In this document: positions 1-64,000 of the stretch, in pieces
Numbering within the stretch: the stretch's first letter is position 1
Layout of the letters: the number at the start of each line of letters is the position of its first letter
Source of the DNA: an archaeon
Lineage (GTDB): Archaea > Undinarchaeota > CAZHTU01 > JBDRCC01
Assembly (NCBI GenBank): GCA_043822065.1
Contig: JBDRCC010000022.1
Span: 1 to 64,000 of the forward strand
Reading direction: 5' to 3'
DNA length: 64,000 nucleotides
Translations under genes and position numbers: made by a program
The notes under the pieces: generated by a model
The model's input: the letters and a program-made list of their open reading frames with translations, nothing else
What the model was told of the DNA's origin: nothing
The model's database searches: none

Positions 1-786
1 GCCTCCGCCGGTAGTTGGCTTGACCTGCCCTGCGGCGTCCCCGACGAGATATGCGTTACTGGATTGGGTCCTCTTGAGGGCTCCTTTTATTGGTATCACG
101 CCTGCAAACTTGGACTCCGGCTTTGCACCAAGCTTTTTCAGGAATGCTTCAAATTTCTGGGGCGCATCGGAGAATGAGCCGACGCCAACCCGGACAAAAT
201 CACCAGCCGGTATTGTCCATGCGAAAAAGCAGTCAGTATACTCCCTTGAGAAGTAAAGTGCGACCTTGTCTCGTTCAGAAGGCATTCTGCAGTCTGCCTG
301 GATTGTCTTTAGCAGGTTTTGCGGCTTGTAAGGCTCAAACCCGGCTTGGGAGATGAGATTAAGGCTGTTCCCGCATGCAAGTACAAGGGTCTCGTCTTCG
401 TAGTCTCCGGAACTAGTTTTTGCAACCCACGTTCTGCCCTTTTGCTCAATGCGGCTCACCCGGCAGCCGGTTTCAATTGTGCAGCCGCGCTTTTCCGCCC
501 GCTTCGCAAGGTACTGGTCGAAGGCCACTCTGCAGACTGAGTATGCGACGGTTTCGCCCTTGGAGATGCTGAAGTGCCGGCTTTTGGAGTAAAAGTCTGC
601 GCCGCGTATCTCGTTAAGGACGTAGTACTTGTCCAAGACTTTGAGCTCTTCCAGCCCAGAGCGGCTCAGGAGACCCCCGCACTGCGCAGGCACGCCTACG
701 TCTTTGTGCTCCTCAAGAATTTTGCAGCCGCCGATGTTCTCGCCTGCGAAGAGGCCCGCCGGCCCGGCGCCTATAATCAAGACCAT
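1..786 (-). CDS. Geranylgeranyl reductase family FAD-dependent oxidoreductase (3' end runs off the window)
   Basis: Not in the ORF track. Manual translation from ATG 786 gives MVLIIGAGPAGL (Rossmann GxGxxG)...VGVPAQCGGL (PxxCxG)...FAWTIP...YLVGDAAGQVKPTTGGG, the typical GGR motifs. The frame is open to position 1. Confidence 0.9.
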   Translation of the reverse strand, partial: MVLIIGAGPAGLFAGENIGGCKILEEHKDVGVPAQCGGLLSRSGLEELKVLDKYYVLNEIRGADFYSKSRHFSISKGETVAYSVCRVAFDQYLAKRAEKRGCTIETGCRVSRIEQKGRTWVAKTSSGDYEDETLVLACGNSLNLISQAGFEPYKPQNLLKTIQADCRMPSERDKVALYFSREYTDCFFAWTIPAGDFVRVGVGSFSDAPQKFEAFLKKLGAKPESKFAGVIPIKGALKRTQSSNAYLVGDAAGQVKPTTGGG

Positions 787-833
787 AAGCTTGATTAGAA
801 TAGTATAAATAAAAGGTTGCCGATAAAATTAGT

Positions 834-1187
834 ATGGGAGACCTGGACGACATTGGCGACATAATGCGTGAAGTTGCGGGTGAGATACACGGCACGGACG
901 CTCCGAAGAAAGAAGACGGGCTAAAAGTAGGCAAGCTTTACAGGAACAAGCGGAAGATTATAGAAATAATAAACGAGCTTGAGAACCAGTGGGGCGGGCA
1001 GATACCTGTAGAAAACATAGTCAATAAGGCTGCGGAACAGGACATCGGCGAAGAGGAGGTCAATGCCACTCTTGACGAGCTTGTAAGGGACGGCTACCTG
1101 GAAAGGCCAAGGTGGATGGAAGGCATTGTCCATAGAAAGGGGCGGCATATGTTGTTCTGCCCATGGCAGCAGGATTTTCCAGGATAA
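834..1187 (+). CDS. Small winged-helix protein resembling the MCM C-terminal WH domain
   Basis: KIIEIINELENQWGGQIPVENIVNKAAEQDIGEEEVNATLDELVRDGYLERP aligns by eye with the MCM C-terminus in this window (VVFDILKELEEKLGKRIPLDEITKEAKDRGINQSEMEGLISKLKEKGDLFEP). Confidence 0.6.
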   Translation: MGDLDDIGDIMREVAGEIHGTDAPKKEDGLKVGKLYRNKRKIIEIINELENQWGGQIPVENIVNKAAEQDIGEEEVNATLDELVRDGYLERPRWMEGIVHRKGRHMLFCPWQQDFPG

Positions 1188-1191
1188 TCTT

Positions 1192-2469
1192 TTAGGCAGG
1201 CACTGCTCTAAGATAGGTCGAATGCGCTTCCGTGAACTTTACTTGGTAGAAAAGCCCGAGCTTTCCGTGGTCAAGGACGACTGATTTGTAGTTTGAGCCC
1301 CTTCCGACGACAGTCCCGCCCTTGCCCTTTTCAGTAAGGAGTACTAAATCAAACTTCCCGACGGACTTTTTGTTGTTTTTCAGGGCGGTCTTTTCTGCGA
1401 GCCGGGTCATTATCCTGCTCCGCGCCTTGAGGACCTCGCTCGGGAGCTTCTCAAGCTTTGCCGCCTCGGTGCCTGGGCGCGGGGCGAACCGGGAGATGTT
1501 TATTATGTCAGGCTTGACGTCCTTGACGAGGTCGAGCGTCTTCTGGAAGTCCTTTTCAGTCTCGGTCGGGTAGCCGACAATGATGTCAGTCGCAAGAGTC
1601 AGGCTTGGGCAGGCCTTCCTGAATTTCGAGACGGTCTGCTTGAAATCGGTTATCGAATAAGGGCGCTTCATGTCCTGGAGCACCTTGTTCGAGCCGGACT
1701 GGACCGGGACATGCAGGAACTTGTAGACTTTTTCGGATTCAAATGCACGTATGAGCTCCGGCAGGATTTTTTTCGCGCCGTTCGGATTCATCATGCCGAC
1801 GCGGATGCGGAATTCGCCGGGGAGGGTGGAGAGCTGCGAGAGGAGGGAGGGGAGGCTTGTGCCGGTGTCGGCGCCGTAGATGCCTGTGTCCTGCCCTGTG
1901 AGGCGGATTTCCCTGCATCCTTTTTGTATGGCTCTTTTGGTTTCTTCAACAATGCTTTCAAGTGGAAAAGACTGCAAAGATCCTCTAGCCAGCCTTGCTA
2001 TGCAGAAAGAGCAAGAACCCATACAACCACTGCCAATATTGATGGTATCTATCAATGGATTTGTTCTGCATTTCGGAAGCAAAAGTTTTGTCTCATTTCG
2101 CTTACCAATTCTTTCAATCCTTCGCCCCGCTAATGTTTCCTTGACTGTCTCCGACACATCGGTTATATGATGCGGTCCTAATAGACTGGCGCCAGGTGCA
2201 ATATTTTTTACCAATCCGGGTTCACTCTCTGACATGCATCCGGCTATGACGAGCTTTTTCTCTGGATATTTTTTTACAAGTTGTTGTATTGCGTATTTTA
2301 CTTTGGATTCGGTTGCGCCTTTTACAACACAGGTATTTATTAAGACAATATCGGCTGAATCAATATTTCCTATTAGACTGTAACCACTTTCCTTCAGCAG
2401 ACCTGCCATTATTTCGCTGTCGCTGGTATTAGAGGAACATCCATACGTTGACATGAATATGTTTTTCAT
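1192..2469 (-). CDS. mtaB: tRNA methylthiotransferase, MiaB/MtaB-like radical SAM enzyme (archaeal t6A37 type)
   Basis: N-terminal TYGC..N..DSE and INTCVV/AGC UPF0004 cysteines, CxxxCxxC (GCMGSCSFC), HVPVQSGS, TDIIVGYPTETE, C-terminal TRAM-like region. Confidence 0.92.
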   Translation of the reverse strand: MKNIFMSTYGCSSNTSDSEIMAGLLKESGYSLIGNIDSADIVLINTCVVKGATESKVKYAIQQLVKKYPEKKLVIAGCMSESEPGLVKNIAPGASLLGPHHITDVSETVKETLAGRRIERIGKRNETKLLLPKCRTNPLIDTINIGSGCMGSCSFCIARLARGSLQSFPLESIVEETKRAIQKGCREIRLTGQDTGIYGADTGTSLPSLLSQLSTLPGEFRIRVGMMNPNGAKKILPELIRAFESEKVYKFLHVPVQSGSNKVLQDMKRPYSITDFKQTVSKFRKACPSLTLATDIIVGYPTETEKDFQKTLDLVKDVKPDIINISRFAPRPGTEAAKLEKLPSEVLKARSRIMTRLAEKTALKNNKKSVGKFDLVLLTEKGKGGTVVGRGSNYKSVVLDHGKLGLFYQVKFTEAHSTYLRAVPA

Positions 2470-2471
2470 TT

Positions 2472-3734
2472 CTAGGGACTATTGCAATTAGCGTTTATAT
2501 CTTTTTCTTTGGTAGAGTAAATGTCCCGTCCGACTCTTTCTAACTTACCTTGTCCATCCAGTTTTCTAAATATTGGATAAATACGCTCATTTTTGAAGCC
2601 GGTTTGAGAGCGGATCTCTCTGACTTTTAGAGGACCCCGTTTGAGAGCATCGATTAGTTTTAACTGGCTTGCTGCGCCATTGTGTTCATCTCTTGCGTTT
2701 AGAAGGTACTCAATGTAAAAAGATGCCTCTTTAAATCGGTGGTGTTGAAGGATATTTTTTAGCTCTGCATTTGAATTTGATGAATGTTTTAGTTTACCTT
2801 CTCTCTGGAGTAGGTAGAGTTCGCAAATAGATAGAAGCATGTCATTCTTTTCAAACCCCGAGAAATGTTTGCTATTATTGCCTATCTTTATGCCTTCGAT
2901 GAATCCACCAATTTGCAGAAAATTTGCTATAGGCGAGAAAGAAACGGTTGAAAGTCTGTTTTCAGATTTATACATATGTGTACCTACTTCATCGGCTATC
3001 TTTTGCCATTCATTAATTAGAATGGGATGAAAACAAGTCAACATTAGCTTGGGCCTACTGTATTTATTTTTAGAATTGGCAAGCGTAACACATCCTTCTA
3101 AAGAGATTGCCAACCTGAATGCTAATTCTTTTGTTTTCATTGAGCTTCTCTTCAAAAACTTTAATGTTGGTTGCTTCTCTATTAGGTACTGTTCCCAGTT
3201 CTGTTTGCCCCTTGCGGGCTGATGCTTTGTAACCGGAGTTCTGCAATAGATATCGTTTAAGAGTGCTTTTACCGTATTTGCTCGAGCAAAAACCGTAGAA
3301 ACACCTGTTCTCGCATCCCTAGTCATTCTAGGGTTTAAACCAAATTCCTTTAGCATGTCTGTAAAGATACCAAGTGCAACTTTGTCTGTGTTATGCAAAC
3401 GTATGATTTTATGTGAGTGCGAGGATGACCCGTCTGTGAGCAAGAAAACTGCGAGTAAATCTTTAAGCCCTTCCACGCCTATTTGTTTTTTCCAAATAGA
3501 GACTCTCTCCATATCATCTCCATTTGGTGAAGTATGTCTCCTGGAAAGCGTTAATAGATTTGTAGCAGACCTAGTTCGAACTTTTGTAAGGCTCAGAGGT
3601 TCATAACTTTTGAGACGGCCCCATGCCGTTGTGTTTGATACATTGTACAGCTTAGAGATAGTTAAAGTTGGTACGCCCAATTCATAAAGTGCAAGAATGT
3701 TTAAGTCATCGAACAGATTCGTTTTAGGTTTCAT
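2472..3734 (-). CDS. Free-standing LAGLIDADG-like endonuclease with N- and C-terminal HTH-like segments
   Basis: Two LAGLIDADG-like helices (LLAVFLLTDGS, AFRLAISLEGC), N-terminal HTH (LYELGVPTLTISKLYNVSNTTAWGRL) and C-terminal wHTH (LIDALKRGPLKVREIRSQTG). Visibly AT-richer than host genes. Confidence 0.7.
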   Translation of the reverse strand: MKPKTNLFDDLNILALYELGVPTLTISKLYNVSNTTAWGRLKSYEPLSLTKVRTRSATNLLTLSRRHTSPNGDDMERVSIWKKQIGVEGLKDLLAVFLLTDGSSSHSHKIIRLHNTDKVALGIFTDMLKEFGLNPRMTRDARTGVSTVFARANTVKALLNDIYCRTPVTKHQPARGKQNWEQYLIEKQPTLKFLKRSSMKTKELAFRLAISLEGCVTLANSKNKYSRPKLMLTCFHPILINEWQKIADEVGTHMYKSENRLSTVSFSPIANFLQIGGFIEGIKIGNNSKHFSGFEKNDMLLSICELYLLQREGKLKHSSNSNAELKNILQHHRFKEASFYIEYLLNARDEHNGAASQLKLIDALKRGPLKVREIRSQTGFKNERIYPIFRKLDGQGKLERVGRDIYSTKEKDINANCNSP

Positions 3735-3793
3735 ATAGATATAAATTCTGAAAATAACAATATAAACTTATGGAGAGGGCACTTTGCCAGTAA

Positions 3794-3856
3794 TTAGATT
3801 ATGTTAGAATCTACCTGGTTCGTGGTGCACCCGTAGGTCTCAAGGCAAATTTTCAT
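3794..3856 (-). pseudogene. Dead 5' stub of the mtaB/miaB-like gene (MKICLETYGCTTNQVDSNII*)
   Basis: Manual translation matches the start of the intact gene (MKNIFMSTYGCSSNTSDSEIM), is followed by a stop and then LLAK, and is preceded by a TATA-like box at about 3878-3885. Confidence 0.85.
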
Positions 3857-3900
3857 AAAATGTATTTGGGTAGGCGGTATAAATAATTTGGGGTTAGACT

Positions 3901-3916
3901 GGCTTTGTAGAAATCC
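3901..3916. repeat. Isolated copy of a TIR-like motif, GGCTTTGTAGAAATCC
   Basis: Shares GTAGAAATC with 4490-4498; GTAGAAATCC is the exact reverse complement of 4561-4570. Confidence 0.4.
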
Positions 3917-4065
3917 TCTGGAAATTTATTCGACATCGGCGTCCGTTAAAAACAATGGACTGCGTGTTTGGGCTAGGGGCGTTAAAAAAAGGGTTCTTGA
4001 CGGGAAGCCTGCAAACTCACTTTTCAAAGCTCTGCTCGCGCTTCCCCTATCCTGTTATCGACGAG

Positions 4066-4434
4066 TTAGAATGCTTCTGGGTTTGTGTCGACGCTCAGTG
4101 CGTAAGTTACTTTCTCGGCGGTTTTCCCAACAGTCAGTATGGAAAATATGTTTATCCCGCTGTCTGCTAGCTTTTGAGTTTCTTCCCCAAGCTTTCCTGG
4201 TTTGTTCTCCATGTCAATAAGAAAGACTTCCTCCTCGGTAAAGTCTATCTTGTTTTTTGCAAAAAGCTCTCGTGTCTGCTCTATGTTGTTCGGAATTAGG
4301 CTGATAATGGCATCCCCGCCGCGCTGCGTTTCTCCGCAAATAGCCTCTATATTGATACCAGCCTCACCCAAAAGCCGGCTAATCCTTGCTAGCACCCCAA
4401 TCTCGTCTTTAATATTTATGTTAAACTGCTTCAT
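4066..4434 (-). CDS. ACT-domain protein (two ACT repeats)
   Basis: DEIGVLARISRLLGEAGINI and ENKPGKLGEETQKLADSGINI ACT signatures. Confidence 0.88.
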   Translation of the reverse strand: MKQFNINIKDEIGVLARISRLLGEAGINIEAICGETQRGGDAIISLIPNNIEQTRELFAKNKIDFTEEEVFLIDMENKPGKLGEETQKLADSGINIFSILTVGKTAEKVTYALSVDTNPEAF

Positions 4435-4484
4435 AACAGGTATATTATCTGCCGTTCTTTTATAAATAAGTATCTGTCCCCTAT

Positions 4485-4574
4485 GGTCCGTAGAAATCTT
4501 AATTAGAAGTGCAGTGTTTCGTTAGTTGAGGGAACCAAACGCCACAATAATCTCTCAGGTGGATTTCTACGACC
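4485..4574. mobile_element. Putative MITE / IS remnant, 90 bp with terminal inverted repeats
   Basis: GGTCCGTAGAAATC (4485-4498) and GATTTCTACGACC (4562-4574) are inverted repeats with a one-base bulge; the element is non-coding. Confidence 0.45.
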
Positions 4575-4582
4575 TGGTTAGA

Positions 4583-5839
4583 CTAGGTCCCATTGTCCCA
4601 GGAGGACATATACTTCTTCTGCTGGCTTGTAAGCGAGTCGATTTTCACGCCCTTTGACTTGAGCCAGAGCTGGGCGACGGTGTTGTCTATCTTCGGCGGG
4701 ACGCAGTATAGGTCCGGCTTGAGCTTGTGGTGGTTCTTGGCGAGGAATTCTGCACATAGCGCCTGGTTTGCAAATGACATATCCATAACCTCGATTGCAT
4801 GCCCCTGTGCACAGGCAAGATTGACCAAGCGCCCCTGCGCGAGCAGGTAGATGCGCTTCCCGCTTTTCAGGAGGTATTCGTCGACATCCTTTCTGACATT
4901 GGCTACTCGCTTGGACAATGATTTCAGGGCTGAGATATTCACTTCGACGTCGAAGTGGCCGGTGTTCGAGACAATTGCGCCGTCCTTCATCGTCGGGAAG
5001 TGCTTCTTGTCGATGACGTTTACGTTTCCGGTCGCGGTTATGAAAATGTCGCCCTCTTTTGCCGCGAGGTCCATGGGCATGACGCGGAAGCCGTCCATTT
5101 TCGCCTCTATTGCCTTGACTGGGTCGATTTCAGTGACTACGATGTTTGCGCCCATTCCCCTTGCGCGCATTGCCGCGCCCCTGCCGCACCAGCCGTATCC
5201 TGCAATGACAATTGTTTTTCCAGCAAGGATTGTGTTGGTCGCAGTCATTATGCCCTCGAGGGTGGACTGGCCAGTGCCGTAGCGGTTGTCAAAGAAGTGC
5301 TTTGTCTGGGCGTCGTTTACGTTGAAGACTGGGAACTTGAGCGCGCCCTCTTTTGCCATTACTGCAAGCCGGTGTATTCCGGTCGTCGTTTCCTCACAGC
5401 CCCCAATTATGCTTGGCAAAAGGTCACGGCGCTTTTTGTGGAGAAGGAATATCAGGTCGCAGCCGTCGTCGATTATTATGTCCGGCTTGTGGCCAAGGAC
5501 GCGATTGAGGTTCTTGTAGTAGTCCTTGCTGCTCTCGTTGTACCAAGTGTACACATTCAGCCCGTAGTCGATTGCAAGCGATGCTGCCGCAGAGTCCTGG
5601 GTAGAAAGCGGGTTGCAGCCGGTTATTGCGACTTCGGCGCCTCCGCGGGCAAAAGTGCTGGCGAGAATGCAGGTCTTCGGCTCGACGTGAAGGCACATCC
5701 CGATTGTAAGCCCCTTGAACGGCTTCTCCTTTTGGAAGCGTGCGCCTATGGACTCGAGCACAGGCATATGCCTGCGGGCCCATTCAATTCTTTTCTTTCC
5801 TTCAACGTGCTGCGCCTTGTTGCGGATGTCGTAAGGCAT
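4583..5839 (-). CDS. ahcY: Adenosylhomocysteinase
   Basis: CLHVEPKT, GCNPLSTQD, EETTTG, KHFFDNRYGTGQS, GYGWCGRG, GRLVNL motifs. Confidence 0.97.
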   Translation of the reverse strand: MPYDIRNKAQHVEGKKRIEWARRHMPVLESIGARFQKEKPFKGLTIGMCLHVEPKTCILASTFARGGAEVAITGCNPLSTQDSAAASLAIDYGLNVYTWYNESSKDYYKNLNRVLGHKPDIIIDDGCDLIFLLHKKRRDLLPSIIGGCEETTTGIHRLAVMAKEGALKFPVFNVNDAQTKHFFDNRYGTGQSTLEGIMTATNTILAGKTIVIAGYGWCGRGAAMRARGMGANIVVTEIDPVKAIEAKMDGFRVMPMDLAAKEGDIFITATGNVNVIDKKHFPTMKDGAIVSNTGHFDVEVNISALKSLSKRVANVRKDVDEYLLKSGKRIYLLAQGRLVNLACAQGHAIEVMDMSFANQALCAEFLAKNHHKLKPDLYCVPPKIDNTVAQLWLKSKGVKIDSLTSQQKKYMSSWDNGT

Positions 5840-5882
5840 AGGGACAGTTAGAAATGGCGGGTTTTTAGAGTTTATGTTTGGG

Positions 5883-5898
5883 GAAAATCATTATAAAG
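5883..5898 (+). promoter_or_regulatory. Archaeal BRE/TATA promoter for the leader peptide-cysteine synthase transcript
   Basis: GAAAATCA followed by TTATAAAG, ending about 25 nt before the leader ATG at 5924 (near-leaderless geometry). Confidence 0.6.
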
Positions 5899-5923
5899 CC
5901 CAAGTGCTATAACTTAGTTATAA

Positions 5924-5950
5924 ATGACAGCCAAAGTCTGCTGCTGTTAA
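5924..5950 (+). CDS. Putative cysteine leader peptide MTAKVCCC
   Basis: ATG ACA GCC AAA GTC TGC TGC TGT TAA: three consecutive Cys codons immediately before the stop, 88 nt upstream of cysteine synthase. Confidence 0.75.
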   Translation: MTAKVCCC

Positions 5951-6034
5951 TTTTTGAAGCACTGGTCCAGGCTGTCTTCTGGTTTTTCTGTTTTCGTTCT
6001 TTAAACTAATAGACTGCCAGCCAGTGCTGGGAGG
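5926..6034 (+). promoter_or_regulatory. Putative attenuator with alternative helices, a U-rich tract and an SD-overlapping hairpin
   Basis: GACAGCC 5926-5932 pairs with GGCTGTC 5970-5976. AGCACTGG 5958-5965 pairs with CCAGTGCT 6021-6028. CCAGC 6017-6021 pairs with GCTGG 6026-6030, overlapping the SD GGGAGG 6029-6034. T-rich tract at about 5977-6002. Confidence 0.6.
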
Positions 6035-6038
6035 ATAA

Positions 6039-7004
6039 ATGAAAAGCGTAATTGGGCTGATTGGAAACACGCCGGTTGTAGAATTGGAGAGGCTGAACCC
6101 GACGAGGGGGGTGAGAATCTTCGCAAAGCTTGAGAAGTTCAACCCAGGCGGCTCGGTGAAGGACAGGATTGCCCTGTACATGGTCGAGAAGGCCGAAAGG
6201 GACGGCACCCTGACTATGGACAAAACGATAATAGAGCCGACGTCGGGGAATACTGGAATCGGGCTTGCGATTGTGGGGGCTGCCAAGGGTTATAGGGTCC
6301 AGCTTGTCATGCCTGAGAATATGTCGATTGAGAGAAGGCTGATTCTCCAGGCGCACGGGGCAGAGATTATCCTAACTCCGGAATCGGAAGGGATGAACGG
6401 TGCGGAGGACCTGGCAAAGGAATTGGCAAGGGACACGGACAGATATTTCATGCCAAACCAGTTTGCAAACTCCGCAAACGTCAATGCCCACTATGAGGGG
6501 ACTGGAAAGGAGCTTCTGCGGCAGGTGCCGGACGTAACTCATTTTGTCGCTGGCATGGGAACGGGAGGGACGCTGATGGGTGCCGGCAGGAGACTAAAGG
6601 AGTATAATTCGAAAATAAAAGTAATCGGCGTGGAGCCGCACAAGGAGACGCCGATTCAGGGATTGAAAAACATGGAGATCAGCTACGTGCCGGAAATCTT
6701 CGACAGGTCGAAGCTTGACGAAACAATCGTCGTCAGGCGGGAGCATGCATTCGGCATGGCGCGGGCGCTCGCAAGGGAGGAAGGCCTGCTTGTCGGGATG
6801 AGCTCAGGCGCGGCGATGCACGCTGCAGTCGAGGTTGCGAAAAGGGTTGAAACAGGAAGTATCGTCGTGCTTTTCCCTGACGGCGGCGAGAAGTACCTGA
6901 CGACAGAGCTGTACAAGGAGGTTCCGGAGTCCTGCAGGAGGTGCAACCTCAAAGTAGTTGAGCTGAAGAAAAGCATGGAAGAAGTGGCGGCAAAAAGATT
7001 ATAA
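6039..7004 (+). CDS. Cysteine synthase (PLP-dependent, CysK/CysM family)
   Basis: IGNTP, KLEKFNPGGSVKDR (PLP Lys), PTSGNTG, GMGTGGT, FPDGGEKY. Confidence 0.95.
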   Translation: MKSVIGLIGNTPVVELERLNPTRGVRIFAKLEKFNPGGSVKDRIALYMVEKAERDGTLTMDKTIIEPTSGNTGIGLAIVGAAKGYRVQLVMPENMSIERRLILQAHGAEIILTPESEGMNGAEDLAKELARDTDRYFMPNQFANSANVNAHYEGTGKELLRQVPDVTHFVAGMGTGGTLMGAGRRLKEYNSKIKVIGVEPHKETPIQGLKNMEISYVPEIFDRSKLDETIVVRREHAFGMARALAREEGLLVGMSSGAAMHAAVEVAKRVETGSIVVLFPDGGEKYLTTELYKEVPESCRRCNLKVVELKKSMEEVAAKRL

Positions 7005-7027
7005 GAACCGGTAAAGATAAGCTCAGC

Positions 7028-8017
7028 ATGAAAAAGGTAAAAGCCGTTGGCCTGCTTTCCGGCGGGCTGGATAGCACACTTGCAGCGAAGATGGTATTAG
7101 ACCAGGGCATCGACGTTGTCGCGCTTAATTTTACCTCTCCATTTTGTACTTGTAGCAGAGAGGGCAGATGCGAATCTGCTGAAGCTGCCGAACACCTTGG
7201 CATTGAGTTGAAGGCCATGCCCAAGGGTGATGATTATATTCACGTTATAAGGAATCCGAAGCACGGCTACGGCAAGAACATGAATCCGTGCATAGATTGC
7301 CGGATTTATATTCTGAAAAAGGCGAAGGATTTTGCAAAGGAGATTGGAGCTGATTTCATTTTTACTGGTGAAGTCCTCGACCAGCGGCCAAAGAGCCAGC
7401 ACAGGAGGGCGCTAGAGATTATTGAGAGGGAGTCGGGTCTTAAGGGAAAGTTGCTGAGGCCGCTTTCTGCGAAATTGTTGGCTGAGACTGAAGTTGAGAA
7501 GAAGGGCTTAATTGATAGGAAGAAGCTTGGCGACATGCATGGAAGGTCAAGAAAAAGGCAGATGGAGATGGCCGATGACATAAATCTTGTTGACTACCAC
7601 TGTGCAGGCGGTGGCTGTCTGCTGACTGAGAAAAGGATTGCAAAGAGGGTTCGCGATTTTCTTGACCATAATGCGGACGCAAAGATGCGGGACATGTGGC
7701 TGCTGAAGTATGGACGGCACTTCAGGGTTGGGGAGAACAAGATTATCGTCGGCAGGGACGAGGGTGAGAACAAAAAGCTATTGGCTTTCAAGAAAGAGAA
7801 TGATTTTGTTTTCGAGATTAAGGGCGTCGGGAGCCCGATTGTTGTTTTACAGGGGAGAAAAGGCAAAAAGGCAATAGAGATGGCCGCAAGGCTTGCCGCA
7901 AGGTATTCAGATGCGAAAGGGGAGGAAGTCATTGTGGGCTATTTGGCTGGAAAAAAGCACCATAAAATCAGGGTCAGCCCCGCGCGCAGGGAAGAGATTG
8001 AAAAGTATTTAATCTGA
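7028..8017 (+). CDS. PP-loop tRNA sulfurtransferase (ThiI/MnmA-like) with C-terminal DUF814-like region
   Basis: SGGLDS PP-loop, NPCIDCRI, TGEVLDQRP, GGCLLT, GRHFR. Confidence 0.8.
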   Translation: MKKVKAVGLLSGGLDSTLAAKMVLDQGIDVVALNFTSPFCTCSREGRCESAEAAEHLGIELKAMPKGDDYIHVIRNPKHGYGKNMNPCIDCRIYILKKAKDFAKEIGADFIFTGEVLDQRPKSQHRRALEIIERESGLKGKLLRPLSAKLLAETEVEKKGLIDRKKLGDMHGRSRKRQMEMADDINLVDYHCAGGGCLLTEKRIAKRVRDFLDHNADAKMRDMWLLKYGRHFRVGENKIIVGRDEGENKKLLAFKKENDFVFEIKGVGSPIVVLQGRKGKKAIEMAARLAARYSDAKGEEVIVGYLAGKKHHKIRVSPARREEIEKYLI

Positions 8018-8035
8018 GCGGGCGTAGATAGGAAT

Positions 8036-8809
8036 ATGACAAAAATATGCACGAAGTGCGGCAAAAAAGTGGAGCACGTCCACCTGTGTTCGCACTGCAA
8101 GCAGGAGTTCTGCATCCCGCACTCGCGCCACTACAAAGGCCATTATTTCTGCGTCGACTGCATTAACAAGTACTACCGGGCGCCGACGAGAGTCAGGAAG
8201 CCAAGGGCCGCCCCCCTGCCGCAGAAGCAGGCAGGATTTGGGTTCGGGTTTGCGAAGCCGCCGGTCCAGCAGGGGCAGGCGCCTGCGCCGCCGCAAATTG
8301 ACGCGCGGAAGATGCTCGTCCCAATCATTGTCCTAATTGCAGTCATTGTTGCCGCCGGAGTCGGGACTATAAAGGCAGGGGGCCTGTCGAGGGGCGGCGC
8401 CATAGAAAACGAGAGCGCAACAGTTGTAGAAGAGATAGGGCGGCTCGACACCAACATGACAAACGTTTTTCCGCACATGGCGTTCTATCTGGAGGTCACG
8501 AACTATTCGCTGTCCTGCGCAGGGAACAAGGTCACGGAGATGGAATTCGAGCTTAGGGCTGGCGGGAGGGCGATTGACATAACCCGCGTGGAGCTTGGCA
8601 AGAAGGTCGTAAATGAGACCGACTGGTCGGCAGGCAAGGTTGAAAAGGACCATTACGGGTGGATAAACCTCAACGACGTCGAGAGGTACGCAAACATAAC
8701 CAAGGGCGCGGAGCCGGAGATTTCCGTTGTTTTTGAGGGAAAGGAAGGAGTCAACCAAAAGGTCGTGTTCATACCGAACATGGCCGTCAAGTGCGGCCAG
8801 GGAAGGTAG
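8036..8809 (+). CDS. AN1-like zinc-finger membrane protein
   Basis: N-terminal CxxC...CxxCxxxFCxxH...CxxC, a Pro-rich linker, one TM helix and a C-terminal domain. Confidence 0.65.
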   Translation: MTKICTKCGKKVEHVHLCSHCKQEFCIPHSRHYKGHYFCVDCINKYYRAPTRVRKPRAAPLPQKQAGFGFGFAKPPVQQGQAPAPPQIDARKMLVPIIVLIAVIVAAGVGTIKAGGLSRGGAIENESATVVEEIGRLDTNMTNVFPHMAFYLEVTNYSLSCAGNKVTEMEFELRAGGRAIDITRVELGKKVVNETDWSAGKVEKDHYGWINLNDVERYANITKGAEPEISVVFEGKEGVNQKVVFIPNMAVKCGQGR

Positions 8810-8837
8810 AATACTGGCACCCCGCTCTCAAGTTACG

Positions 8838-8923
8838 CTTATAAATATCACGTTCCAAAGGAAACTGTGGCGTGAAAGCCTTTATAAATGGGTTCCCACT
8901 AATGTAAAAGGCTATTTATAAAG
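8838..8923 (+). promoter_or_regulatory. Three TATA-like boxes upstream of tbp
   Basis: CTTATAAATA (about 8838), TTTATAAA (8881) and TTTATAAA (about 8916). Confidence 0.45.
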
Positions 8924-8939
8924 CGCAGGGGGTATCAAA

Positions 8940-9575
8940 TTGGTGACCAGACCGAAGGTTAAAGTTGAAAACGTAGTCGCATCGACTTCACTCGGAGTCG
9001 AGCTGGACTTAGAGGCAATTTCTGCGACGCTCGCGAACACTGAGTACGAGCCGGAGCAGTTCCCGGGCCTCATCTTAAGGCTTTTTGAAGAGGAAGTCGG
9101 GGTGAAGGCGGCGGTGCTGGTTTTCCGCTCAGGGAAAATGGTCTGCACAGGGACAAGGAGTCCGGAAGCCATAAAACAGGCGATTAAGGCGGCGATAAAG
9201 CTGCTCGAGACCGTTCCAAACACGAAGATTCCGAGGAAGTACGACATAACAGTCCAGAACATGGTCGCAAGTTCTGACCTTAAGTGCGAGCTCAACCTCG
9301 ACAAGATAGCATTCACCTTGGACAACGCTGAGTTCGAGCCGGAGCAGTTTCCAGGATTAGTCTACCGGATGTTCAGCCCGAAGGTTGTTTTCCTCCTGTT
9401 CAGGTCTGGAAGGATAATCTGCACTGGCGCAAAGAACATAGAGGATGTCCACACAGCGATAAAGAAGCTCCAAAAAGAGCTAAAAGAGATTGACGTGATG
9501 AATGTTAAGACTAATAGAAATAGTGAAAATAGTAAAAGTAGTAAGACTATCAAAAGTAGTAAGACTAGTAAGTAG
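8940..9575 (+). CDS. tbp: TATA-box binding protein
   Basis: Two repeats, ENVVAS...YEPEQFPGL...FRSGKMVCTG and QNMVAS...FEPEQFPGL...FRSGRIICTG. Confidence 0.97.
   Translation: MVTRPKVKVENVVASTSLGVELDLEAISATLANTEYEPEQFPGLILRLFEEEVGVKAAVLVFRSGKMVCTGTRSPEAIKQAIKAAIKLLETVPNTKIPRKYDITVQNMVASSDLKCELNLDKIAFTLDNAEFEPEQFPGLVYRMFSPKVVFLLFRSGRIICTGAKNIEDVHTAIKKLQKELKEIDVMNVKTNRNSENSKSSKTIKSSKTSK
9501..9575 (+). repeat. Degenerate 9-bp tandem repeat (8 units) encoding the TBP tail
   Basis: aatgttaag actaataga aatagtgaa aatagtaaa agtagtaag actatcaaa agtagtaag actagtaag, then the TAG stop. Confidence 0.75.
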
Positions 9576-9661
9576 CCATGGATAACGCAAAGTATTCTGC
9601 CAGCATAGAAAAAGAGAGCAGGGGTGTGCGGTAGAGGGGATGCGTCCCCTTCTGCAGGATT

Positions 9662-11683
9662 ATGGAACGCGAGGAAAGCCTCTCTGCCCGTTTTGAAGAA
9701 ATCTTCAAGAGGCAGCAGCTTAAAAAAAGGCTCCTAGAGGTCGCCAAGAGCTACCCCGAAAAGAAATCGTTTCTGATGCCGTATTCTGAGCTTGAGAAGT
9801 ACGACCCAGAGATAGCCGACAGGATACTTACCGAGCCTGACGAAGTCATTGAGGCGGCTGAAAAGGCGATTAAAGAGATGGAGCTCCACATAGACGAGGA
9901 CGAGTGGGGGATACACTTCAGGGTGTTTGACCTTCCAGAGGAGAGCTCGGTCTGGGTAAGGAACCTGCGGAGCGAACACATAGGCAAGCTCGTCGCCCTT
10001 GAGGGGATAGTCAGGACTGCGTCGGACGTGAGGCCGCAGGCGATTTCGATTGAGTTTGAGTGCCCTGCCTGCGGAAAGCGGGAGTGGGTGCAGCAGGACA
10101 CCGTACTGATATCTGAACCGTTTGCGTGCAAGGAGTGCAGCAGGAAAGGGAAGTTCAGGCAATCCGGAAAGAAGCTCATAGATGCGACGACCGTCCGCAT
10201 CCAGGAGCCCCCGGATGCGATACTCGGCTCGGAGCAGCCGTCTGTAATAAACGTGGACCTGAAGGACGACCTTATCGCGCCGAGCGAGAAGAAAAAGGTC
10301 CTGCCGGGAAATACGATACAGGTGACTGGCATACTGCGCGAATTCTCAGCAAAGCCGACTTCGACCAGGTATGACATATATCTCGAGGCAATGCACGTCG
10401 AGGCGAAGGATCAGGAGTATTCCGAGATAGAGCTCACGAAACAGGATATAGATAGGATAAAGGAACTTGCAACTGACGTTGACATCTACAACAAGCTGAT
10501 TGACTCCATAGCGCCGTCTATTTACGGCTACCGCGAGGTCAAGGAAGCCATACTATTGCAGCTGTTCGGCGGAGTCCAGAAGAAGCAGCCGGACGGGACG
10601 AGAATAAGGGGCGACATACATATCCTGCTTGTCGGAGACCCTGGCGTAGGAAAATCGCAGATGATGAGGTACGTTGCCGACCTTGCGCCGAAAGGAAGGT
10701 ATGTATCCGGAAAGGGCGCGTCTGCAGCTGGGCTTACCGCGACCGCGGTCCGTGATGAGCAGACCGGCGGCTGGATGCTTGAGGCAGGCGCACTTGTACT
10801 TGCGAACAATGGCTCGGTCTGCATAGACGAGTTCGAAAAAATGGGTAAAGAGGATAGGGGGGCTATTCACGAGGCGCTCGAACAGCAGAGGGTCAGCATA
10901 GCCAAGGCAGGGATAGTAACAACGCTCAGCGCGAAGACATCGGTCCTAGCGGCGGCGAACCCGAAGTACGGCAGGTTCGACCCGTACCGGTCCATAGCCG
11001 AGCAAATTGACCTTGACATTGCCCTGCTATCTAGGTTCGACCTGAAGTTCCCGATAATGGACAAGCCGTCAAAAGAGACAGACACGGCGCTTGCGGAGCA
11101 CATCCTCAGGTCATACACCGACCCCAAGAGCATAATGCCGACATTTGAGCCTGTGTTCCTAAGGAAATTCATAGCTTATGCAAAGAAGAGCTCCCATCCA
11201 ATGCTCACGAAAGAAGCAAAGAGGCTGCTGAAGGACTTTTATGTAGAGTGGAGGACAAGATACGCAGATGACGACGGCACGGTATCGCTTACCCCAAGGC
11301 AGCTTGAGGCGCTTTCAAGGATGAGCGAGGCGTCTGCGAGGATAAGGCTCGATGACAAGGTGCTGGCAGAGGACGTCCAGCGCGCGACAAGGCTCCTGGA
11401 GAGCTCGCTCAAGCAGCTTGGCACAGACCTCGAGACAGGCAAGATAGACATAGACCGGATTGAGACGGGAATATCCTCAGCCCAGCGGAGCAAGATACAC
11501 GTCGTCTTTGACATCCTAAAGGAGCTCGAGGAAAAGCTTGGCAAGAGGATACCCCTTGACGAGATAACGAAGGAAGCCAAGGACAGGGGGATAAACCAGA
11601 GTGAAATGGAAGGCCTCATCTCCAAGCTCAAGGAGAAAGGCGACCTATTTGAGCCGCAGCCAGGATTTGTCCAGAGGGCGTAG
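9662..11683 (+). CDS. mcm: Replicative helicase MCM
   Basis: Zn finger CPAC/CKEC, GDPGVGKS, IDEFEKM, AAANP, SRFD, C-terminal WH. No intein. Confidence 0.97.
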   Translation: MEREESLSARFEEIFKRQQLKKRLLEVAKSYPEKKSFLMPYSELEKYDPEIADRILTEPDEVIEAAEKAIKEMELHIDEDEWGIHFRVFDLPEESSVWVRNLRSEHIGKLVALEGIVRTASDVRPQAISIEFECPACGKREWVQQDTVLISEPFACKECSRKGKFRQSGKKLIDATTVRIQEPPDAILGSEQPSVINVDLKDDLIAPSEKKKVLPGNTIQVTGILREFSAKPTSTRYDIYLEAMHVEAKDQEYSEIELTKQDIDRIKELATDVDIYNKLIDSIAPSIYGYREVKEAILLQLFGGVQKKQPDGTRIRGDIHILLVGDPGVGKSQMMRYVADLAPKGRYVSGKGASAAGLTATAVRDEQTGGWMLEAGALVLANNGSVCIDEFEKMGKEDRGAIHEALEQQRVSIAKAGIVTTLSAKTSVLAAANPKYGRFDPYRSIAEQIDLDIALLSRFDLKFPIMDKPSKETDTALAEHILRSYTDPKSIMPTFEPVFLRKFIAYAKKSSHPMLTKEAKRLLKDFYVEWRTRYADDDGTVSLTPRQLEALSRMSEASARIRLDDKVLAEDVQRATRLLESSLKQLGTDLETGKIDIDRIETGISSAQRSKIHVVFDILKELEEKLGKRIPLDEITKEAKDRGINQSEMEGLISKLKEKGDLFEPQPGFVQRA

Positions 11684-11688
11684 AGTCT

Positions 11689-11760
11689 GCGAGCGGAGCG
11701 AGCCCCGTAATAGTTTTTCTTTGGATACCATACCCTTTATTTTTTCTAAAAAGAAAGGGT
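11689..11760. repeat. REP-like intergenic element with hairpin
   Basis: GCGAGCGGAGCGAGC (11689-11703) and the inverted repeat ACCCTTT...AAAGGGT (11732-11760). Confidence 0.4.
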
Positions 11761-11812
11761 CGGCAGAGGGCTTAAGTAAAGATTTATTAAGGCTGGGGCA
11801 ATTAGCTTAGCT

Positions 11813-12649
11813 ATGTCAGTCGAGACGCCGATAACGCTACTAAAGAACAGCTGTGTCCCCATCGACAATGGGATTCTCCTGTGGATATTCGATGCCTATG
11901 ACTGGGTAGTTAACATCCAGGCGAATGTCTGCAAAGGGTGGATATCCTTCCTATGCGGTGCGCTGTGGATAATACTTTTTGTTATAATCCTCTTCTTTAT
12001 AGGCACGATACTAAACGTCGCAGGCGGCATGATAGGAATGGTTACGGATAGGATTTTCAAGCCTGACACACACATAATGGACTTCTTTAGCAACCTGTGG
12101 GCGCCGATGAAGGGCATAATGGATAGTCTCCCTGGGATGCAGGGATTTTTAGCAGGCTTTGGTGAACCGACTGCACCGACGAAGATAAGCACTGCAATCT
12201 GCGGAGGATGCTTTGGCCTGCTGGCGCTGATGGCGTATTGGCCGAACAAGTTTGGCTGGGGGCTTATAACGCCGGCGGCGTTCGGGCTTATGTTCTGCAT
12301 AGGGACGACGCTGATACCTTGGTTTGGCATCATGCGGATATTCTCGGGATTAGGCGGGGGCATATTGGGCATGGTCCTAGTAGTTTCCGGGAACTGGGGG
12401 GCGGCAATGCTTGCGGTCATTGCAGCGATGCTGCTAATACGCGTCATACTGCCGACTGAAGTAGGGCTTATAGCCGGCGGGGTAAGCGCGGTGTTTTTCT
12501 TCGCACTTAGCATCCTTTGCGTTTTCATTGCGATTCTTCCCATAGCCCCTGCGCTCCTTGACACGTTTATTGGGGAGTGGATAATGACGCTCCTGCGGCT
12601 TGGGCTCAGAATGGGGTGCGGGGCGCAGAGCCTGGCATACTTTGGATGA
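11813..12649 (+). CDS. Multi-pass membrane protein of unknown function
   Basis: Several hydrophobic Gly-rich helices; stop overlaps the next start. Confidence 0.7.
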   Translation: MSVETPITLLKNSCVPIDNGILLWIFDAYDWVVNIQANVCKGWISFLCGALWIILFVIILFFIGTILNVAGGMIGMVTDRIFKPDTHIMDFFSNLWAPMKGIMDSLPGMQGFLAGFGEPTAPTKISTAICGGCFGLLALMAYWPNKFGWGLITPAAFGLMFCIGTTLIPWFGIMRIFSGLGGGILGMVLVVSGNWGAAMLAVIAAMLLIRVILPTEVGLIAGGVSAVFFFALSILCVFIAILPIAPALLDTFIGEWIMTLLRLGLRMGCGAQSLAYFG

Positions 12650-13191
12650 TGGAATTTTTGTCGGCATTTGGCGCGTTGGTCTGCCATCAGCTGCCTGAAC
12701 GGTCGCTGTTTTTTGCAGGGCAGCAGGTATTCGTATGTGCTAGGGACGTTGGGATATACCTTGGAGTTCTTGCTGGATTTGCGCTGTTTTATGCCCTCAA
12801 GGAGCGCGGAAGCGAACTCAACCTGAGGCACCTGGTGCTTCTGATGCTGCCCGTTGCAGTCGACGGGCTGACGCAGCTTGCTGGCTGGGAGAGCACGAAC
12901 GGGCTCAGGCTCTTTACAGGAGGGCTTTTTGGCGTCGCAATGAGCTGCATGATGGTTTTCCTATACGACAGGATGTTTGAAACAGGCACATGCGAGACGC
13001 CCAGCGACAGGGCGGTGCTGGGAGCAGCCGGGATTGGCGGCTTGATGGTGGGTGTGGCTTACCTCCCGCAGAACGTTTATTCGTTTTGGCTTGTAAGCAT
13101 CGGAACGTTTATTAGTATTGTACTGGTAATTACTGGACTCGCCTTTTTTATAGGGCTTGTGCTTTACAGGAAGATAAGATGGAATCGCTAA
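12646..13191 (+). CDS. DUF2085-family membrane protein
   Basis: CHQLPERS...VCARDVGIY...DGLTQ...ESTN.LR..TG motifs. Start moved to ATG 12646. Confidence 0.85.
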   Translation: MMEFLSAFGALVCHQLPERSLFFAGQQVFVCARDVGIYLGVLAGFALFYALKERGSELNLRHLVLLMLPVAVDGLTQLAGWESTNGLRLFTGGLFGVAMSCMMVFLYDRMFETGTCETPSDRAVLGAAGIGGLMVGVAYLPQNVYSFWLVSIGTFISIVLVITGLAFFIGLVLYRKIRWNR

Positions 13192-14015
13192 AGCCGCTGG
13201 CAACTGAAATCGGGATGTTCCTCACGACTGAGATGATTGCAGTCTATGTAGGGCTCGCCATGATTTCTGCGGGGATACGGGAGGAGTACATAATAGAGAG
13301 CACGGGGGAGGGCATCGGTGTTTTCGGGCTTGGGATGCTATTTGCCACGCTGCTGATACTGTTTATAATAAAGTACCTGAACCGCAAGATAGTCTTCCAG
13401 ATGCTCTTCGCCTGGCTGATATTCGTGGGCTCGCTTTTCGTGTTCGGGTCAGTGCTCATATTCCCTCTCGCCGCACTGCTTGCCGGGCTCGTAGTCGCAG
13501 CCAGGTTTCTCATGCCGAGGGTCTGGGTGCAGAATGTTGCGATGATACTGTCGATAGCAGGCATATCGCCGCAGCTTGCGATGTATTTCGGGACACCAAC
13601 CATAATCGCCATACTTCTCCTTGCTTCGGCGTACGACTATTATGCCGTTTTCAAGACGAAACACATGATAAAAATGTTCGAGAGCCTCATGAAGCACGAG
13701 ACGCCGTTCACGTTTGTAATCCCTGCCAAGGGCAGCATGAGTGGGGAAGTCAACGGCAAGTTGCACAAGAAGAAAAAGAAGGGGCAAAGGGAGTACTACC
13801 TTTTGGGAACGGGGGACATTGCGTTCCCGACGATTTTTGTAGTTGCGCTCCTTGCTGACTACTCGCCGCTCTCTGCGGCATTCGCATTTGCGGGAGCTAT
13901 TGTGGGGATGATAGTGGACCACCTCATCCTGATGAAAATGAAAACGGCAATACCTGCCCTGCCTGCGATAGCCGTCTGCAGCATAGCTGCATTTTTGCTT
14001 TCCCTGGTGGTGTGA
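13179..14015 (+). CDS. Presenilin / signal peptide peptidase family intramembrane aspartyl protease
   Basis: YDYYAVFKT, LGTGD, PALP motifs. Confidence 0.92.
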   Translation: MESLKPLATEIGMFLTTEMIAVYVGLAMISAGIREEYIIESTGEGIGVFGLGMLFATLLILFIIKYLNRKIVFQMLFAWLIFVGSLFVFGSVLIFPLAALLAGLVVAARFLMPRVWVQNVAMILSIAGISPQLAMYFGTPTIIAILLLASAYDYYAVFKTKHMIKMFESLMKHETPFTFVIPAKGSMSGEVNGKLHKKKKKGQREYYLLGTGDIAFPTIFVVALLADYSPLSAAFAFAGAIVGMIVDHLILMKMKTAIPALPAIAVCSIAAFLLSLVV

Positions 14016-15550
14016 ATTTGAGGTTTGAGCTTTCTGAAAGCGAAATTCCGAAATTTAGGCAGCCGCTGTCCAAGGTAATGACTTACGAGGAGGCAGAGCG
14101 ACAGCTTAAGGCGGACCTTGTCGTTGCAGTCGGGGACAGGGTAAGCTGGCAGTTTTCACAGTCCAAGAAAAGGCGGCCGGACGTGTTTATTGTGGACGGC
14201 GTGGAGCAGAGAAAAAAAGTACGGCTGAATTTCAGGACGCGGAAGAAGATACGGGCACGGAACGCCCCTGCGACCGTAAGCGAAGAGCTCTGGGAGGCAG
14301 TTAAGGCGTCCCTCAAGGAAAAAGATGTCAAGATTGTCGTAAGGGGGGAAGAGGACCTGGCAGTGATGCCAGTGGTGATGCTCGCACCAGAGGGGGCGCA
14401 AGTCGTTTATGGGCAGCCAAAAGAGGGCGTTGTGCTTCTGACGGTAACGGAGGAGCTGAAGGAGCGTGTCGCCAGCCTCTTCATTGATTACTACATCAAG
14501 CGCGGAAAGGAGTTTTTTGAACGCATACAAAAAAAGGACAAAGTCTTTGTAGTGCACCACACAGACGCCGACGGATGCACTTCCGGCGCCCTCGTCCTGA
14601 AGAAGCTGGAGGAGATTGGCGTGACCAAGGTGGAAGCGGCATCTCCGCAGAACAGCCCGGTCATTGAGAAAGGCATACGGGACAGGATAAAGGAGTTCGC
14701 GCCGGACGCCCGGATTGTGGTTGACATGGGAAATGAGAACACGAAATACCTGAGAAAATTGTCAAGGCGGATAAAGGTCTGCGTCATAGACCACCACAAG
14801 CTTTTCAGCCCTGATTTCGGAAGGACAGTCCTTGTGAACCCGCACCTTGCAAAGGCGCCGCTTTCCATGAACCCATCGGCAGCATATTTTGTGCAGAAGT
14901 GCACGCAGGGGCCTGCGTGGCTTTCTGTTGTAGGCAGCATAGGGGACAAGGGGCTTGGCAAGATACGGGACATGGAACGGCAGGTAAGGGAGGCTGACAA
15001 CATAACCATCTCCGAGCTTGAGGAGTGCGGCATACTAGTGAACTCGGCTGAAGCTTACGAGAACGGCGGGGCGCAGATTGCGCTCAAGGCGCTTCTTGAG
15101 TGCAAAAAGCCAAAGGACCTCCTTTACGGCTATAGGGAGAACACGGTCAAGCTCAGAAAGATGAAAGAAATGGTCCATGGATGCGTCCTGGACATAATAA
15201 AGAACCACAAAAAGAGCGCGAAGTTCTATAACGACGTGAAGCTGGTGGCCCTGGAAGTCGGGACACAGTACAGCATAAAGTCGAATGTCGCAGACTTCCT
15301 GCAGGACAAGCACCCGAAGTGGGTTGTTATGATATACCGGAAGGAAAACGGAAGGGTCAACCTCAGCGTCAGGACGCACACCAAGGTCGACCTTGCAAGC
15401 GCGCTTAAGGTTGCGCTTAAGGGGATAGGCAAGGGCGGCGGGCATGCACCGGCTGCCGGCGGCATGGTAAAGGCAAAGGACTTTGACAAGTTTATGGAGC
15501 GGTTCAAGGCGGAAGTGGGCAGGCGCCAGAAATTACTTATAAGGGGTTGA
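14012..15550 (+). CDS. Fusion of DUF359 (GTP-dependent dephospho-CoA kinase) and a DHH/DHHA1 phosphoesterase
   Basis: N-terminal VGDRVS, VDG, GEEDLA, YGQP..G; C-terminal HHTDADG, VVDMG, IDHH, GGGHAPAAG. Confidence 0.85.
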   Translation: MNLRFELSESEIPKFRQPLSKVMTYEEAERQLKADLVVAVGDRVSWQFSQSKKRRPDVFIVDGVEQRKKVRLNFRTRKKIRARNAPATVSEELWEAVKASLKEKDVKIVVRGEEDLAVMPVVMLAPEGAQVVYGQPKEGVVLLTVTEELKERVASLFIDYYIKRGKEFFERIQKKDKVFVVHHTDADGCTSGALVLKKLEEIGVTKVEAASPQNSPVIEKGIRDRIKEFAPDARIVVDMGNENTKYLRKLSRRIKVCVIDHHKLFSPDFGRTVLVNPHLAKAPLSMNPSAAYFVQKCTQGPAWLSVVGSIGDKGLGKIRDMERQVREADNITISELEECGILVNSAEAYENGGAQIALKALLECKKPKDLLYGYRENTVKLRKMKEMVHGCVLDIIKNHKKSAKFYNDVKLVALEVGTQYSIKSNVADFLQDKHPKWVVMIYRKENGRVNLSVRTHTKVDLASALKVALKGIGKGGGHAPAAGGMVKAKDFDKFMERFKAEVGRRQKLLIRG

Positions 15551-15565
15551 CTTTCCCTTACGCCG

Positions 15566-16273
15566 ATGAGGGTAAAGCTTATTTCGCACACGCCAAATCC
15601 GGACATAGTATGTGCGGCGGCGGCTTACACAACGATAAAGGACAAGCCCCCAAGCGAGCTTTTCAAGGAGCTCATGAAGGACAAAAAAAGGGCTGAAAAA
15701 GTCCTCAGGAACGTCGTCGGGTACGGGCACCACTCAGTCATAGAGCACGCCTATTTCACGTTCAGCATCGAGGGCATCTCGAGGAGCTGCTCCCACCAGC
15801 TCGTGCGCCACAGGATGGCATCGTATTCCCAGCAGAGCCAGAGGTATGTCAAATTCGAGGAGATGAATTACGTCACGCCGAAGACCGTAAAGGGCGCGGT
15901 CAAGGCGAAATACGACAAAAAGATGGGAGAGATTGCTGACTTCTACCGCGAGATGCTTGACGCAGGGATACCTGCAGAGGACGCAAGGTTCGTATTTCCA
16001 AACGCAGCGCACACGAACATAGTCGTGACAATGAATGCAAGGTCGCTAATGAACTTCTTTGGCATAAGGTGCTGCTACAACGCGCAGTGGGAGATAAAGG
16101 GGCTCGCTGACAAAATGCTGGTTGAGGCCAGGAAGGTTGCCCCGGTAATATTCGAGAAAGCCGGGCCGCGCTGCCTGCATTACGGCTACTGCCCCGAAGG
16201 GGCAAGGACTTGCGGCAGGATTACCGAGGTGAGGGGAGAATATGAAAGAGGCGCTAAGGGAAAAGGTAAGTGA
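15566..16273 (+). CDS. thyX: Flavin-dependent thymidylate synthase
   Basis: GHHSVIEH, RHRMASYSQQSQRY, EDAR, AQWEI. Confidence 0.96.
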   Translation: MRVKLISHTPNPDIVCAAAAYTTIKDKPPSELFKELMKDKKRAEKVLRNVVGYGHHSVIEHAYFTFSIEGISRSCSHQLVRHRMASYSQQSQRYVKFEEMNYVTPKTVKGAVKAKYDKKMGEIADFYREMLDAGIPAEDARFVFPNAAHTNIVVTMNARSLMNFFGIRCCYNAQWEIKGLADKMLVEARKVAPVIFEKAGPRCLHYGYCPEGARTCGRITEVRGEYERGAKGKGK

Positions 16274-16793
16274 AAGCAACAGGGGCGCCAGTGACCTTGT
16301 AATGAAGAGCCTCAAGATTGCTGAGGCGGTAATGTGCCTTCCAGAGTACGAGGAGGCAGACATGATACTGTTTTATGTATCGCAGGGCGACGAGGTAAGG
16401 ACGCACGGGCTGATTAAGGACTCGCTTTATATCGGCAAGGGGGTCGCCGTGCCAGTAAGCAACACCCAGACTGGCGAAATCGAGGTTTATGAGATAAAGG
16501 ACTTCTCCGAGCTTGTCCCAGGCGCCTACGGCATCCTTGAACCGGCGCCAAAGTTCAGGAGGCATATAGATAGCGCAGAGATAGACCTTGTAGTAGTCCC
16601 GGGCGTTGCCTTCGACGAAAACGGGAACCGGCTGGGGCGCGGCAAGGGCTATTACGACAAGTTCCTTGCAAAGCTCCCAAAGACGGTGCCAAGAATCGCC
16701 CTCGCTTACGAACACCAGATTGTGGGCGAGGTGCCTGCGGAAGGGCACGACGCCAAGGTGGACAAGATTATCACGGAAACGCGGGTTATTTAG
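16242..16793 (+). CDS. 5-formyltetrahydrofolate cyclo-ligase
   Basis: GILEP, VVPGVAFD..GNRLGRGKGYYD. Confidence 0.93.
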   Translation: MKEALREKVSESNRGASDLVMKSLKIAEAVMCLPEYEEADMILFYVSQGDEVRTHGLIKDSLYIGKGVAVPVSNTQTGEIEVYEIKDFSELVPGAYGILEPAPKFRRHIDSAEIDLVVVPGVAFDENGNRLGRGKGYYDKFLAKLPKTVPRIALAYEHQIVGEVPAEGHDAKVDKIITETRVI

Positions 16794-16962
16794 GCGCCTT
16801 TTGCGTTTTTGCCTGGTTCGGGCATTTATCTGTTGCCTACCCAGGTCAATGGAGTACTTGACTCGTTGCAGAGGGAGTGGTTTTGCGTGAAAGAGTGAGT
16901 GAGGCATCCGATAATAGAAAAAATCATTTAAAGAGGTAACATATTAGTATCCGCAAGGGGTT

Positions 16963-18219
16963 TTGATGGGAATCAGGGACAAGCTTCAGAAAGTAGACCA
17001 GCGAGTCTACGATTTGATTAAGAAAGAGGAGAAACGGCAGGAGTACGGGCTCGAGCTGATTCCCTCTGAGAATTATCCTTCCGTCGCTGTTATGGAGGCG
17101 GAAAAGAGCATTATGATGGACAAGTACGCTGAGGGCTACCCAGGCAAGAGGTATTACGGCGGGTGCGCAGTTATTGACGAGGTTGAGAGCCTGTGCATAG
17201 AAAGGGCGTGCAAGCTGATGAAAATGGACCACGCCAACGTCCAGAGCCAGACAGGGAGCATGGCGAACTTCCAGGTATTCCTTAGCATGCTTAATTTCGG
17301 GGACACCTACCTGTCGATGGACCTGAGCCACGGGGGGCATTTGTCCCACGGGAGCCCGGTTAATTTCTCAGGCAAGTTCTACAATGTGATTCCATATCAC
17401 GTCAAGAGGGAAACTGGAAAAATTGATTACGAGGAGCTCGAGAGGCTGGCAAAGAAGCACAAGCCCAAGCTCATTCTGGCTGGGGCGTCGGCATATCCTG
17501 GAAAGTTCGATTTCAAGAGGTTCAGGGAGATTGCTGACCTGGTTGACGCCTGCCTGCTGGCTGACATTGCGCATTTCGCAGGGCTTATAGTCTCCGGCGA
17601 CCACCCGCACCCGGCGAAGCACTGCGATTTCATAACGAGCACGAGCCAGAAGACCTTGAGGGGCCCGAGGGGCGGGCTAATCTGGTGCAAAGGTGAGTAT
17701 GCAAAGCAGATTGACAAGACAGTCTTCCCGATGACGCAGGGCGGACCGTACGAGCACGTGATTGCTGCGAAGGCTGTCTGCTTCAAGGAGGCGCTCACCT
17801 CGGCATTCAAGAAGTACGGGCACCAGATTGCGAAGAACGCCAAGGCGCTGTCCAGCGAGCTGATGAGGCTCGGCTGGAAGCTTTGCATGGACGGAACGGA
17901 AAACCACCTTATGCTCATGAACATGATTGAGTACCCTGCAAAGGGCAAGGAAGTTCAGGAGCTGCTGGACTCTATCGGGCTGTGCGTGAACAAGCAGATG
18001 ATACCTTTCGACCCGGAAAAGCCGTTCACCCCGAGCGGGGTGCGGCTTGGAACGCCCGCAGCTACGACAAGGGGAATGAGGGAGCGGGAGATGAAAAAGA
18101 TTGCCGGCTTCATTGACAGGGCTATCAGGAACAGGGAAAACAAGAAAGAGATTTCCAAGATAAAAGGCGAGGTCAGGGGGCTTTGCACTAAGTTCCCAAT
18201 TTACAGGGTGCGAAAATGA
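16963..18219 (+). CDS. glyA: Serine hydroxymethyltransferase
   Basis: ELIPSEN, YAEGYPGKRYYGG, GGHLSHG, KTLRGPRGG, SGVRLGTPA. Confidence 0.96.
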   Translation: MMGIRDKLQKVDQRVYDLIKKEEKRQEYGLELIPSENYPSVAVMEAEKSIMMDKYAEGYPGKRYYGGCAVIDEVESLCIERACKLMKMDHANVQSQTGSMANFQVFLSMLNFGDTYLSMDLSHGGHLSHGSPVNFSGKFYNVIPYHVKRETGKIDYEELERLAKKHKPKLILAGASAYPGKFDFKRFREIADLVDACLLADIAHFAGLIVSGDHPHPAKHCDFITSTSQKTLRGPRGGLIWCKGEYAKQIDKTVFPMTQGGPYEHVIAAKAVCFKEALTSAFKKYGHQIAKNAKALSSELMRLGWKLCMDGTENHLMLMNMIEYPAKGKEVQELLDSIGLCVNKQMIPFDPEKPFTPSGVRLGTPAATTRGMREREMKKIAGFIDRAIRNRENKKEISKIKGEVRGLCTKFPIYRVRK

Positions 18220-18512
18220 GGATTAAGAACGACTACAAAGTCGCAGGGGGGAAGCTCGTAAGGGTTGAAGGCGAATCAGCAGGAGAAAGGATACAGAGCA
18301 TAAGGATAACTGGGGACTTTTTTATGTTCCCGGAAGATGGGATTGAGAAGATTGAGAATGGGCTTTCCGACTGCGCACTTGAGAAGGGCATGATAGCCAA
18401 GAAAACCGCTGATGTAATCGCTAAGAACAAGATACAAGTCCAGGGGTTCACGCCGGAGGACTTGGCGGAGGCAATCGTCGGCGGGGTTCAAAATGAAACG
18501 GCTTCACCTTGA
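18216..18512 (+). CDS. Lipoate-protein ligase C-terminal (LplB-like) subunit
   Basis: KVAGGKLVRV...ITGDFFMFPE; sits in the gcv cluster. Confidence 0.85.
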   Translation: MRIKNDYKVAGGKLVRVEGESAGERIQSIRITGDFFMFPEDGIEKIENGLSDCALEKGMIAKKTADVIAKNKIQVQGFTPEDLAEAIVGGVQNETASP

Positions 18513-19614
18513 GGAATGGCACAACCAGCATGCAAGGATGGGTGAGTTCGCCGGCTGGCACACGCCGATATGGTATACGAGCATAAATGACGAGCACATG
18601 ACGGTTAGGGAAAAGGCAGGGGTGTTCGACATCTCGCACATGGGCGAATTCTATTTTGAGGGGAAGGACGCAGAGGCGTTTCTTGACAAAGTATGCGTAA
18701 GCGACATCGCAGGGCTGACGGCTGATGTTTCAAAGTACACATGCATACTGAACGACAACGGCGGCATAATGGACGAGGCAGTTATCTACAGGATAGACGC
18801 GACCCACTTCAAGATGGTGTGCGACGCAGTCTGCTATGACAAGCTCAAGGGCTGGTTTGCAAAGGTCAGGGAAGGGATGGAGCTAAATGTGATTGACAAG
18901 ACGGAGGACCTTGTCCTTCTCGCGATACAGGGGCCGGACGCGTATTCAGTGTCTGACAAGATGGGGATTGCGGCGAGGGAGATGCCGAGGTTCGGGTTCA
19001 GGCATATAGCTTACAAAGGCAGGGAAGTCCTGCTATCAAATTCAGGGTACACTGGGGAGAATGGCTTCGAGCTGTTGTTTGATGATAAGAAGCCAGTACA
19101 CCCTGACCCGAAGAAGGTCGGCGAGCCGACGTTTGCGCTTCAGGTATGGAATGACCTACTGTCGGCTGGCGCAAAGCCGGTCGGGCTTGGCTGCAGGGAC
19201 AGCCTGAGGATTGAGTGCGGATTCACTTTGTACGAGCATGAGGACACTGAGGAAGTCAACCCCCTTGAGGTTAACTTCAACTGGATGATAAAATGGGATA
19301 AGGATTTCATAGGCAAGGAAGCGCTGGTTAATGCGAAGGCTGCAGGAATAAAAAGGAAAATGAAGGGATTTGAGATGGCTGACCGCGCGATACCCAGGCA
19401 AGGGTATGATGTAATGCAGAATGGAAAAAAGGTCGGGGTTGTCACGAGCGGGACGATGCCGCCGACATCTGGGAAGGGCATAGGGCTCGGGCTTTTCGAC
19501 TCGGCAGTCGAGGGGGACGTCGACATCATGATCCGTGGAAAGGAAACAAAAGCTAAAATAGTAAAGCCGCCTTTCTACGACAAGCAAAAGTACGGAATGA
19601 AACGAGAGGCTTAG
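18493..19614 (+). CDS. gcvT: Glycine cleavage system aminomethyltransferase T
   Basis: FAGW..P, GVFDISHMGE, AIQGP, SGYTGENGFE, GLGCRDSLRIE. Confidence 0.95.
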   Translation: MKRLHLEEWHNQHARMGEFAGWHTPIWYTSINDEHMTVREKAGVFDISHMGEFYFEGKDAEAFLDKVCVSDIAGLTADVSKYTCILNDNGGIMDEAVIYRIDATHFKMVCDAVCYDKLKGWFAKVREGMELNVIDKTEDLVLLAIQGPDAYSVSDKMGIAAREMPRFGFRHIAYKGREVLLSNSGYTGENGFELLFDDKKPVHPDPKKVGEPTFALQVWNDLLSAGAKPVGLGCRDSLRIECGFTLYEHEDTEEVNPLEVNFNWMIKWDKDFIGKEALVNAKAAGIKRKMKGFEMADRAIPRQGYDVMQNGKKVGVVTSGTMPPTSGKGIGLGLFDSAVEGDVDIMIRGKETKAKIVKPPFYDKQKYGMKREA

Positions 19615-19740
19615 AAAAGTATAATGGTCGGTAAGGAAAAGGTATCGGAACCTACGAATCTGCAAGATTCGTACGAACGTACAAGCGAAGCTTGTAGTAA
19701 ACGTAGTTTTTCTGATTACGGAATGAAAAGGGAGGTTTAA
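19591..19740 (+). repeat. Duplicated gcvT 3' end flanking a palindromic insert
   Basis: 19591-19614 TACGGAATGAAACGAGAGGCTTAG versus 19717-19740 TACGGAATGAAAAGGGAGGTTTAA (20/24 identical). Hairpins at 19653-19673 and 19680-19696 lie between them. Confidence 0.75.
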
Positions 19741-19742
19741 GA

Positions 19743-20147
19743 ATGCAGGTAGGTGACTACAACATAAAGGAAGGTTTGTACTACCTTGACTCGCACGAGT
19801 GGGTTGAGATTAAGGGGAATACTGCGACAATAGGCCTGAGCGACTACGCACAGAAGTCGCTTGGTGATGTTGCATACATCGACGTGCCGCAGGTTGGCAA
19901 GGAAGTGAGCCAGAAGGCTGAGCTTTGCGAAATTGAGTCGGTCAAGGCTGTTGACCATGTCTATTCGCCGCTGTCCGGAAAGGTTGTAGGGGCGAACAGC
20001 GAGCTAACGAATTCGCCGGATAAGATAAACAGCGACCCGTACGGTGCGTGGATTGTGAAGATTGAAATTAAGGACGAAAGCGAAAAGGCGAACCTGAAGG
20101 ACGCCAACGCGTATGCTGAGTTCGTCAAGGGGCTTGCTGCAAAATAA
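19743..20147 (+). CDS. gcvH: Glycine cleavage system H protein
   Basis: HEWV, GLSDYAQ..LGD, lipoyl motif IESVKAV, INSDPYG. Confidence 0.96.
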   Translation: MQVGDYNIKEGLYYLDSHEWVEIKGNTATIGLSDYAQKSLGDVAYIDVPQVGKEVSQKAELCEIESVKAVDHVYSPLSGKVVGANSELTNSPDKINSDPYGAWIVKIEIKDESEKANLKDANAYAEFVKGLAAK

Positions 20148-20149
20148 TC

Positions 20150-21475
20150 ATGCGGTATATTCCAAACCTTTCAAGAAAGGACGAACTGCTGAAAGAGGCA
20201 GGGCTGAAAAGGGAGGACCTTTTCGGCGACGTCCCGAAGGACTGCAGGACGGCTGGGCTCAACCTCCCTGAGCCGCTGCCGGAGCTTGAGGTCAGGCGGA
20301 AGGTTATAGGGATTCTTTCCAAGAACAAAGTTCCGAGGGCAAGCTTCCTCGGCGGCGGGGTCAGGAACCACTTTGTGCCGGAGCACGTAAGGCATTTGGC
20401 AGGCAGGTCGGAGTTTTACACTGCGTACACGCCGTACCAGCCGGAGATTTCTCAGGGGATGCTCCAGACACTGTTCGAATACCAGTCAATGGTTGCGGAG
20501 CTGACCGGGCTGGAAGCCGTCAACTCATCCATGTATGACTTTTCCACCGCACTTGCTGAGGCTGCATTGATGGCAAAGAGGGCGACCAGCAGGAGCGAAT
20601 TCTTGGTTCCAAAGCTAATGTCGCCAAAGAGGAAGGCCGTGCTGAGGACGTACGTTCAGGGCGCAGGAATGAGCCTAATCGAAATTGAAGCCCAGAAGAA
20701 TGGCCAGCTTGATTTGGAGGACCTGAAGAAAAAAGTCTCTGACAGGACGGCGGGCGTTTACGTTGAAAACCCGGCATACTTAGGGTATTTTGAAGAGGGA
20801 GTTGAGGAAGTTTCTGATATAATCCACAAGGCAGGCGGTTTGTTTGTCGTGGGCGCAGACCTGATATCGCTCGGAATCGCAAAGGCGCCGGGGGACTACG
20901 GCGCAGACATAGTCATCGGAGAGGGGCAGCTGCTTGGGAACCCGCCCTCCTACGGCGGGCCGTACGTAGGCGCGTTCGCCGTCAGGGCAGACCAGGGCCT
21001 CGTGAGGAAAATGCCAGGCAGGATAATCGGGATGACGGAAGACGCGGACAAGAACCGCGGGTTCGTGATGACTCTCCAGACAAGGGAGCAGCACATAAGG
21101 CGGGAGAGCGCGACATCGAACATCTGCTCGAACGAGGCGCTGTGCGCGGTGACCGCGGCGATATACCTCGCCACGCTTGGGCGAAATGGGCTGAGAGAAG
21201 TTGCAGAGGCGTGCGCGAAGAATGCGAATTATGTTATGCGGGAGATTGGTAAGCTGGATGGGTTTGAGGCACCAGTGTATGATTCAAAGCACTTCTGCGA
21301 GTTCACAGTGAAGTGCCCCAAGGACGTTGACGGGATAAACCGCAAGCTGATGGAAAATGGGATTCATGGCGGGTCTAAGGTCGAGTTCCTAAAGGATACT
21401 GCACTGTACGCGGTGACCGAAGCCCACACGAAGAAGGACGTCGATGAGCTGCTGGAGGGGCTGAAGAATGTATAA
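20150..21475 (+). CDS. gcvPA: Glycine dehydrogenase subunit 1
   Basis: EFYTAYTPYQPEISQG, TREQHIRRESATSNIC. Confidence 0.95.
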   Translation: MRYIPNLSRKDELLKEAGLKREDLFGDVPKDCRTAGLNLPEPLPELEVRRKVIGILSKNKVPRASFLGGGVRNHFVPEHVRHLAGRSEFYTAYTPYQPEISQGMLQTLFEYQSMVAELTGLEAVNSSMYDFSTALAEAALMAKRATSRSEFLVPKLMSPKRKAVLRTYVQGAGMSLIEIEAQKNGQLDLEDLKKKVSDRTAGVYVENPAYLGYFEEGVEEVSDIIHKAGGLFVVGADLISLGIAKAPGDYGADIVIGEGQLLGNPPSYGGPYVGAFAVRADQGLVRKMPGRIIGMTEDADKNRGFVMTLQTREQHIRRESATSNICSNEALCAVTAAIYLATLGRNGLREVAEACAKNANYVMREIGKLDGFEAPVYDSKHFCEFTVKCPKDVDGINRKLMENGIHGGSKVEFLKDTALYAVTEAHTKKDVDELLEGLKNV

Positions 21476-22922
21476 GCAGGCACACGGCGACAGCAGGCTT
21501 ATATTCGAGAAGTCGGACTCTTCGACAGGGTACTCCCTGCCAAAGCCATTCGGGACGGAATTTAGCATTCCCGAAAAGCTGAAGCGGAAGGAACTGAACC
21601 TCCCTGAGGTCAGCGAAGTCGAGGTCGTCAGGCATTACACTAATTTGTCCCAGCGGAACTTCGGGGTAGACAATGGGTTTTACCCGCTTGGGAGCTGCAC
21701 CATGAAGTACAACCCGAAGATTAACGAGGCGATGGCTGGGCACGAGCTTGTTGTGGATATGCACCCGGAGCAACTGGAGGAAACTGCGCAGGGCTGCCTT
21801 GAGCTGGCGTATAATCTTGGCGAAGTCCTGAAAGAAGTAAGCGGAATGGACGCAGTAAGCCTCCAGCCGGCCGCCGGCGCGCACGGCGAGTATATAGGAT
21901 GCATGATAATCCGCGCCTGCCACAAGGGCAAGGGGCAGGACAGGAATGAGATAATCGTCCCGGATTCGGCGCACGGGACAAATCCGGCGTCGGCGGCGAT
22001 GGCTGGGTTCAAAGTGGTCCAGGTGCCTTCGCTTGAGGACGGGACAGTTGACATAGAAGCGCTGAAGGCGGCGGTGTCTGGCAGAACTGCCGGGCTCATG
22101 CTAACCAACCCGAACACCCTTGGAATATTCGAGCACAACATCAAAGAGATTGCGAGGATTGTGCACGGGGCGGGCGGGCTGTTGTATTATGATGGGGCAA
22201 ACTTAAACGCGATAATGGGCTTCTGCAAGCCAGGCGAGATGGGGTTTGACGTCATGCACATAAACCTGCACAAGACCTTTGCCACACCGCACGGCGGCGG
22301 CGGGCCTGGAAGCGGCCCGGTGCTTGTGAAAAAGGAACTGGCAAAATTCCTGCCAGTGCCAGTTGTTGAGAAAACGGGCAGCAAGTTCAGGCTGAATTAT
22401 AACCTGCCGGAGTCGATTGGGCCTTCAAAGTCTTCGATAGGGAATTTTGGTGTGCTGGTCAAGGCGTACACTTACACGCTGACGATGGGGAAGATGCTCA
22501 AGGACGCCTCAGAGATTGCCGTCCTGAACTCGAACTACATGGCGCAGAAGCTGAAGCAGGACTATGAGATGCCGGGGAAGGAAATCCGAAAGCACGAGTT
22601 TGTGCTGTCAGCGGAGAAAATAAAAACCGAAACTGGCTGTTCGGCGCTGGACATCGGAAAACGGCTTTTGGACTACGGGCTGCATGCCCCGACGATTTAT
22701 TTCCCCCTGATTGTCCACGAGGCGCTGATGATTGAGCCGACTGAGACGGAAGCCAAGGAAAATCTTGATAGGTATATTGACGCCCTGAAAAAAATAAAGG
22801 AAGAGGCGTACAAGAGCCCTGACCTTCTGCACGGGGCGCCGGCAAACACCTCGGTCAGGCGGCTGGATGTTACCAAGGCGATAAGGGAGCCTGTCCTCAG
22901 CTGGAAGATGGTTAAGAAGTAA
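21468..22922 (+). CDS. gcvPB: Glycine dehydrogenase subunit 2
   Basis: YPLGSCTMKYNP, SAHGTNPAS, HINLHKTF..PHGGGGPG, IEPTETE. Confidence 0.95.
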   Translation: MYKQAHGDSRLIFEKSDSSTGYSLPKPFGTEFSIPEKLKRKELNLPEVSEVEVVRHYTNLSQRNFGVDNGFYPLGSCTMKYNPKINEAMAGHELVVDMHPEQLEETAQGCLELAYNLGEVLKEVSGMDAVSLQPAAGAHGEYIGCMIIRACHKGKGQDRNEIIVPDSAHGTNPASAAMAGFKVVQVPSLEDGTVDIEALKAAVSGRTAGLMLTNPNTLGIFEHNIKEIARIVHGAGGLLYYDGANLNAIMGFCKPGEMGFDVMHINLHKTFATPHGGGGPGSGPVLVKKELAKFLPVPVVEKTGSKFRLNYNLPESIGPSKSSIGNFGVLVKAYTYTLTMGKMLKDASEIAVLNSNYMAQKLKQDYEMPGKEIRKHEFVLSAEKIKTETGCSALDIGKRLLDYGLHAPTIYFPLIVHEALMIEPTETEAKENLDRYIDALKKIKEEAYKSPDLLHGAPANTSVRRLDVTKAIREPVLSWKMVKK

Positions 22923-23119
22923 GCTAGTATTGGAAATATATACCAAAAGGGTATAAATGATAAGATGCTTATCTTCTATGCTGCGGAAATGGCGTATTGC
23001 GGCCGGCAACGTCTGCAATGGATCATGCACTGAAAATGTGCATGTGAACCGATTACAACTTGGGCACCTTTTCTGCAGCACTTTTTGCGTTTTTTAGAGG
23101 GTAGGTTAGGTGATGCTGG

Positions 23120-23345
23120 CAAAATTCTAATATTTTTAATTATTTTCAATATTGTAGATAATTAAAATAATGAGATTTTGGTACGCATATTTGAAAAAAT
23201 CGGCGTTTTGCATATGTTTTTAGTTAATTTAACAGTATTATTGGCTATAAATAATTATTTTCATTATTGTAAATATTTAATTAGGATAGAATAAAAGTTT
23301 AATTAGTGTATTATTTTCAATATAGAAATGAATAAATTTAAAGAA
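23120..23345. other. Extremely AT-rich non-coding island with three TTATTTTCA(A/T)TAT repeats
   Basis: Copies at about 23140, 23255 and 23311; strong contrast with the GC-richer flanking genes. Confidence 0.55.
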
Positions 23346-23386
23346 TCCTGCCAGAAAGCTATAAACTAAGCCGCAATTAGCTTTCT

Positions 23387-24076
23387 ATGATAAAAGCAGT
23401 TGCCTTCGACCTTGACAACACCCTGATTGACTTTGTCAGGTTCAAGGAGGAGACTGCAAAAGCCGCTGCAAATGCGCTCGTTGCCAATGGCCTCGGTGCA
23501 AAGCCAAACGAGGTCAAGAAAAAGATTTGGGAAGTTTACGACAAACACGGAGTCGAGTACCAGAAGACATTTGCTACCCTCTTGGGCGACCACTACAAGA
23601 TTCGCGACCCTAACAAGTTCGAGAGGCTGCAGCAGGCTGCGATAAACGCATACCTCGCCCGCAAGCTTGAGGTGCTGCGGCCTTACCCCTCGGTCAAGCC
23701 GACCCTCCGGGCTCTTAGAAAAAAGGGCTGTCTGCTATGCATAGTCACCGACGCCCCGCGGAACAAGGCTTGGCAGCGGCTCCTGCTATGCGGGCTCCAG
23801 GACAGCTTTGATTTCGTCATCACTAAGGACGACACGAACCGGGCAAAGCCAAGCACGCTTCCATTCAGAGCGCTCCTAAAAAAGACTGGGCTCATGCCGA
23901 AACAGGTCCTTTTCGTCGGCGACGACCCGAAGAAGGACATAATGGGGGCAAAGAAGGTCGGGATGCTGACTGCGCTTGCAGAGTACGGCTGGGTGCTCCA
24001 CAGAAACAGCAGGATTAAGCCGGATTTTTATCTTAAAAGGCCATCCGGGATACTGCAAATCCTCAGACAAGCTTAA
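23387..24076 (+). CDS. HAD-superfamily hydrolase
   Basis: FDLDNTL, VTD, KP, VGD...DI motifs. Confidence 0.92.
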   Translation: MIKAVAFDLDNTLIDFVRFKEETAKAAANALVANGLGAKPNEVKKKIWEVYDKHGVEYQKTFATLLGDHYKIRDPNKFERLQQAAINAYLARKLEVLRPYPSVKPTLRALRKKGCLLCIVTDAPRNKAWQRLLLCGLQDSFDFVITKDDTNRAKPSTLPFRALLKKTGLMPKQVLFVGDDPKKDIMGAKKVGMLTALAEYGWVLHRNSRIKPDFYLKRPSGILQILRQA

Positions 24077-24112
24077 TAATATATAGTCGGAGGGATTTGT
24101 ACTAATACTCCC

Positions 24113-26818
24113 ATGGTGCAACACCATAACTGGCACAGCATCGACATAGAGGATACTGCAAGGAGCCTCAGTGCGGACATCCGCGGGCTTGCGAGCGGGG
24201 ACGCATCCCGCCGGCTTGGGGAGTACGGCAAAAACAAGCTCGAGGGCGGCAAGAGGATAACCACTGTCGAAATTTTCCTCCGCCAGTTCAAGAACTTCAT
24301 AATATACGTCCTGATTGGTGCTGCAGCAATCTCGTACTACCTTGGCGAAATGCTTGATGTTTGGATAATAACCTTTGTAATATTCTTTGTTGCGTTCCTG
24401 GGGTTCTACCAGGAATTCCGCGCCGAGCGGTCAATGGAGTCCCTCAAGGAGCTTTCTGCTCCGCACGCGGTGGTCATGAGGGACGGCGTCAAGAAGGAGA
24501 TTCTCGCTGAGGAAATAGTGCCAGGCGATGTCATCCTTCTCGAGGCGGGGCGCAGGATCCCAGCGGACGCCAGGATTATAGACGCCACGGACCTCAAGTC
24601 TGATGAGTCAGCCCTCACTGGCGAATCAATACCGGTATTGAAGAAGGCTGGGACCCTGCCTCCGGACGTCCCGCTCGCAGAGAGGGACAATATGGTCTTC
24701 GTCGGGACGCACATAGTCGACGGAATCGGCAGCGCCCTCGTTGTCTCCACTGGCATGCACACCGAGATAGGCAAGGTTGCGAAGATGATTGAGCAGGTCG
24801 GGGAAATTGAGACGCCAATAAAGACCAAGCTGAACACGCTCGGAAAAAGGCTGACGATGATGGTACTTGCGGTCTGCGCTCTAGTAGTAGTTGTCCAGTA
24901 TGCCAGAGGGGCAAGTTTGACCAGCACGATGGTTGTGGTCGCGGCGCTTGCAGTTTCAGGAATGCCAGAGAGCCTGCCTGCAGTGGTTACGGTCACCTTA
25001 GCGTCCGGGGTCAAGCGGATGAGCAAGCACAATGCTATAATACGGGTACTCCCCACGGTCGAGACACTAGGCTCCGCCACGGTCATTTGCACTGACAAAA
25101 CCGGCACGCTGACGCACGGCACCATGACCGTCAGGAAATTATTCGCAAACTCAGAGATGCTTGAACTCACAGGCAGGGGCTCGGAGCTGGAGGGGGACTT
25201 TTATCTCAAAGAAAAAGCCGTCGGCCCAAAGGGCGTTGAGTTCCTGCTCAAAGCGGCTGCCCTGTGCAACGACGCCTACTTGGAAGAGGAGAAAGAGCGC
25301 GAGTCAGAGGAGCTGATAGTCATCGGAGACCCAACAGAAGGAGCACTCCTCGTTGCGGCAGCAAAGGGGAAAATACTCCAGGAGCAGATAAAGAAGGAAT
25401 ACCCTCGCATTGGCGAGGTCCCGTTTAACTCAGACCGGATGCGGATGACTACGGTGCACACCACTGAGAAAGAGAAAAAAATTGCGTTTACAAAGGGGGC
25501 ACCTGAAAAAATCATAGACTTGTGCAACCGGATTTACCTCAGGGGAACGGTCACAAAGATGACTGATAAGCAGCGCAAGGAGCTGCATGACGTCTACCGC
25601 AGGATGGGTGAGGACGCCCTGCGGGTGCTTGCAGTAAGCTACCGTGAGGTGCCTGACAAGGTTGAGGACTACACCGAGACGCTTGAAACTGGCTTGGTGT
25701 TCATTGGCCTCATGGGGATGATAGACCCGCCCAGGGAAGAGGCAATCTCGGCGATAACCGCCTGCAAGACGGCTGGAATCAAGGTGATAATGATAACTGG
25801 TGACAACAAGATAACTGCTGAGGCTATCGGAAAGGAGCTCGGGCTAACCCAAAAGGGCTCAAAAATCATCACCAGCGCGGAGCTTAACAAGATGAGCGAC
25901 GCCGAGTTCGATGTGATAGTAGAAGACGTCGCGATATATGCCAGAGCGTCCCCCTCTGACAAGCTCAGGATAGTATCCGCTCTCCAGAAGAAGGGGCATA
26001 TTGTCGCAATGACTGGGGACGGTGTCAACGACGCGCCAGCGCTGAAGAAGGCGGACGTCGGCGTCGCCATGGGCAAGGGGGGGACTGACGTCGCACGCGA
26101 GGCTGCGGACATGATACTGACAGACGACAACTTCGCGACAATAGTCAATGCCATAAGCGAAGGGAGGACTATTTTTGACAACATAAAGAAGTTTGTCTAC
26201 TACATGCTCGCTGGCAACATCGCGGAGATAACAATAACTGCCACGGCATTGATTTTCGGTGCACCCTTCCTGCCATTCACCGCCCTGATGATACTCTGGA
26301 TAAACCTTGTCACCAGCGACTTCCCCGCGATGGGCTTGGGGCTGGAGCCGCCGGAGACTGCCATAATGAGCCGCCCCCCACGGAACCCGGACGAGAACGT
26401 CCCCTCTATGCGCCTGATACTGGGGCTTACCGAAGTCGGCTCGATAATTTGCATCGGCGTCATCCTGCTCTTTGTCATGAAGGTCGGCATTTGGCAGATG
26501 CCGCTCGATAGGGCGAGGACTGTGGCCTTTGCGACCCTGATAGCATTCGAGCTGTTCCACGCATTCAACTCGCGCTCCCTGACGCAGTCGATATTCACCA
26601 TGGGGCTTATGAGCAACAAGCCGCTCCTCGTAGGCGTAGCTGCGTCGGTGGCCACGAGCCTGTTTGTTATATACTACCCGCCGCTCCAGAGCATATTCGG
26701 CACGAGCGCGCTGACACTTTGGGACTGGGCAAGGGTTCTTGCGGTGGCATCAACGGTGCTGATTTTCGTCGAACTGAAAAAGCACTTCGGCAGGGAAGTA
26801 GAGTACCAGAAGGTCTAG
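24113..26818 (+). CDS. P-type ATPase, type IIA (Ca2+-transporting-like)
   Basis: [44 protein letters not shown]. Confidence 0.94.
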
Positions 26819-27219
26819 CTTCGTGAAGAGTCTGCGAGCTTCCGGAAGTAGACGACAAAGCCCCAGAGAAAGTCATAAAGGTATTTTGCCTGGTTTTCTG
26901 CAGAATTAATCTTCAGGACCGCCATTTTTATTGCCGGCTCCATCTGTGCGTAGGATATGTGGACGGAAAGCACCATGTCCCGCCCTTCCATAAAGGCAGG
27001 AGTCTTGGCATCAGGCTCGGCTGGGTACTTGTAGCAGCAAGACAGCCCGACGAGGGCGGAAAACAATATCTGGTGCCTGTACTTCTCGTTTCCGGAAATG
27101 AGCTTTGAAAGCCTGCCGAGCTTTTTCGGGTCGCAGAACAGGTGCCCGCCAGCCGCGGCTATCTGCACCTCCATAGTATGCGGAATTTCTATCAGGCTGC
27201 AAAACTCGGACTGGTTCAT
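26815..27219 (-). CDS. Hypothetical protein
   Basis: 134-aa ORF filling the gap, directly downstream of the methyltransferase gene. Confidence 0.55.
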   Translation of the reverse strand: MNQSEFCSLIEIPHTMEVQIAAAGGHLFCDPKKLGRLSKLISGNEKYRHQILFSALVGLSCCYKYPAEPDAKTPAFMEGRDMVLSVHISYAQMEPAIKMAVLKINSAENQAKYLYDFLWGFVVYFRKLADSSRS

Positions 27220-27220
27220 T

Positions 27221-28348
27221 TTAGCCTTTTTTCACCCCGTACCAGACATGGTCTATCAGGAAGTCTTGAAGGTTCTGCGGCGGGGTGTACCTCCAGATAT
27301 CTGGAACGCCAAGCTTCGCAAAGAGCGCCTTGAGGGATTCCTCGTTTTTTATGGACGTCATGTCATCCCGCTCCCGGTCTGTGAACATTATAAAGCCGCC
27401 GGGCTTAAGAACCCGCAGGATCTCCCTAATGGTCGCCTCCTGCGAAAAAACATATGGCAGGACTGAAATGGCGATGGCGCAGTCAAAGGTTTTGCCCTTG
27501 GCCGGGATTTTGTCAGGCTTAATCTGGGCGAAGGATACATTTTTTACACCATGCTTTTTTGCCATCATGCCAGCCACCCGAAGCATCGAGGGGCTTGGGT
27601 CGACGGCAAGTGTCTTCTCTGAAACCTCCTCCAAACAAAACAAAGTTGAGCCGTCTCCGGTCCCATAGTCGATGCTATGTTTGAAAAGAGCTTTCCCTTT
27701 CTTATACTCGAAGCCGGCAAGCCTAAGGCAGTCCACAAGGGCTACGGCAAAAGCGCAGGAAGAGTATTCCCTCGCCCAGGAGTAAACCATGGAAGAGACT
27801 GCCCACTCTATCCGCTCCATCTTTGCCCAAAGCCGGGGAATGTCCCGCTTAAGGTACCTAAGAGTTGGCTTAGAGAAGAAGACGGGGTAGTACATTTTGG
27901 TGCCGAGGTTTTCCGGGCTGTCCTCTGCAACGAGGAAGAGGTGGCATCTATCGCCTTTCGTGGGGAACAGCAGGACATAGGTCAGCTTAAACTTGCCAGG
28001 GGAGAATACACGCGTTAGCGAATATTCAAGGCCAAACGGCAGGTAGGATGCAATATTGAGTGATTCGTTTTCGACCAGCTTGACCTCCTTCGCGGCAAGC
28101 CGCTTTGCGAGGTTAGAATACTTCTCAAAGCGCTTAGCTGGCACGTTGTCGACGGGGATTGGGAATTCGAGTATTAAGCCGAATGACGTGTAGTCGTTGT
28201 GCGCAGACAGTATCTTGCCGACCAGCTCCGCAGTAGGCTTTTTCATGACGTCGGATTCCTCGTGAAGCTGTTTTCGGAATATGCCCTCTGCCTGCTCCGG
28301 ATGTATCATATTAGACGTATTGCAATATGGATATATAAGCCTAACCAA
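27221..28348 (-). CDS. Class I SAM-dependent methyltransferase with unknown N-terminal domain
   Basis: IDYGTGDG motif I, VDPS..ML, FDCAI, RVLKPGG. Confidence 0.85.
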   Translation of the reverse strand: MVRLIYPYCNTSNMIHPEQAEGIFRKQLHEESDVMKKPTAELVGKILSAHNDYTSFGLILEFPIPVDNVPAKRFEKYSNLAKRLAAKEVKLVENESLNIASYLPFGLEYSLTRVFSPGKFKLTYVLLFPTKGDRCHLFLVAEDSPENLGTKMYYPVFFSKPTLRYLKRDIPRLWAKMERIEWAVSSMVYSWAREYSSCAFAVALVDCLRLAGFEYKKGKALFKHSIDYGTGDGSTLFCLEEVSEKTLAVDPSPSMLRVAGMMAKKHGVKNVSFAQIKPDKIPAKGKTFDCAIAISVLPYVFSQEATIREILRVLKPGGFIMFTDRERDDMTSIKNEESLKALFAKLGVPDIWRYTPPQNLQDFLIDHVWYGVKKG

Positions 28349-28421
28349 ACGGCTTAGTCCTTGCGCTCAGAAAATAGCGATAAAAAGTAAGGTTTAAGAC
28401 AGGAATAGCCTTTTAGGTTGC

Positions 28422-29198
28422 ATGCCATTCCTAAAAAAGCTCGCGCTGTTCTTCATTGGAGGATTTTTAGGGCTGTTCCTGAGCCTGTTCATCCTTGGGC
28501 AGGCGATGGACAAGACAGTATTTAGCGCAGATTTTTATGACGCAGAGTTTGAGAAGTACGGGATGTATGATTTTATGCTCGAACAGATGACGCCGCCGGA
28601 TGCCAGCCAGGAGACGCTGGAGTCTTTTGAAAAGTATTATACTAAGGACTGGCTCCGAGGCCAGTTCAGCGGGAACCTCCAAAACATATTTGCCTACCTC
28701 AAAGGCGAAAGCGATGAGCTGGTACTTGGCTACTCGCTCGTAGAGATAAAAGAAAGGATGTTAGAGGACAACCCGACCGCAGACTTGAGCGGCATCCCGG
28801 ACAGGACTGAAAATGCAGCCCTCCCTAACCAGGAGCTTGTCGAGAGCTTTCGGGCAGTCTTCATTTTATTCTACCGGTTTTCTGGCCTTGCCCTGCCACT
28901 GGCGGGGGCGTGTATCGTCTTAGTATTTGCAGTCTCGCGTGACGCAGTATTTACTGCCAGAAGAGTGGGCAGGTCGGTCATGAATACTGGGCTTTCATTC
29001 GTGGTGCTTTATTATGCCAGCGCGTATCTGCCCAGCGGAGGAATGCCTGCTGCAGGAGGGCTCTCGCTTGAGGTTGTTGCACCCATTATGGCGGACGCGC
29101 TCCTGCCATTTAGGGCGTACGGCTTCTGGTTTGCTGGCATTGGGGCGGTCGTGTACGCACTTGCCATAGCTGCGGGCAGGCATCGTGGCAATCAATAA
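28422..29198 (+). CDS. Membrane protein of unknown function
   Basis: N-terminal TM segment, a soluble loop, three C-terminal TM segments. Confidence 0.7.
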   Translation: MPFLKKLALFFIGGFLGLFLSLFILGQAMDKTVFSADFYDAEFEKYGMYDFMLEQMTPPDASQETLESFEKYYTKDWLRGQFSGNLQNIFAYLKGESDELVLGYSLVEIKERMLEDNPTADLSGIPDRTENAALPNQELVESFRAVFILFYRFSGLALPLAGACIVLVFAVSRDAVFTARRVGRSVMNTGLSFVVLYYASAYLPSGGMPAAGGLSLEVVAPIMADALLPFRAYGFWFAGIGAVVYALAIAAGRHRGNQ

Positions 29199-29236
29199 AG
29201 TTTATTAAAGCGAACAGGTAATAGGGGACTGGGGAT

Positions 29237-29926
29237 ATGTTCGGCAAAAAGAAATATTTGGACAACAAGCGGGACACTGTCTACTGCCCGATACGCGAAA
29301 GCATGTGCAGTATTGCCGAAATCTGCCCTGCGGCAGGCAAGGATGACGATTACCAGGGGCTTGCCCTCCTCATAGGTGTTGCGGAGGACGAGACCTGGAG
29401 GCAGTTTGCAGAAATTATGCCTGACACCTATTTTGTGCTGGCTGAGCTTGATGGGGAATCGCTCGATACGCAGATTAAAAGAGCAAGAAAGGCTGGAATT
29501 GAAAACTTCGGCGTAAAGCAGGTTTCTGGAAGTGGGGTCCCGTTCAGCGACAAGATGTTCAAGCGCATTGAATCCCATTACGTGCTTACTTCCCAAGGCA
29601 GCCGGGGAAAGGTTAGGTTTGCAAAACCTATCCTGGACGAGTATTTCCGCGTGCTAGACGACGATGGCGTGCTGCTGATATCTGGGGAATTGAGGATAAA
29701 GGGCGGGGACGAGGAAGACTATGTAAAAGAGCTCCACGCATATCTGGAGGGAAAGAGGAAAGAGGGGTACACGGTCGGCATGCACACTATGCCGCTCTCT
29801 GAGACTGGGACATACTACGGGCAGGTAAACATAACGTACTACATCTCAAAGGATAAGGCTGCCCTCAAGCGTGAACTCAACAGGGTCAAAAAAGTATACG
29901 GCCTGAAGGACGTTGAGCTAAAGTAG
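29237..29926 (+). CDS. Hypothetical protein, possibly a degenerate methyltransferase fold
   Basis: VPFSDKMF and EYFRVLDDDGVLLI resemble MTase motifs II/III; no clear motif I. Confidence 0.55.
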   Translation: MFGKKKYLDNKRDTVYCPIRESMCSIAEICPAAGKDDDYQGLALLIGVAEDETWRQFAEIMPDTYFVLAELDGESLDTQIKRARKAGIENFGVKQVSGSGVPFSDKMFKRIESHYVLTSQGSRGKVRFAKPILDEYFRVLDDDGVLLISGELRIKGGDEEDYVKELHAYLEGKRKEGYTVGMHTMPLSETGTYYGQVNITYYISKDKAALKRELNRVKKVYGLKDVELK

Positions 29927-29927
29927 A

Positions 29928-30185
29928 GTGGCAGTTGGGGGAGTAATTATTTATAGTTGGTTTTATTTCCAAGAAGCCATGAAGCCAAAGCTGACAAGAG
30001 AGTCGAGCAATGAGGATTTCAGGCAAGACTACCTTTTATGGCGGAAGCAGCCGCTTGACGAGGAGCTTGCAAAATTTGAGAGCATATTAAAGGGCTGGGA
30101 GTCGAAACGGGCAGAAGCCGAAAAGGAGATTGCCTGGTACTCAAATCAAGCCAATATAATAAAAGAGGTCCTCGCCCAAAAGTAA
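29928..30185 (+). CDS. Small coiled-coil hypothetical protein (start uncertain, possibly ATG 29979)
   Basis: Helical charged ORF following a TATA-like box. Confidence 0.5.
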   Translation: MAVGGVIIYSWFYFQEAMKPKLTRESSNEDFRQDYLLWRKQPLDEELAKFESILKGWESKRAEAEKEIAWYSNQANIIKEVLAQK

Positions 30186-30188
30186 AGC

Positions 30189-30350
30189 TTATTTTGGGAG
30201 GGGGATTGGCGTGCCAGTGTCCTTGCCCTCTTTCTCTCTTCGCCTGCACATCTTACAGACGCCTTTCTTTTCAGATTCCTGGATCGTCTTCAGCGTCCAC
30301 CAAGAGTCCATTGGAAGGCCGCAGTCCTTGCAGCGGGATATTTTTGCCAT
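30189..30350 (-). CDS. Small zinc-finger protein (53 aa)
   Basis: Not in the track. MAKISRCKDCGLPM...GVCKMCRRREK has two CxxC motifs and follows the lipoate ligase gene. Confidence 0.65.
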   Translation of the reverse strand: MAKISRCKDCGLPMDSWWTLKTIQESEKKGVCKMCRRREKEGKDTGTPIPLPK

Positions 30351-30365
30351 GAGCACAATAAGGAT

Positions 30366-31130
30366 TTATCTTTTATAAAGCCACTCGTCCGTGCCGTATT
30401 TTGTTTTCGCAAGCTCCTCTGCGAGCTCAAGCTCATAGTCAGTAAGGCCTGAGACCTTGAACTTGCCAAAGACCTTTTCGAAGCCCTTCGCCATCGCCTT
30501 TTCGACTTCCGCGCCGCCGACGTTTTTGCTTTTCCCAATCAGTTCGAGCTGCTGGTTTATGTTCGTAACCCTGTCCTTAATTGACTGGAGGATTTTGTCC
30601 GCCATCTTCGCCTTCGAGACGTTGAGGACTGAGAAAAGCAGGTCCATGTCTGTTCCGTACATCATGGTCCCGTGCTGGAGGACTGCGCCCCATTTCCGGG
30701 TCTGTGCCGAGCCAGAAATCTTCTTCCCGCCTGCGAGCACGTCGTTTATCGGCTTGAACTCCGCGGCGATTCCAAACTCCGCAAGAGCGTTGACAAGCCC
30801 CTGGCAGATTAGCTTGTAGGAGTCCTGGATGTTGCTGCTGACCGATTTTTCCGAGAGGATGACAGAATAGGTTATCTCGCCGTTGTAATCGTGAAAAACC
30901 GCCCCTCCTCCAGTTATCCTCCGGACTGCGTCGACGCTAGACTTCAGCCGGTTTTCGTGGAATATCTCCTGCTCATAAGACTGGAAGTAGCCAAGGCTGA
31001 CTGATGATGGGTTGAACTTGAAAAGCCTGAAAGTGTCCGGAACCTTGCCCTCGGACCTGGCACGGAGGATTGCTTCGTCGATTGCCATTGACAACGCGGC
31101 GTTATCTTCGCGTAATGGAACCAGCCTCAT
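30366..31130 (-). CDS. Lipoate-protein ligase / octanoyltransferase catalytic subunit
   Basis: MAIDEA, RRITGGGAVFHD, KKISGSAQ, LQHGT. Start set at ATG 31130 (MRLVPL). Confidence 0.92.
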   Translation of the reverse strand: MRLVPLREDNAALSMAIDEAILRARSEGKVPDTFRLFKFNPSSVSLGYFQSYEQEIFHENRLKSSVDAVRRITGGGAVFHDYNGEITYSVILSEKSVSSNIQDSYKLICQGLVNALAEFGIAAEFKPINDVLAGGKKISGSAQTRKWGAVLQHGTMMYGTDMDLLFSVLNVSKAKMADKILQSIKDRVTNINQQLELIGKSKNVGGAEVEKAMAKGFEKVFGKFKVSGLTDYELELAEELAKTKYGTDEWLYKR

Positions 31131-31980
31131 TTTCCAATTTGAAATAAAACTCCGCAGCTTTATAGGAGCTTCGCACGAACGGTCCTGACGCCACATACCT
31201 GAACCCTTTTTCAATGCCAACCCGCTCGTATTCCTCGAACTTGGAGGGGTGGACATACTCTGCGACTTCGGCGTTTTCCTTTGTCGGCTGGAGGTACTGC
31301 CCTATAGTCAGGAAATCTGTGCCTGCCGAGCGCAGGTCGTCCATCGCTTCCTCAACTTCGTCCTGGGTTTCGCCGACACCGACCATTATGCCAGATTTTG
31401 TATATAAATTTGGATCGATTTCCTTAAGCTTTTTGAGAACTGCAAGTGACGTTCCGTATCCTGCGCGCCTGTCCCGCATTTTTGGAGCCAGCCTTGCAAC
31501 GACTTCGATATTGTGGGCGACGACATTCGGCCGGGCGGAAGAAATCATAGTCAGGCGTTTTTCGTCGGCTCCAAAATCAGGGATGAGCGCTTCGACAGGT
31601 ATGCCTGCCGCACGCACGGACTTGATGCAGCTTGCAAAGTGACCTGCGCCGGCGTCAGGAAGGTCGTCCCGGTCGACAGAAGTCAGGACTGCGTACTTTA
31701 ACCCCCATTTGGTTGCAACCTTCGCCAGGCTCGCAGGCTCTTTTGAGTTCAGCGGCTCGCCTTTGCTGCCTGTGCGTACTGAACAAAAGCTGCAGTGGCG
31801 GGTGCAAACGTGGCCCATGAGCATAAAGGTTGCAGTCCCAGAATCCCAGCAGGCGCCCTGGTTCGGGCAGCGCGCGCCCTGGCAGACAGTATAAAGCCCA
31901 TGCTCGCTGAGGTCCCTGAGAATGCTGTTGTAATTGGGGCTGAATTTTGGGTGGACCCTGAGCCACTCTGGCTTTCTCAT
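31102..31980 (-). CDS. lipA: Lipoyl synthase
   Basis: RKPEWL, CQGARCPNQGAC, CTRHCSFC, TSVDRDDL, VRSSY. Confidence 0.96.
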   Translation of the reverse strand: MRKPEWLRVHPKFSPNYNSILRDLSEHGLYTVCQGARCPNQGACWDSGTATFMLMGHVCTRHCSFCSVRTGSKGEPLNSKEPASLAKVATKWGLKYAVLTSVDRDDLPDAGAGHFASCIKSVRAAGIPVEALIPDFGADEKRLTMISSARPNVVAHNIEVVARLAPKMRDRRAGYGTSLAVLKKLKEIDPNLYTKSGIMVGVGETQDEVEEAMDDLRSAGTDFLTIGQYLQPTKENAEVAEYVHPSKFEEYERVGIEKGFRYVASGPFVRSSYKAAEFYFKLENEAGSITRR

Positions 31981-32030
31981 GTCGATATTATGGGCGCAAA
32001 GCAATTAAAAGTTGTCGGATTAGCAGTAGC

Positions 32031-33152
32031 ATGCTCGCGGGGTTCATAGTAAATCCCATAGCCGGGATGGGTGGAAAAGTAGGCTTAAAAGGCACCGACG
32101 GCCAGGTCAGGAGGGCGCTAGAACTTGGGGCAAAAATGGTAGCGCCGGAGCACGCAAGGGAGTTTCTTGGCGCGCTGAAGAAGGACATAGAATTTATCAC
32201 CTGCCCTGGCGAAATGGGCGAGGATTACCTAAGGGGCTCGAGGTTCGGCTTTGAGGTTGCAGGCAAAAAAAAGCTCCAGCATGGCGAGGATGGCATGCCG
32301 AAAACGACTGCCGCAGACACTAAGAGGATGGCAAAAAGGATTCTCGAGGAAAAGCCGCACATAATCGTCTTTGTTGGCGGGGACGGGACTGCAAGAGATG
32401 TATACTCGGCAGTCAAGGACAACATCCCCATTCTTGGAGTCCCTTCCGGTGTCAAGGTCTACTCCTCCGTCTTCGGAGGATCACCAGATGAGTCAGCTGC
32501 GCTCTTAGATATGTTTGCGGACGGGGCAGTGCCTGCAAAAGCCTGCGAAGTCCTCGACATTGATGAAGCAAAATACAGAAAGGGCATTCTAGACACAAAG
32601 CTGGTGGGCTACGCAAAAGTGCCGTACTACGAGTCGCTGATACCTGGCGGCAAATCAGCGAGCACGATTTCAGAGGAGGAGGAGCACGAGGCGATTGCGA
32701 AGAGGATAGCTTACGAGATTGATGCGGGACTGTACCTGTTCGGGCCTGGGACGACGGTAGCCGAATGCTCGAAGATGCTCGGGCTAAAGCACACCCTCTT
32801 AGGGGTTGACATAGTGGAAGTCGACAGGCAGAGGAAACCGTGCGTGCTGAAGCTTGACGCAAACGAGAGGGACATTCTCGCGGAGATGAAAAGGCACGGG
32901 AACAGGGTGAAGGTAATCGTCTCCCCCATCGGAAAGCAGGGGTTCATCTTTGGCAGGGGGAACCAGCAGATTTCAGAAAACGTGCTGAAATACGTTTCCA
33001 AGGAGGACGTCCTGGTTGTCGCGACGCAGAACAAGCTGAACGAGGTCAAATTCTTGAGGGTCGACGTCAACCCAGAGATAAATTCAAGGTTCCAGGGATA
33101 CATGAAGGTCATTGTCAGCTACAGTGACAGCAAAATACAAAAGGTAGTCTGA
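32031..33152 (+). CDS. ATP-NAD kinase family protein
   Basis: VNPIAGMGG, GGDGTARD, PSGVK, GRGNQQ. Confidence 0.88.
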   Translation: MLAGFIVNPIAGMGGKVGLKGTDGQVRRALELGAKMVAPEHAREFLGALKKDIEFITCPGEMGEDYLRGSRFGFEVAGKKKLQHGEDGMPKTTAADTKRMAKRILEEKPHIIVFVGGDGTARDVYSAVKDNIPILGVPSGVKVYSSVFGGSPDESAALLDMFADGAVPAKACEVLDIDEAKYRKGILDTKLVGYAKVPYYESLIPGGKSASTISEEEEHEAIAKRIAYEIDAGLYLFGPGTTVAECSKMLGLKHTLLGVDIVEVDRQRKPCVLKLDANERDILAEMKRHGNRVKVIVSPIGKQGFIFGRGNQQISENVLKYVSKEDVLVVATQNKLNEVKFLRVDVNPEINSRFQGYMKVIVSYSDSKIQKVV

Positions 33153-33166
33153 CATCAGGATAAAAT

Positions 33167-34474
33167 ATGAAAGCCGTAGTAATCGGGGCTGGGGTTGCAG
33201 GGACGACTGCCGCGCTTGAACTTAAAAAGCTGGACCGGCGGTCAGAAGTGGTCCTGCTTGAAGCAACCAAATACCCGGAATACTCCCACTGCGGAATGCC
33301 GTTTTCCCTTGAGGGCATGTTCCCGCCCGAGAGCCTTATCTCCCACCCGGCAGAGTTCTATAAACGTGCAGGGATAGACCTCCGGCTGAATGCAAAAGTC
33401 AAAAAAATAAAGCCGAAGGAGCGGAAAGTAATTCTTGAGGGCAAAGAAGAGGGTTATGACTACCTAATAATTGCCACTGGCGGAAAGGCGTTTGTCCCGC
33501 CAATTGAGGGAATTGACAAGGAAGGGGTAGCCGGCCTCAACGTAATGGACGAGCTCAAGGAGCTCTTGCGGCTTTCTAAGAAATCAAAGAGGGCGGTCGT
33601 CATAGGCGCCGGCCTCATCGGGCTTGAGACTGCAGTTGCGCTGGAGAGCCTTGGCATTGAAGTGACCGTCGTAGAGATGTTGAACCAGATCATCCCGATA
33701 ATCGACAAGGACATGGCAGAGTATGCCCAGCGCCACATGGAATCCAGAGGAGTAGAATTCAAGCTCGAGAAAAAAGTAGAGCGCATACTCGGCAAGGGCA
33801 ATGTTGAGGGCGTCATGGTTTCTGGGGAGAAAATTGGCTGTGACCTTGTCGTCCTTGCGACAGGCACGCTGGCGAACTCCGGCCTGGCGAAGGACGCAGG
33901 GCTTAAGGCTGGCCCGTTCGGAATAGAGGTTGACGAGTACCTGCGAACAAGCGATGAGAGGATATACGCCATCGGGGACAGTATCCAGGTAAAAGACTTT
34001 TTTTGCAGGAAGTCGTCGGCTGCGCGGCTGAGCAGCATTGCGCTTATCCAGGGAAGAGTCGCCGCGGCAAACATCGCCGGCAGAAAAAAGAGGTTCGACG
34101 GCGGGCTCAACTCCACTGTGACAAAGCTCTTCGACCTGGAAGTGGGGCGGGTTGGGCTTGATTCGAACCTGGCTGGATGCCTTGGGGTTGAGGTGCAGAG
34201 CTCAAAATTCAAGGGCGCATCCAGGATTGAGTATTACCCTGATAAAAAGGACGTGGTTGTAAAGATAATATTCGACAAAAGAGGGAAAGTGCTTGGGTTC
34301 CAGTCGGTCGGGCCGGACTCGTTTGGAAGGGTTGCGGCGCTGGCAATCGGCATACAAAAGGGTGTGACGCTTGAGGACCTGACAAAAGTGGAGTTCCCCT
34401 TCGCCCCGCCAATTTCGCCGGCAATCGAGCCTATCCACGTCGCCGCCGAGCTCGGGCTCAGGAGGCTGAAATGA
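33167..34474 (+). CDS. FAD-dependent NADH oxidase / CoA-disulfide reductase family protein
   Basis: GAGVAG, single redox Cys in YSHCGMP, GAGLIGLE, YAIGD, FAPP. Confidence 0.88.
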   Translation: MKAVVIGAGVAGTTAALELKKLDRRSEVVLLEATKYPEYSHCGMPFSLEGMFPPESLISHPAEFYKRAGIDLRLNAKVKKIKPKERKVILEGKEEGYDYLIIATGGKAFVPPIEGIDKEGVAGLNVMDELKELLRLSKKSKRAVVIGAGLIGLETAVALESLGIEVTVVEMLNQIIPIIDKDMAEYAQRHMESRGVEFKLEKKVERILGKGNVEGVMVSGEKIGCDLVVLATGTLANSGLAKDAGLKAGPFGIEVDEYLRTSDERIYAIGDSIQVKDFFCRKSSAARLSSIALIQGRVAAANIAGRKKRFDGGLNSTVTKLFDLEVGRVGLDSNLAGCLGVEVQSSKFKGASRIEYYPDKKDVVVKIIFDKRGKVLGFQSVGPDSFGRVAALAIGIQKGVTLEDLTKVEFPFAPPISPAIEPIHVAAELGLRRLK

Positions 34475-35316
34475 CTGCAAAGCTGATGGATGGGAAGGCG
34501 GCTGCGCAGGAGGTAGTCGACGCGCTGAAAAAGGAGGTATCCAGCTTCACTAAAAAGCCAGGGCTTGCGCTTATTCTCGTCGGAGACGACCCGGCGTCGA
34601 AGATTTATACTGCCAGCAAGGAGAAGCGCTGTGCAGAGATAGGCATCAGGTCGGAGATGAACCGCCTGCCGGAGAAGACGAGCCAGAGGGAGCTCATTTC
34701 GCTGATTGAGAAGCTGAACAAAGACAACAGCATCCACGGGATAATCGTCCAGCTTCCCCTGCCAAAGCACCTTGACCCGGCCGAAGCTGCAGCCAAGATA
34801 AGCCAGGACAAGGATGTCGACGGGATTTCCCCTGCAAATATGGGGCGGCTTTTGAGGGGGGAAGACTGCCTTGTGCCGTGCACCCCGCAGGGCATAATGT
34901 ACCTGCTGAAAAAGTATGGGGTTGAGATAAACGGCAAACGGGCGTCAATCGTCGGGAGGTCAAACATCGTAGGCAAACCGGTTTCAGTCCTTCTGCTCAA
35001 CGAGCACGCAACAGTAACCATATGCCATTCGAGGACGGCAGACCTTTGCGCAGAGACAAAAAAGGCTGACATCCTCGTCGCCGCGGTTGGGAAAGCAAGG
35101 ATGATTAAGGCAGACATGGTCAAGAAAGGGGCGGCAGTCATCGACGTCGGCATGAACCGGACCGCAGACGGCCTCGCGGGTGATGTGGATTTTGACTCAG
35201 TGAGCAAAATCGCAGGCTGGATAACGCCAGTGCCGGGCGGGGTGGGCTTGATGACTGTTGCTATGCTCATGAAAAACACGGTTGAAGCCTACAAGAGGCT
35301 GGAGGGCTTGAAATGA
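34471..35316 (+). CDS. folD: Methylenetetrahydrofolate dehydrogenase/cyclohydrolase
   Basis: VQLPLP, KDVDG, PCTP, GRSNIVGKP, TPVPGGVG. Confidence 0.97.
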   Translation: MTAKLMDGKAAAQEVVDALKKEVSSFTKKPGLALILVGDDPASKIYTASKEKRCAEIGIRSEMNRLPEKTSQRELISLIEKLNKDNSIHGIIVQLPLPKHLDPAEAAAKISQDKDVDGISPANMGRLLRGEDCLVPCTPQGIMYLLKKYGVEINGKRASIVGRSNIVGKPVSVLLLNEHATVTICHSRTADLCAETKKADILVAAVGKARMIKADMVKKGAAVIDVGMNRTADGLAGDVDFDSVSKIAGWITPVPGGVGLMTVAMLMKNTVEAYKRLEGLK

Positions 35317-35927
35317 CAAACATTGCAGTTCTTGTTTCCGGCCGCGGCTCAAACCTGCAGGCGCTGATTGACCGGGCTGAGTCGGGATACATCCCTGGCA
35401 AAATCACAGTCGTCATTTCCAACAAGAAAGATGCCTACGGGCTCGAGAGGGCGCGAAAGCATGGAATCCCAGCGGAGTATGTCCATATGGAACCAGGCGA
35501 AGCGCGCGAGGAATATGACAAAAAAATAATTACGGTTCTTGAAAAATACAAGGTGGACCTCGTGTGCCTCGCAGGCTACATGTTCATTGTCAGCCCGCAA
35601 TTCGTCAAGAGATACAAGTACTGCATGATGAATGTCCACCCGGCTTTGCTTCCGGCATTTGCAGGCGGGACGCACGCCCAGAAAGAGGCGATTGACTGGG
35701 GCGTCAAGGTCGCAGGATGCACGGTCCATTTCGTCACAGACGAGGTTGACGGAGGGCCGATAATAGTCCAAAAGACGGTCCCTGTGCTTGAGAACGATAA
35801 TATTGAAACGATCTCAAGAAGGATTCTCAGGCAGGAGCACAGGGCGTATTCGGAAGCAGTCAGGCTCTTCTGCGAGGGGAGACTCAAAGTGGAGGGCAGA
35901 AAAGTGAAGGTGCTCCCTGAGAAATGA
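35313..35927 (+). CDS. purN: Phosphoribosylglycinamide formyltransferase
   Basis: SGRGSNLQA, LAGYM, NVHPALLP, GCTVHFV...DGGPII. Confidence 0.97.
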   Translation: MTNIAVLVSGRGSNLQALIDRAESGYIPGKITVVISNKKDAYGLERARKHGIPAEYVHMEPGEAREEYDKKIITVLEKYKVDLVCLAGYMFIVSPQFVKRYKYCMMNVHPALLPAFAGGTHAQKEAIDWGVKVAGCTVHFVTDEVDGGPIIVQKTVPVLENDNIETISRRILRQEHRAYSEAVRLFCEGRLKVEGRKVKVLPEK

Positions 35928-35949
35928 TTTAAAATGGAGGGGGATTAGT

Positions 35950-36681
35950 TTGGCTATGAAACCTAAGATGTTAGACGCTCTAAAGCTGGAGCCGGCGGAA
36001 AAGCTGACTGTACTGATTGGGCTTTTTATTGCATCGCTTGTTGCTGCAAACCTCCTTGGAAACAAGATAAGCGTCCTTGCCGGGATAAGCGTCTCAGTCG
36101 GCATATTCGCGTACCCGATAACGTTCCTTATTGCGAACATATTCGGGGAAGTTGACGGGCCAAGAATCCCCAGAATGCTTGTTGTAAGCGGCATCGTCTC
36201 GATAATTGCAGTTTTGGTGCTCACGTCAGTCTCGATTGCCCTGCCGCCAGCGGCGCGGTTCACCTACAACGACGCATACGTGCAGGTGTTTTCCTCGACC
36301 CGCAGGATAATGGTCGGGAGCCTCGTAGCATTTGCATTCGCGCAGATGCTCAACATCCGGCTCTTCGACGCGCTCAAGGGGCGCCTATCCGGCAAGCATG
36401 CATGGCTTAGGTACAACGCAGCAGTCACAACGAGCCAGTTTTTCGACACTGCAGTATTCTACTTCATTGCGTTCTACAAATTGACGCCAACGTTCACGGG
36501 GCCATTCGTTATTTCACTCATATTCCCCTACTGGTTCATGAAGTGCGCCTTCTCGCTCCTCAGCACGCCGGTTTTCTACGGCGGCGTGAAATGGTTCAAG
36601 AAAGGCGCAAAGCCAGGGCTTCCGCCCATGGCAATCCCAGTTTCGGCGCCTCAGCCTGCGGCCCACAGGAAAAAAAGGTAA
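35950..36681 (+). CDS. Queuosine/archaeosine precursor transporter (YhhQ/VUT family)
   Basis: YPITFL...EV.G, RI..GSL.AF...Q, WLR...SQFFDT..F..IAF. Confidence 0.85.
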   Translation: MAMKPKMLDALKLEPAEKLTVLIGLFIASLVAANLLGNKISVLAGISVSVGIFAYPITFLIANIFGEVDGPRIPRMLVVSGIVSIIAVLVLTSVSIALPPAARFTYNDAYVQVFSSTRRIMVGSLVAFAFAQMLNIRLFDALKGRLSGKHAWLRYNAAVTTSQFFDTAVFYFIAFYKLTPTFTGPFVISLIFPYWFMKCAFSLLSTPVFYGGVKWFKKGAKPGLPPMAIPVSAPQPAAHRKKR

Positions 36682-37017
36682 TCAGCCGAGGAGCTTTTCA
36701 ATCCGCGCTGCGAACTCAGGGCACCCATGGACATTGTTGCGGAGGCTCCCGACTGCGCGGCGGTACTGGGCTACCGTTCCCAGGAGGAGGACATCCGTCT
36801 GCTTGACTTTGCAGGTCACAGTCCCGGCTGCGACTGCAGCGTCTCCGCCGGCAGAAAGCATTGTCTGCTTCAATATGTTTGCGGACCCAGCTGGAACTTT
36901 TTCAATCAGAATAAGCCGGAATTTTGCCTTTGGGAGCATTATTTCAATGCCCTCCCTCTGGCTTCCGAGGTCCCGCATCGCCTTTTCAGCATCGATTTCA
37001 GGTATCCGCCTGTCCAT
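36682..37017 (-). CDS. Stand-alone N-terminal extension domain of long-form FolP (pteroate-reductase-like)
   Basis: GIEIM..K...ANILKQTMLSAGGDAAV...TDVLLLGT..Q pattern, as seen at the N-terminus of long FolP proteins. No DHPS barrel follows. Confidence 0.7.
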   Translation of the reverse strand: MDRRIPEIDAEKAMRDLGSQREGIEIMLPKAKFRLILIEKVPAGSANILKQTMLSAGGDAAVAAGTVTCKVKQTDVLLLGTVAQYRRAVGSLRNNVHGCPEFAARIEKLLG

Positions 37018-37037
37018 GCTCTGAGAACCCCTGCTGC

Positions 37038-38285
37038 TTATTTAGGAGTTTCGAAGGAAACCACTTTACGCCACCTCTGCCGCGCCTCGCCGGCAAGGAA
37101 AATTGAGCCGGTTATTACAACTATTGAATCTGAATCTGCCTCCTTGAGGGCAGAGTCGACTGCCTTGCTGAGCGGTGTGCGTATTGCAAAGTTTCCGCTT
37201 GCGTAACTAACCATTTTTTCTGGGTCTGCAGACCTCGGCTTCGAATATTTGGTCAAGATTATTTTTGAGGCGGATTTGGATATCCGTCCGAGCATGGCGC
37301 GTATGTCCTTGTCCTTTGATGCACCAAAGACAAATATTTTTCTTTTTCTGATTGAGTCGAGTGTGCTGCAGAGCGCGTCTACGCCGGCAGGGTTGTGGTC
37401 GGCGGACAGAATGACAATCGGGCGTGTTTGCATGACCTCGAACCGCCCCGGCCAAAAGGAGTTAGAAATTCCTCTGACAATATGCTCCTGTTTTATTCCA
37501 AGCACCTCTGCTGCAGAAACTGCAACCGCTGCATTTTTCCTCTGGAAGCCGCCAAGCATCTTTGTCTCGAGGCTGTAGCCGTTTATCCTGAAAGCCTGGC
37601 GTTTGAAGTCTGAAGAGATTGGAGCTATCCCGCGGCTCGACGCCCGGATTAGCCTGCAGTTCTTCACCTTGCACACGTTGGAAAGGTACTGGACGACCTC
37701 CTGCTTGTCAGAGCCGGTAACGAGCACCTTGCCCTGCCGGATTATGCCTGCCTTCTCCTTTGCTATTTCTAGAACCGTGCTGCCAAGTACCTTCGTGTGG
37801 TCTAAGTCGACGTTAGTTATTATCGACAGCTCAGGCTCTGCGACATTGGTCGCATCATATCTTCCGCCAAGACCAACTTCTATAACAGCGTAATCAACGT
37901 TCTTTTCTAAGAAGTACAGAAAAGCCGCGGCAGTTAAGACTTCAAAGTGGGTTGCGCCGTATTTTTCCTGAAGCGGCCTGATTCTCGAAATGAGCCGCGC
38001 AAGGTCCCGCCCGGGTATCTTAGTTTTGTCAACGAGGATGCGCTCGCGGTCGTCACTCAGAGGAGGGGAGGTGTATGTCCCCACCTTTAGTCCGGATTCC
38101 AAGAGGATAGAGCTTAGCATCATCGAGACTGAACCCTTGCCGTTTGTGCCGCCAACTATCACGGTCTTGCATTTGAGCTGGGGGCTGCCAAGCTCCGCGC
38201 ATATTTGTCGGATTCGCCCGAGCCCGAGGTGGGAGCCGAACTGCTCAAGCCCCTCAAGGTATGCTTTAGTCTCAGCGAGATTCAT
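37038..38285 (-). CDS. folC: Folylpolyglutamate synthase / dihydrofolate synthase
   Basis: GTNGKGS, YTSP, FEVLT, EVGLGGRYDATN, WPGRFE, HNP, TGS. Confidence 0.95.
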   Translation of the reverse strand: MNLAETKAYLEGLEQFGSHLGLGRIRQICAELGSPQLKCKTVIVGGTNGKGSVSMMLSSILLESGLKVGTYTSPPLSDDRERILVDKTKIPGRDLARLISRIRPLQEKYGATHFEVLTAAAFLYFLEKNVDYAVIEVGLGGRYDATNVAEPELSIITNVDLDHTKVLGSTVLEIAKEKAGIIRQGKVLVTGSDKQEVVQYLSNVCKVKNCRLIRASSRGIAPISSDFKRQAFRINGYSLETKMLGGFQRKNAAVAVSAAEVLGIKQEHIVRGISNSFWPGRFEVMQTRPIVILSADHNPAGVDALCSTLDSIRKRKIFVFGASKDKDIRAMLGRISKSASKIILTKYSKPRSADPEKMVSYASGNFAIRTPLSKAVDSALKEADSDSIVVITGSIFLAGEARQRWRKVVSFETPK

Positions 38286-38381
38286 TAAAACCCCAAAATC
38301 AAGCCTCCGAACGCCCCGCGATTTAAATTAGTTGCCTTTTTCAAAAAAGAAACATTTATATCCAGTTCTGCAAATATCTTA

Positions 38382-38618
38382 GTGGTGGTGCACATGACGG
38401 AAGTATCGTGCCCAGATTGTCAAAACAAAATTAAGATAGACAAAGAACTGTCTGAAGAGCCAACGGACATCTCCTGCCCAGAGTGCCTTTCAGACCTTAG
38501 GGTTACCAAGAACGGAGACGACGTTACCGTCCGCTCGATAGAGGAGGCTGAGCTCCTCGGCGTAGTAAAGAAAGACGAAAGCAAGTACTCAGATTCTGCG
38601 TTCGGCCAGTATGACTAA
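38382..38618 (+). CDS. LysW-like zinc-ribbon small protein
   Basis: CPDC...CPEC with an acidic tail; ends DSAFGQYD instead of EDWGE. Confidence 0.6.
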   Translation: MVVHMTEVSCPDCQNKIKIDKELSEEPTDISCPECLSDLRVTKNGDDVTVRSIEEAELLGVVKKDESKYSDSAFGQYD

Positions 38619-39547
38619 ATCCCGTGCTTGAATGCGCGTATGCCTGTGAATGCAAGGGCTATGCCCTTCAGGTCTGCGGCTTTTATGACTTCCTCGTCCC
38701 GCTTAGAGCCACCCGGCTCGATTGCCGCAGTCACCCCGATTTTTGCGGCTTCGCCGATGCTGTCTGCAAACGGGAAGAACCCGTCTGACGCGAGGACTGG
38801 GTGTTTTACGCCTTTTTCCTTGGCTTTCTGGATTGTTATCCTGACTGAGTCCACGCGGTTCGGCTGTCCGGTGCCTATTCCGACAGTCACCTGATCCTTT
38901 GCCAGGACGATGCCGTTCGACTTGACGTGTTTGACCACTTTCCAGGCAAAGAGCAGGTCCTCGAACTGGGCCGCGGTCGGCTTTTTTGCCGTGACTATTT
39001 TCAGCCCAGCCTTTGTGACTTTTTTCGTATCGTGCTGCTGGACAAGGTAGAATTTCCCAACCTTGACAACGTCAGGCTGCCTGAAGTCAAGAAGAGAAGT
39101 CTTTACGACCCGGAGGTCGGGCTTCGTCCGGAGGACTTTGAGCGCGTCTGGCGAGTAGGATGGGGCTATGATGACTTCTTTGAAGGATTTCACAATCTCT
39201 TTTGCGGTCTTTTGGTCAACCTGCCGGTTTGCCGCGACAATGCCGCCGAATGCAGAGATGGGATCCGCCTCAAGGGCGCGCTTGTATGCGGTTGATATGT
39301 CCTTCGCAACAGCAACCCCGCATGGCAGCTGGTGCTTTATTATTGCAACAGCCGGCTTGGAGAATTCATAGACGAGCTCCTCGGCACAGGCTGCGTCGAA
39401 GATGTTGTTGTAGGAGAGCTCCTTGCCCTGGTACTGCTTTATTTTGCCGCCGGAGGAATAGACTGCAGCAGGCTGGTGCGGGTTCTCGCCGTAGCGTGGA
39501 GTCATGACTTTTTTCAGCTTCAGCTTGAATTCGCGCGGAAATGCCAT
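38615..39547 (-). CDS. purH: AICAR transformylase (PurH C-terminal domain only)
   Basis: RYGENPHQ, GKELSYNN, SAFGG, KSN, ASDGFFPF, PGGS.RD. No N-terminal IMP cyclohydrolase domain. Confidence 0.9.
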   Translation of the reverse strand: MAFPREFKLKLKKVMTPRYGENPHQPAAVYSSGGKIKQYQGKELSYNNIFDAACAEELVYEFSKPAVAIIKHQLPCGVAVAKDISTAYKRALEADPISAFGGIVAANRQVDQKTAKEIVKSFKEVIIAPSYSPDALKVLRTKPDLRVVKTSLLDFRQPDVVKVGKFYLVQQHDTKKVTKAGLKIVTAKKPTAAQFEDLLFAWKVVKHVKSNGIVLAKDQVTVGIGTGQPNRVDSVRITIQKAKEKGVKHPVLASDGFFPFADSIGEAAKIGVTAAIEPGGSKRDEEVIKAADLKGIALAFTGIRAFKHGI

Positions 39548-39657
39548 GGATAAACATACGTAGGGGGCGTTAAATAGATTTTCGGGCAAGCATAAATTTT
39601 TTAAATAGGGAGTTCATTCATACACAATCTTGGTTTTTAGGGATGTGGGCACAATAG

Positions 39658-41046
39658 ATGGGTAAAGACCTTCCGTCGAAGTACATAAAGCCCAGGTGGC
39701 CGTTTCTCCAGTGCGACAAGAGGGGCTACATGGTCATCGATGGAGTCCCCATACGCGACATCATAAAAAAGCACGGCACGCCAATTTACGTAATGGTCGA
39801 GAGCGAGATACGGCGCAGGATGCAGATGTTCAAGCACGGAATTCCTTACCCGAAGGTAAAGATACAGTACGCAAGCAAGTGCAACTCCAACCTTGAGATA
39901 CTGAGGATAGCAAAGGAGGAGGGGCTTGAGCAGGACGCGAGCAGCACTGGCGAGATAATCCTTGGGCTTATGGCCGGGTTCAAGCCGGAGCAGATAAACT
40001 ACACTAACCTGTACAAGACGGAGCAGGATGTCCTTTTTGCTGCGAAAATAGGCGTCAATTCAGTTTCTGCAGACTCGGTAGAGGAGCTTCGGATGATTGC
40101 AAAGGTCTGCAAGAGCATAAAGCACCACATAAAAATCGCACTGCGGATAAACCCGATGATTGACGTCGGGAGCTACACATCGCGGAAGCTGAAGTACGGC
40201 ATTCCGCACCACTACGCCAAGAGGGCGATAGACTTTGTGAAAAAAAGCCCGTACATGCAGCTTGTCGGCCTGCACTTCCACGGAGGATACATCTCCAACC
40301 CAAAGATTTACGAGGAGGCGGCGAAAAAGCTGCTCAACCTGGCAAAGTACTGTGAAAGCATAGGTGTAAAGCTGAAGTTCATAGACCTTGGCGGGGGGTT
40401 CCCGATAAAGCACACGAACCGGGAAGTATTCACAGTGCAGGACTTCGGGCCAAAGTTTGCGGAGTTCTTCAGGAAGCAGCTAGAGGTGATGGGGCTGCCG
40501 ATGTACACGCTCATCTTCGAGCCGGGAAAGGCGATTGTAGGGAACGCAGGAATCGGGCTTACGACTGTTGTGAGCAGCAAGAGGGTCTCGCGGAGGAATT
40601 TCCTTGTGGTAGACGCGTCAACTTACGCCTTCGTCCCGGACCCGCTGATATGCGACTGGTATTATGAAATACTGCCTGCAAGCGACCTGAAGCGGAGGAG
40701 GTCGACGGTCTATGACATAGGCGGCAGCACATGCGACGCATGGGACATAATAGGGACTAACAGGTGGCTGCCCACGATGTCTGCAGGGGAAAACCTCGCG
40801 ATAATGGACTGCGGCGCGTACAGCTCGGTCCTTGCATCGAATTTCAACACGCTGAAGAAGGCGTCAATGGTCATGGTATGGAAGGATGGGACGTTCAGCC
40901 TGATACGGAGGCGGGACAGGTACTCTGAGATGTTTGCGCCTGAGCTTGACGTCCTGCGCGAGCCTAAGCCCAAGGAGCTGAAGAGCCTCTACAACACATA
41001 CCGCGTAGATATACAAAAATTCTGGGGAAACAAGAAGAAAAAATGA
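39658..41046 (+). CDS. Fold-type III PLP decarboxylase (Orn/DAP/Arg family)
   Basis: YASKCN (PLP Lys), HFH.G, DLGGG, EPG, G.TCD..D, GAY. Confidence 0.88.
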   Translation: MGKDLPSKYIKPRWPFLQCDKRGYMVIDGVPIRDIIKKHGTPIYVMVESEIRRRMQMFKHGIPYPKVKIQYASKCNSNLEILRIAKEEGLEQDASSTGEIILGLMAGFKPEQINYTNLYKTEQDVLFAAKIGVNSVSADSVEELRMIAKVCKSIKHHIKIALRINPMIDVGSYTSRKLKYGIPHHYAKRAIDFVKKSPYMQLVGLHFHGGYISNPKIYEEAAKKLLNLAKYCESIGVKLKFIDLGGGFPIKHTNREVFTVQDFGPKFAEFFRKQLEVMGLPMYTLIFEPGKAIVGNAGIGLTTVVSSKRVSRRNFLVVDASTYAFVPDPLICDWYYEILPASDLKRRRSTVYDIGGSTCDAWDIIGTNRWLPTMSAGENLAIMDCGAYSSVLASNFNTLKKASMVMVWKDGTFSLIRRRDRYSEMFAPELDVLREPKPKELKSLYNTYRVDIQKFWGNKKKK

Positions 41047-41915
41047 CCTATCTGCCGCGCTATAATTTTGGGATGCTGCCGGAGGAGTACTCCAACTACA
41101 AGGACTCGCGAGTGGTCATACTGCCGGTGCCGTACGGCGCTACTGTTTCTTACATGGCGGGAACGCACTTGGGGCCGGACGCCGTAATAAAGGCTTCCCA
41201 GAACATGGAGTTGTATGACCGGAAACTTGGCAGCATTTTCGAATGCGGGATACACACCCTCCCCAGCCTTGAGCCAGTCATCGACCCGGAGGAGATGGTA
41301 AACCAGGTTGAGGTGGCGTGCACTGAGCACCTTAAGAAGGGAAAATTCGTCGCCATGATTGGCGGGGAGCACTCGCTTACAACCGGAGCCGTTCGGGCGG
41401 CAAAAACAGAATACAGAGATTTGTCAGTACTCCAGCTTGACGCGCACGCAGACCTGCGGGAGGAGTACGAGGGCACAAAGTACAACCACGCCTGCGTCAT
41501 GAACTGCGTCTCTGAAATATGCGATTTTGCAGGCGTCGGGATACGAAGCCTTTCGGAAGAGGAAGGCGAGCTTATCAAAGCCAAAGGCTGCAAGGAGTAT
41601 TACGCTGAGGACATTGCAAAGAGGGCTGGCGCAATGGACAACGCGATAGAAAGCCTCTCGAACGATGTCTACGTCACAATCGACCTCGACGCGTTCGACC
41701 CGTCAATAATGCCGGCTGTCGGCACGCCTGAGCCTGGCGGGCTCGGCTGGTACCAAACTCTGGACTTCCTCGAAAAAGTTTTTAAGAAAAAAAACGTTGT
41801 GGGGTTCGACATCGTAGAGCTTTGCCCGATTCCAGGAATCATCTTCCCAGATTTCACAGCGGCAAAGCTGGTTTACAAGCTCATAGGATTCAAGGCAAGG
41901 GAGGGGTTCAAGTGA
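41043..41915 (+). CDS. speB: Agmatinase
   Basis: GGEHS, DAHADLR, DLDAFDPS.MPAVGTPEPGG. Confidence 0.93.
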   Translation: MTYLPRYNFGMLPEEYSNYKDSRVVILPVPYGATVSYMAGTHLGPDAVIKASQNMELYDRKLGSIFECGIHTLPSLEPVIDPEEMVNQVEVACTEHLKKGKFVAMIGGEHSLTTGAVRAAKTEYRDLSVLQLDAHADLREEYEGTKYNHACVMNCVSEICDFAGVGIRSLSEEEGELIKAKGCKEYYAEDIAKRAGAMDNAIESLSNDVYVTIDLDAFDPSIMPAVGTPEPGGLGWYQTLDFLEKVFKKKNVVGFDIVELCPIPGIIFPDFTAAKLVYKLIGFKAREGFK

Positions 41916-42484
41916 TAGCGAGAAAAAAGAAGCCAGAGGAGACTCCTTGGTGGAGGAAGTACACGGCAGCACATGTCAGCGGAGACGTGCCCGTTCTCAG
42001 GGAGGGGGCGAAAGACAGGGAAGAGGAGAGATACGAAATGGCGGAATTTGACCCGTTCAAGGATATGGAAGGCATATTCAAGGCGTTCTTAGGCACCGAG
42101 CCGCTCAAGCTCAAGATGAGCATGCGGCCCCGCCTGCTGAAGATGGAGGGCGGAAGTTTTAGGGAGCCGGTAGCCAAGCTCAAGGATACTGGAAAGGAGA
42201 TTGCTGCTGCAATTGAGCTTCCTGGCTGCAGGAAAGAGGATATAAACGTCAAGATAGAAAACGACAGCCTGATTGTGGATGCCATGATGCAGAAAAAGTC
42301 TGAGAAGCGCGGCGAAGGCTTTGCAAGCCTTTCGACAAGCTATAACGGCTTCAGGCGCGTTATAGCCCTGCCGGTGCCAGTTGAGCGGGAAGGCACGAGG
42401 GCGAAGTACGAGAACGGCATACTCACTGTGATAATGCGGAAGCGGAAAGGGGGCGCCGGGCCGAGCGACGTTGAGGTGGAATGA
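41912..42484 (+). CDS. Hsp20 small heat-shock protein (start GTG 41912 or ATG 42038)
   Basis: ELPG..KEDI.V, F.R.I.LP, AKYENGILTV. Confidence 0.88.
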   Translation: MIARKKKPEETPWWRKYTAAHVSGDVPVLREGAKDREEERYEMAEFDPFKDMEGIFKAFLGTEPLKLKMSMRPRLLKMEGGSFREPVAKLKDTGKEIAAAIELPGCRKEDINVKIENDSLIVDAMMQKKSEKRGEGFASLSTSYNGFRRVIALPVPVEREGTRAKYENGILTVIMRKRKGGAGPSDVEVE

Positions 42485-42645
42485 ACCCAGCATACATAAT
42501 CTCGTTGCTGATAAACGCCGGCTTGATTTATGTCGGCTACCAGACCTACCTCGGAGCGATGAGCCCGGCCTACGCAGGCGGTGTACTCGTCACGATAGGG
42601 GTGCTGGCGCTTATTGCCTCGGTACTAAAGCTTTTAACAGGGTAG
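42481..42645 (+). CDS. Small two-TM membrane protein (54 aa)
   Basis: Not in the track. MNPAYIISLLINAGLIYVGY...GVLVTIGVLALIASVLKLLTG; ATG overlaps the Hsp20 stop. Confidence 0.6.
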   Translation: MNPAYIISLLINAGLIYVGYQTYLGAMSPAYAGGVLVTIGVLALIASVLKLLTG

Positions 42646-42685
42646 TCATCAAAAACTTTAAAAGAGGTTTGCCCGTTATAGCAAG

Positions 42686-43645
42686 ATGACAGGTAGGAGA
42701 TTCATCACAAAGGCGGATTTCCAGCTATTTCTAAGCAAGCTATTGAAGGGGCACAAGGTCATCGCTCCTGCCAAGAACGGGAGCGGGCACGTATACAAGC
42801 AGATTTCTGAAGCAAAGGAGGCTGACTTTGAATTTCAGAACACAATGTATTCCCCAAAGGAGTTCTTCTACCCACACAAAGAAACGCTGTTTGACTTCAA
42901 CGGGGCCGTCAGCGTGCCAAACATAACGGAAAAGCGCGCGATAGTCGGGATAAGGCCGTGCGACATGAACGCCCTTTTGGTGCTCGACAAGATTTTCATG
43001 GAAGACTATTACTACAGGACGCGGCGCGAGAACACAGTATACCTCGCGTTCAACTGCACTGAGGCGTGCGAGAACTGCTTCTGCTGCTACGATAATTTCC
43101 ACTTACTGAGGGAGGGCTCATACGACCTTGCATTTACGCCAGCTGAAGGCGGATATGTTGTCGAAATCGGTTCGAAAAAGGGCGAAAAGCTGATTGACGC
43201 AAAACTGTTCCGGGACACTGACAAAAAGCCCATCCGAAATCTGGTCTGCAAAACCCATCTTTCAAAGGACCAGATAAGCAAGATGCGAGCTAACGCCAGC
43301 CATGCCGTATGGAAGGAGAACGCAAAGAAGTGCCTAAGCTGCACCGCGTGCACAGTCTCCTGCCCGACCTGCCTCTGCTTTGACATAGAGGACATCCCAA
43401 ACATCGAGCTAAACGGCGGAAAGCGCATCCGCAGGAACTCGTCATGCCAGCTAAAGGACTTTACAAGGGTCGCAGGCAACTTCCATTTCAGGGAATCGCG
43501 GGAGGGCAGGCTCAAACACAGGGTATACCACAAGTGGGTCTACCACCCGGACCAGTACGGAGAATTCCTCTGCGTCGGCTGCGGAAGGTGCATCACCAAC
43601 TGCCCGACGGGCATAAGCATGGTGGAGATGGTGAACAAGCTATGA
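42686..43645 (+). CDS. Group 3b [NiFe]-hydrogenase beta (Fe-S, AsrA-like) subunit
   Basis: GIRPCD, CLSCTACTVSCPTCLCF, CVGCGRCITNCP. Confidence 0.9.
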   Translation: MTGRRFITKADFQLFLSKLLKGHKVIAPAKNGSGHVYKQISEAKEADFEFQNTMYSPKEFFYPHKETLFDFNGAVSVPNITEKRAIVGIRPCDMNALLVLDKIFMEDYYYRTRRENTVYLAFNCTEACENCFCCYDNFHLLREGSYDLAFTPAEGGYVVEIGSKKGEKLIDAKLFRDTDKKPIRNLVCKTHLSKDQISKMRANASHAVWKENAKKCLSCTACTVSCPTCLCFDIEDIPNIELNGGKRIRRNSSCQLKDFTRVAGNFHFRESREGRLKHRVYHKWVYHPDQYGEFLCVGCGRCITNCPTGISMVEMVNKL

Positions 43646-44502
43646 AAAAGGCAACAAGGAAAAGAAAAAGCAACAATGCAGTGTCCACGATTGGAAAGAT
43701 TAATGGCTCTTGCGCTGACAATGACTTGGTCCCGAGGAAGCACAGGCTCGTAAAAATCGTTCCGCTTTCTCCGGATACGACGCTGTTCAGGATAGACTGC
43801 GGCATGAGCCACATGCCCGGGCAGTTTGTCCAGGCTTCCGTCCTTGGGGTTGGCGAAGCCCCAGTATCAATATCATCCTGGTCTGACAAGTACCTCGACC
43901 TTTCAGTCAGGCGGGTCGGAAATGTCACTGGTGCAATGCACCACATGAAGGTCGGCCACGCGATAGGCATAAGGGGGCCGTTCGGGAATGGATTCCCGAT
44001 GAAAGAGCTTGAGGGGAAAAATCTTATACTCCTTGGTGGCGGGTGCGGAGTCGCGCCGATGAGGGGCGTTGTAGAGTACCTTGCAAAGAACCGGAAGAAA
44101 TACGGGGAAGTTGACCTGCTATTCGGCTTCAGGAGCTATGATGACATACTTTTCAAGAAGGAAGGGCCTAAATGGAAAAAGAGCTTCAATGTTTACCTCA
44201 CGCTCGACAGGGGCTCAACGGCAGGAGTGTGCTCGGAGGGGACTGTTGTCGACCTGCTTTCCACAGTAAAGCCCTCGAACAAAAACGCCGCAGTAATGAT
44301 TTGCGGCCCGCACGTCATGATGAAGTATTCGGTCCTGAAGCTGAAGGAGCTCGGGTTCAAGGAGGAGCAGATTTATGTCTCGCTTGAGCGGCTGATGCAG
44401 TGCGGAAACGGCAGGTGCGGCCACTGCATGGTCGGCGGGAAGTACGTCTGCAAGGACGGGCCGGTGTTCAGGTTCGACGAGGCAAAGCTGTTAGAGGACT
44501 AG
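43642..44502 (+). CDS. Group 3b hydrogenase gamma (FAD/NAD(P)-binding) subunit
   Basis: PGQF, RGPFGNGF, GGCG.AP, CGP..MM, CG.G.CGHC...VC.DGPVF. Confidence 0.9.
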   Translation: MKKATRKRKSNNAVSTIGKINGSCADNDLVPRKHRLVKIVPLSPDTTLFRIDCGMSHMPGQFVQASVLGVGEAPVSISSWSDKYLDLSVRRVGNVTGAMHHMKVGHAIGIRGPFGNGFPMKELEGKNLILLGGGCGVAPMRGVVEYLAKNRKKYGEVDLLFGFRSYDDILFKKEGPKWKKSFNVYLTLDRGSTAGVCSEGTVVDLLSTVKPSNKNAAVMICGPHVMMKYSVLKLKELGFKEEQIYVSLERLMQCGNGRCGHCMVGGKYVCKDGPVFRFDEAKLLED

Positions 44503-45276
44503 ATGTACAACATAAACAAGAGGCTAAAGGTCGGGTTCTTCGGTCTTACCAGCTGTGCTGGGTGCCACCTTAGCTTTGTGTTCATAGAGGACGAGCTTCT
44601 GAAGTTCTTTGAAGCGCTTGACATACAGCACTTCAGGATGATAGGCAAGAAAAAGCTTAAGGGGAAGTTCGACCTGGCATTTGTTGAGGGCGCGGTTGTG
44701 AGCAAAGAGGATTTACAAACAGTCCTTGACGTCAGAAAAAGGTCGAAAAAGGTTGTAGCTCTCGGCACATGCGCAACGTATGGCGGCGTGCCGGCAATAA
44801 AGAACTACGGGCACAGCGAAGAGGCACACGTCCATGACAAGAACAATCTAGAGGTCGGGGTTTACGGCATCGGGCATTACATCGATGTAGACTACTACCT
44901 CAGGGGCTGCCCACCAGAGTCGTCGGAGATTGTCAAAGTGACCAAGGAGCTCCTCGTTGGGCAGGATATAAGGCGAAACGTTGACTTCCCGGTCTGTAAG
45001 GAATGCAGGGAGCGCGGAAACGAATGCCTGCTCCAAAAGGGGCAGTACTGCATGGGCCCGATAACGTATGGGGGCTGCCACGCAAGGTGCCCGAGCGTCG
45101 GGGTGCAGTGCCTTGGGTGCAGGGGGCCGCTTGAGGACAGCAACATCGAGGCCGCCATGGAGCTTTACGAGAAAAACGGCTACACAAAGGACGACGTCAA
45201 GAGGATGTTCATCAAGTTCGCATCAACTTCGAGGATATACTGGACTGACGAGGTGAAAAAATGGCTCGAGAAATAA
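44503..45276 (+). CDS. Group 3b hydrogenase delta (small) subunit
   Basis: TSCAGC, VEG, GTCATYGG, GCPP, C-terminal Cys cluster ligands. Confidence 0.92.
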   Translation: MYNINKRLKVGFFGLTSCAGCHLSFVFIEDELLKFFEALDIQHFRMIGKKKLKGKFDLAFVEGAVVSKEDLQTVLDVRKRSKKVVALGTCATYGGVPAIKNYGHSEEAHVHDKNNLEVGVYGIGHYIDVDYYLRGCPPESSEIVKVTKELLVGQDIRRNVDFPVCKECRERGNECLLQKGQYCMGPITYGGCHARCPSVGVQCLGCRGPLEDSNIEAAMELYEKNGYTKDDVKRMFIKFASTSRIYWTDEVKKWLEK

Positions 45277-46544
45277 CCCTTGACCACATAGCAAAGATAG
45301 AGGGGCACGCCACACTCAAGGTAAAGATTGAGAAGAACGAGATTAAGGAAGTCAACCTAAACGTTACAGAGGGCAGCAGGTATTTCGAGAAGATACTCAA
45401 GGGGCGGAAATACGACGAGGCGCCCTACTTAACGACGAGGATATGCGGGATATGCTCATGCATACACAACGTCGGCTCCCTAAAAGCAGTGGAGAACGCG
45501 TTCGGCGTCCAGGTAACAGAGCAAACTGCGCTCATGCGCGAGAGAGTGATATCTGGAGAGCGTATACGGAGCCATGCCGCCCACCTTTACATGTTTGTGC
45601 TCCCAGAGTACCTCGGCTTCGAGTCGGCAGTAGATCTTGCAAGCGAAAAGAAGGAGACCGTCCTCAAGGCTCTGGAGCTCGTAAAGCTCGGGAACAACAT
45701 CATAGAGACGTTTGCAGGGCGGTCGATGCACCCGATTTCGACAATACTCGGCGGGTTTTCGCACTATCCTGAGCGGAAGCAGCTGGACGACCTTCTTGAC
45801 AGGCTCAAGGCGAGCAGGAAATTCGCAGAGGACACTGCCAAGCTCTTCAAGGGCATTAAGGTTCCGAAGTTTGAGAGGGAAACGCAGTACTTCTGCCTCG
45901 ACGACAAGAAGACCTATCCAACTGCACACGGCGAGATAAGCTGCATAGGAAAGATGTGCGTCCCGACGATGACGTTTGCCACGCATGCTAAGCAGTACTT
46001 CGTCCCGTACTCGACCGCCAAACACGTCACGGTTGAAGGGGAGAGCTACTACGTCGGCTCGCTCGCGAGGATTAACAACTGCAGGCAGTACCTTAGGCCG
46101 CGGGCAAGGAAAATGCTCAACGGCATCAAGTTCCCGAACTACAACCCGTACATGAACAACTTCTGCCAGGCTGTCGAAACTGTCCACCACGTAGAGAACA
46201 TGATTGACTTCCTGGAGAACTATGAAATAAAGGAGGAAAAGCTGGTGAAGGTAGTTCCGAAGGCAAGCAGGGGCATATCCGCAGTCGAGGCGCCAAGGGG
46301 GCTTTTGTTCCATGACTACACGTTTGATGCGAACGGGATAATCACTCACGCAGACATAATAACCCCGACAAGCCAGAACCTCAAGAACATTGAGGACGAC
46401 CTAAAGGTTCTTCTGCCGCAGATACTAAGCAAAGGCAAGGAAGAGGTTGTCCGCGACATCAAAAAGCTAATCCGCGCCTACGACCCGTGCATCAGCTGCT
46501 CGACGCACTTTTTGACGATTGAGGGGCTTGACGGCGCGTTCTAG
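45261..46544 (+). CDS. Group 3b [NiFe]-hydrogenase alpha (large) subunit
   Basis: IEGHA, L1 RICGICS, EAPRG, L2 DPCISCSTH followed by a cleavable tail. Confidence 0.94.
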   Translation: MAREITLDHIAKIEGHATLKVKIEKNEIKEVNLNVTEGSRYFEKILKGRKYDEAPYLTTRICGICSCIHNVGSLKAVENAFGVQVTEQTALMRERVISGERIRSHAAHLYMFVLPEYLGFESAVDLASEKKETVLKALELVKLGNNIIETFAGRSMHPISTILGGFSHYPERKQLDDLLDRLKASRKFAEDTAKLFKGIKVPKFERETQYFCLDDKKTYPTAHGEISCIGKMCVPTMTFATHAKQYFVPYSTAKHVTVEGESYYVGSLARINNCRQYLRPRARKMLNGIKFPNYNPYMNNFCQAVETVHHVENMIDFLENYEIKEEKLVKVVPKASRGISAVEAPRGLLFHDYTFDANGIITHADIITPTSQNLKNIEDDLKVLLPQILSKGKEEVVRDIKKLIRAYDPCISCSTHFLTIEGLDGAF

Positions 46545-46573
46545 GAAGAAGGTTTATATTTGCCAAAGGCTAG

Positions 46574-47821
46574 TTGATTAGTATGGATAAGGGCGAACCG
46601 TCCTACTGGAGGGTCAGCGAGAGGATAAGCAGCGGCAGGGAGATGCTCAAGGAGGTCGCCATAGATGGGTACAACGACACCTTTGCGTTTATCCTCCCCA
46701 TGCACTTTTCTGCGGCGATATACCAACTCACGAGCGCGACTTCCCAGCTCATGAGCATTCTTGACCCGCGGTCCGATTTTTTCAAGACAACGAAGGACTC
46801 GTTCCAGAAGGCAGAAGGAAGGTATGTGGTATCGCAGTCACTTGGCAAGGGCATGCAGGGGCTGGAAACGCTCTACTGGGAAAGGGTAAACATCCGGGCT
46901 TACCTCGCAGAGGCGGAGCAGATACTCTCTGCAGAGCTCCTTGACATGGAAAGCGAGGAAGGGGAGGTTGAGAGCCTGGAGGGCATCCTCCGCAAGTTCC
47001 GGTCGTTCCCGGACGACCTGGAGCATATGCTAAGGGCGCTTAAAACTATAGGCAGGGATAGCGACGGCGCGGTAAGGGTTAAGGAGGATGTTGAAGAGAC
47101 GAAGGCGCTCGTCGAGGAGGCGAAAGCCATGCGAAAGCGCCTTGCCGATTTCTCAAAGGAGCAGGGGGAGGAGATTCGCCTGAAGAAAAATGAAGTTGCG
47201 AAAGAGCCTGCAAAGAAGAGGGTCGAGGTGCTGATAGCAGCGTTCCAGCAGCAGGCGGTTATGTTTGAGCTGTTTACCTGCCTCTGCGAGGTTCTGAATG
47301 GCTTTTTCACTGCAAACAGCGGAAAGAAGTCAAAATCTGAAAATAAGATTGAGGGATTCCATAAGAAGGCAGTCCGGATTGCAGAGGACATACTGAAAAA
47401 AAGCAGGGAGGACCTACAAAAGGACCAGGAAGCAAGTGTGCACCTTGTACTCAAAAAGCAGGCAGAAATCGTGGAGGAAATGGTTGAGCCGCTGTTCGAG
47501 ACCGCGGAGGAGCTCAACGCGCTTGCCGAGAGCTACAACTGGCAGAGGGTGCCGCCAAGGGACGAAAAAGAGGAAATGAAGTTCCGCGATGAATCCGTCA
47601 AGGAGATTAAAAAGCATCTCGATGCGATGGAAAAACTCAAAGAGAAGGTCAGCAAGCCGAAAGGCGATGACGAGTGGGCCCGCATGCACAGGAGATACAA
47701 GGCCCTGAGGGACATGTTCTGGGAGCTGACGTTCATAGTCTCCGCATTCTCGGACAAGTACAAGCCCCGTGAAAAGCCGCCGGACACTAGCCCGCTCAGA
47801 ATGTTCCGGAAAGGAGCTTAA
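46574..47821 (+). CDS. Hypothetical helical/coiled-coil protein
   Basis: 415-aa ORF with host-like codon style and E/K-rich helices. Confidence 0.7.
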   Translation: MISMDKGEPSYWRVSERISSGREMLKEVAIDGYNDTFAFILPMHFSAAIYQLTSATSQLMSILDPRSDFFKTTKDSFQKAEGRYVVSQSLGKGMQGLETLYWERVNIRAYLAEAEQILSAELLDMESEEGEVESLEGILRKFRSFPDDLEHMLRALKTIGRDSDGAVRVKEDVEETKALVEEAKAMRKRLADFSKEQGEEIRLKKNEVAKEPAKKRVEVLIAAFQQQAVMFELFTCLCEVLNGFFTANSGKKSKSENKIEGFHKKAVRIAEDILKKSREDLQKDQEASVHLVLKKQAEIVEEMVEPLFETAEELNALAESYNWQRVPPRDEKEEMKFRDESVKEIKKHLDAMEKLKEKVSKPKGDDEWARMHRRYKALRDMFWELTFIVSAFSDKYKPREKPPDTSPLRMFRKGA

Positions 47822-48161
47822 GCAGGTCGTTTTTTATTTTCTTCTTGTCTCCGGACTGGGGTATGCCGATTATCTTGATATCCCTGAGTTTTCCAGCCTT
47901 ATCGAGAACCTGCAAGTAAAATGAAAGGTCGAAGTCGTGGACGGTCGAGCTTGACGGCTTTTTTAGCTCGGCTACGGAAACCTCGCGGACCGTGTCAATG
48001 CCGGCAACCACATCCACGATTACAAAGCCCTCCTCCAAGTCAGAGTACTTCAGCACATCCTCCGGCGAGTCGCACATGACGGCGCCAGGGACGCCGGCAA
48101 GAAGCTCCTTGGCAAGGGAGTCTTCGGGGACGAATTCGTTGCCAAAGGCGAGTATTTTCAT
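47796..48161 (-). CDS. Hydrogenase maturation protease-like protein (short)
   Basis: GN....DS, IVD, S.HDF pattern; lies next to the hydrogenase operon. Confidence 0.7.
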   Translation of the reverse strand: MKILAFGNEFVPEDSLAKELLAGVPGAVMCDSPEDVLKYSDLEEGFVIVDVVAGIDTVREVSVAELKKPSSSTVHDFDLSFYLQVLDKAGKLRDIKIIGIPQSGDKKKIKNDLLKLLSGTF

Positions 48162-48258
48162 AATCTCAAAAAAAGGTCATAACTATTTAAATATTGTTAA
48201 TTCAGCTTAATGGCATACAAATACGATAGACGTATATACTCTTCAGGATTTCTCATGA

Positions 48259-48657
48259 TTGATGGTTAATAAAAGAGCCGCCGCCGGATTAAGCCTTTTA
48301 ATTGCAGTGCTTGTTGCCATATCCGGATGCATAGATATAGGAAAACCAGATATGCCTAAGGAGCCAAAATTCATGCCTGATGCTGCGTTTAATGTTTCAT
48401 GCGAAGCTGATTCGGACTGCACAATGGCTGGAGAACGGTTTTCTAAGGACCATTGCTGCGCAGGTTGCGGGCCCATTCCGGTAAATGTAAAGGCGGCTGA
48501 GATTAGAGAAAACTGGATATCAGATAATTGCGGGCCCATATACCATACCGCTTATTATTGCCCAGTGTATGAGTGTGTCCAGGTGGGGGTGCCAGGGGCA
48601 GCAATCAAAAAACTTATCTGCAAAGACAATTCTTGCACATTAGAAGAGACAGTTTAG
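48259..48657 (+). CDS. Cys-rich secreted lipoprotein-like protein
   Basis: Signal peptide with ISGC lipobox, CEADSDC...CCAGC and further Cys residues; lower GC. Confidence 0.7.
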   Translation: MMVNKRAAAGLSLLIAVLVAISGCIDIGKPDMPKEPKFMPDAAFNVSCEADSDCTMAGERFSKDHCCAGCGPIPVNVKAAEIRENWISDNCGPIYHTAYYCPVYECVQVGVPGAAIKKLICKDNSCTLEETV

Positions 48658-48694
48658 ACGGTGCATTCTTTAAAGAATCAAAGAAAGAGGTATA

Positions 48695-48767
48695 TAGCCC
48701 CGGGTGGGTTCGAACCACCGTCTCAGGCTCCAAAGGCCTAAATGCTTGACCACTACACCACGGGGCT
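48695..48767 (-). tRNA. tRNA-Gln (TTG)
   Basis: AGCCCCGTGGTGTAGTGGTCAAGCATTTAGGCCTTTGGAGCCTGAGACGGTGGTTCGAACCCACCCGGGGCTA: cloverleaf, anticodon TTG, A1-U72 as in archaeal tRNA-Gln, no intron, CCA not encoded. Confidence 0.95.
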
Positions 48768-48792
48768 ATGAGAAGTTATAGAGTTAGGGGGT

Positions 48793-49284
48793 TTAAAGAG
48801 GTTTCTTTTTGGTGGGCTGCAGGAGCTTCTTGTAGATATACATCCTGTGTTTGTATCCCTGGCCTTCTTTGAGTTTCCCTCTTTTGTAGAGCCTGAACCC
48901 CATTGCGCGGTAGAAAGCACGCGTTTTTGCATAAGGCTCATACTCGGGCGTACATTCACCAACAGTTTCTACGGTGACATATTCAACGCCTGCCTTTCTC
49001 AGTTCTCCTTCCAGCCTTTTGAAAAGCCGCTCACCTATGCCCTTCCCATGCATCGAGGAATGGACGCCTATCCACTCGAGCTCTGCCCCGCCACCCTTCG
49101 TGCGTATTGTAATGAATCCAACAAGCCTCTTGCCGCTTACGGCAACGAATGTCTTCTGAAAGCGGACGTCTAACGGAATGTTCAGGAGGGCATCCTTGTC
49201 AAACCAGTCGGGATGGAGGCTTTTGACTATCAGTTTTATCCCCTCTATATCAGCTGGTCTGTATTGCCGGATTTGTATTTTCAT
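48793..49284 (-). CDS. GNAT acetyltransferase
   Basis: LEWIGV....HGKGIG, TRAFYRAMGF. Start at ATG 49284. Confidence 0.88.
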   Translation of the reverse strand: MKIQIRQYRPADIEGIKLIVKSLHPDWFDKDALLNIPLDVRFQKTFVAVSGKRLVGFITIRTKGGGAELEWIGVHSSMHGKGIGERLFKRLEGELRKAGVEYVTVETVGECTPEYEPYAKTRAFYRAMGFRLYKRGKLKEGQGYKHRMYIYKKLLQPTKKKPL

Positions 49285-50465
49285 TTTAGGTTCAGGACTT
49301 TCCTCGCAGCCTCCCCGACTTGCTTTGTATTCTCCTTCGGGCAGAAGACCATTGCTTCCCAGTAGTCCCATTGCGCCTCTTCGAGGGTCCGTATTGAAGT
49401 CGACGCCTCGGACGCCTTGATTAGTTTTCCAGCTGACTTGACTGAAAGGTCCATGTCCCGCTGGCTGTAGAGCGGCTCAGGTATGTCGAGGATTGCATAG
49501 CCATCGATTATGCCTGCGGCCTCGCAGATTTCGCGCTCAAGCTTCGCTATCTCCTTCGGCTGTGCGCTTAAGCTGAGCAGGTATTCAGTAAGCAGAGGGC
49601 CTGCCTGCCGCTTGTTCACCTGGAAAGCTCGCTTGAAGAGATTCCTTGCCTCGACCCTGCGGAATATCTCTTTCGGGTAGCCGGCAGAGCCGCGAAGGGC
49701 TGAGGTTACCGTGATGTCGTCCATCAGGTAAAGGTCCGTGGGGCGTATGTGCCCGTCGAGAATCGCACGCTCTAAGGCGCGGACGAACATTGACTCGGCT
49801 ATCCTATTTGTGTGGTGCTCGTAGACCGAAGAATACATGAGGAACCTTGCGCGGAGGAGGGACTCTGCAGCCTGGACCCCGCCGGTCAGGACAAGCTTCC
49901 CGCGATGGAGCTTGATGGTCGAAAGCAGGCGTTCAAGGTCGATTACCCCGTAGGCTGCGCCGGTGTAGTATGAGTCCCTGACGAGATAGTCCATCCGGTC
50001 AACGTCCAGCTCGCCGTGGAGCAGCTCGGAATATTTTTCGCCCCCAGATATTAATCCAACTACCTTTTTTGGAGCAATCCCGCCTGCAGATAGTATCCCT
50101 TTAAGCTCCGACTTGAGTATCAGCTCCCTTGCTATCTCCTCGTGCCCTTTTTTCAGGAACCTTCGCATCATTCGCTCGCTTGTGTGCGAAAAGGGGCCGT
50201 GGCCGATGTCGTGGAGAAGCGCCGCCGCGCGGAGAAGCCTTATGCTTGAAGCTGGAAGCCGCAGGTTCCGTGCAAGCTTTCCGGCGAGGTGGCAAACTCC
50301 AAGGGAGTGCTCGAAACGGGTGTGGTTTGCGCCCGGGTAAACAAGATAAGCAAGGCCAAGCTGGCGGATATTCCTCAGCCGCTGGACGTAAGGCGAGTCG
50401 ATGAGCTGGACTTCAAGCTTTGTCAGGGCAATGTTTCCATGTATTGCGTCCCTGATGTCGTGCAT
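49281..50465 (-). CDS. HD-domain phosphohydrolase (dNTPase/SAMHD1-like)
   Basis: IRDAIHG, QRLR.IRQLG, HTRFEHSLG, LLHDIGHGPFSH, DVDRMDYL.RD. Start at ATG 50465. Confidence 0.92.
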   Translation of the reverse strand: MHDIRDAIHGNIALTKLEVQLIDSPYVQRLRNIRQLGLAYLVYPGANHTRFEHSLGVCHLAGKLARNLRLPASSIRLLRAAALLHDIGHGPFSHTSERMMRRFLKKGHEEIARELILKSELKGILSAGGIAPKKVVGLISGGEKYSELLHGELDVDRMDYLVRDSYYTGAAYGVIDLERLLSTIKLHRGKLVLTGGVQAAESLLRARFLMYSSVYEHHTNRIAESMFVRALERAILDGHIRPTDLYLMDDITVTSALRGSAGYPKEIFRRVEARNLFKRAFQVNKRQAGPLLTEYLLSLSAQPKEIAKLEREICEAAGIIDGYAILDIPEPLYSQRDMDLSVKSAGKLIKASEASTSIRTLEEAQWDYWEAMVFCPKENTKQVGEAARKVLNLK

Positions 50466-50499
50466 GGATTTTTTAAGGAGTGCGCCATTAATAAAGGGT

Positions 50500-51393
50500 A
50501 TGCTGGTGCCGGAGTGGTATTCGAAAAGGTGCATGGAATTGGTGCCTGACGCAGAGGAATACCTCAGGTCACTTGAAAAGCCATTGCCCCAAAGCATAAG
50601 GGCCACCGCAAGGATATCTCCTGAGGCGCTCAAAGGCAGGATGGAGGCGAAGGGATTCATCCTAGAGGCAGTTCCGCACCTTGAACGGGCATTCATAGTC
50701 AGGAAAGCCCCTTTCAGCCTCGGCTCGACGCCAGAGTATCTGCTAGGCTATTATTACATACAGTCCATCGCACCCCAGATGCCTGTCGGGGCCATGCCAC
50801 GGGGAAAAATCGGGATAGACCTTTGTGCAGCACCCGGCGGGAAGAGTGTCCAGCTTTCTGAAAAGGTTGACGTGCTAATCTCTATAGACATTGACAGCAC
50901 GCGGATTAAGTCGCTCAGGTCAAACCTCGCACGCTGTGGGGTTGAGAATGCGATACTTCTCAGGATGGACGGGAACAAAATTTCGGAGCTGGGGATAACC
51001 GCAGACCGCATTCTTGTCGACGCCCCCTGCTCTGGAGAGGGGGTAATACGCTCGCACCCGGAAAGGCTAAGCACCCTCCAGGAAGGCGATTTCGCAAAGT
51101 ACGGCGAGCGCCAGAAGGAGCTCCTTAAGTCGGCGGCGGCTGTACTTGAGAAGGGCGGAACGCTCGTATATTCTGTCTGCTCGCTCAGTCCTGAGGAATG
51201 CGAGATGATTGCCGAGTACGCAATAACCGAGCTTGGCCTGAAAATCGTTGGCACGGAAACCAGCTTTGGCGAGAAGGGGATGACTGAGGCATTTGGCAAA
51301 AAGCTGAACACTGAAGTTGAAAAAGCAGTCAGGGTCTGGCCGCACAAAAGCGATACGGAGGGATTTTTCATTGCAAAGTTCAATAAGGTTTGA
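50500..51393 (+). CDS. RsmB/NOP2-family RNA m5C methyltransferase
   Basis: DLCAAPGGKS, LVDAPCSGEG, YSVCSL..EE, EGFFIA. Confidence 0.92.
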   Translation: MLVPEWYSKRCMELVPDAEEYLRSLEKPLPQSIRATARISPEALKGRMEAKGFILEAVPHLERAFIVRKAPFSLGSTPEYLLGYYYIQSIAPQMPVGAMPRGKIGIDLCAAPGGKSVQLSEKVDVLISIDIDSTRIKSLRSNLARCGVENAILLRMDGNKISELGITADRILVDAPCSGEGVIRSHPERLSTLQEGDFAKYGERQKELLKSAAAVLEKGGTLVYSVCSLSPEECEMIAEYAITELGLKIVGTETSFGEKGMTEAFGKKLNTEVEKAVRVWPHKSDTEGFFIAKFNKV

Positions 51394-51841
51394 GGAGGCA
51401 ACTGAGGATGAGGAAAAGTGGCTGCGCGAGCAGCTAAGGATGAAGCACTTCGGGACTTTGTTTCTTGAAGGCAAGAAGATAATTATCGCGAAGGGCAGGT
51501 GGAATGAGATTTATGCCGTAGACGAGAAGCTTTATGCAGTCTACAAGAGGATGAGGCGGCAGCCGTATTCGCTCGGCCTGCAAATAGGCGAGGGCAAGCG
51601 GGAGCTGAAGCCTGCGCTGCCGATTGCCAAGTACTGCAGGAACAAGATGAGCATAAGAAGCAGCCAGGAGAACCACATAACGTACGGCGGCGACCCCGCC
51701 CAAGAGGTCAAAGGCGTGCTTGACGGGGACTTTGTTGTCATGGTAAATGGCAGGGATGAGCCGCTCGGGTATGGAAAAGTCCAGCGCAACAGAGTCAAGA
51801 ACATAAAGGATATCGGCTGGTATCTGAGAGAAGGGGGGTAA
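51317..51841 (+). CDS. Nip7-like PUA-domain ribosome biogenesis protein (start uncertain)
   Basis: PYSLGL.IG, TYG.D, C-terminal DIGWYLREGG; follows the NOP2-like gene. Confidence 0.75.
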   Translation: MKKQSGSGRTKAIRRDFSLQSSIRFEEATEDEEKWLREQLRMKHFGTLFLEGKKIIIAKGRWNEIYAVDEKLYAVYKRMRRQPYSLGLQIGEGKRELKPALPIAKYCRNKMSIRSSQENHITYGGDPAQEVKGVLDGDFVVMVNGRDEPLGYGKVQRNRVKNIKDIGWYLREGG

Positions 51842-51842
51842 A

Positions 51843-52082
51843 TTAAACCTTGATTGTAGTGTGAAGCCGTACAACTTTTACGCCAGACATTTTTTCTAAT
51901 CTTTCACAGATTTGTGTAATCTCTTTTGGGGAATCAGCGCCAATCTTCAGTATCCAATCATATTCGCCAAAGAGGGGGTGGTATTCGAGTATGCCAAGCT
52001 CTTTGGACCTGTCATCAAGTTGTTTTTTAACAGCCATGCGTTTGCCGTCCTCTGCAGTAATAAAAAGGAATGCCAGCGCCAT
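51843..52082 (-). CDS. Lrp/AsnC ligand-binding-domain-only protein
   Basis: LFGEYDWILKI motif, no HTH. Confidence 0.8.
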   Translation of the reverse strand: MALAFLFITAEDGKRMAVKKQLDDRSKELGILEYHPLFGEYDWILKIGADSPKEITQICERLEKMSGVKVVRLHTTIKV

Positions 52083-52141
52083 GGAGGATTATTGTAAAGA
52101 CTATTATTAAATGTTTTCTATGAAAAACCATTAAATGGCAG

Positions 52142-52384
52142 CTAACGCTCTTTGCCAGTCAGGAGCTTTACTTCCAAAACGCCGCCTAAGCCGCGAACTT
52201 TTTCATATACCTTGCCGAGGTCAGCTATGGTTTGAGTTTCTACCTGCAGGAGAAAATCGTGTACTCCAGTAAGGGGGTATATCCGTACTATCCCTAATTT
52301 GCTAGACATCCCGTCTAACCGCTTGTACACCGCATGGTTGCTGAGCTGGTTTTCTGTTTCGACTAACAGGAACGAGGTTATCAT
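52142..52384 (-). CDS. Lrp/AsnC ligand-binding-domain-only protein (tandem paralog)
   Basis: LTGVHDFLLQV motif; collinear with the neighbour. Confidence 0.8.
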   Translation of the reverse strand: MITSFLLVETENQLSNHAVYKRLDGMSSKLGIVRIYPLTGVHDFLLQVETQTIADLGKVYEKVRGLGGVLEVKLLTGKER

Positions 52385-52461
52385 ATATTAGGATTCTCAG
52401 AATAAGTATTAAATGCGTTCTATAGAAAAACCATTTAAAGGGCGGCGGTTAATTACTGCGC

Positions 52462-53169
52462 ATGGCAGACAAAGTACAGAAAGGGGATTTTGTAAAAATA
52501 GATTATGTCGGCAGGATAAAGGCGACGAACAGGATTTTCGACCTGACCGATGAGGCTCTCGCCAAGAAGGAGAACATTTACGACAAAGAGCAGGAGTACA
52601 AGCCTAAGACGGTTGTTGTTGGTGCGCGTCACATAATCCACGGGCTTGACGAAAAGATTGACGGGCTGGAGATTGGGAAAAAGGTGACTATAGACGTCGC
52701 CCCATCTAACGGCTTTGGCTCGCGAAACCCTGAGTTCATCAAAGTGTTTCCGGTGAACCGGTTCAAGGACCAGAAGGTCCCTCTGGTGCCTGGCGCCCCG
52801 GTGCAGATTGGCGGCATACCGGGCACCATCTCGTCTGTCTCCGGCGGAAGGGTCAGGGTTGACTTCAACCACCCGCTCGCAGGCAGGGAGCTAGCTTATG
52901 AGATAACGGTCGTAGGGAAAATCACCGACAAAAAGGAAAAGGTAAACGGCCTGCTTGACCTGCATTACGGCGCTGGCAATTTTGGGATAAATTTCGAGGG
53001 GAAAAACCTTGAGATAACTATTCCAGACGATGTTAAGCAGGAGTGGATGCGGGCGAAGAGTTCCGTAATAAGCGACGCGCTTGAGTACCTTGGGGTAGAA
53101 AAAGTAAGGCTAATTGAGGAGTTCCAGAGGAGAAAGGAGCCCTCGAAAAAAGAGAGCCAGAAGAAGTAG
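52462..53169 (+). CDS. FKBP-type peptidyl-prolyl isomerase (long archaeal type)
   Basis: GDFVKIDYVGR...FDLT, VDFNHPLAG. Confidence 0.93.
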   Translation: MADKVQKGDFVKIDYVGRIKATNRIFDLTDEALAKKENIYDKEQEYKPKTVVVGARHIIHGLDEKIDGLEIGKKVTIDVAPSNGFGSRNPEFIKVFPVNRFKDQKVPLVPGAPVQIGGIPGTISSVSGGRVRVDFNHPLAGRELAYEITVVGKITDKKEKVNGLLDLHYGAGNFGINFEGKNLEITIPDDVKQEWMRAKSSVISDALEYLGVEKVRLIEEFQRRKEPSKKESQKK

Positions 53170-53274
53170 ATTTGCCTCCCAAAAGAAAAGCATAAAAGGA
53201 AGGAAACCCTTAAATATGTGGCAAATCTAAGAAGTTTGCTATTTACGATTGCCTACTGTTAGGGAGGAATTAAA

Positions 53275-54399
53275 GTGGAAACCATAATCAAAACAGCCGT
53301 GAAGAAAAGTGAAGGGCCAACGCCGATAAAAGTCGCGAGGGGCTCTTCGAGGGAAGACAAGAGTCTTGAAGACCTTTTGATGAGCCACCGGACAAGAATA
53401 AGGGTAATCGGCGCTGGCGGTGCCGGAAACAACACCCTTTCCCGGCTTATGGAAGTTGGAATAAAGGGCACGGAAGCCATTGCGGTCAACACAGACGCGC
53501 AGGACCTTCTCTACACACGCGCTGACAAGAAGATTCTCATTGGAAAGGAGACCACTGAAGGCCTCGGCGCAGGCTCTGACCCTAAAGTTGGAGAAGCTGC
53601 CGCGAAGGAGACTGAGAGTGAAATAAAGGCTGCACTTGCCGGCTCGGACATGGTATTCCTCACATGCGGTCTCGGCGGGGGAACTGGCACAGGTGCAATC
53701 CCGGTAATTGCTGAAATCGCAAAGAAATCTGGCGCACTCACCATAGCAGTAGTAACACTCCCATTCACAGTAGAAGGCATGATGCGGTGGGAAAACGCCA
53801 GGAACGGCCTCGAGAGGCTGCGCAAGGTAGCGGACACGGTGATTCTGATACCAAACGACAAGCTGCTTGAGCTCGTGCCGGAGCTTCCGCTGAACGCGGC
53901 GTTCAAGGTCGCGGACGAAATACTCGTCAACGCCGTAAAGGGCATTGCTGAGCTCGTCACGGAGGAGGGCCTCGTCAACCTCGACTTCGCCGACATAAAG
54001 GCGATAATGAAGGACGGCGGGACTGCAATGATAGGGCTCGGAGAGTCCGACACCGAGAACAGGGCAATTGACTCTGTCGAGAAGGCACTGCTCAACCCGC
54101 TGCTCGATGTTGACATCAACGGCGCGAAGGGCGCCCTGATAAACATAACGGGCGGAGCTGATATGTCGCTAAAAGACGCGAGAATTGTCATGGAGACAAT
54201 CTCAGAGAAGCTCGACCCGGCCGCAAGGGTAATATGGGGCGCAAGAATCGACAAGGAGCTCCAGAACCTGATGCGTGTAATGCTGATTGTTACCGGCCTC
54301 AGGCCCCAGGCGCAGATTATTCCTGGCGGCATGCCGATTTCAATAGGGGAGAAGAGAACAGCAATGGAGGAAGAATACGGAATAGATTTCGTAGTCTAG
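53275..54399 (+). CDS. ftsZ: Cell division protein FtsZ
   Basis: GAGGAGNN, GLGGGTGTG, NLDFAD. Confidence 0.97.
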   Translation: METIIKTAVKKSEGPTPIKVARGSSREDKSLEDLLMSHRTRIRVIGAGGAGNNTLSRLMEVGIKGTEAIAVNTDAQDLLYTRADKKILIGKETTEGLGAGSDPKVGEAAAKETESEIKAALAGSDMVFLTCGLGGGTGTGAIPVIAEIAKKSGALTIAVVTLPFTVEGMMRWENARNGLERLRKVADTVILIPNDKLLELVPELPLNAAFKVADEILVNAVKGIAELVTEEGLVNLDFADIKAIMKDGGTAMIGLGESDTENRAIDSVEKALLNPLLDVDINGAKGALINITGGADMSLKDARIVMETISEKLDPAARVIWGARIDKELQNLMRVMLIVTGLRPQAQIIPGGMPISIGEKRTAMEEEYGIDFVV

Positions 54400-54403
54400 C
54401 CCC

Positions 54404-54571
54404 ATGCCCCTGAAAGAATATCTTGACTACAAGGAATACAAGAGGGTATTGCAGATAACGCGCAAGCCTGACATGAATGAGTCAAAGATAATCATAAAGG
54501 CGACGAGCGTGGGGATGATGGTAATCGGGGCAATCGGCTTCGTCATTGCTATTATTGCTACAGTACTATGA
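54404..54571 (+). CDS. secE: Protein translocase SecE/Sec61 gamma
   Basis: Not in the track. MPLKEYLDYKEYKRVLQITRKPD...GMMVIGAIGFVI; conserved ftsZ-secE-spt5 order. Confidence 0.9.
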   Translation: MPLKEYLDYKEYKRVLQITRKPDMNESKIIIKATSVGMMVIGAIGFVIAIIATVL

Positions 54572-55323
54572 GTGAACAGGAAAACCAGGATAACTCGGCG
54601 GCAGGCGGAACTGTCGCAGAAGAGACTGAAGAGAAGTTCGAGGCTAATGTCAAGAAGGTCAACAAGGAGATTGAAGAGGTCACCGAAGAGCTTGAGGAGA
54701 TGAGCCAGCAAGTCGAAAAGCTTGAGCTCCCGAAGTTAAAGGAATCGGAGACGCTGTGGGACGTCAAAAAAGCTGAAGTGCCCCCTGCGCCGAAGGGCGC
54801 ACAGGACGAGGAGCCGGAACCGGCCAAGGAAGCCCCGACGGACAGCCGCCTTTACGCTATAAGGACTACGGTCGGCAAGGAAGGCACAGTAGCCGACTTC
54901 ATAAGCAACAGGGTAAAACAGGAAAAGCTTGTAGTCAGGTCAGTCATAGCCCCTGCCGCGCTCAAGGGATACGTAATACTCGAGTCCCCTGACAAGGGCG
55001 AAGTGAGCAAGGCGGTCCTGAACATACAGCACGTACGCGGCCTTATTGCGGGCGAGGTCCAGTTCGACGAAATAATCCACTACCTTGAGGCGAAAGCGGC
55101 CAAGGAGATACCTGAAAAGGCGCTTGTCGAGCTCATAAGCGGCCCGTTCAAGGGCGAAAAGGCAAAGGTTGTTAGGGTCGACAAGTCAAAGGACTCGATA
55201 ACTGTCGAGCTCATAGAGGCGACAGTCCCAATACCGCTGACTGTAAAAATGGACGCAGTAAGGGTCCTTGCTGCGAGCACTGACGTTCTTGAAGATAAGA
55301 AGCTGATAGCGCAGGAGGAATAG
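54568..55323 (+). CDS. spt5: Transcription elongation factor Spt5 with acidic N-terminal extension
   Basis: YAIRTTVGKE, KGYVILE, KOW motif ELISGPFKGEKAKV. Confidence 0.93.
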   Translation: MSEQENQDNSAAGGTVAEETEEKFEANVKKVNKEIEEVTEELEEMSQQVEKLELPKLKESETLWDVKKAEVPPAPKGAQDEEPEPAKEAPTDSRLYAIRTTVGKEGTVADFISNRVKQEKLVVRSVIAPAALKGYVILESPDKGEVSKAVLNIQHVRGLIAGEVQFDEIIHYLEAKAAKEIPEKALVELISGPFKGEKAKVVRVDKSKDSITVELIEATVPIPLTVKMDAVRVLAASTDVLEDKKLIAQEE

Positions 55324-55803
55324 ATGAAGAAACAGACAGTCGATGTTATGGTTGAGGGCGGCAAGGCATCCGCCGGAGCCACGATGGGCTCTGCCCTCGG
55401 GCCGCTTGGGGTTAACATCGGGCAGATAATCGCAAAGATAAACGAGAAGACCAAGGAATTTTCCGGGATGAAGGTCCCCGTAAAGATAATAGTCGACCCA
55501 AAGACGAAGGAGTTCGACATAGAGGTCGGAACGCCGCCAACGTCTGCGCTCATAACAAAGGAGCTTAACATCCAGAAGGGCGCCGGAGACCAGAAGATGA
55601 TAGTCGGCAACCTGAAGTTCGAAAGCGCGGTAAAGATAGCCAAAATGAAGGGCGATTCGCTCTCGGGCAAAACTCTCGCTAAGAAGGTCAAAGAGATAAT
55701 AGGGACCTGCAAGAGCATGGGCGTCACAGTCGAAGGCAAAGACCCAACGCAGGTGCAGCATGAGATTGATTCCGGCGACTACAATTCAAAGCTCTCTGCC
55801 TGA
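55324..55803 (+). CDS. rpl11: 50S ribosomal protein L11
   Basis: VEGGKA...LGPLGVN, VGTPP, GTCKSMG. Confidence 0.96.
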
Positions 55804-55845
55804 GAAATATTTATAAACACCATTTCCCACAGTCTTATAGGGAAT

Positions 55846-56385
55846 ATGCACTGGCACAGGGAATTCGCAATCGGGCTGTATTTTATCGGAGTAATGGTAG
55901 GCATAGCCGGGGGCTTTCTCCTGTGGGGCAATGACTCCGTGCAGGCAATGGAGTACAAGGTTGCCCCGCTGGCAGTATTGCCGGAGTACGCACTCCAGGC
56001 AGAGGACCAGCCAGCAGGCGAGGCTTTTGAGAAGTCGTGGTCATATTACATGCCGGAAAAAACCAAGTGCCATAACAACGGTGATGGGACGTCAAGGTGC
56101 GACGTTTACTTCAGCATAGAAAGCAAGCGGCTTTACTCCCAGGACACCTCAGAGTGCTGCAACAGCATGTACCCGACCATAAAGACTGGCGACGGCGTCC
56201 TGATGGTTGACGCCGCTGGGCAGGAGCTGCGGGCTGGCATGATAGTCGTCCACGACGGCATCCGCCACAGGATTATTTCGATAGACGGGGATATGGTAAC
56301 GACCAAAGGGGACAATAATGACTACCCTGACGAGCCAGTCCACATCTCCCAAATAGAAGCAATAGTCGTCGGCATCCTCGAGTAA
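55846..56385 (+). CDS. S26 signal-peptidase-like membrane-anchored protein
   Basis: N-terminal TM, SMYPT...GD, HRI, TKGDNN..PD. Confidence 0.75.
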   Translation: MHWHREFAIGLYFIGVMVGIAGGFLLWGNDSVQAMEYKVAPLAVLPEYALQAEDQPAGEAFEKSWSYYMPEKTKCHNNGDGTSRCDVYFSIESKRLYSQDTSECCNSMYPTIKTGDGVLMVDAAGQELRAGMIVVHDGIRHRIISIDGDMVTTKGDNNDYPDEPVHISQIEAIVVGILE

Positions 56386-56437
56386 AAGAAACCAGCGGAT
56401 AGAAAATTGTTTTAAGCTTCTTGACATTCAGTTCAGC

Positions 56438-57199
56438 GTGGAGATTGAGATAGACCTGAAAAAGTCGGCATTCGAAAACGCCGCCGACTATTTTGAGCGG
56501 GGAAAAAAGCTGAAAAAAAAGCTCGAGGGCGCGACGGAGGCGCTGAGGAACGCAAAGTTCCAGCACGCTGACGCCTCGAAGGAGCTCAAAAAGGAGAAAG
56601 AGAAGAAGAAAAAAAGGAAATGGTACGACGCGTTCAGGCACTTTTTCACCTCAGAGGGCATGCTAGTGGTTGCAGGCAAAGACGCGCGCTCGAACGAGGA
56701 GCTTGTCAAAAAGCATCTTGAAAAGGGCGACATTGTTTTCCATGCAGACATAATAGGCGCGGCATTCGCAGTAATAAAGGCCCAAGGGAAAGCCGCTGGC
56801 GACGCCAGCCTTGAAGAGGCAGCACAGTTTGCGGCGTCATACTCGCGCGCCTGGCTGCGGGGGCTCGGCGCGATGGACGTCTACTGGGTAACGCCAGAGC
56901 AGGTGACGAAGCACGCCCCATCCGGGGAGTACCTCGGGAGGGGGGCATTCATGATTGAGGGAAAAAAGAACTATTTCCATGACGTAGAGCTTGCACTGTC
57001 ATTCGGCGAAAGGGATGGGGCGCTTGTATGGGGACCAGATAAAACGGTCAGGAGGGTCTGCGAAAGGGCAGTGACTGTAAAGCCAGGGGATGTGCCTGCA
57101 AAAGAGCTTGCCGCAGGAATCAAGAAGCAGGTGGGGGTTGGCGAGGCAGGGGAAATTGAGAGGCTCATACCATACGGAAAAGGCAGTTTTAGGCGGTAA
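56438..57199 (+). CDS. NFACT/RqcH C-terminal (RNA-binding) half
   Basis: ENAADYF..GKK, KWY..FRHF.TS, GKDA..NE, FHADI.GA, PSGEYL..GAFMI.GKKN. Confidence 0.85.
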   Translation: MEIEIDLKKSAFENAADYFERGKKLKKKLEGATEALRNAKFQHADASKELKKEKEKKKKRKWYDAFRHFFTSEGMLVVAGKDARSNEELVKKHLEKGDIVFHADIIGAAFAVIKAQGKAAGDASLEEAAQFAASYSRAWLRGLGAMDVYWVTPEQVTKHAPSGEYLGRGAFMIEGKKNYFHDVELALSFGERDGALVWGPDKTVRRVCERAVTVKPGDVPAKELAAGIKKQVGVGEAGEIERLIPYGKGSFRR

Positions 57200-57248
57200 A
57201 GAGGCATTCTCGATATTTATAAAAAGAATTTTCACTAACTCCTAAAGC

Positions 57249-58058
57249 ATGGATAAGCCCGAACTCAGGGAGAGCAGGAACCAGCTCCTGGATGAGAAAA
57301 GGAAGCTCATAGAGGAAACCAGGTCCATTTCAGACCAGATGAATGCGCTCAGGGAGGAGGCTGCCAAGCTGAAGAAGGAGAGGGACGAGCTGAACGCCCT
57401 CGTAAAGGACAGCAAGACAGAACGCGAACTGGCGAACAAGAAGATGAAGAGCATCGGCATGCCGAATGTCGATTTTGGGGTTTACAGGGGGCTTGACGGG
57501 ACTGAGGCGCTGAAGAAAGAGCTGGAGGGCCTTGAATGGACCTACCAGACAAGCTCGCTTACGCCTGAAAAGGACAAGAAGATGGCTAAGAAGATTACAG
57601 AGCTCCAGGAGCTCCTGAAAATTGCGCAGGAGAGGGACTCCAAGAGAAAAGAGGTTAGGGAGAAAATGGGGACAAGCGAAAACGTGAGGAAGGAGCAGAA
57701 GGCGTTCCATATGAGTGTTCTAAGGTATGCAGAGGAATCTGAAAAGCGCCACAAGAAGCTGATGGAAAACTACCGGAAGCTTGACGAGCTCAAAAAGAGG
57801 AAAGGGGAGATAAGCAACAGCCTGGACGGGCTGAAGGGAAAAGTAGACGGCATAAACGACCAGCTGCTGAGCAGGGAGGAGAAGGAAGCCATTGAAAGGC
57901 GCAAAGAAGCCAATAGAAAGATGCAGGACGAGGTCAGGATCATAGCTGAGAAATACAAGCACGTAAAGATGAAGCTTGACAATGGTGGGATACTCACCAA
58001 GGACGACTTTCTGATACTCCAGAGGTACGAGCAGCATAATGAACAAAAAGAGGCTTGA
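57249..58058 (+). CDS. Archaeal coiled-coil protein (COG1340-like)
   Basis: RDELN..VK, LEW.YQT..L...K pattern; long heptad repeats. Confidence 0.75.
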   Translation: MDKPELRESRNQLLDEKRKLIEETRSISDQMNALREEAAKLKKERDELNALVKDSKTERELANKKMKSIGMPNVDFGVYRGLDGTEALKKELEGLEWTYQTSSLTPEKDKKMAKKITELQELLKIAQERDSKRKEVREKMGTSENVRKEQKAFHMSVLRYAEESEKRHKKLMENYRKLDELKKRKGEISNSLDGLKGKVDGINDQLLSREEKEAIERRKEANRKMQDEVRIIAEKYKHVKMKLDNGGILTKDDFLILQRYEQHNEQKEA

Positions 58059-59139
58059 GCAGACGCTCATAGACCTTATAAGAATACAGAGCACCAGCGG
58101 CAATGAGGGTGCGATAGCAGATTATGTCGTCCATGAATTCTCAAAGATAGGCTACAGGGCATCAATTGACAAAGAGGGCAATGTTTACGCGGAGGCGGGC
58201 CGCGGAAAAAAGAGCCTGATGTTTAACGCGCATTTGGATACTGTCCCGCCCCACCCGGGGATGAAAAGGCCATATGAGCCTGCGAAGCGCGGCAGGAGGG
58301 TATACGGGCTGGGCGCGACGGACTGCAAGGCAGGGATTGCCTGCATAATCGAGCTTGCCAGAAGCATTCCTCCGGAGGGAAAGCTAAAGTTCCTTTTCAC
58401 GGTCAGGGAGGAGTCATCGGCATCCGGTCGGCCGAGAGGGAGCATATCCGCCTCAAAAAAGCACATGGCAGACTTCTGCATAGTTGCGGAGCCCACATAC
58501 AAGGAGAAAGTCCCGCAGGTCGCCGCCGGCGCCAGGGGGCGGACTCTTCTGAAAATAGACGTCAAGGGCAAGAGCAGCCACTCGTCCAGGCCGGAGGACG
58601 GCGTAAACGCCATAGAGGAGGCGATGAAGCTTTTCAAGAAGCTTGAAAAAGTGTATCTCAACAAAAGGAGATACCACGACGTGATCCTCCACGAAACGCT
58701 TTCCGTAGTTAACATGGAAGTAAAGAGCACTGCGAACAACGTAATCCCGGACAACTGCAGGATTACCGTCGACTACAGGACTTTGCCAGGGAGGAAAGAC
58801 GCACTTAAGGTCATTAAAAGGCTAATAAGCGAGGCGGGGGTCAAGGCAAAGCCGCACGTCGTATTCAGCTCCCCTGGATACGTGCTGATGAATGAAATAA
58901 AGCCGCTTGGGCAGCTAAGGAGCGCCCTGCATGATGAGTTTGGAGGGGCGCCGGTTACCAGCATAGCGTTGGGAAAGGCGGATGCCGAGTACTTCCACCG
59001 TGCAGGCACGAAAACGGTAATATGCGGACCTGGCATCAGCAGGCTGTGCCATTCTGCGGACGAATATGCGCGAGTGGACTTGATGGCTAAGTGGACAACC
59101 GCAGTCGAGAGTTTTGTCAAAAATTATTTCAACGGATAG
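58039..59139 (+). CDS. M20 metallopeptidase/deacylase (ArgE/DapE-like)
   Basis: NAHLDTV, GLGATDCKAG, REE, AEPT, GKSSHSS.P..G.NA, H..DE. Confidence 0.9.
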   Translation: MNKKRLEQTLIDLIRIQSTSGNEGAIADYVVHEFSKIGYRASIDKEGNVYAEAGRGKKSLMFNAHLDTVPPHPGMKRPYEPAKRGRRVYGLGATDCKAGIACIIELARSIPPEGKLKFLFTVREESSASGRPRGSISASKKHMADFCIVAEPTYKEKVPQVAAGARGRTLLKIDVKGKSSHSSRPEDGVNAIEEAMKLFKKLEKVYLNKRRYHDVILHETLSVVNMEVKSTANNVIPDNCRITVDYRTLPGRKDALKVIKRLISEAGVKAKPHVVFSSPGYVLMNEIKPLGQLRSALHDEFGGAPVTSIALGKADAEYFHRAGTKTVICGPGISRLCHSADEYARVDLMAKWTTAVESFVKNYFNG

Positions 59140-59154
59140 GAGTTAAAAAGCGCG

Positions 59155-60150
59155 ATGAAAGTAAAAAGGACGTCGGTGATAAGGCGGATTGCGAGAGGTG
59201 ACCTTGACGAGGTGAGGCGCGTGAGGCGCAAGCCGACGAGCGGCGACGTCGTGAAAGTCAACGTATCCAAGATTGGCTTCTGCAAGCACTTTGAGAATGT
59301 GCATGGGAGGCTCGGGATGTTTTTCAGGAACAACGAGCTCTACTGCGCGATGGGGACGAGGTACGCAACGGCAGAGTACGAGGCAATAGTCCCTGGCAAG
59401 ACGCCCAAGACCCTTGACCTCCTGAATGCGGGAGGCGTCTGCGGAAAAGTCATAGGCAGGAACGTGATGGTGTCCGAGCCTACGAAGCTTGAGTTTGAGG
59501 GCTATGTAGTCAAGGGGAGCCATGTGGTGAATATCGCAGACTATGCGCTGCCAGTCCTGAAAAAGAAAAAAATTCCAACCATATTTGTAGTCGGCAGCGA
59601 TATGGACTCTGGAAAAACAACGACCGCAGGCACGATAATCAGCTCCCTGGTTGACGGCGGGTTCAGGGTAAATGGCGGCAAGGTTACCGGAGTTGCCAGG
59701 GTGAGGGACATCTACTCGATGAAGGACGCAGGCGCCTCAAAGATAGCGGACATAATAGACGCAGGACGGAGCTCGACCTACCTCCTGAATATCGACGAGC
59801 TCATGGACACGTTCTGGAGGATACACACCAACCTGGCGAAGGACGACCCGGATTACATTGTTCTGGAGATTGCAGACGGCATATTTGAGAAGGAAAACGA
59901 GATGCTGCTGAAGAACGAGGACCTCCGCAGGATGATAAGCAAGCTAGTTTTTGCAGCAGGGGATGCCATAGGCGCACAGGGAGGGGTAAGGTACCTGAAC
60001 GAGCACTACAGGCTCAATGTAGACGCAGTCTCAGGCATATTCTCAAACTCGGCGCTTTCAAAGAGGGAGCTTGGCAGGAAGATAAGCGTCCCGATATTCA
60101 GCAACCTCCCTGAAGAAGAGGAGGGAGTAGTCGAGTTGCTGACCAAATAG
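59155..60150 (+). CDS. DUF1611-like P-loop protein
   Basis: G.RYAT, LLNAGG..G, GSDMDSGKTT, LEIADG. Confidence 0.7.
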   Translation: MKVKRTSVIRRIARGDLDEVRRVRRKPTSGDVVKVNVSKIGFCKHFENVHGRLGMFFRNNELYCAMGTRYATAEYEAIVPGKTPKTLDLLNAGGVCGKVIGRNVMVSEPTKLEFEGYVVKGSHVVNIADYALPVLKKKKIPTIFVVGSDMDSGKTTTAGTIISSLVDGGFRVNGGKVTGVARVRDIYSMKDAGASKIADIIDAGRSSTYLLNIDELMDTFWRIHTNLAKDDPDYIVLEIADGIFEKENEMLLKNEDLRRMISKLVFAAGDAIGAQGGVRYLNEHYRLNVDAVSGIFSNSALSKRELGRKISVPIFSNLPEEEEGVVELLTK

Positions 60151-60202
60151 CGGCAAGGTGCTCTTTGGCTAAATTTATATAGCCGCCGGAAAAGAGGTTA
60201 TT

Positions 60203-63200
60203 GTGGAGATAGAAGACTTATTGAAAACCCACCCAGGGCTTGAGAAGGTGGTAGGCATACTCAGGCAGAGCGGGGTCCAGAAGCTTTATCCGCCCCAGGC
60301 CGAGTGCTTCAGTAAAAAAGTCCTGGACGGAAAAAACCTTGTCCTTTCTATTCCGACGGCATCCGGGAAAACCCTTGTCGCGGAGATAGTCATGATGCAG
60401 CACGTCCTCGCAGGCAAGAAGGCAGTATACCTCGTGCCCCTGCGGGCGCTCGCCTCTGAGAAGTACCAGGAGTTCAGGGAAAAATACTCTGGGCTCTGCA
60501 GGGTGGGCATGTCGAGCGGGGATTACGACAGGGTGGATGCGGGGCTTGGCGCCTGCGACATAATCATCCTGACGATAGAGAAAATGGATTCGCTCATGCG
60601 GCACGACGTAAACTGGCTAAGCAAGATAGGCGTGGTCGTCGTCGACGAGATACACCTGCTTGACTCGCCGGACAGGGGACCGACCCTTGAGATGGTGATA
60701 ACAAAGCTGAGGAAGTACAAGCCCTCAATCCTTGCCCTTTCTGCGACAATAGAGAACAGCGACGAGCTGGCGCAGTGGCTTGGCGCGGAGCTCGTTGAGA
60801 GCGACTTCAGGCCGGTCAGGCTTTCGAGGGGGGTTTTCCTGGACGGAAAGGTGAGCTTTGACATAAAGGAGGACATTGAGCTGAATGATGAGGGCGACAT
60901 TTCGCTTGTCCTTGCAAAGGACACTGTCTTGCAGGGGGGGCAGTCCCTTGTATTTGTAAACAGCAGGCGCTCGGCTGAGGCGGAAGCAGAAAAAATCTCA
61001 AAGTCAATGTACTCGCTTTTGGGGGAAAAGGAGCGGAAGCTCCTTGCAAAGGCCGCAGAGGATGTGCTTGGGGCGCTTGAAACCCCTACCAAGCAGTGCA
61101 AGAGGCTTGCGAACTGCATACGGGGAGGCGCGGCGTTCCACCACGCAGGGCTGCACCTGAAACAGAGGGCTGTCGTGGAATCCTCATTCAAGGCCAACCT
61201 GATAAAAGTGGTTTCGGCGACGCCGACCCTTGCGGCCGGGGTAAACCTGCCAGCAAAGAGAGTGGTAATAAGGGATTATAAAAGGTATACTTCGTATGGG
61301 CTTGAACCGATTCCTGTTTTAGAGATCCATCAGATGTGCCTACCTTACACTGAAAAGATTTTGCTTGGTGATGGGTCGGAGGAGGAGATTGGACGGCTAG
61401 TAGAAGATAAAAAAAGGATAGGCGTTCTTAGTTATAACCAAGAATCTGATTCGATAGAGCCAAAGAAAATAGAGAGATTTTATAAAAGCAAGTCGAGGCA
61501 TTTCGTCGATATCGAGGTCTCTATAGGACATAAACTGAGGCTTACGCCAGACCATCCGGTTTTAGTATTCAACAACGGTAAAAAAACTTGGAAACGGGCT
61601 TGCAAACTGAAAAAAATGGACATGGTGCTTTGTCAGAATACTACACGCCGCCGCATGAAAAGCATACCTTACTTCTATGAATTCCTTAACAAAGACAGGT
61701 CGTATTTGGTTGGAAGAGGCGAGCTAATAAAGGATGCAAGGGAGAGGCTGAGATGTACGGAAAAGGAACTTGCTAAGAGTATCGGAGCTAGTTATAGATC
61801 GATGTGGCACTACAAAACAAATAGAAAAGCCATGCCAGCGAAAATTGCATTGGAATTATGCAAGATTCTGGAGTTGGATGGCGCTGGGATTACAAAAGTC
61901 TTTTCTAAAGTGAAAACTGCATATGGAAACACTATTAAACTCCCTCCAAAGATTTCTGAGGATTATCTGTGGTTGTGCGGCCTTATAGCAACAGACGGGA
62001 ATCTTCAAGAGGCTTATGACCGATGTGGTTCGAGGTACTGTAAGATACGTATTTTCAACAATAACCGAAAAATAATCAACAGGGCTACGTCTATATTGCG
62101 AGAATTCAATTTAGAGCCATGCTGTAGAAAGGTCGGAGATAAGTGTCACGCCATTGAGGTAGGTGCAACGCTGCTTGCAGATATCATTTCTATAAATTTT
62201 GGCATACCCTATGGAAACAAAACGGCTATTGTTAGGGTGCCAGATATAGTAAAATCGATGCCCCCGGCATATATTGGCTCATATCTCGCAGGTGTTTTCG
62301 ATGGTGACGGCAATTACTTTGAACTTAAAAAGAGTGGTGTAGTAAAGGGCAGGCGAGTGCTATTTTCTACAGGGAGCAAACAGTTTGCAGATGGAATTCA
62401 AAAACTTTTGACACGGATAGGTATAACCAGCACAGTTAGAAAGGAGCGTGGCGGAAAAACATTTGGGATACGGGGAAAACTGGTAACCTTTCCAAGAGCA
62501 AATTACACCATCAGCTTCTGCAAGAAAGAGTATATCAATAGATTCCATAGATTCGTCAGACCTGTGAAATGTTCAATACCGGCTGTCAGGTATAGCGACT
62601 ACCACAATATAAACAAGTTCTTTGACAGACCTGCTGAATACTCTTCCGTTCCAATAAAGAGGATTAGGCGAGTAGAGCTAAAGGATCCGGTGACTGCGTA
62701 TAACTTGGGAGTAAAAGATAACAACAATTACATAGCGTCTAACATACTGGTACACAACTGCGGCCGTGCCGGAAGGCCGAAGTATGACAGTGACGGGGAG
62801 GCCGTCCTGATAGCCAAAAGCCTTCCTGAGTACGAGCAGCTCTGGGAGCATTACATAGAGGGGCGGCCGGAGCCGATATCCTCGAAGCTTGGCGTCGAGC
62901 CGATACTAAGGACGCACATCCTTGGCATAATATCCCAGGGGCCGCTGACGCGGGAAAGCCTGGACAAGATGTTTGAGAGCACGTTCTACGCATTCCAGTA
63001 CGGAGATGTCTCCGCACTAGAGGAAATAATAAGCAGGGTTTTGGACTCCCTCTTTTCCTGGGGATTCCTAGAAGAGGAAGACCTGAAGTTCAGGTGCACC
63101 CGCCTTGGGAAGCGGGTGGCTGAGCTCTATATCGACCCGCTGACGGCATACGAATTCATCCGGCTTTTCGAGACTGAGATGGAGGAGATGGTCCTCCTCA

Positions 63201-63730
63201 CAATGATTTCCGATACGTCGGAAATGGGGATGCTTCCGGGCGTAAGGAGCGCTGAGGAGCCGTTCCTGTACGAGGAGTTCGAAAAGTACAGCCTTGACGA
63301 GGACAAGATACGGGCGTTCAAGAACGCGCTTGTGTTCAGGGACTGGATGGATGAAAAGACTGAGGACGACATACTCGAGAGGCATAACGTCGCGCCAGGG
63401 ATACTCAAGGTCAGGCTGGACATTGCAGACTGGCTCCTCTACTCCTGCGTAGAGATAAACGCAATCCTCAAGAGGAATGAGGCGGCAAAGATGGTCCGCA
63501 GGCTCCGCACGCGCCTCAGCTACGGAGTGAAGGAGGAGCTGTCCCTGCTCGTAAGGGTCCGCGGAATAGGCCGCGTCAGGGCAAGGCGGCTGTTTAGCGC
63601 TGGCATAAAAAAGCCGTCTGACCTGAACAGCAGAAACTGCACAAAAGTGTCAAACCTTCTTGGAAAAAAGACTGCGGAGAAGATATACTCTGACTTAAGA
63701 GCAAAAATCAGCAAGCGCGGAGTTCAGTAG
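60203..63730 (+). CDS. Hel308/Ski2-like DEAD/H helicase precursor containing an intein
   Basis: PTASGKT, DEIH, LSAT, FHHAGL, TPTLAAGVN; motif VI QM|CGRAGRP split by the intein; C-terminal HhH GIGRVRAR. Confidence 0.93.
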   Translation: MEIEDLLKTHPGLEKVVGILRQSGVQKLYPPQAECFSKKVLDGKNLVLSIPTASGKTLVAEIVMMQHVLAGKKAVYLVPLRALASEKYQEFREKYSGLCRVGMSSGDYDRVDAGLGACDIIILTIEKMDSLMRHDVNWLSKIGVVVVDEIHLLDSPDRGPTLEMVITKLRKYKPSILALSATIENSDELAQWLGAELVESDFRPVRLSRGVFLDGKVSFDIKEDIELNDEGDISLVLAKDTVLQGGQSLVFVNSRRSAEAEAEKISKSMYSLLGEKERKLLAKAAEDVLGALETPTKQCKRLANCIRGGAAFHHAGLHLKQRAVVESSFKANLIKVVSATPTLAAGVNLPAKRVVIRDYKRYTSYGLEPIPVLEIHQMCLPYTEKILLGDGSEEEIGRLVEDKKRIGVLSYNQESDSIEPKKIERFYKSKSRHFVDIEVSIGHKLRLTPDHPVLVFNNGKKTWKRACKLKKMDMVLCQNTTRRRMKSIPYFYEFLNKDRSYLVGRGELIKDARERLRCTEKELAKSIGASYRSMWHYKTNRKAMPAKIALELCKILELDGAGITKVFSKVKTAYGNTIKLPPKISEDYLWLCGLIATDGNLQEAYDRCGSRYCKIRIFNNNRKIINRATSILREFNLEPCCRKVGDKCHAIEVGATLLADIISINFGIPYGNKTAIVRVPDIVKSMPPAYIGSYLAGVFDGDGNYFELKKSGVVKGRRVLFSTGSKQFADGIQKLLTRIGITSTVRKERGGKTFGIRGKLVTFPRANYTISFCKKEYINRFHRFVRPVKCSIPAVRYSDYHNINKFFDRPAEYSSVPIKRIRRVELKDPVTAYNLGVKDNNNYIASNILVHNCGRAGRPKYDSDGEAVLIAKSLPEYEQLWEHYIEGRPEPISSKLGVEPILRTHILGIISQGPLTRESLDKMFESTFYAFQYGDVSALEEIISRVLDSLFSWGFLEEEDLKFRCTRLGKRVAELYIDPLTAYEFIRLFETEMEEMVLLTMISDTSEMGMLPGVRSAEEPFLYEEFEKYSLDEDKIRAFKNALVFRDWMDEKTEDDILERHNVAPGILKVRLDIADWLLYSCVEINAILKRNEAAKMVRRLRTRLSYGVKEELSLLVRVRGIGRVRARRLFSAGIKKPSDLNSRNCTKVSNLLGKKTAEKIYSDLRAKISKRGVQ
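61337..62758 (+). mobile_element. Intein (474 aa) with HTH and LAGLIDADG homing endonuclease
   Basis: Starts CLPYTEKI, block B LTPDHPV, LCGLIATDG and YLAGVFDGDG, ends ILVHN before the +1 Cys; AT-richer than the exteins. Confidence 0.95.
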
Positions 63731-64000
63731 GTTATCGACCTTGTGTTGCGCTGGTACCTTGACGGCTCAGGATGCGCATCAAGCTCTTCTTCTACCCCGC
63801 TTTTCTCGCGGTAGGGCGCTATGGGATCGTACTCGGATTTTCCCTTCTTTCGGTCAATCCTTACTGCAGGAGGAGTAACAACCATGAGGTCCTCGCTAAG
63901 GCCGACTATGTCGCCGCCTATTGCATAAGTGGTCTTCTGGACGCGCCTTAGTGCGCGCCTGAGCTCGACCTTGTCTGAAGCGAACTGCGACTTAAGCTTC
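63724..64000 (-). CDS. sepF: Cell division protein SepF (5' part outside the window)
   Basis: Not in the track. ...DKVELRRALRRVQKTTYAIGGDIVGLSEDLMVVTPPAVRIDR... matches the archaeal SepF C-terminal pattern GGDI.G......VTP..V.I.R. Confidence 0.8.
   Translation of the reverse strand, partial: KLKSQFASDKVELRRALRRVQKTTYAIGGDIVGLSEDLMVVTPPAVRIDRKKGKSEYDPIAPYREKSGVEEELDAHPEPSRYQRNTRSITY

Follow-up and report, generated by a model that had tools for sequence, protein, structure and literature searches.

The leader of the cysteine synthase (cysK) operon in the window, the 64,000-nt stretch of archaeal DNA analysed here, is read with reasonable, though far from full, confidence as a ribosome-mediated sensor of cysteinyl-tRNA supply. 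An eight-codon uORF ending in three Cys codons precedes the gene, poly-Cys uORFs recur before cysK in other archaea, and the predicted fold of the leader RNA switches with ribosome position on the uORF. Transcription would start at or close to the uORF, ribosomes would stall in its Cys tract, and the leader would thereby respond to cysteine.

Re-reading of the sequence confirmed the positions given in the original prediction for the TATA box, uORF, helices, Shine-Dalgarno sequence (SD), U-rich tract and 88-nt spacing (Table 1). The uORF runs from ATG 5924 to TAA 5950 on the + strand, and its stop codon lies 88 nt upstream of the cysK ATG (6039) on the same strand. Three of its eight codons specify Cys, so that the leader peptide is enriched in the amino acid of the pathway. 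The centre of a TATA-like octamer lies 30 nt upstream of the uORF ATG. Judged by the usual archaeal TATA-to-start spacing, transcription would begin at this ATG or a few bases before it. Further TATA-like octamers occur at 5918-5925, overlapping the uORF ATG, and at about 6000-6007 (CTTTAAAC); the latter might serve as a second promoter, giving transcripts that lack the uORF. Across the 1.03-Mb assembly, 15 short ORFs (up to 30 codons) contain CCC, five of them with an ATG start, and MTAKVCCC is the only one with an ATG start below 10 codons. Elsewhere in the genome, a 29-aa ORF ending in SCCCR shares bases with the start of a permease-like gene.

Table 1. Features of the cysK leader and the genes that follow it (positions in the window)
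Feature	Position	Strand	Basis or remark
Purine-rich BRE-like stretch GAAAATC and TATA box TTATAAA (5891-5897)	5883..5897	+	Sequence
Putative leaderless or near-leaderless uORF, MTAKVCCC then stop	5924..5950	+	Sequence; no SD-like motif upstream
uORF-internal hairpin, 5925-5931 with 5943-5949	5925..5949	+	MFE structure
7-bp perfect helix GACAGCC/GGCTGTC	5926-5932 / 5970-5976	+	5′ part of uORF with post-stop segment
Three consecutive Cys codons TGC TGC TGT, proposed sensor	5939..5947	+	Sequence; directly before TAA
AUUUUU adjoining the stop codon, pairs with SD region 6031-6036	5950..5955	+	MFE structure
8-bp perfect helix AGCACTGG / CCAGTGCT, extended inward	5958-5965 / 6021-6028	+	Sequence and MFE
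U-rich tract, 18 T of 26 nt	5977..6002	+	Could pair with purine-rich SD or signal archaeal termination
Local hairpin CCAGC/GCTGG, 5 bp	6017-6021 / 6026-6030	+	Takes in first two SD bases
cysK SD GGGAGG	6029..6034	+	Complementary to 16S 3′ end ...CACCTCCT
CysK/CysM-type PLP cysteine synthase, 321 aa	6039..7004	+	PF00291 3.5e-74; proposed controlled gene
PP-loop ATPase with NFACT-R_2 domain	7028-8017	+	Domain search; 23-nt gap after cysK
257-aa protein, no family match	8036-8809	+	18-nt gap after PP-loop ATPase gene

Profile searches bore out the assignment of the downstream gene as a cysteine synthase of the CysK/CysM type (PALP, 250 bits; TIGR01136, 379 bits, cut-off 344). No second copy was found in the assembly (1.03 Mb, 82% complete). 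The two genes at 7028..8809 are probably cotranscribed with it, as judged from strand and intergenic gaps. Because the 16S rRNA 3′ end, read from the assembly, is GGATCACCTCCT, the proposed GGGAGG is a true SD match. SD-like motifs (anti-SD CCUCC) precede 176 of 1028 crude ORF starts, compared with 75 in a control window, and by this count SD-led initiation appears to operate in the genome. Between 5700 and 6200, the sole Rfam match up to E = 1 was a chance snoRNA hit (19 bits, where the gathering score is 50). No Cys uORF was found upstream of the genome's own tRNA-Cys gene (contig C7), and the ParB_N-like (possibly serine-kinase-like) gene of locus L215 had no homologue in the assembly.

The 125-nt leader was predicted to fold with an MFE of -39.2 kcal/mol, compared with -27.9 +/- 3.6 for shuffled sequences (z = -3.1), and none of 200 shuffles was as stable. 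The leader was also folded with a ribosome placed on each of the Cys codons or on the uORF stop. The uORF-internal hairpin, which spans the start codon, the last Cys codon and the stop codon, had a pair probability of 0.81 when the RNA was free and of 0 once a ribosome occupied the uORF. The 8-bp helix was present at 0.99 in free RNA, at 0.73-0.99 in the stalled states and at 0.00 with a ribosome at the stop codon. The reverse was seen for the 7-bp helix and the local SD hairpin, which reached 1.00 and 0.99, respectively, only with the ribosome at the stop; the duplex energy of the former was -14.1, against -9.4 +/- 2.5 in shuffles (p = 0.047). Pairing of the post-stop AUUUUU with the SD region had a probability of 0.93 in free RNA, which fell to 0.00-0.09 when the ribosome sat on the Cys codons. 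In these models the 8-bp helix keeps the U-rich tract from reaching the SD.

SD accessibility followed ribosome position. The probability that the SD was unpaired was 0.36 in free RNA and rose to 0.87, 0.99 and 0.95 with the A site on the first, second and third Cys codon, respectively. With the A site on the uORF stop it was 0.23, a value that depends on the assumed 3′ footprint edge of A site + 14 nt. When positions 5951-6016 were shuffled, the stall-minus-free shift was 0.00 +/- 0.09, compared with 0.64 observed, and none of 300 shuffles reached 0.64. In silico, an RNA duplex masks the cysK SD, and a ribosome in the Cys tract prevents it from forming. The modelling thus supports the original interpretation of attenuation by ribosome position, with three helices behaving as had been proposed both at the stop codon and on any of the Cys codons. 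Its account of SD masking held in part: the local hairpin does so in the stop state, whereas free RNA is masked mainly by the AUUUUU pairing, which it had not listed. It had also suggested that the U-rich tract could act as an archaeal terminator. A scan picked up a hairpin of terminator type at 5967-5982, with TTTTT directly behind it; the modelled probability of this hairpin was 0.00 in all five states.

A mechanism may be proposed from these features. Transcription would begin at or just before the AUG of the eight-codon uORF. When Cys-tRNA(Cys) is plentiful, the ribosome would reach the uORF stop and its footprint would lie over the 5′ arm of the 8-bp helix. With that helix blocked, the 7-bp helix, the local SD hairpin and pairings between the U-rich tract and the SD would form; once the ribosome was released, the AUUUUU beside the stop would pair with the SD. 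Initiation at cysK would be low in both situations. When Cys-tRNA(Cys) is scarce, the ribosome would stall on one of the three Cys codons, covering the uORF and the AUUUUU and leaving the 8-bp helix intact. The intact helix would keep the U-rich tract away, the SD would be single-stranded, and cysK and the two following genes would be translated.

The original prediction had proposed a search for Cys-rich uORFs in orthologous leaders of related archaea, and such uORFs were found. With a CCC-containing uORF of up to 32 codons within 700 nt upstream of cysK as the criterion (class I), 17 of 92 assessable loci qualified, the window included, from small-genome archaea of four phyla. The 16 other archaeal loci compare with one of 157 controls (80 among the matches listed, plus 77). 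The 80 loci, among the matches listed in a sample of genomes, were mostly bacterial, Actinomycetota included, and their single CCC uORF belonged to Patescibacteria (L052). None was found at the 77 metagenome loci, whose cysK is 53-60% identical. From this comparison of sequences, the poly-Cys uORF before cysK does not appear to be a chance occurrence. The class I peptides vary from 8 to about 25 codons and have just two things in common, the Cys run and a hydrophobic residue preceding it, as would be expected of a sensor and not of a functional peptide. In 15 of the 17 loci the uORF ATG is preceded by a TATA-like box with its centre 22-30 nt away, and 14 of those 15 have no SD-like motif before the uORF. 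This spacing suggests that the uORFs are leaderless.

Seventeen genomes in the collection belong to the phylum of the window, two of them from the same order; one of these (L008) lacks the poly-Cys uORF, and in the other (L003) the sequence ends 125 nt upstream. The leader sequence had no match in any close relative examined. The comparison took in the 13 class I leaders whose downstream gene is SD-led, and strong SD opening was seen in the window only (0.20 -> 0.94). Opening was moderate in L258 (0.51 -> 0.81) and L198 (0.37 -> 0.54) and weak in L031, and accessibility was unchanged in the remaining nine. As modelled, the equilibrium SD switch of the window leader does not generalise to most relatives. 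A search for a wider Cys regulon with the pattern TGYTGYTGYTGYTRR was set aside: it matched in 205 of 371 genomes and was uninformative on uORFs. The matches read, at 13 of 30 loci, were coding sequence in another frame, in Val-Ala-Ala-Asp/Glu stretches; one lay in a RuBisCO-like gene, and an in-frame ATG was missing in 26 of the 30.

A different arrangement was found at 41 of 92 related loci and is absent from the window. These class II loci carry a single-Cys uORF with a layout like that of the release-factor-2 frameshift site: an SD-led uORF, an SD-like hexamer, one spacer codon and NUU UGY, with a +1 frame that stays open as far as cysK or into it. The shift site is NUU_U in 37 of 42 archaeal sites. 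The hexamer (GGUGAA, GGUGGA or GGGGAA) is SD-like and encodes Gly, and the productive gene is in the +1 frame. We regard class II as a candidate +1 frameshift site responsive to cysteine starvation. On running short of Cys-tRNA, the ribosome would shift by +1, and the gene product would be made only after this shift. That product would be cysteine synthase, a small DNA-binding protein of the wHTH type, or a linker ORF or peptide coupled to the cysK start. For prfB, a 2016 review (PMC5009743) gives the shift site as CUU_U, highly conserved and only rarely replaced by UUU_U, with an A-site codon that is decoded slowly. An SD-like sequence 5′ of this site is likewise conserved, has a stimulatory effect and often encodes glycine (PMC5009743). 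Class II resembles the site described there in its NUU_U, its Gly-encoding SD-like hexamer and its gene in the +1 frame. It differs in that the A-site codon is the sense codon UGY (Cys) and not UGA, and the molecule sensed would be Cys-tRNA. The same review knows no example of hungry-codon frameshifting that gives a starvation-specific product (PMC5009743).

The sensor may instead be read out in transcription, the poly-Cys uORF governing premature termination in the U-rich tract; we consider this unlikely for the window, though it deserves serious weight. The helix of the uORF 5′ part with 5970-5976, followed by U-runs, could provide the signal. Alternatively, by analogy with TnaC, which blocks Rho in bacteria, a stalled ribosome could shield the U-rich RNA beside the stop from the archaeal termination factor. 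Archaeal termination may need only a U-tract, and the role of hairpins in it is uncertain. T-tracts as dense as this one are rare, numbering 48 across both strands of the 1.03-Mb genome (53% G+C), and crude ORF calls could not tie them to gene ends; the tract begins right past the 3′ arm of the 7-bp helix. The flagged hairpin and its T5 also point this way, against which stands its probability of 0.00 in every modelled state. If the 7-bp helix acted as an antiterminator, the switch would work the wrong way round, since the 5′ arm of this helix lies under a stalled ribosome. Among the class I leaders, the 5′ part of the uORF pairs more strongly than in shuffles with the initial 50 nt past the stop (mean z = -1.46 over 17 leaders; six of them below -2), and U-runs of at least 5 follow this pairing in L224, L225, L268, L267, L198 and L005, but no U-tract follows the helix in L002, L031 or L034. 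The poly-Cys uORF sits upstream of a tRNA-Cys gene in L004, L005 and L007. Since only transcription or processing can regulate a tRNA, which is not controllable through translation, a transcriptional read-out is suggested at least there, although the T-rich stretch of L004 and L005 could be the tRNA's own promoter.

Other readings deny the uORF a sensing role. It would be unused if the cysK mRNA started downstream, from the AT-rich TATA-like octamers at 5918-5925 or about 6000-6007, or if the ORF were a by-product of promoter-region sequence. This seems improbable given the recurrence in 16 loci with unrelated flanks against 1 of 157 controls (80 among the matches listed), the 22-30 nt TATA-to-ATG spacing in 15 of 17, and a ribosome-position-dependent fold switch matched by none of 300 shuffles. 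Cys-rich small proteins exist, and the SCCCR-ending ORF elsewhere in the genome might be taken as another; a functional micropeptide, for example one binding metal or sulfur, is nevertheless very improbable here. Apart from the Cys run, no residue is conserved across the 17 loci, and neither is length; signal and anchor sequences are absent, the uORF in every case precedes the cysteine-synthesis gene, and an eight-residue product would hardly be stable. Control of the window by +1 frameshifting at a hungry Cys codon, for which the candidate sites at 41 of 92 related loci offer a precedent, has next to no chance of being correct. From GTC TGC, the +1 frame stays open for 7 codons only, cysK is equipped with an SD and an ATG of its own, and the assembly holds no match to the motif; the release-factor-2-like reading is refuted by the window sequence itself.

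The favoured reading, a Cys-tRNA sensor acting on cysK translation, has several counterparts in bacteria. The enterobacterial trp, his, leu and pheA attenuators use tandem codons for the end product and mutually exclusive helices chosen by ribosome position, and end in a bacterial intrinsic terminator. The window leader is alike in its tandem Cys codons and in helices that exclude one another according to ribosome position. It differs in that the terminator hairpin is unpopulated in the models, the modelled read-out is SD accessibility and the transcription is archaeal. In Mycobacterium smegmatis, a ribosome stalled on a leaderless polycysteine sORF unmasks the SD of a cysteine gene, as demonstrated by mutation (10.1101/834739). 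The same preprint reports Ms5788A and five other such loci, termed the ‘Cys ribulon’ (Canestrari et al., bioRxiv 10.1101/834739). The window shares with them a short ORF with a Cys run as first cistron of a cysteine-metabolism operon on the same strand, and, in the model only, a ribosome in the Cys tract that prevents an SD-masking duplex. Its uORF, with 8 codons and 3 Cys, is much shorter than the sORFs described. In Ms5788A, the SD region has the run of Cys codons itself as its pairing partner (10.1101/834739), whereas the SD partners in the window are the post-stop U-run, the local hairpin and the U-rich tract, with the 8-bp helix as anti-sequestrator. The promoter is an archaeal TATA/BRE and not a sigma promoter, and the sequences are unrelated. 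A single locus of this kind was found in the window genome, so that a regulon is not indicated there. We therefore regard the window element, by sequence comparison, as an analogue of the actinobacterial elements and not a member by descent: it belongs to another domain of life, and one of 80 mostly bacterial loci among the matches listed has a CCC uORF. In ermC and cat, arrest of the ribosome on a short leader ORF rearranges hairpins so that the downstream SD becomes free (10.1101/834739, PMC5009743). The trigger there is an exit-tunnel antibiotic acting jointly with a particular nascent peptide; in the window it would be the scarcity of one aminoacyl-tRNA.

The literature searched contained no published case of leader-peptide amino-acid attenuation in Archaea, in agreement with the original statement that no archaeal poly-Cys attenuator has been characterised. 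The chances seem evenly balanced that small-genome (DPANN-type) archaea sense cysteine by two routes, poly-Cys leaderless uORFs and class II hungry-codon frameshifting. If so, the former would constitute amino-acid attenuation in Archaea, a kind of control that is textbook knowledge for bacteria, of which the window is a compact example with three helices and one SD in 115 nt. The latter would be natural, productive hungry-codon frameshifting used as a metabolic sensor. Ribosome-based amino-acid sensing would then be compatible with archaeal transcription and leaderless initiation in four phyla, and feedback on cysteine synthesis would be kept even by genomes of about 1 Mb with few regulators.

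The leader upstream of cysK agreed base for base with its description in the original prediction, and the three helices proposed within it are perfectly complementary over 8, 7 and 5 bp. Judging by its MCM gene, the genome is archaeal. A single CysK/CysM-type gene was detected in the 1.03-Mb assembly (82% complete), and two further ORFs follow it after gaps of 23 and 18 nt. A TATA-like sequence, CTTTAAAC, lies at 6000-6007, approximately 25 nt 5′ of the Shine-Dalgarno sequence (SD); it could act as an additional promoter, whose short-leader cysK mRNA would skip the upstream ORF (uORF). Elsewhere in the window, a 420-aa ORF at 2472-3734 (-) has as its sole Pfam-type match a weak LAGLIDADG_3 hit (E = 5.7e-5; 23.7 bits, cut-off 22.5), and no NCBIfam family matched it.

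Features of the window leader, its neighbouring genes, and ORFs located between uORF and cysK in loci of other genomes (L-numbers)
Feature	Coordinates	Strand	Basis or remark
TATA box TTATAAA	5891-5897	+	downstream of purine-rich stretch
uORF ATG ACA GCC AAA GTC TGC TGC TGT TAA	5924-5950	+	sequence
7-bp helix	5926-5932/5970-5976		
8-bp helix	5958-5965/6021-6028		
U-rich tract	5977-6002	+	sequence
Local SD hairpin	6017-6021/6026-6030		
SD GGGAGG	6029-6034	+	sequence
cysK, 321-aa ORF, CysK/CysM family	ATG at 6039	+	PALP 3.5e-74; TIGR01136 379 bits (cut-off 344)
First ORF after cysK			PP-loop ATPase with NFACT-R_2 domain
Second ORF after cysK			257-aa protein; family: none
Adenosylhomocysteinase	4583-5839	-	divergent from cysK
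Small winged-helix-like linker ORF, +1 frame	L235:1292-1477	+	homologous to the next two
Small winged-helix-like linker ORF, +1 frame	L233:2391-2576	-	
Small winged-helix-like linker ORF, +1 frame	L237:126-320	+	
ParB_N-like ORF, about 150 codons	L215:2418-2873	-	E 3e-5 to 1e-4 for the three
ParB_N-like ORF, about 150 codons	L218:2442-2894	-	
ParB_N-like ORF, about 150 codons	L216		

Folding of the leader was 11 kcal/mol more favourable than that of dinucleotide shuffles (z = -3.1), none of 200 shuffles being as good. Cys-Cys-Cys readings occur at 99 places in the assembly, in any frame, and 15 of these fall in ORFs no longer than 30 codons. Of the 15, five start with ATG, and the window uORF is the only one shorter than 10 codons. 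The 3′ end of the 16S rRNA reads ...GGATCACCTCCT and SD-like motifs are enriched 5′ of ORF starts (176 of 1028, versus 75 in a control window), indicating that GGGAGG is a real ribosome-binding site. Outside the window, contig C20 of the same genome carries at 24451-24540 (+) a 29-codon ORF ending ..KPKPKPSCCCR, preceded at about 25-30 nt by a TATA-like box. The ORF's TGA and the ATG of the gene for a 315-aa permease-like membrane protein overlap, and a thioredoxin-like membrane protein is encoded next to that gene. The 29-codon ORF may be another Cys leader, or it may encode a genuine small protein.

Positions 5924-6050 were folded with a 30-nt ribosome footprint placed at successive A sites. 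In the free RNA, the uORF hairpin (probability 0.81), the 8-bp helix (0.99) and a masking pair absent from the original scheme, AUUUUU (5950-5955) with 6031-6036 (0.93), left the SD hexamer unpaired at 0.36. With the A site on the first, second or third Cys codon, the 8-bp helix was predicted at 0.99, 0.99 and 0.73, all SD pairings were gone, and the SD was unpaired at 0.87, 0.99 and 0.95. With the A site on the stop codon, the 8-bp helix was lost (0.00), the 7-bp helix (1.00) and the local SD hairpin (0.99) formed, and the SD was unpaired at 0.23. The model thus reproduced the switch originally proposed, in which a ribosome at the stop would close the SD and one stalled on the Cys codons would open it. 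The stall-minus-free change in the unpaired probability of the SD was 0.64, against 0.00 ± 0.09 when the spacer (5951-6016) was shuffled, and none of 300 shuffles reached it. In the shuffles, the U-rich spacer holds the SD paired regardless of ribosome position; the real leader behaves differently because its extended 8-bp helix keeps the U-rich tract out of reach of the SD.

Cys-rich uORFs had been expected in orthologous archaeal leaders, and they were found. Loci of cysK came from 17 genomes of the window's phylum, 41 sampled relatives, three more small-genome archaeal phyla (31, 42 and 371 genomes) and extra regions. Of the 96 loci collected, 92 extend 150 nt or more upstream of the gene. 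In 17 of these 92, window included, the 700 nt before cysK contain a uORF no longer than 32 codons in which at least three Cys codons are consecutive (class I). Such uORFs were present in 1 of 80 control cysK loci among the matches listed from a mostly bacterial species sample, that one being from Patescibacteria, and in 0 of 77 control metagenome loci. The class I peptides, with ends such as LCCCC, ACCCCC, ICCCCCC, SCCC and SSCCCCE, share the Cys run and a hydrophobic residue before it, and nothing else. A TATA-like octamer centred 22-30 nt before the uORF ATG is present in 15 of the 17, and 14 of these 15 lack an SD-like motif before the uORF; two class I uORFs, L258 and L263, are SD-led. 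The uORFs with a box at this spacing would therefore be leaderless or near-leaderless, as in mycobacteria. In L003 (genome G001, of the window's order), whose contig ends 125 nt upstream of cysK, the ORF whose end lies 10 nt from cysK is rich in Cys (..CTCPEGECTGQLGCTECELEQT) with no Cys run.

Detailed likeness to the window leader was seen in L224 and L225, both from another phylum, and in L268. L224 has, like the window, a U-run after its stop codon together with GA(A)GCACUGG, and L268 has the window's 5′ GACAGCC along with its partner GGCUGU. A motif of roughly GCAYWGG(C) occurs 8-12 nt after the uORF stop in most class I leaders, across four phyla (window 5958-5965, L224, L225, L221, L258, L263, L267, L269, L004, L005 and L007). 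In the window it forms the 5′ arm of the 8-bp helix; elsewhere the partner is different or not evident. Pairing of the uORF 5′ part with the first 50 nt after the stop exceeded shuffles on average (mean z = -1.46 over 17 leaders, whose independence is overstated because they are partly related), with z < -2 in six of the 17 and z = -1.85 (p = 0.047) for the window.

It is quite probable that the sensor is the Cys codons as read by the ribosome. Unmasking of the SD is favoured, with less assurance, as the modelled read-out in the window. These levels of confidence reflect the tRNA-Cys loci and a switch that was mostly not general. Among 13 class I leaders followed by an SD-led gene, folding gave a clear switch in the window only (0.20 to 0.94), moderate switching in L258 and L198, weak switching in L031, and none in nine. 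By eye, L002, L031 and L034 each have four segments whose alternative pairings end on the SD; in the equilibrium model their SD was closed in all states and did not open. Transcription termination in the U-tract is the main rival to SD unmasking in the window. T-tracts of the density of 5977-6002 number 48 in the assembly, counting both strands, and a terminator-like hairpin was never populated in folding (probability 0.00). In 11 of the 96 loci (L004, L005, L007, L214, L217, L222, L223, L226, L230, L243 and L249), the Cys uORF and cysK are separated by a same-strand tRNA-Cys(GCA) gene situated 22-300 nt before cysK, and no other tRNA occupies this slot in the 96. In six loci, 22-28 nt separate the 3′ end of this tRNA from the beginning of the cysK match. 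In L004, L005 and L007 the tRNA-Cys gene is the next one after the poly-Cys uORF, an arrangement that favours a read-out by transcription or processing at those loci.

A second pattern, with no site in the window, was found in relatives: an SD-led uORF with a single early Cys codon, in 41 of 92 loci (class II; 44 sites, 42 distinct contexts; for example L004, L012, L195, L207-L209, L214, L217, L222, L228, L231, L235 and L238). The consensus is ATG, 0-2 codons, GGT GAA (or GGT GGA / GGG GAA), one codon and [C/G/T]TT TGY, with NTT directly before the Cys codon in 37 of the 42 contexts. With the motif required, the pattern occurred in 35 of 75 loci and in none of the controls (0/79 and 0/76; 0/155). 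The +1 frame is open to the cysK start in 25 contexts (median 60 codons, versus 5 for +2), often ending there in an ATGA overlap, and in 17 the +1 frame is occupied by the cysK body itself. No canonical start for cysK exists in L004 or L012. From its sequence layout, class II is a candidate cysteine-starvation +1 programmed frameshift, arranged like the release-factor-2 site, with a spacing that we take to be identical. In the account of PMC5009743, that site slips at CUU_U with a slowly decoded codon in the A site, and 5′ of it stands a conserved SD-like stimulator commonly encoding glycine, a layout that class II parallels. According to this review, no examples are known of hungry-codon frameshifting yielding a starvation-specific product, and ketolide-induced frameshifting in the ermC leader is a precedent for frameshifted ribosomes opening a spacer. 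A 2021 review gives fucA1 (-1 frameshift) as the only reported cellular archaeal case, alongside some examples from viruses and a proposed one in magnesium chelatase.

Alternatively, the GTG within the SD-like GGTG could be the start codon of the +1 frame. GGTG also supplies a +1-frame GTG in 23 of the 31 sites tabulated; an in-frame stop separates it from the +1 ORF in at least two of those (L012 and L235). ATG, GTG or TTG is absent from the +1 frame upstream of the site in 16 of the 42 contexts. Returning to frameshifting, the +1 ORF of L235 encodes a 62-aa winged-helix-like domain starting directly after TAG (HTH_20, E = 0.002), with no canonical start before the HTH. It and the linker ORFs of L233 and L237 gave HTH_20 / ArsR-type matches (E = 2e-4 to 2e-3) under the Pfam cut-off, and the protein may be a regulator produced solely after frameshift. 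At other loci a ParB_N-like ORF sits between the Cys uORF and cysK, its stop overlapping the cysK ATG. In L215 and L218 a uORF reads ..KNLCPGK, and its +1 frame holds the ParB_N-like ORF. This ORF may encode the ParB-like serine kinase that acts in the archaeal phosphoserine route to cysteine. The frameshift-type leaders of class II are stranger than class I and deserve separate study.

The nearest known system to the window element is the mycobacterial polycysteine leaderless sORF attenuator, whose sequence-testable features it fits. There, mutational analysis showed that ribosomes stalled at the Cys tract block structures sequestering the downstream ribosome-binding site (10.1101/834739). 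The window element belongs to a different domain of life, has another promoter type, another size and other pairing partners, shares no descent with the mycobacterial one, and is an analogue. The original prediction knew of no characterised archaeal case, and literature searches on archaeal leader-peptide attenuation, uORF stalling and polycysteine likewise found none. The earlier observation is confirmed, and its interpretation is supported by comparison and modelling. On these grounds, the reading of the window as a new archaeal variant of a known bacterial switch type holds.
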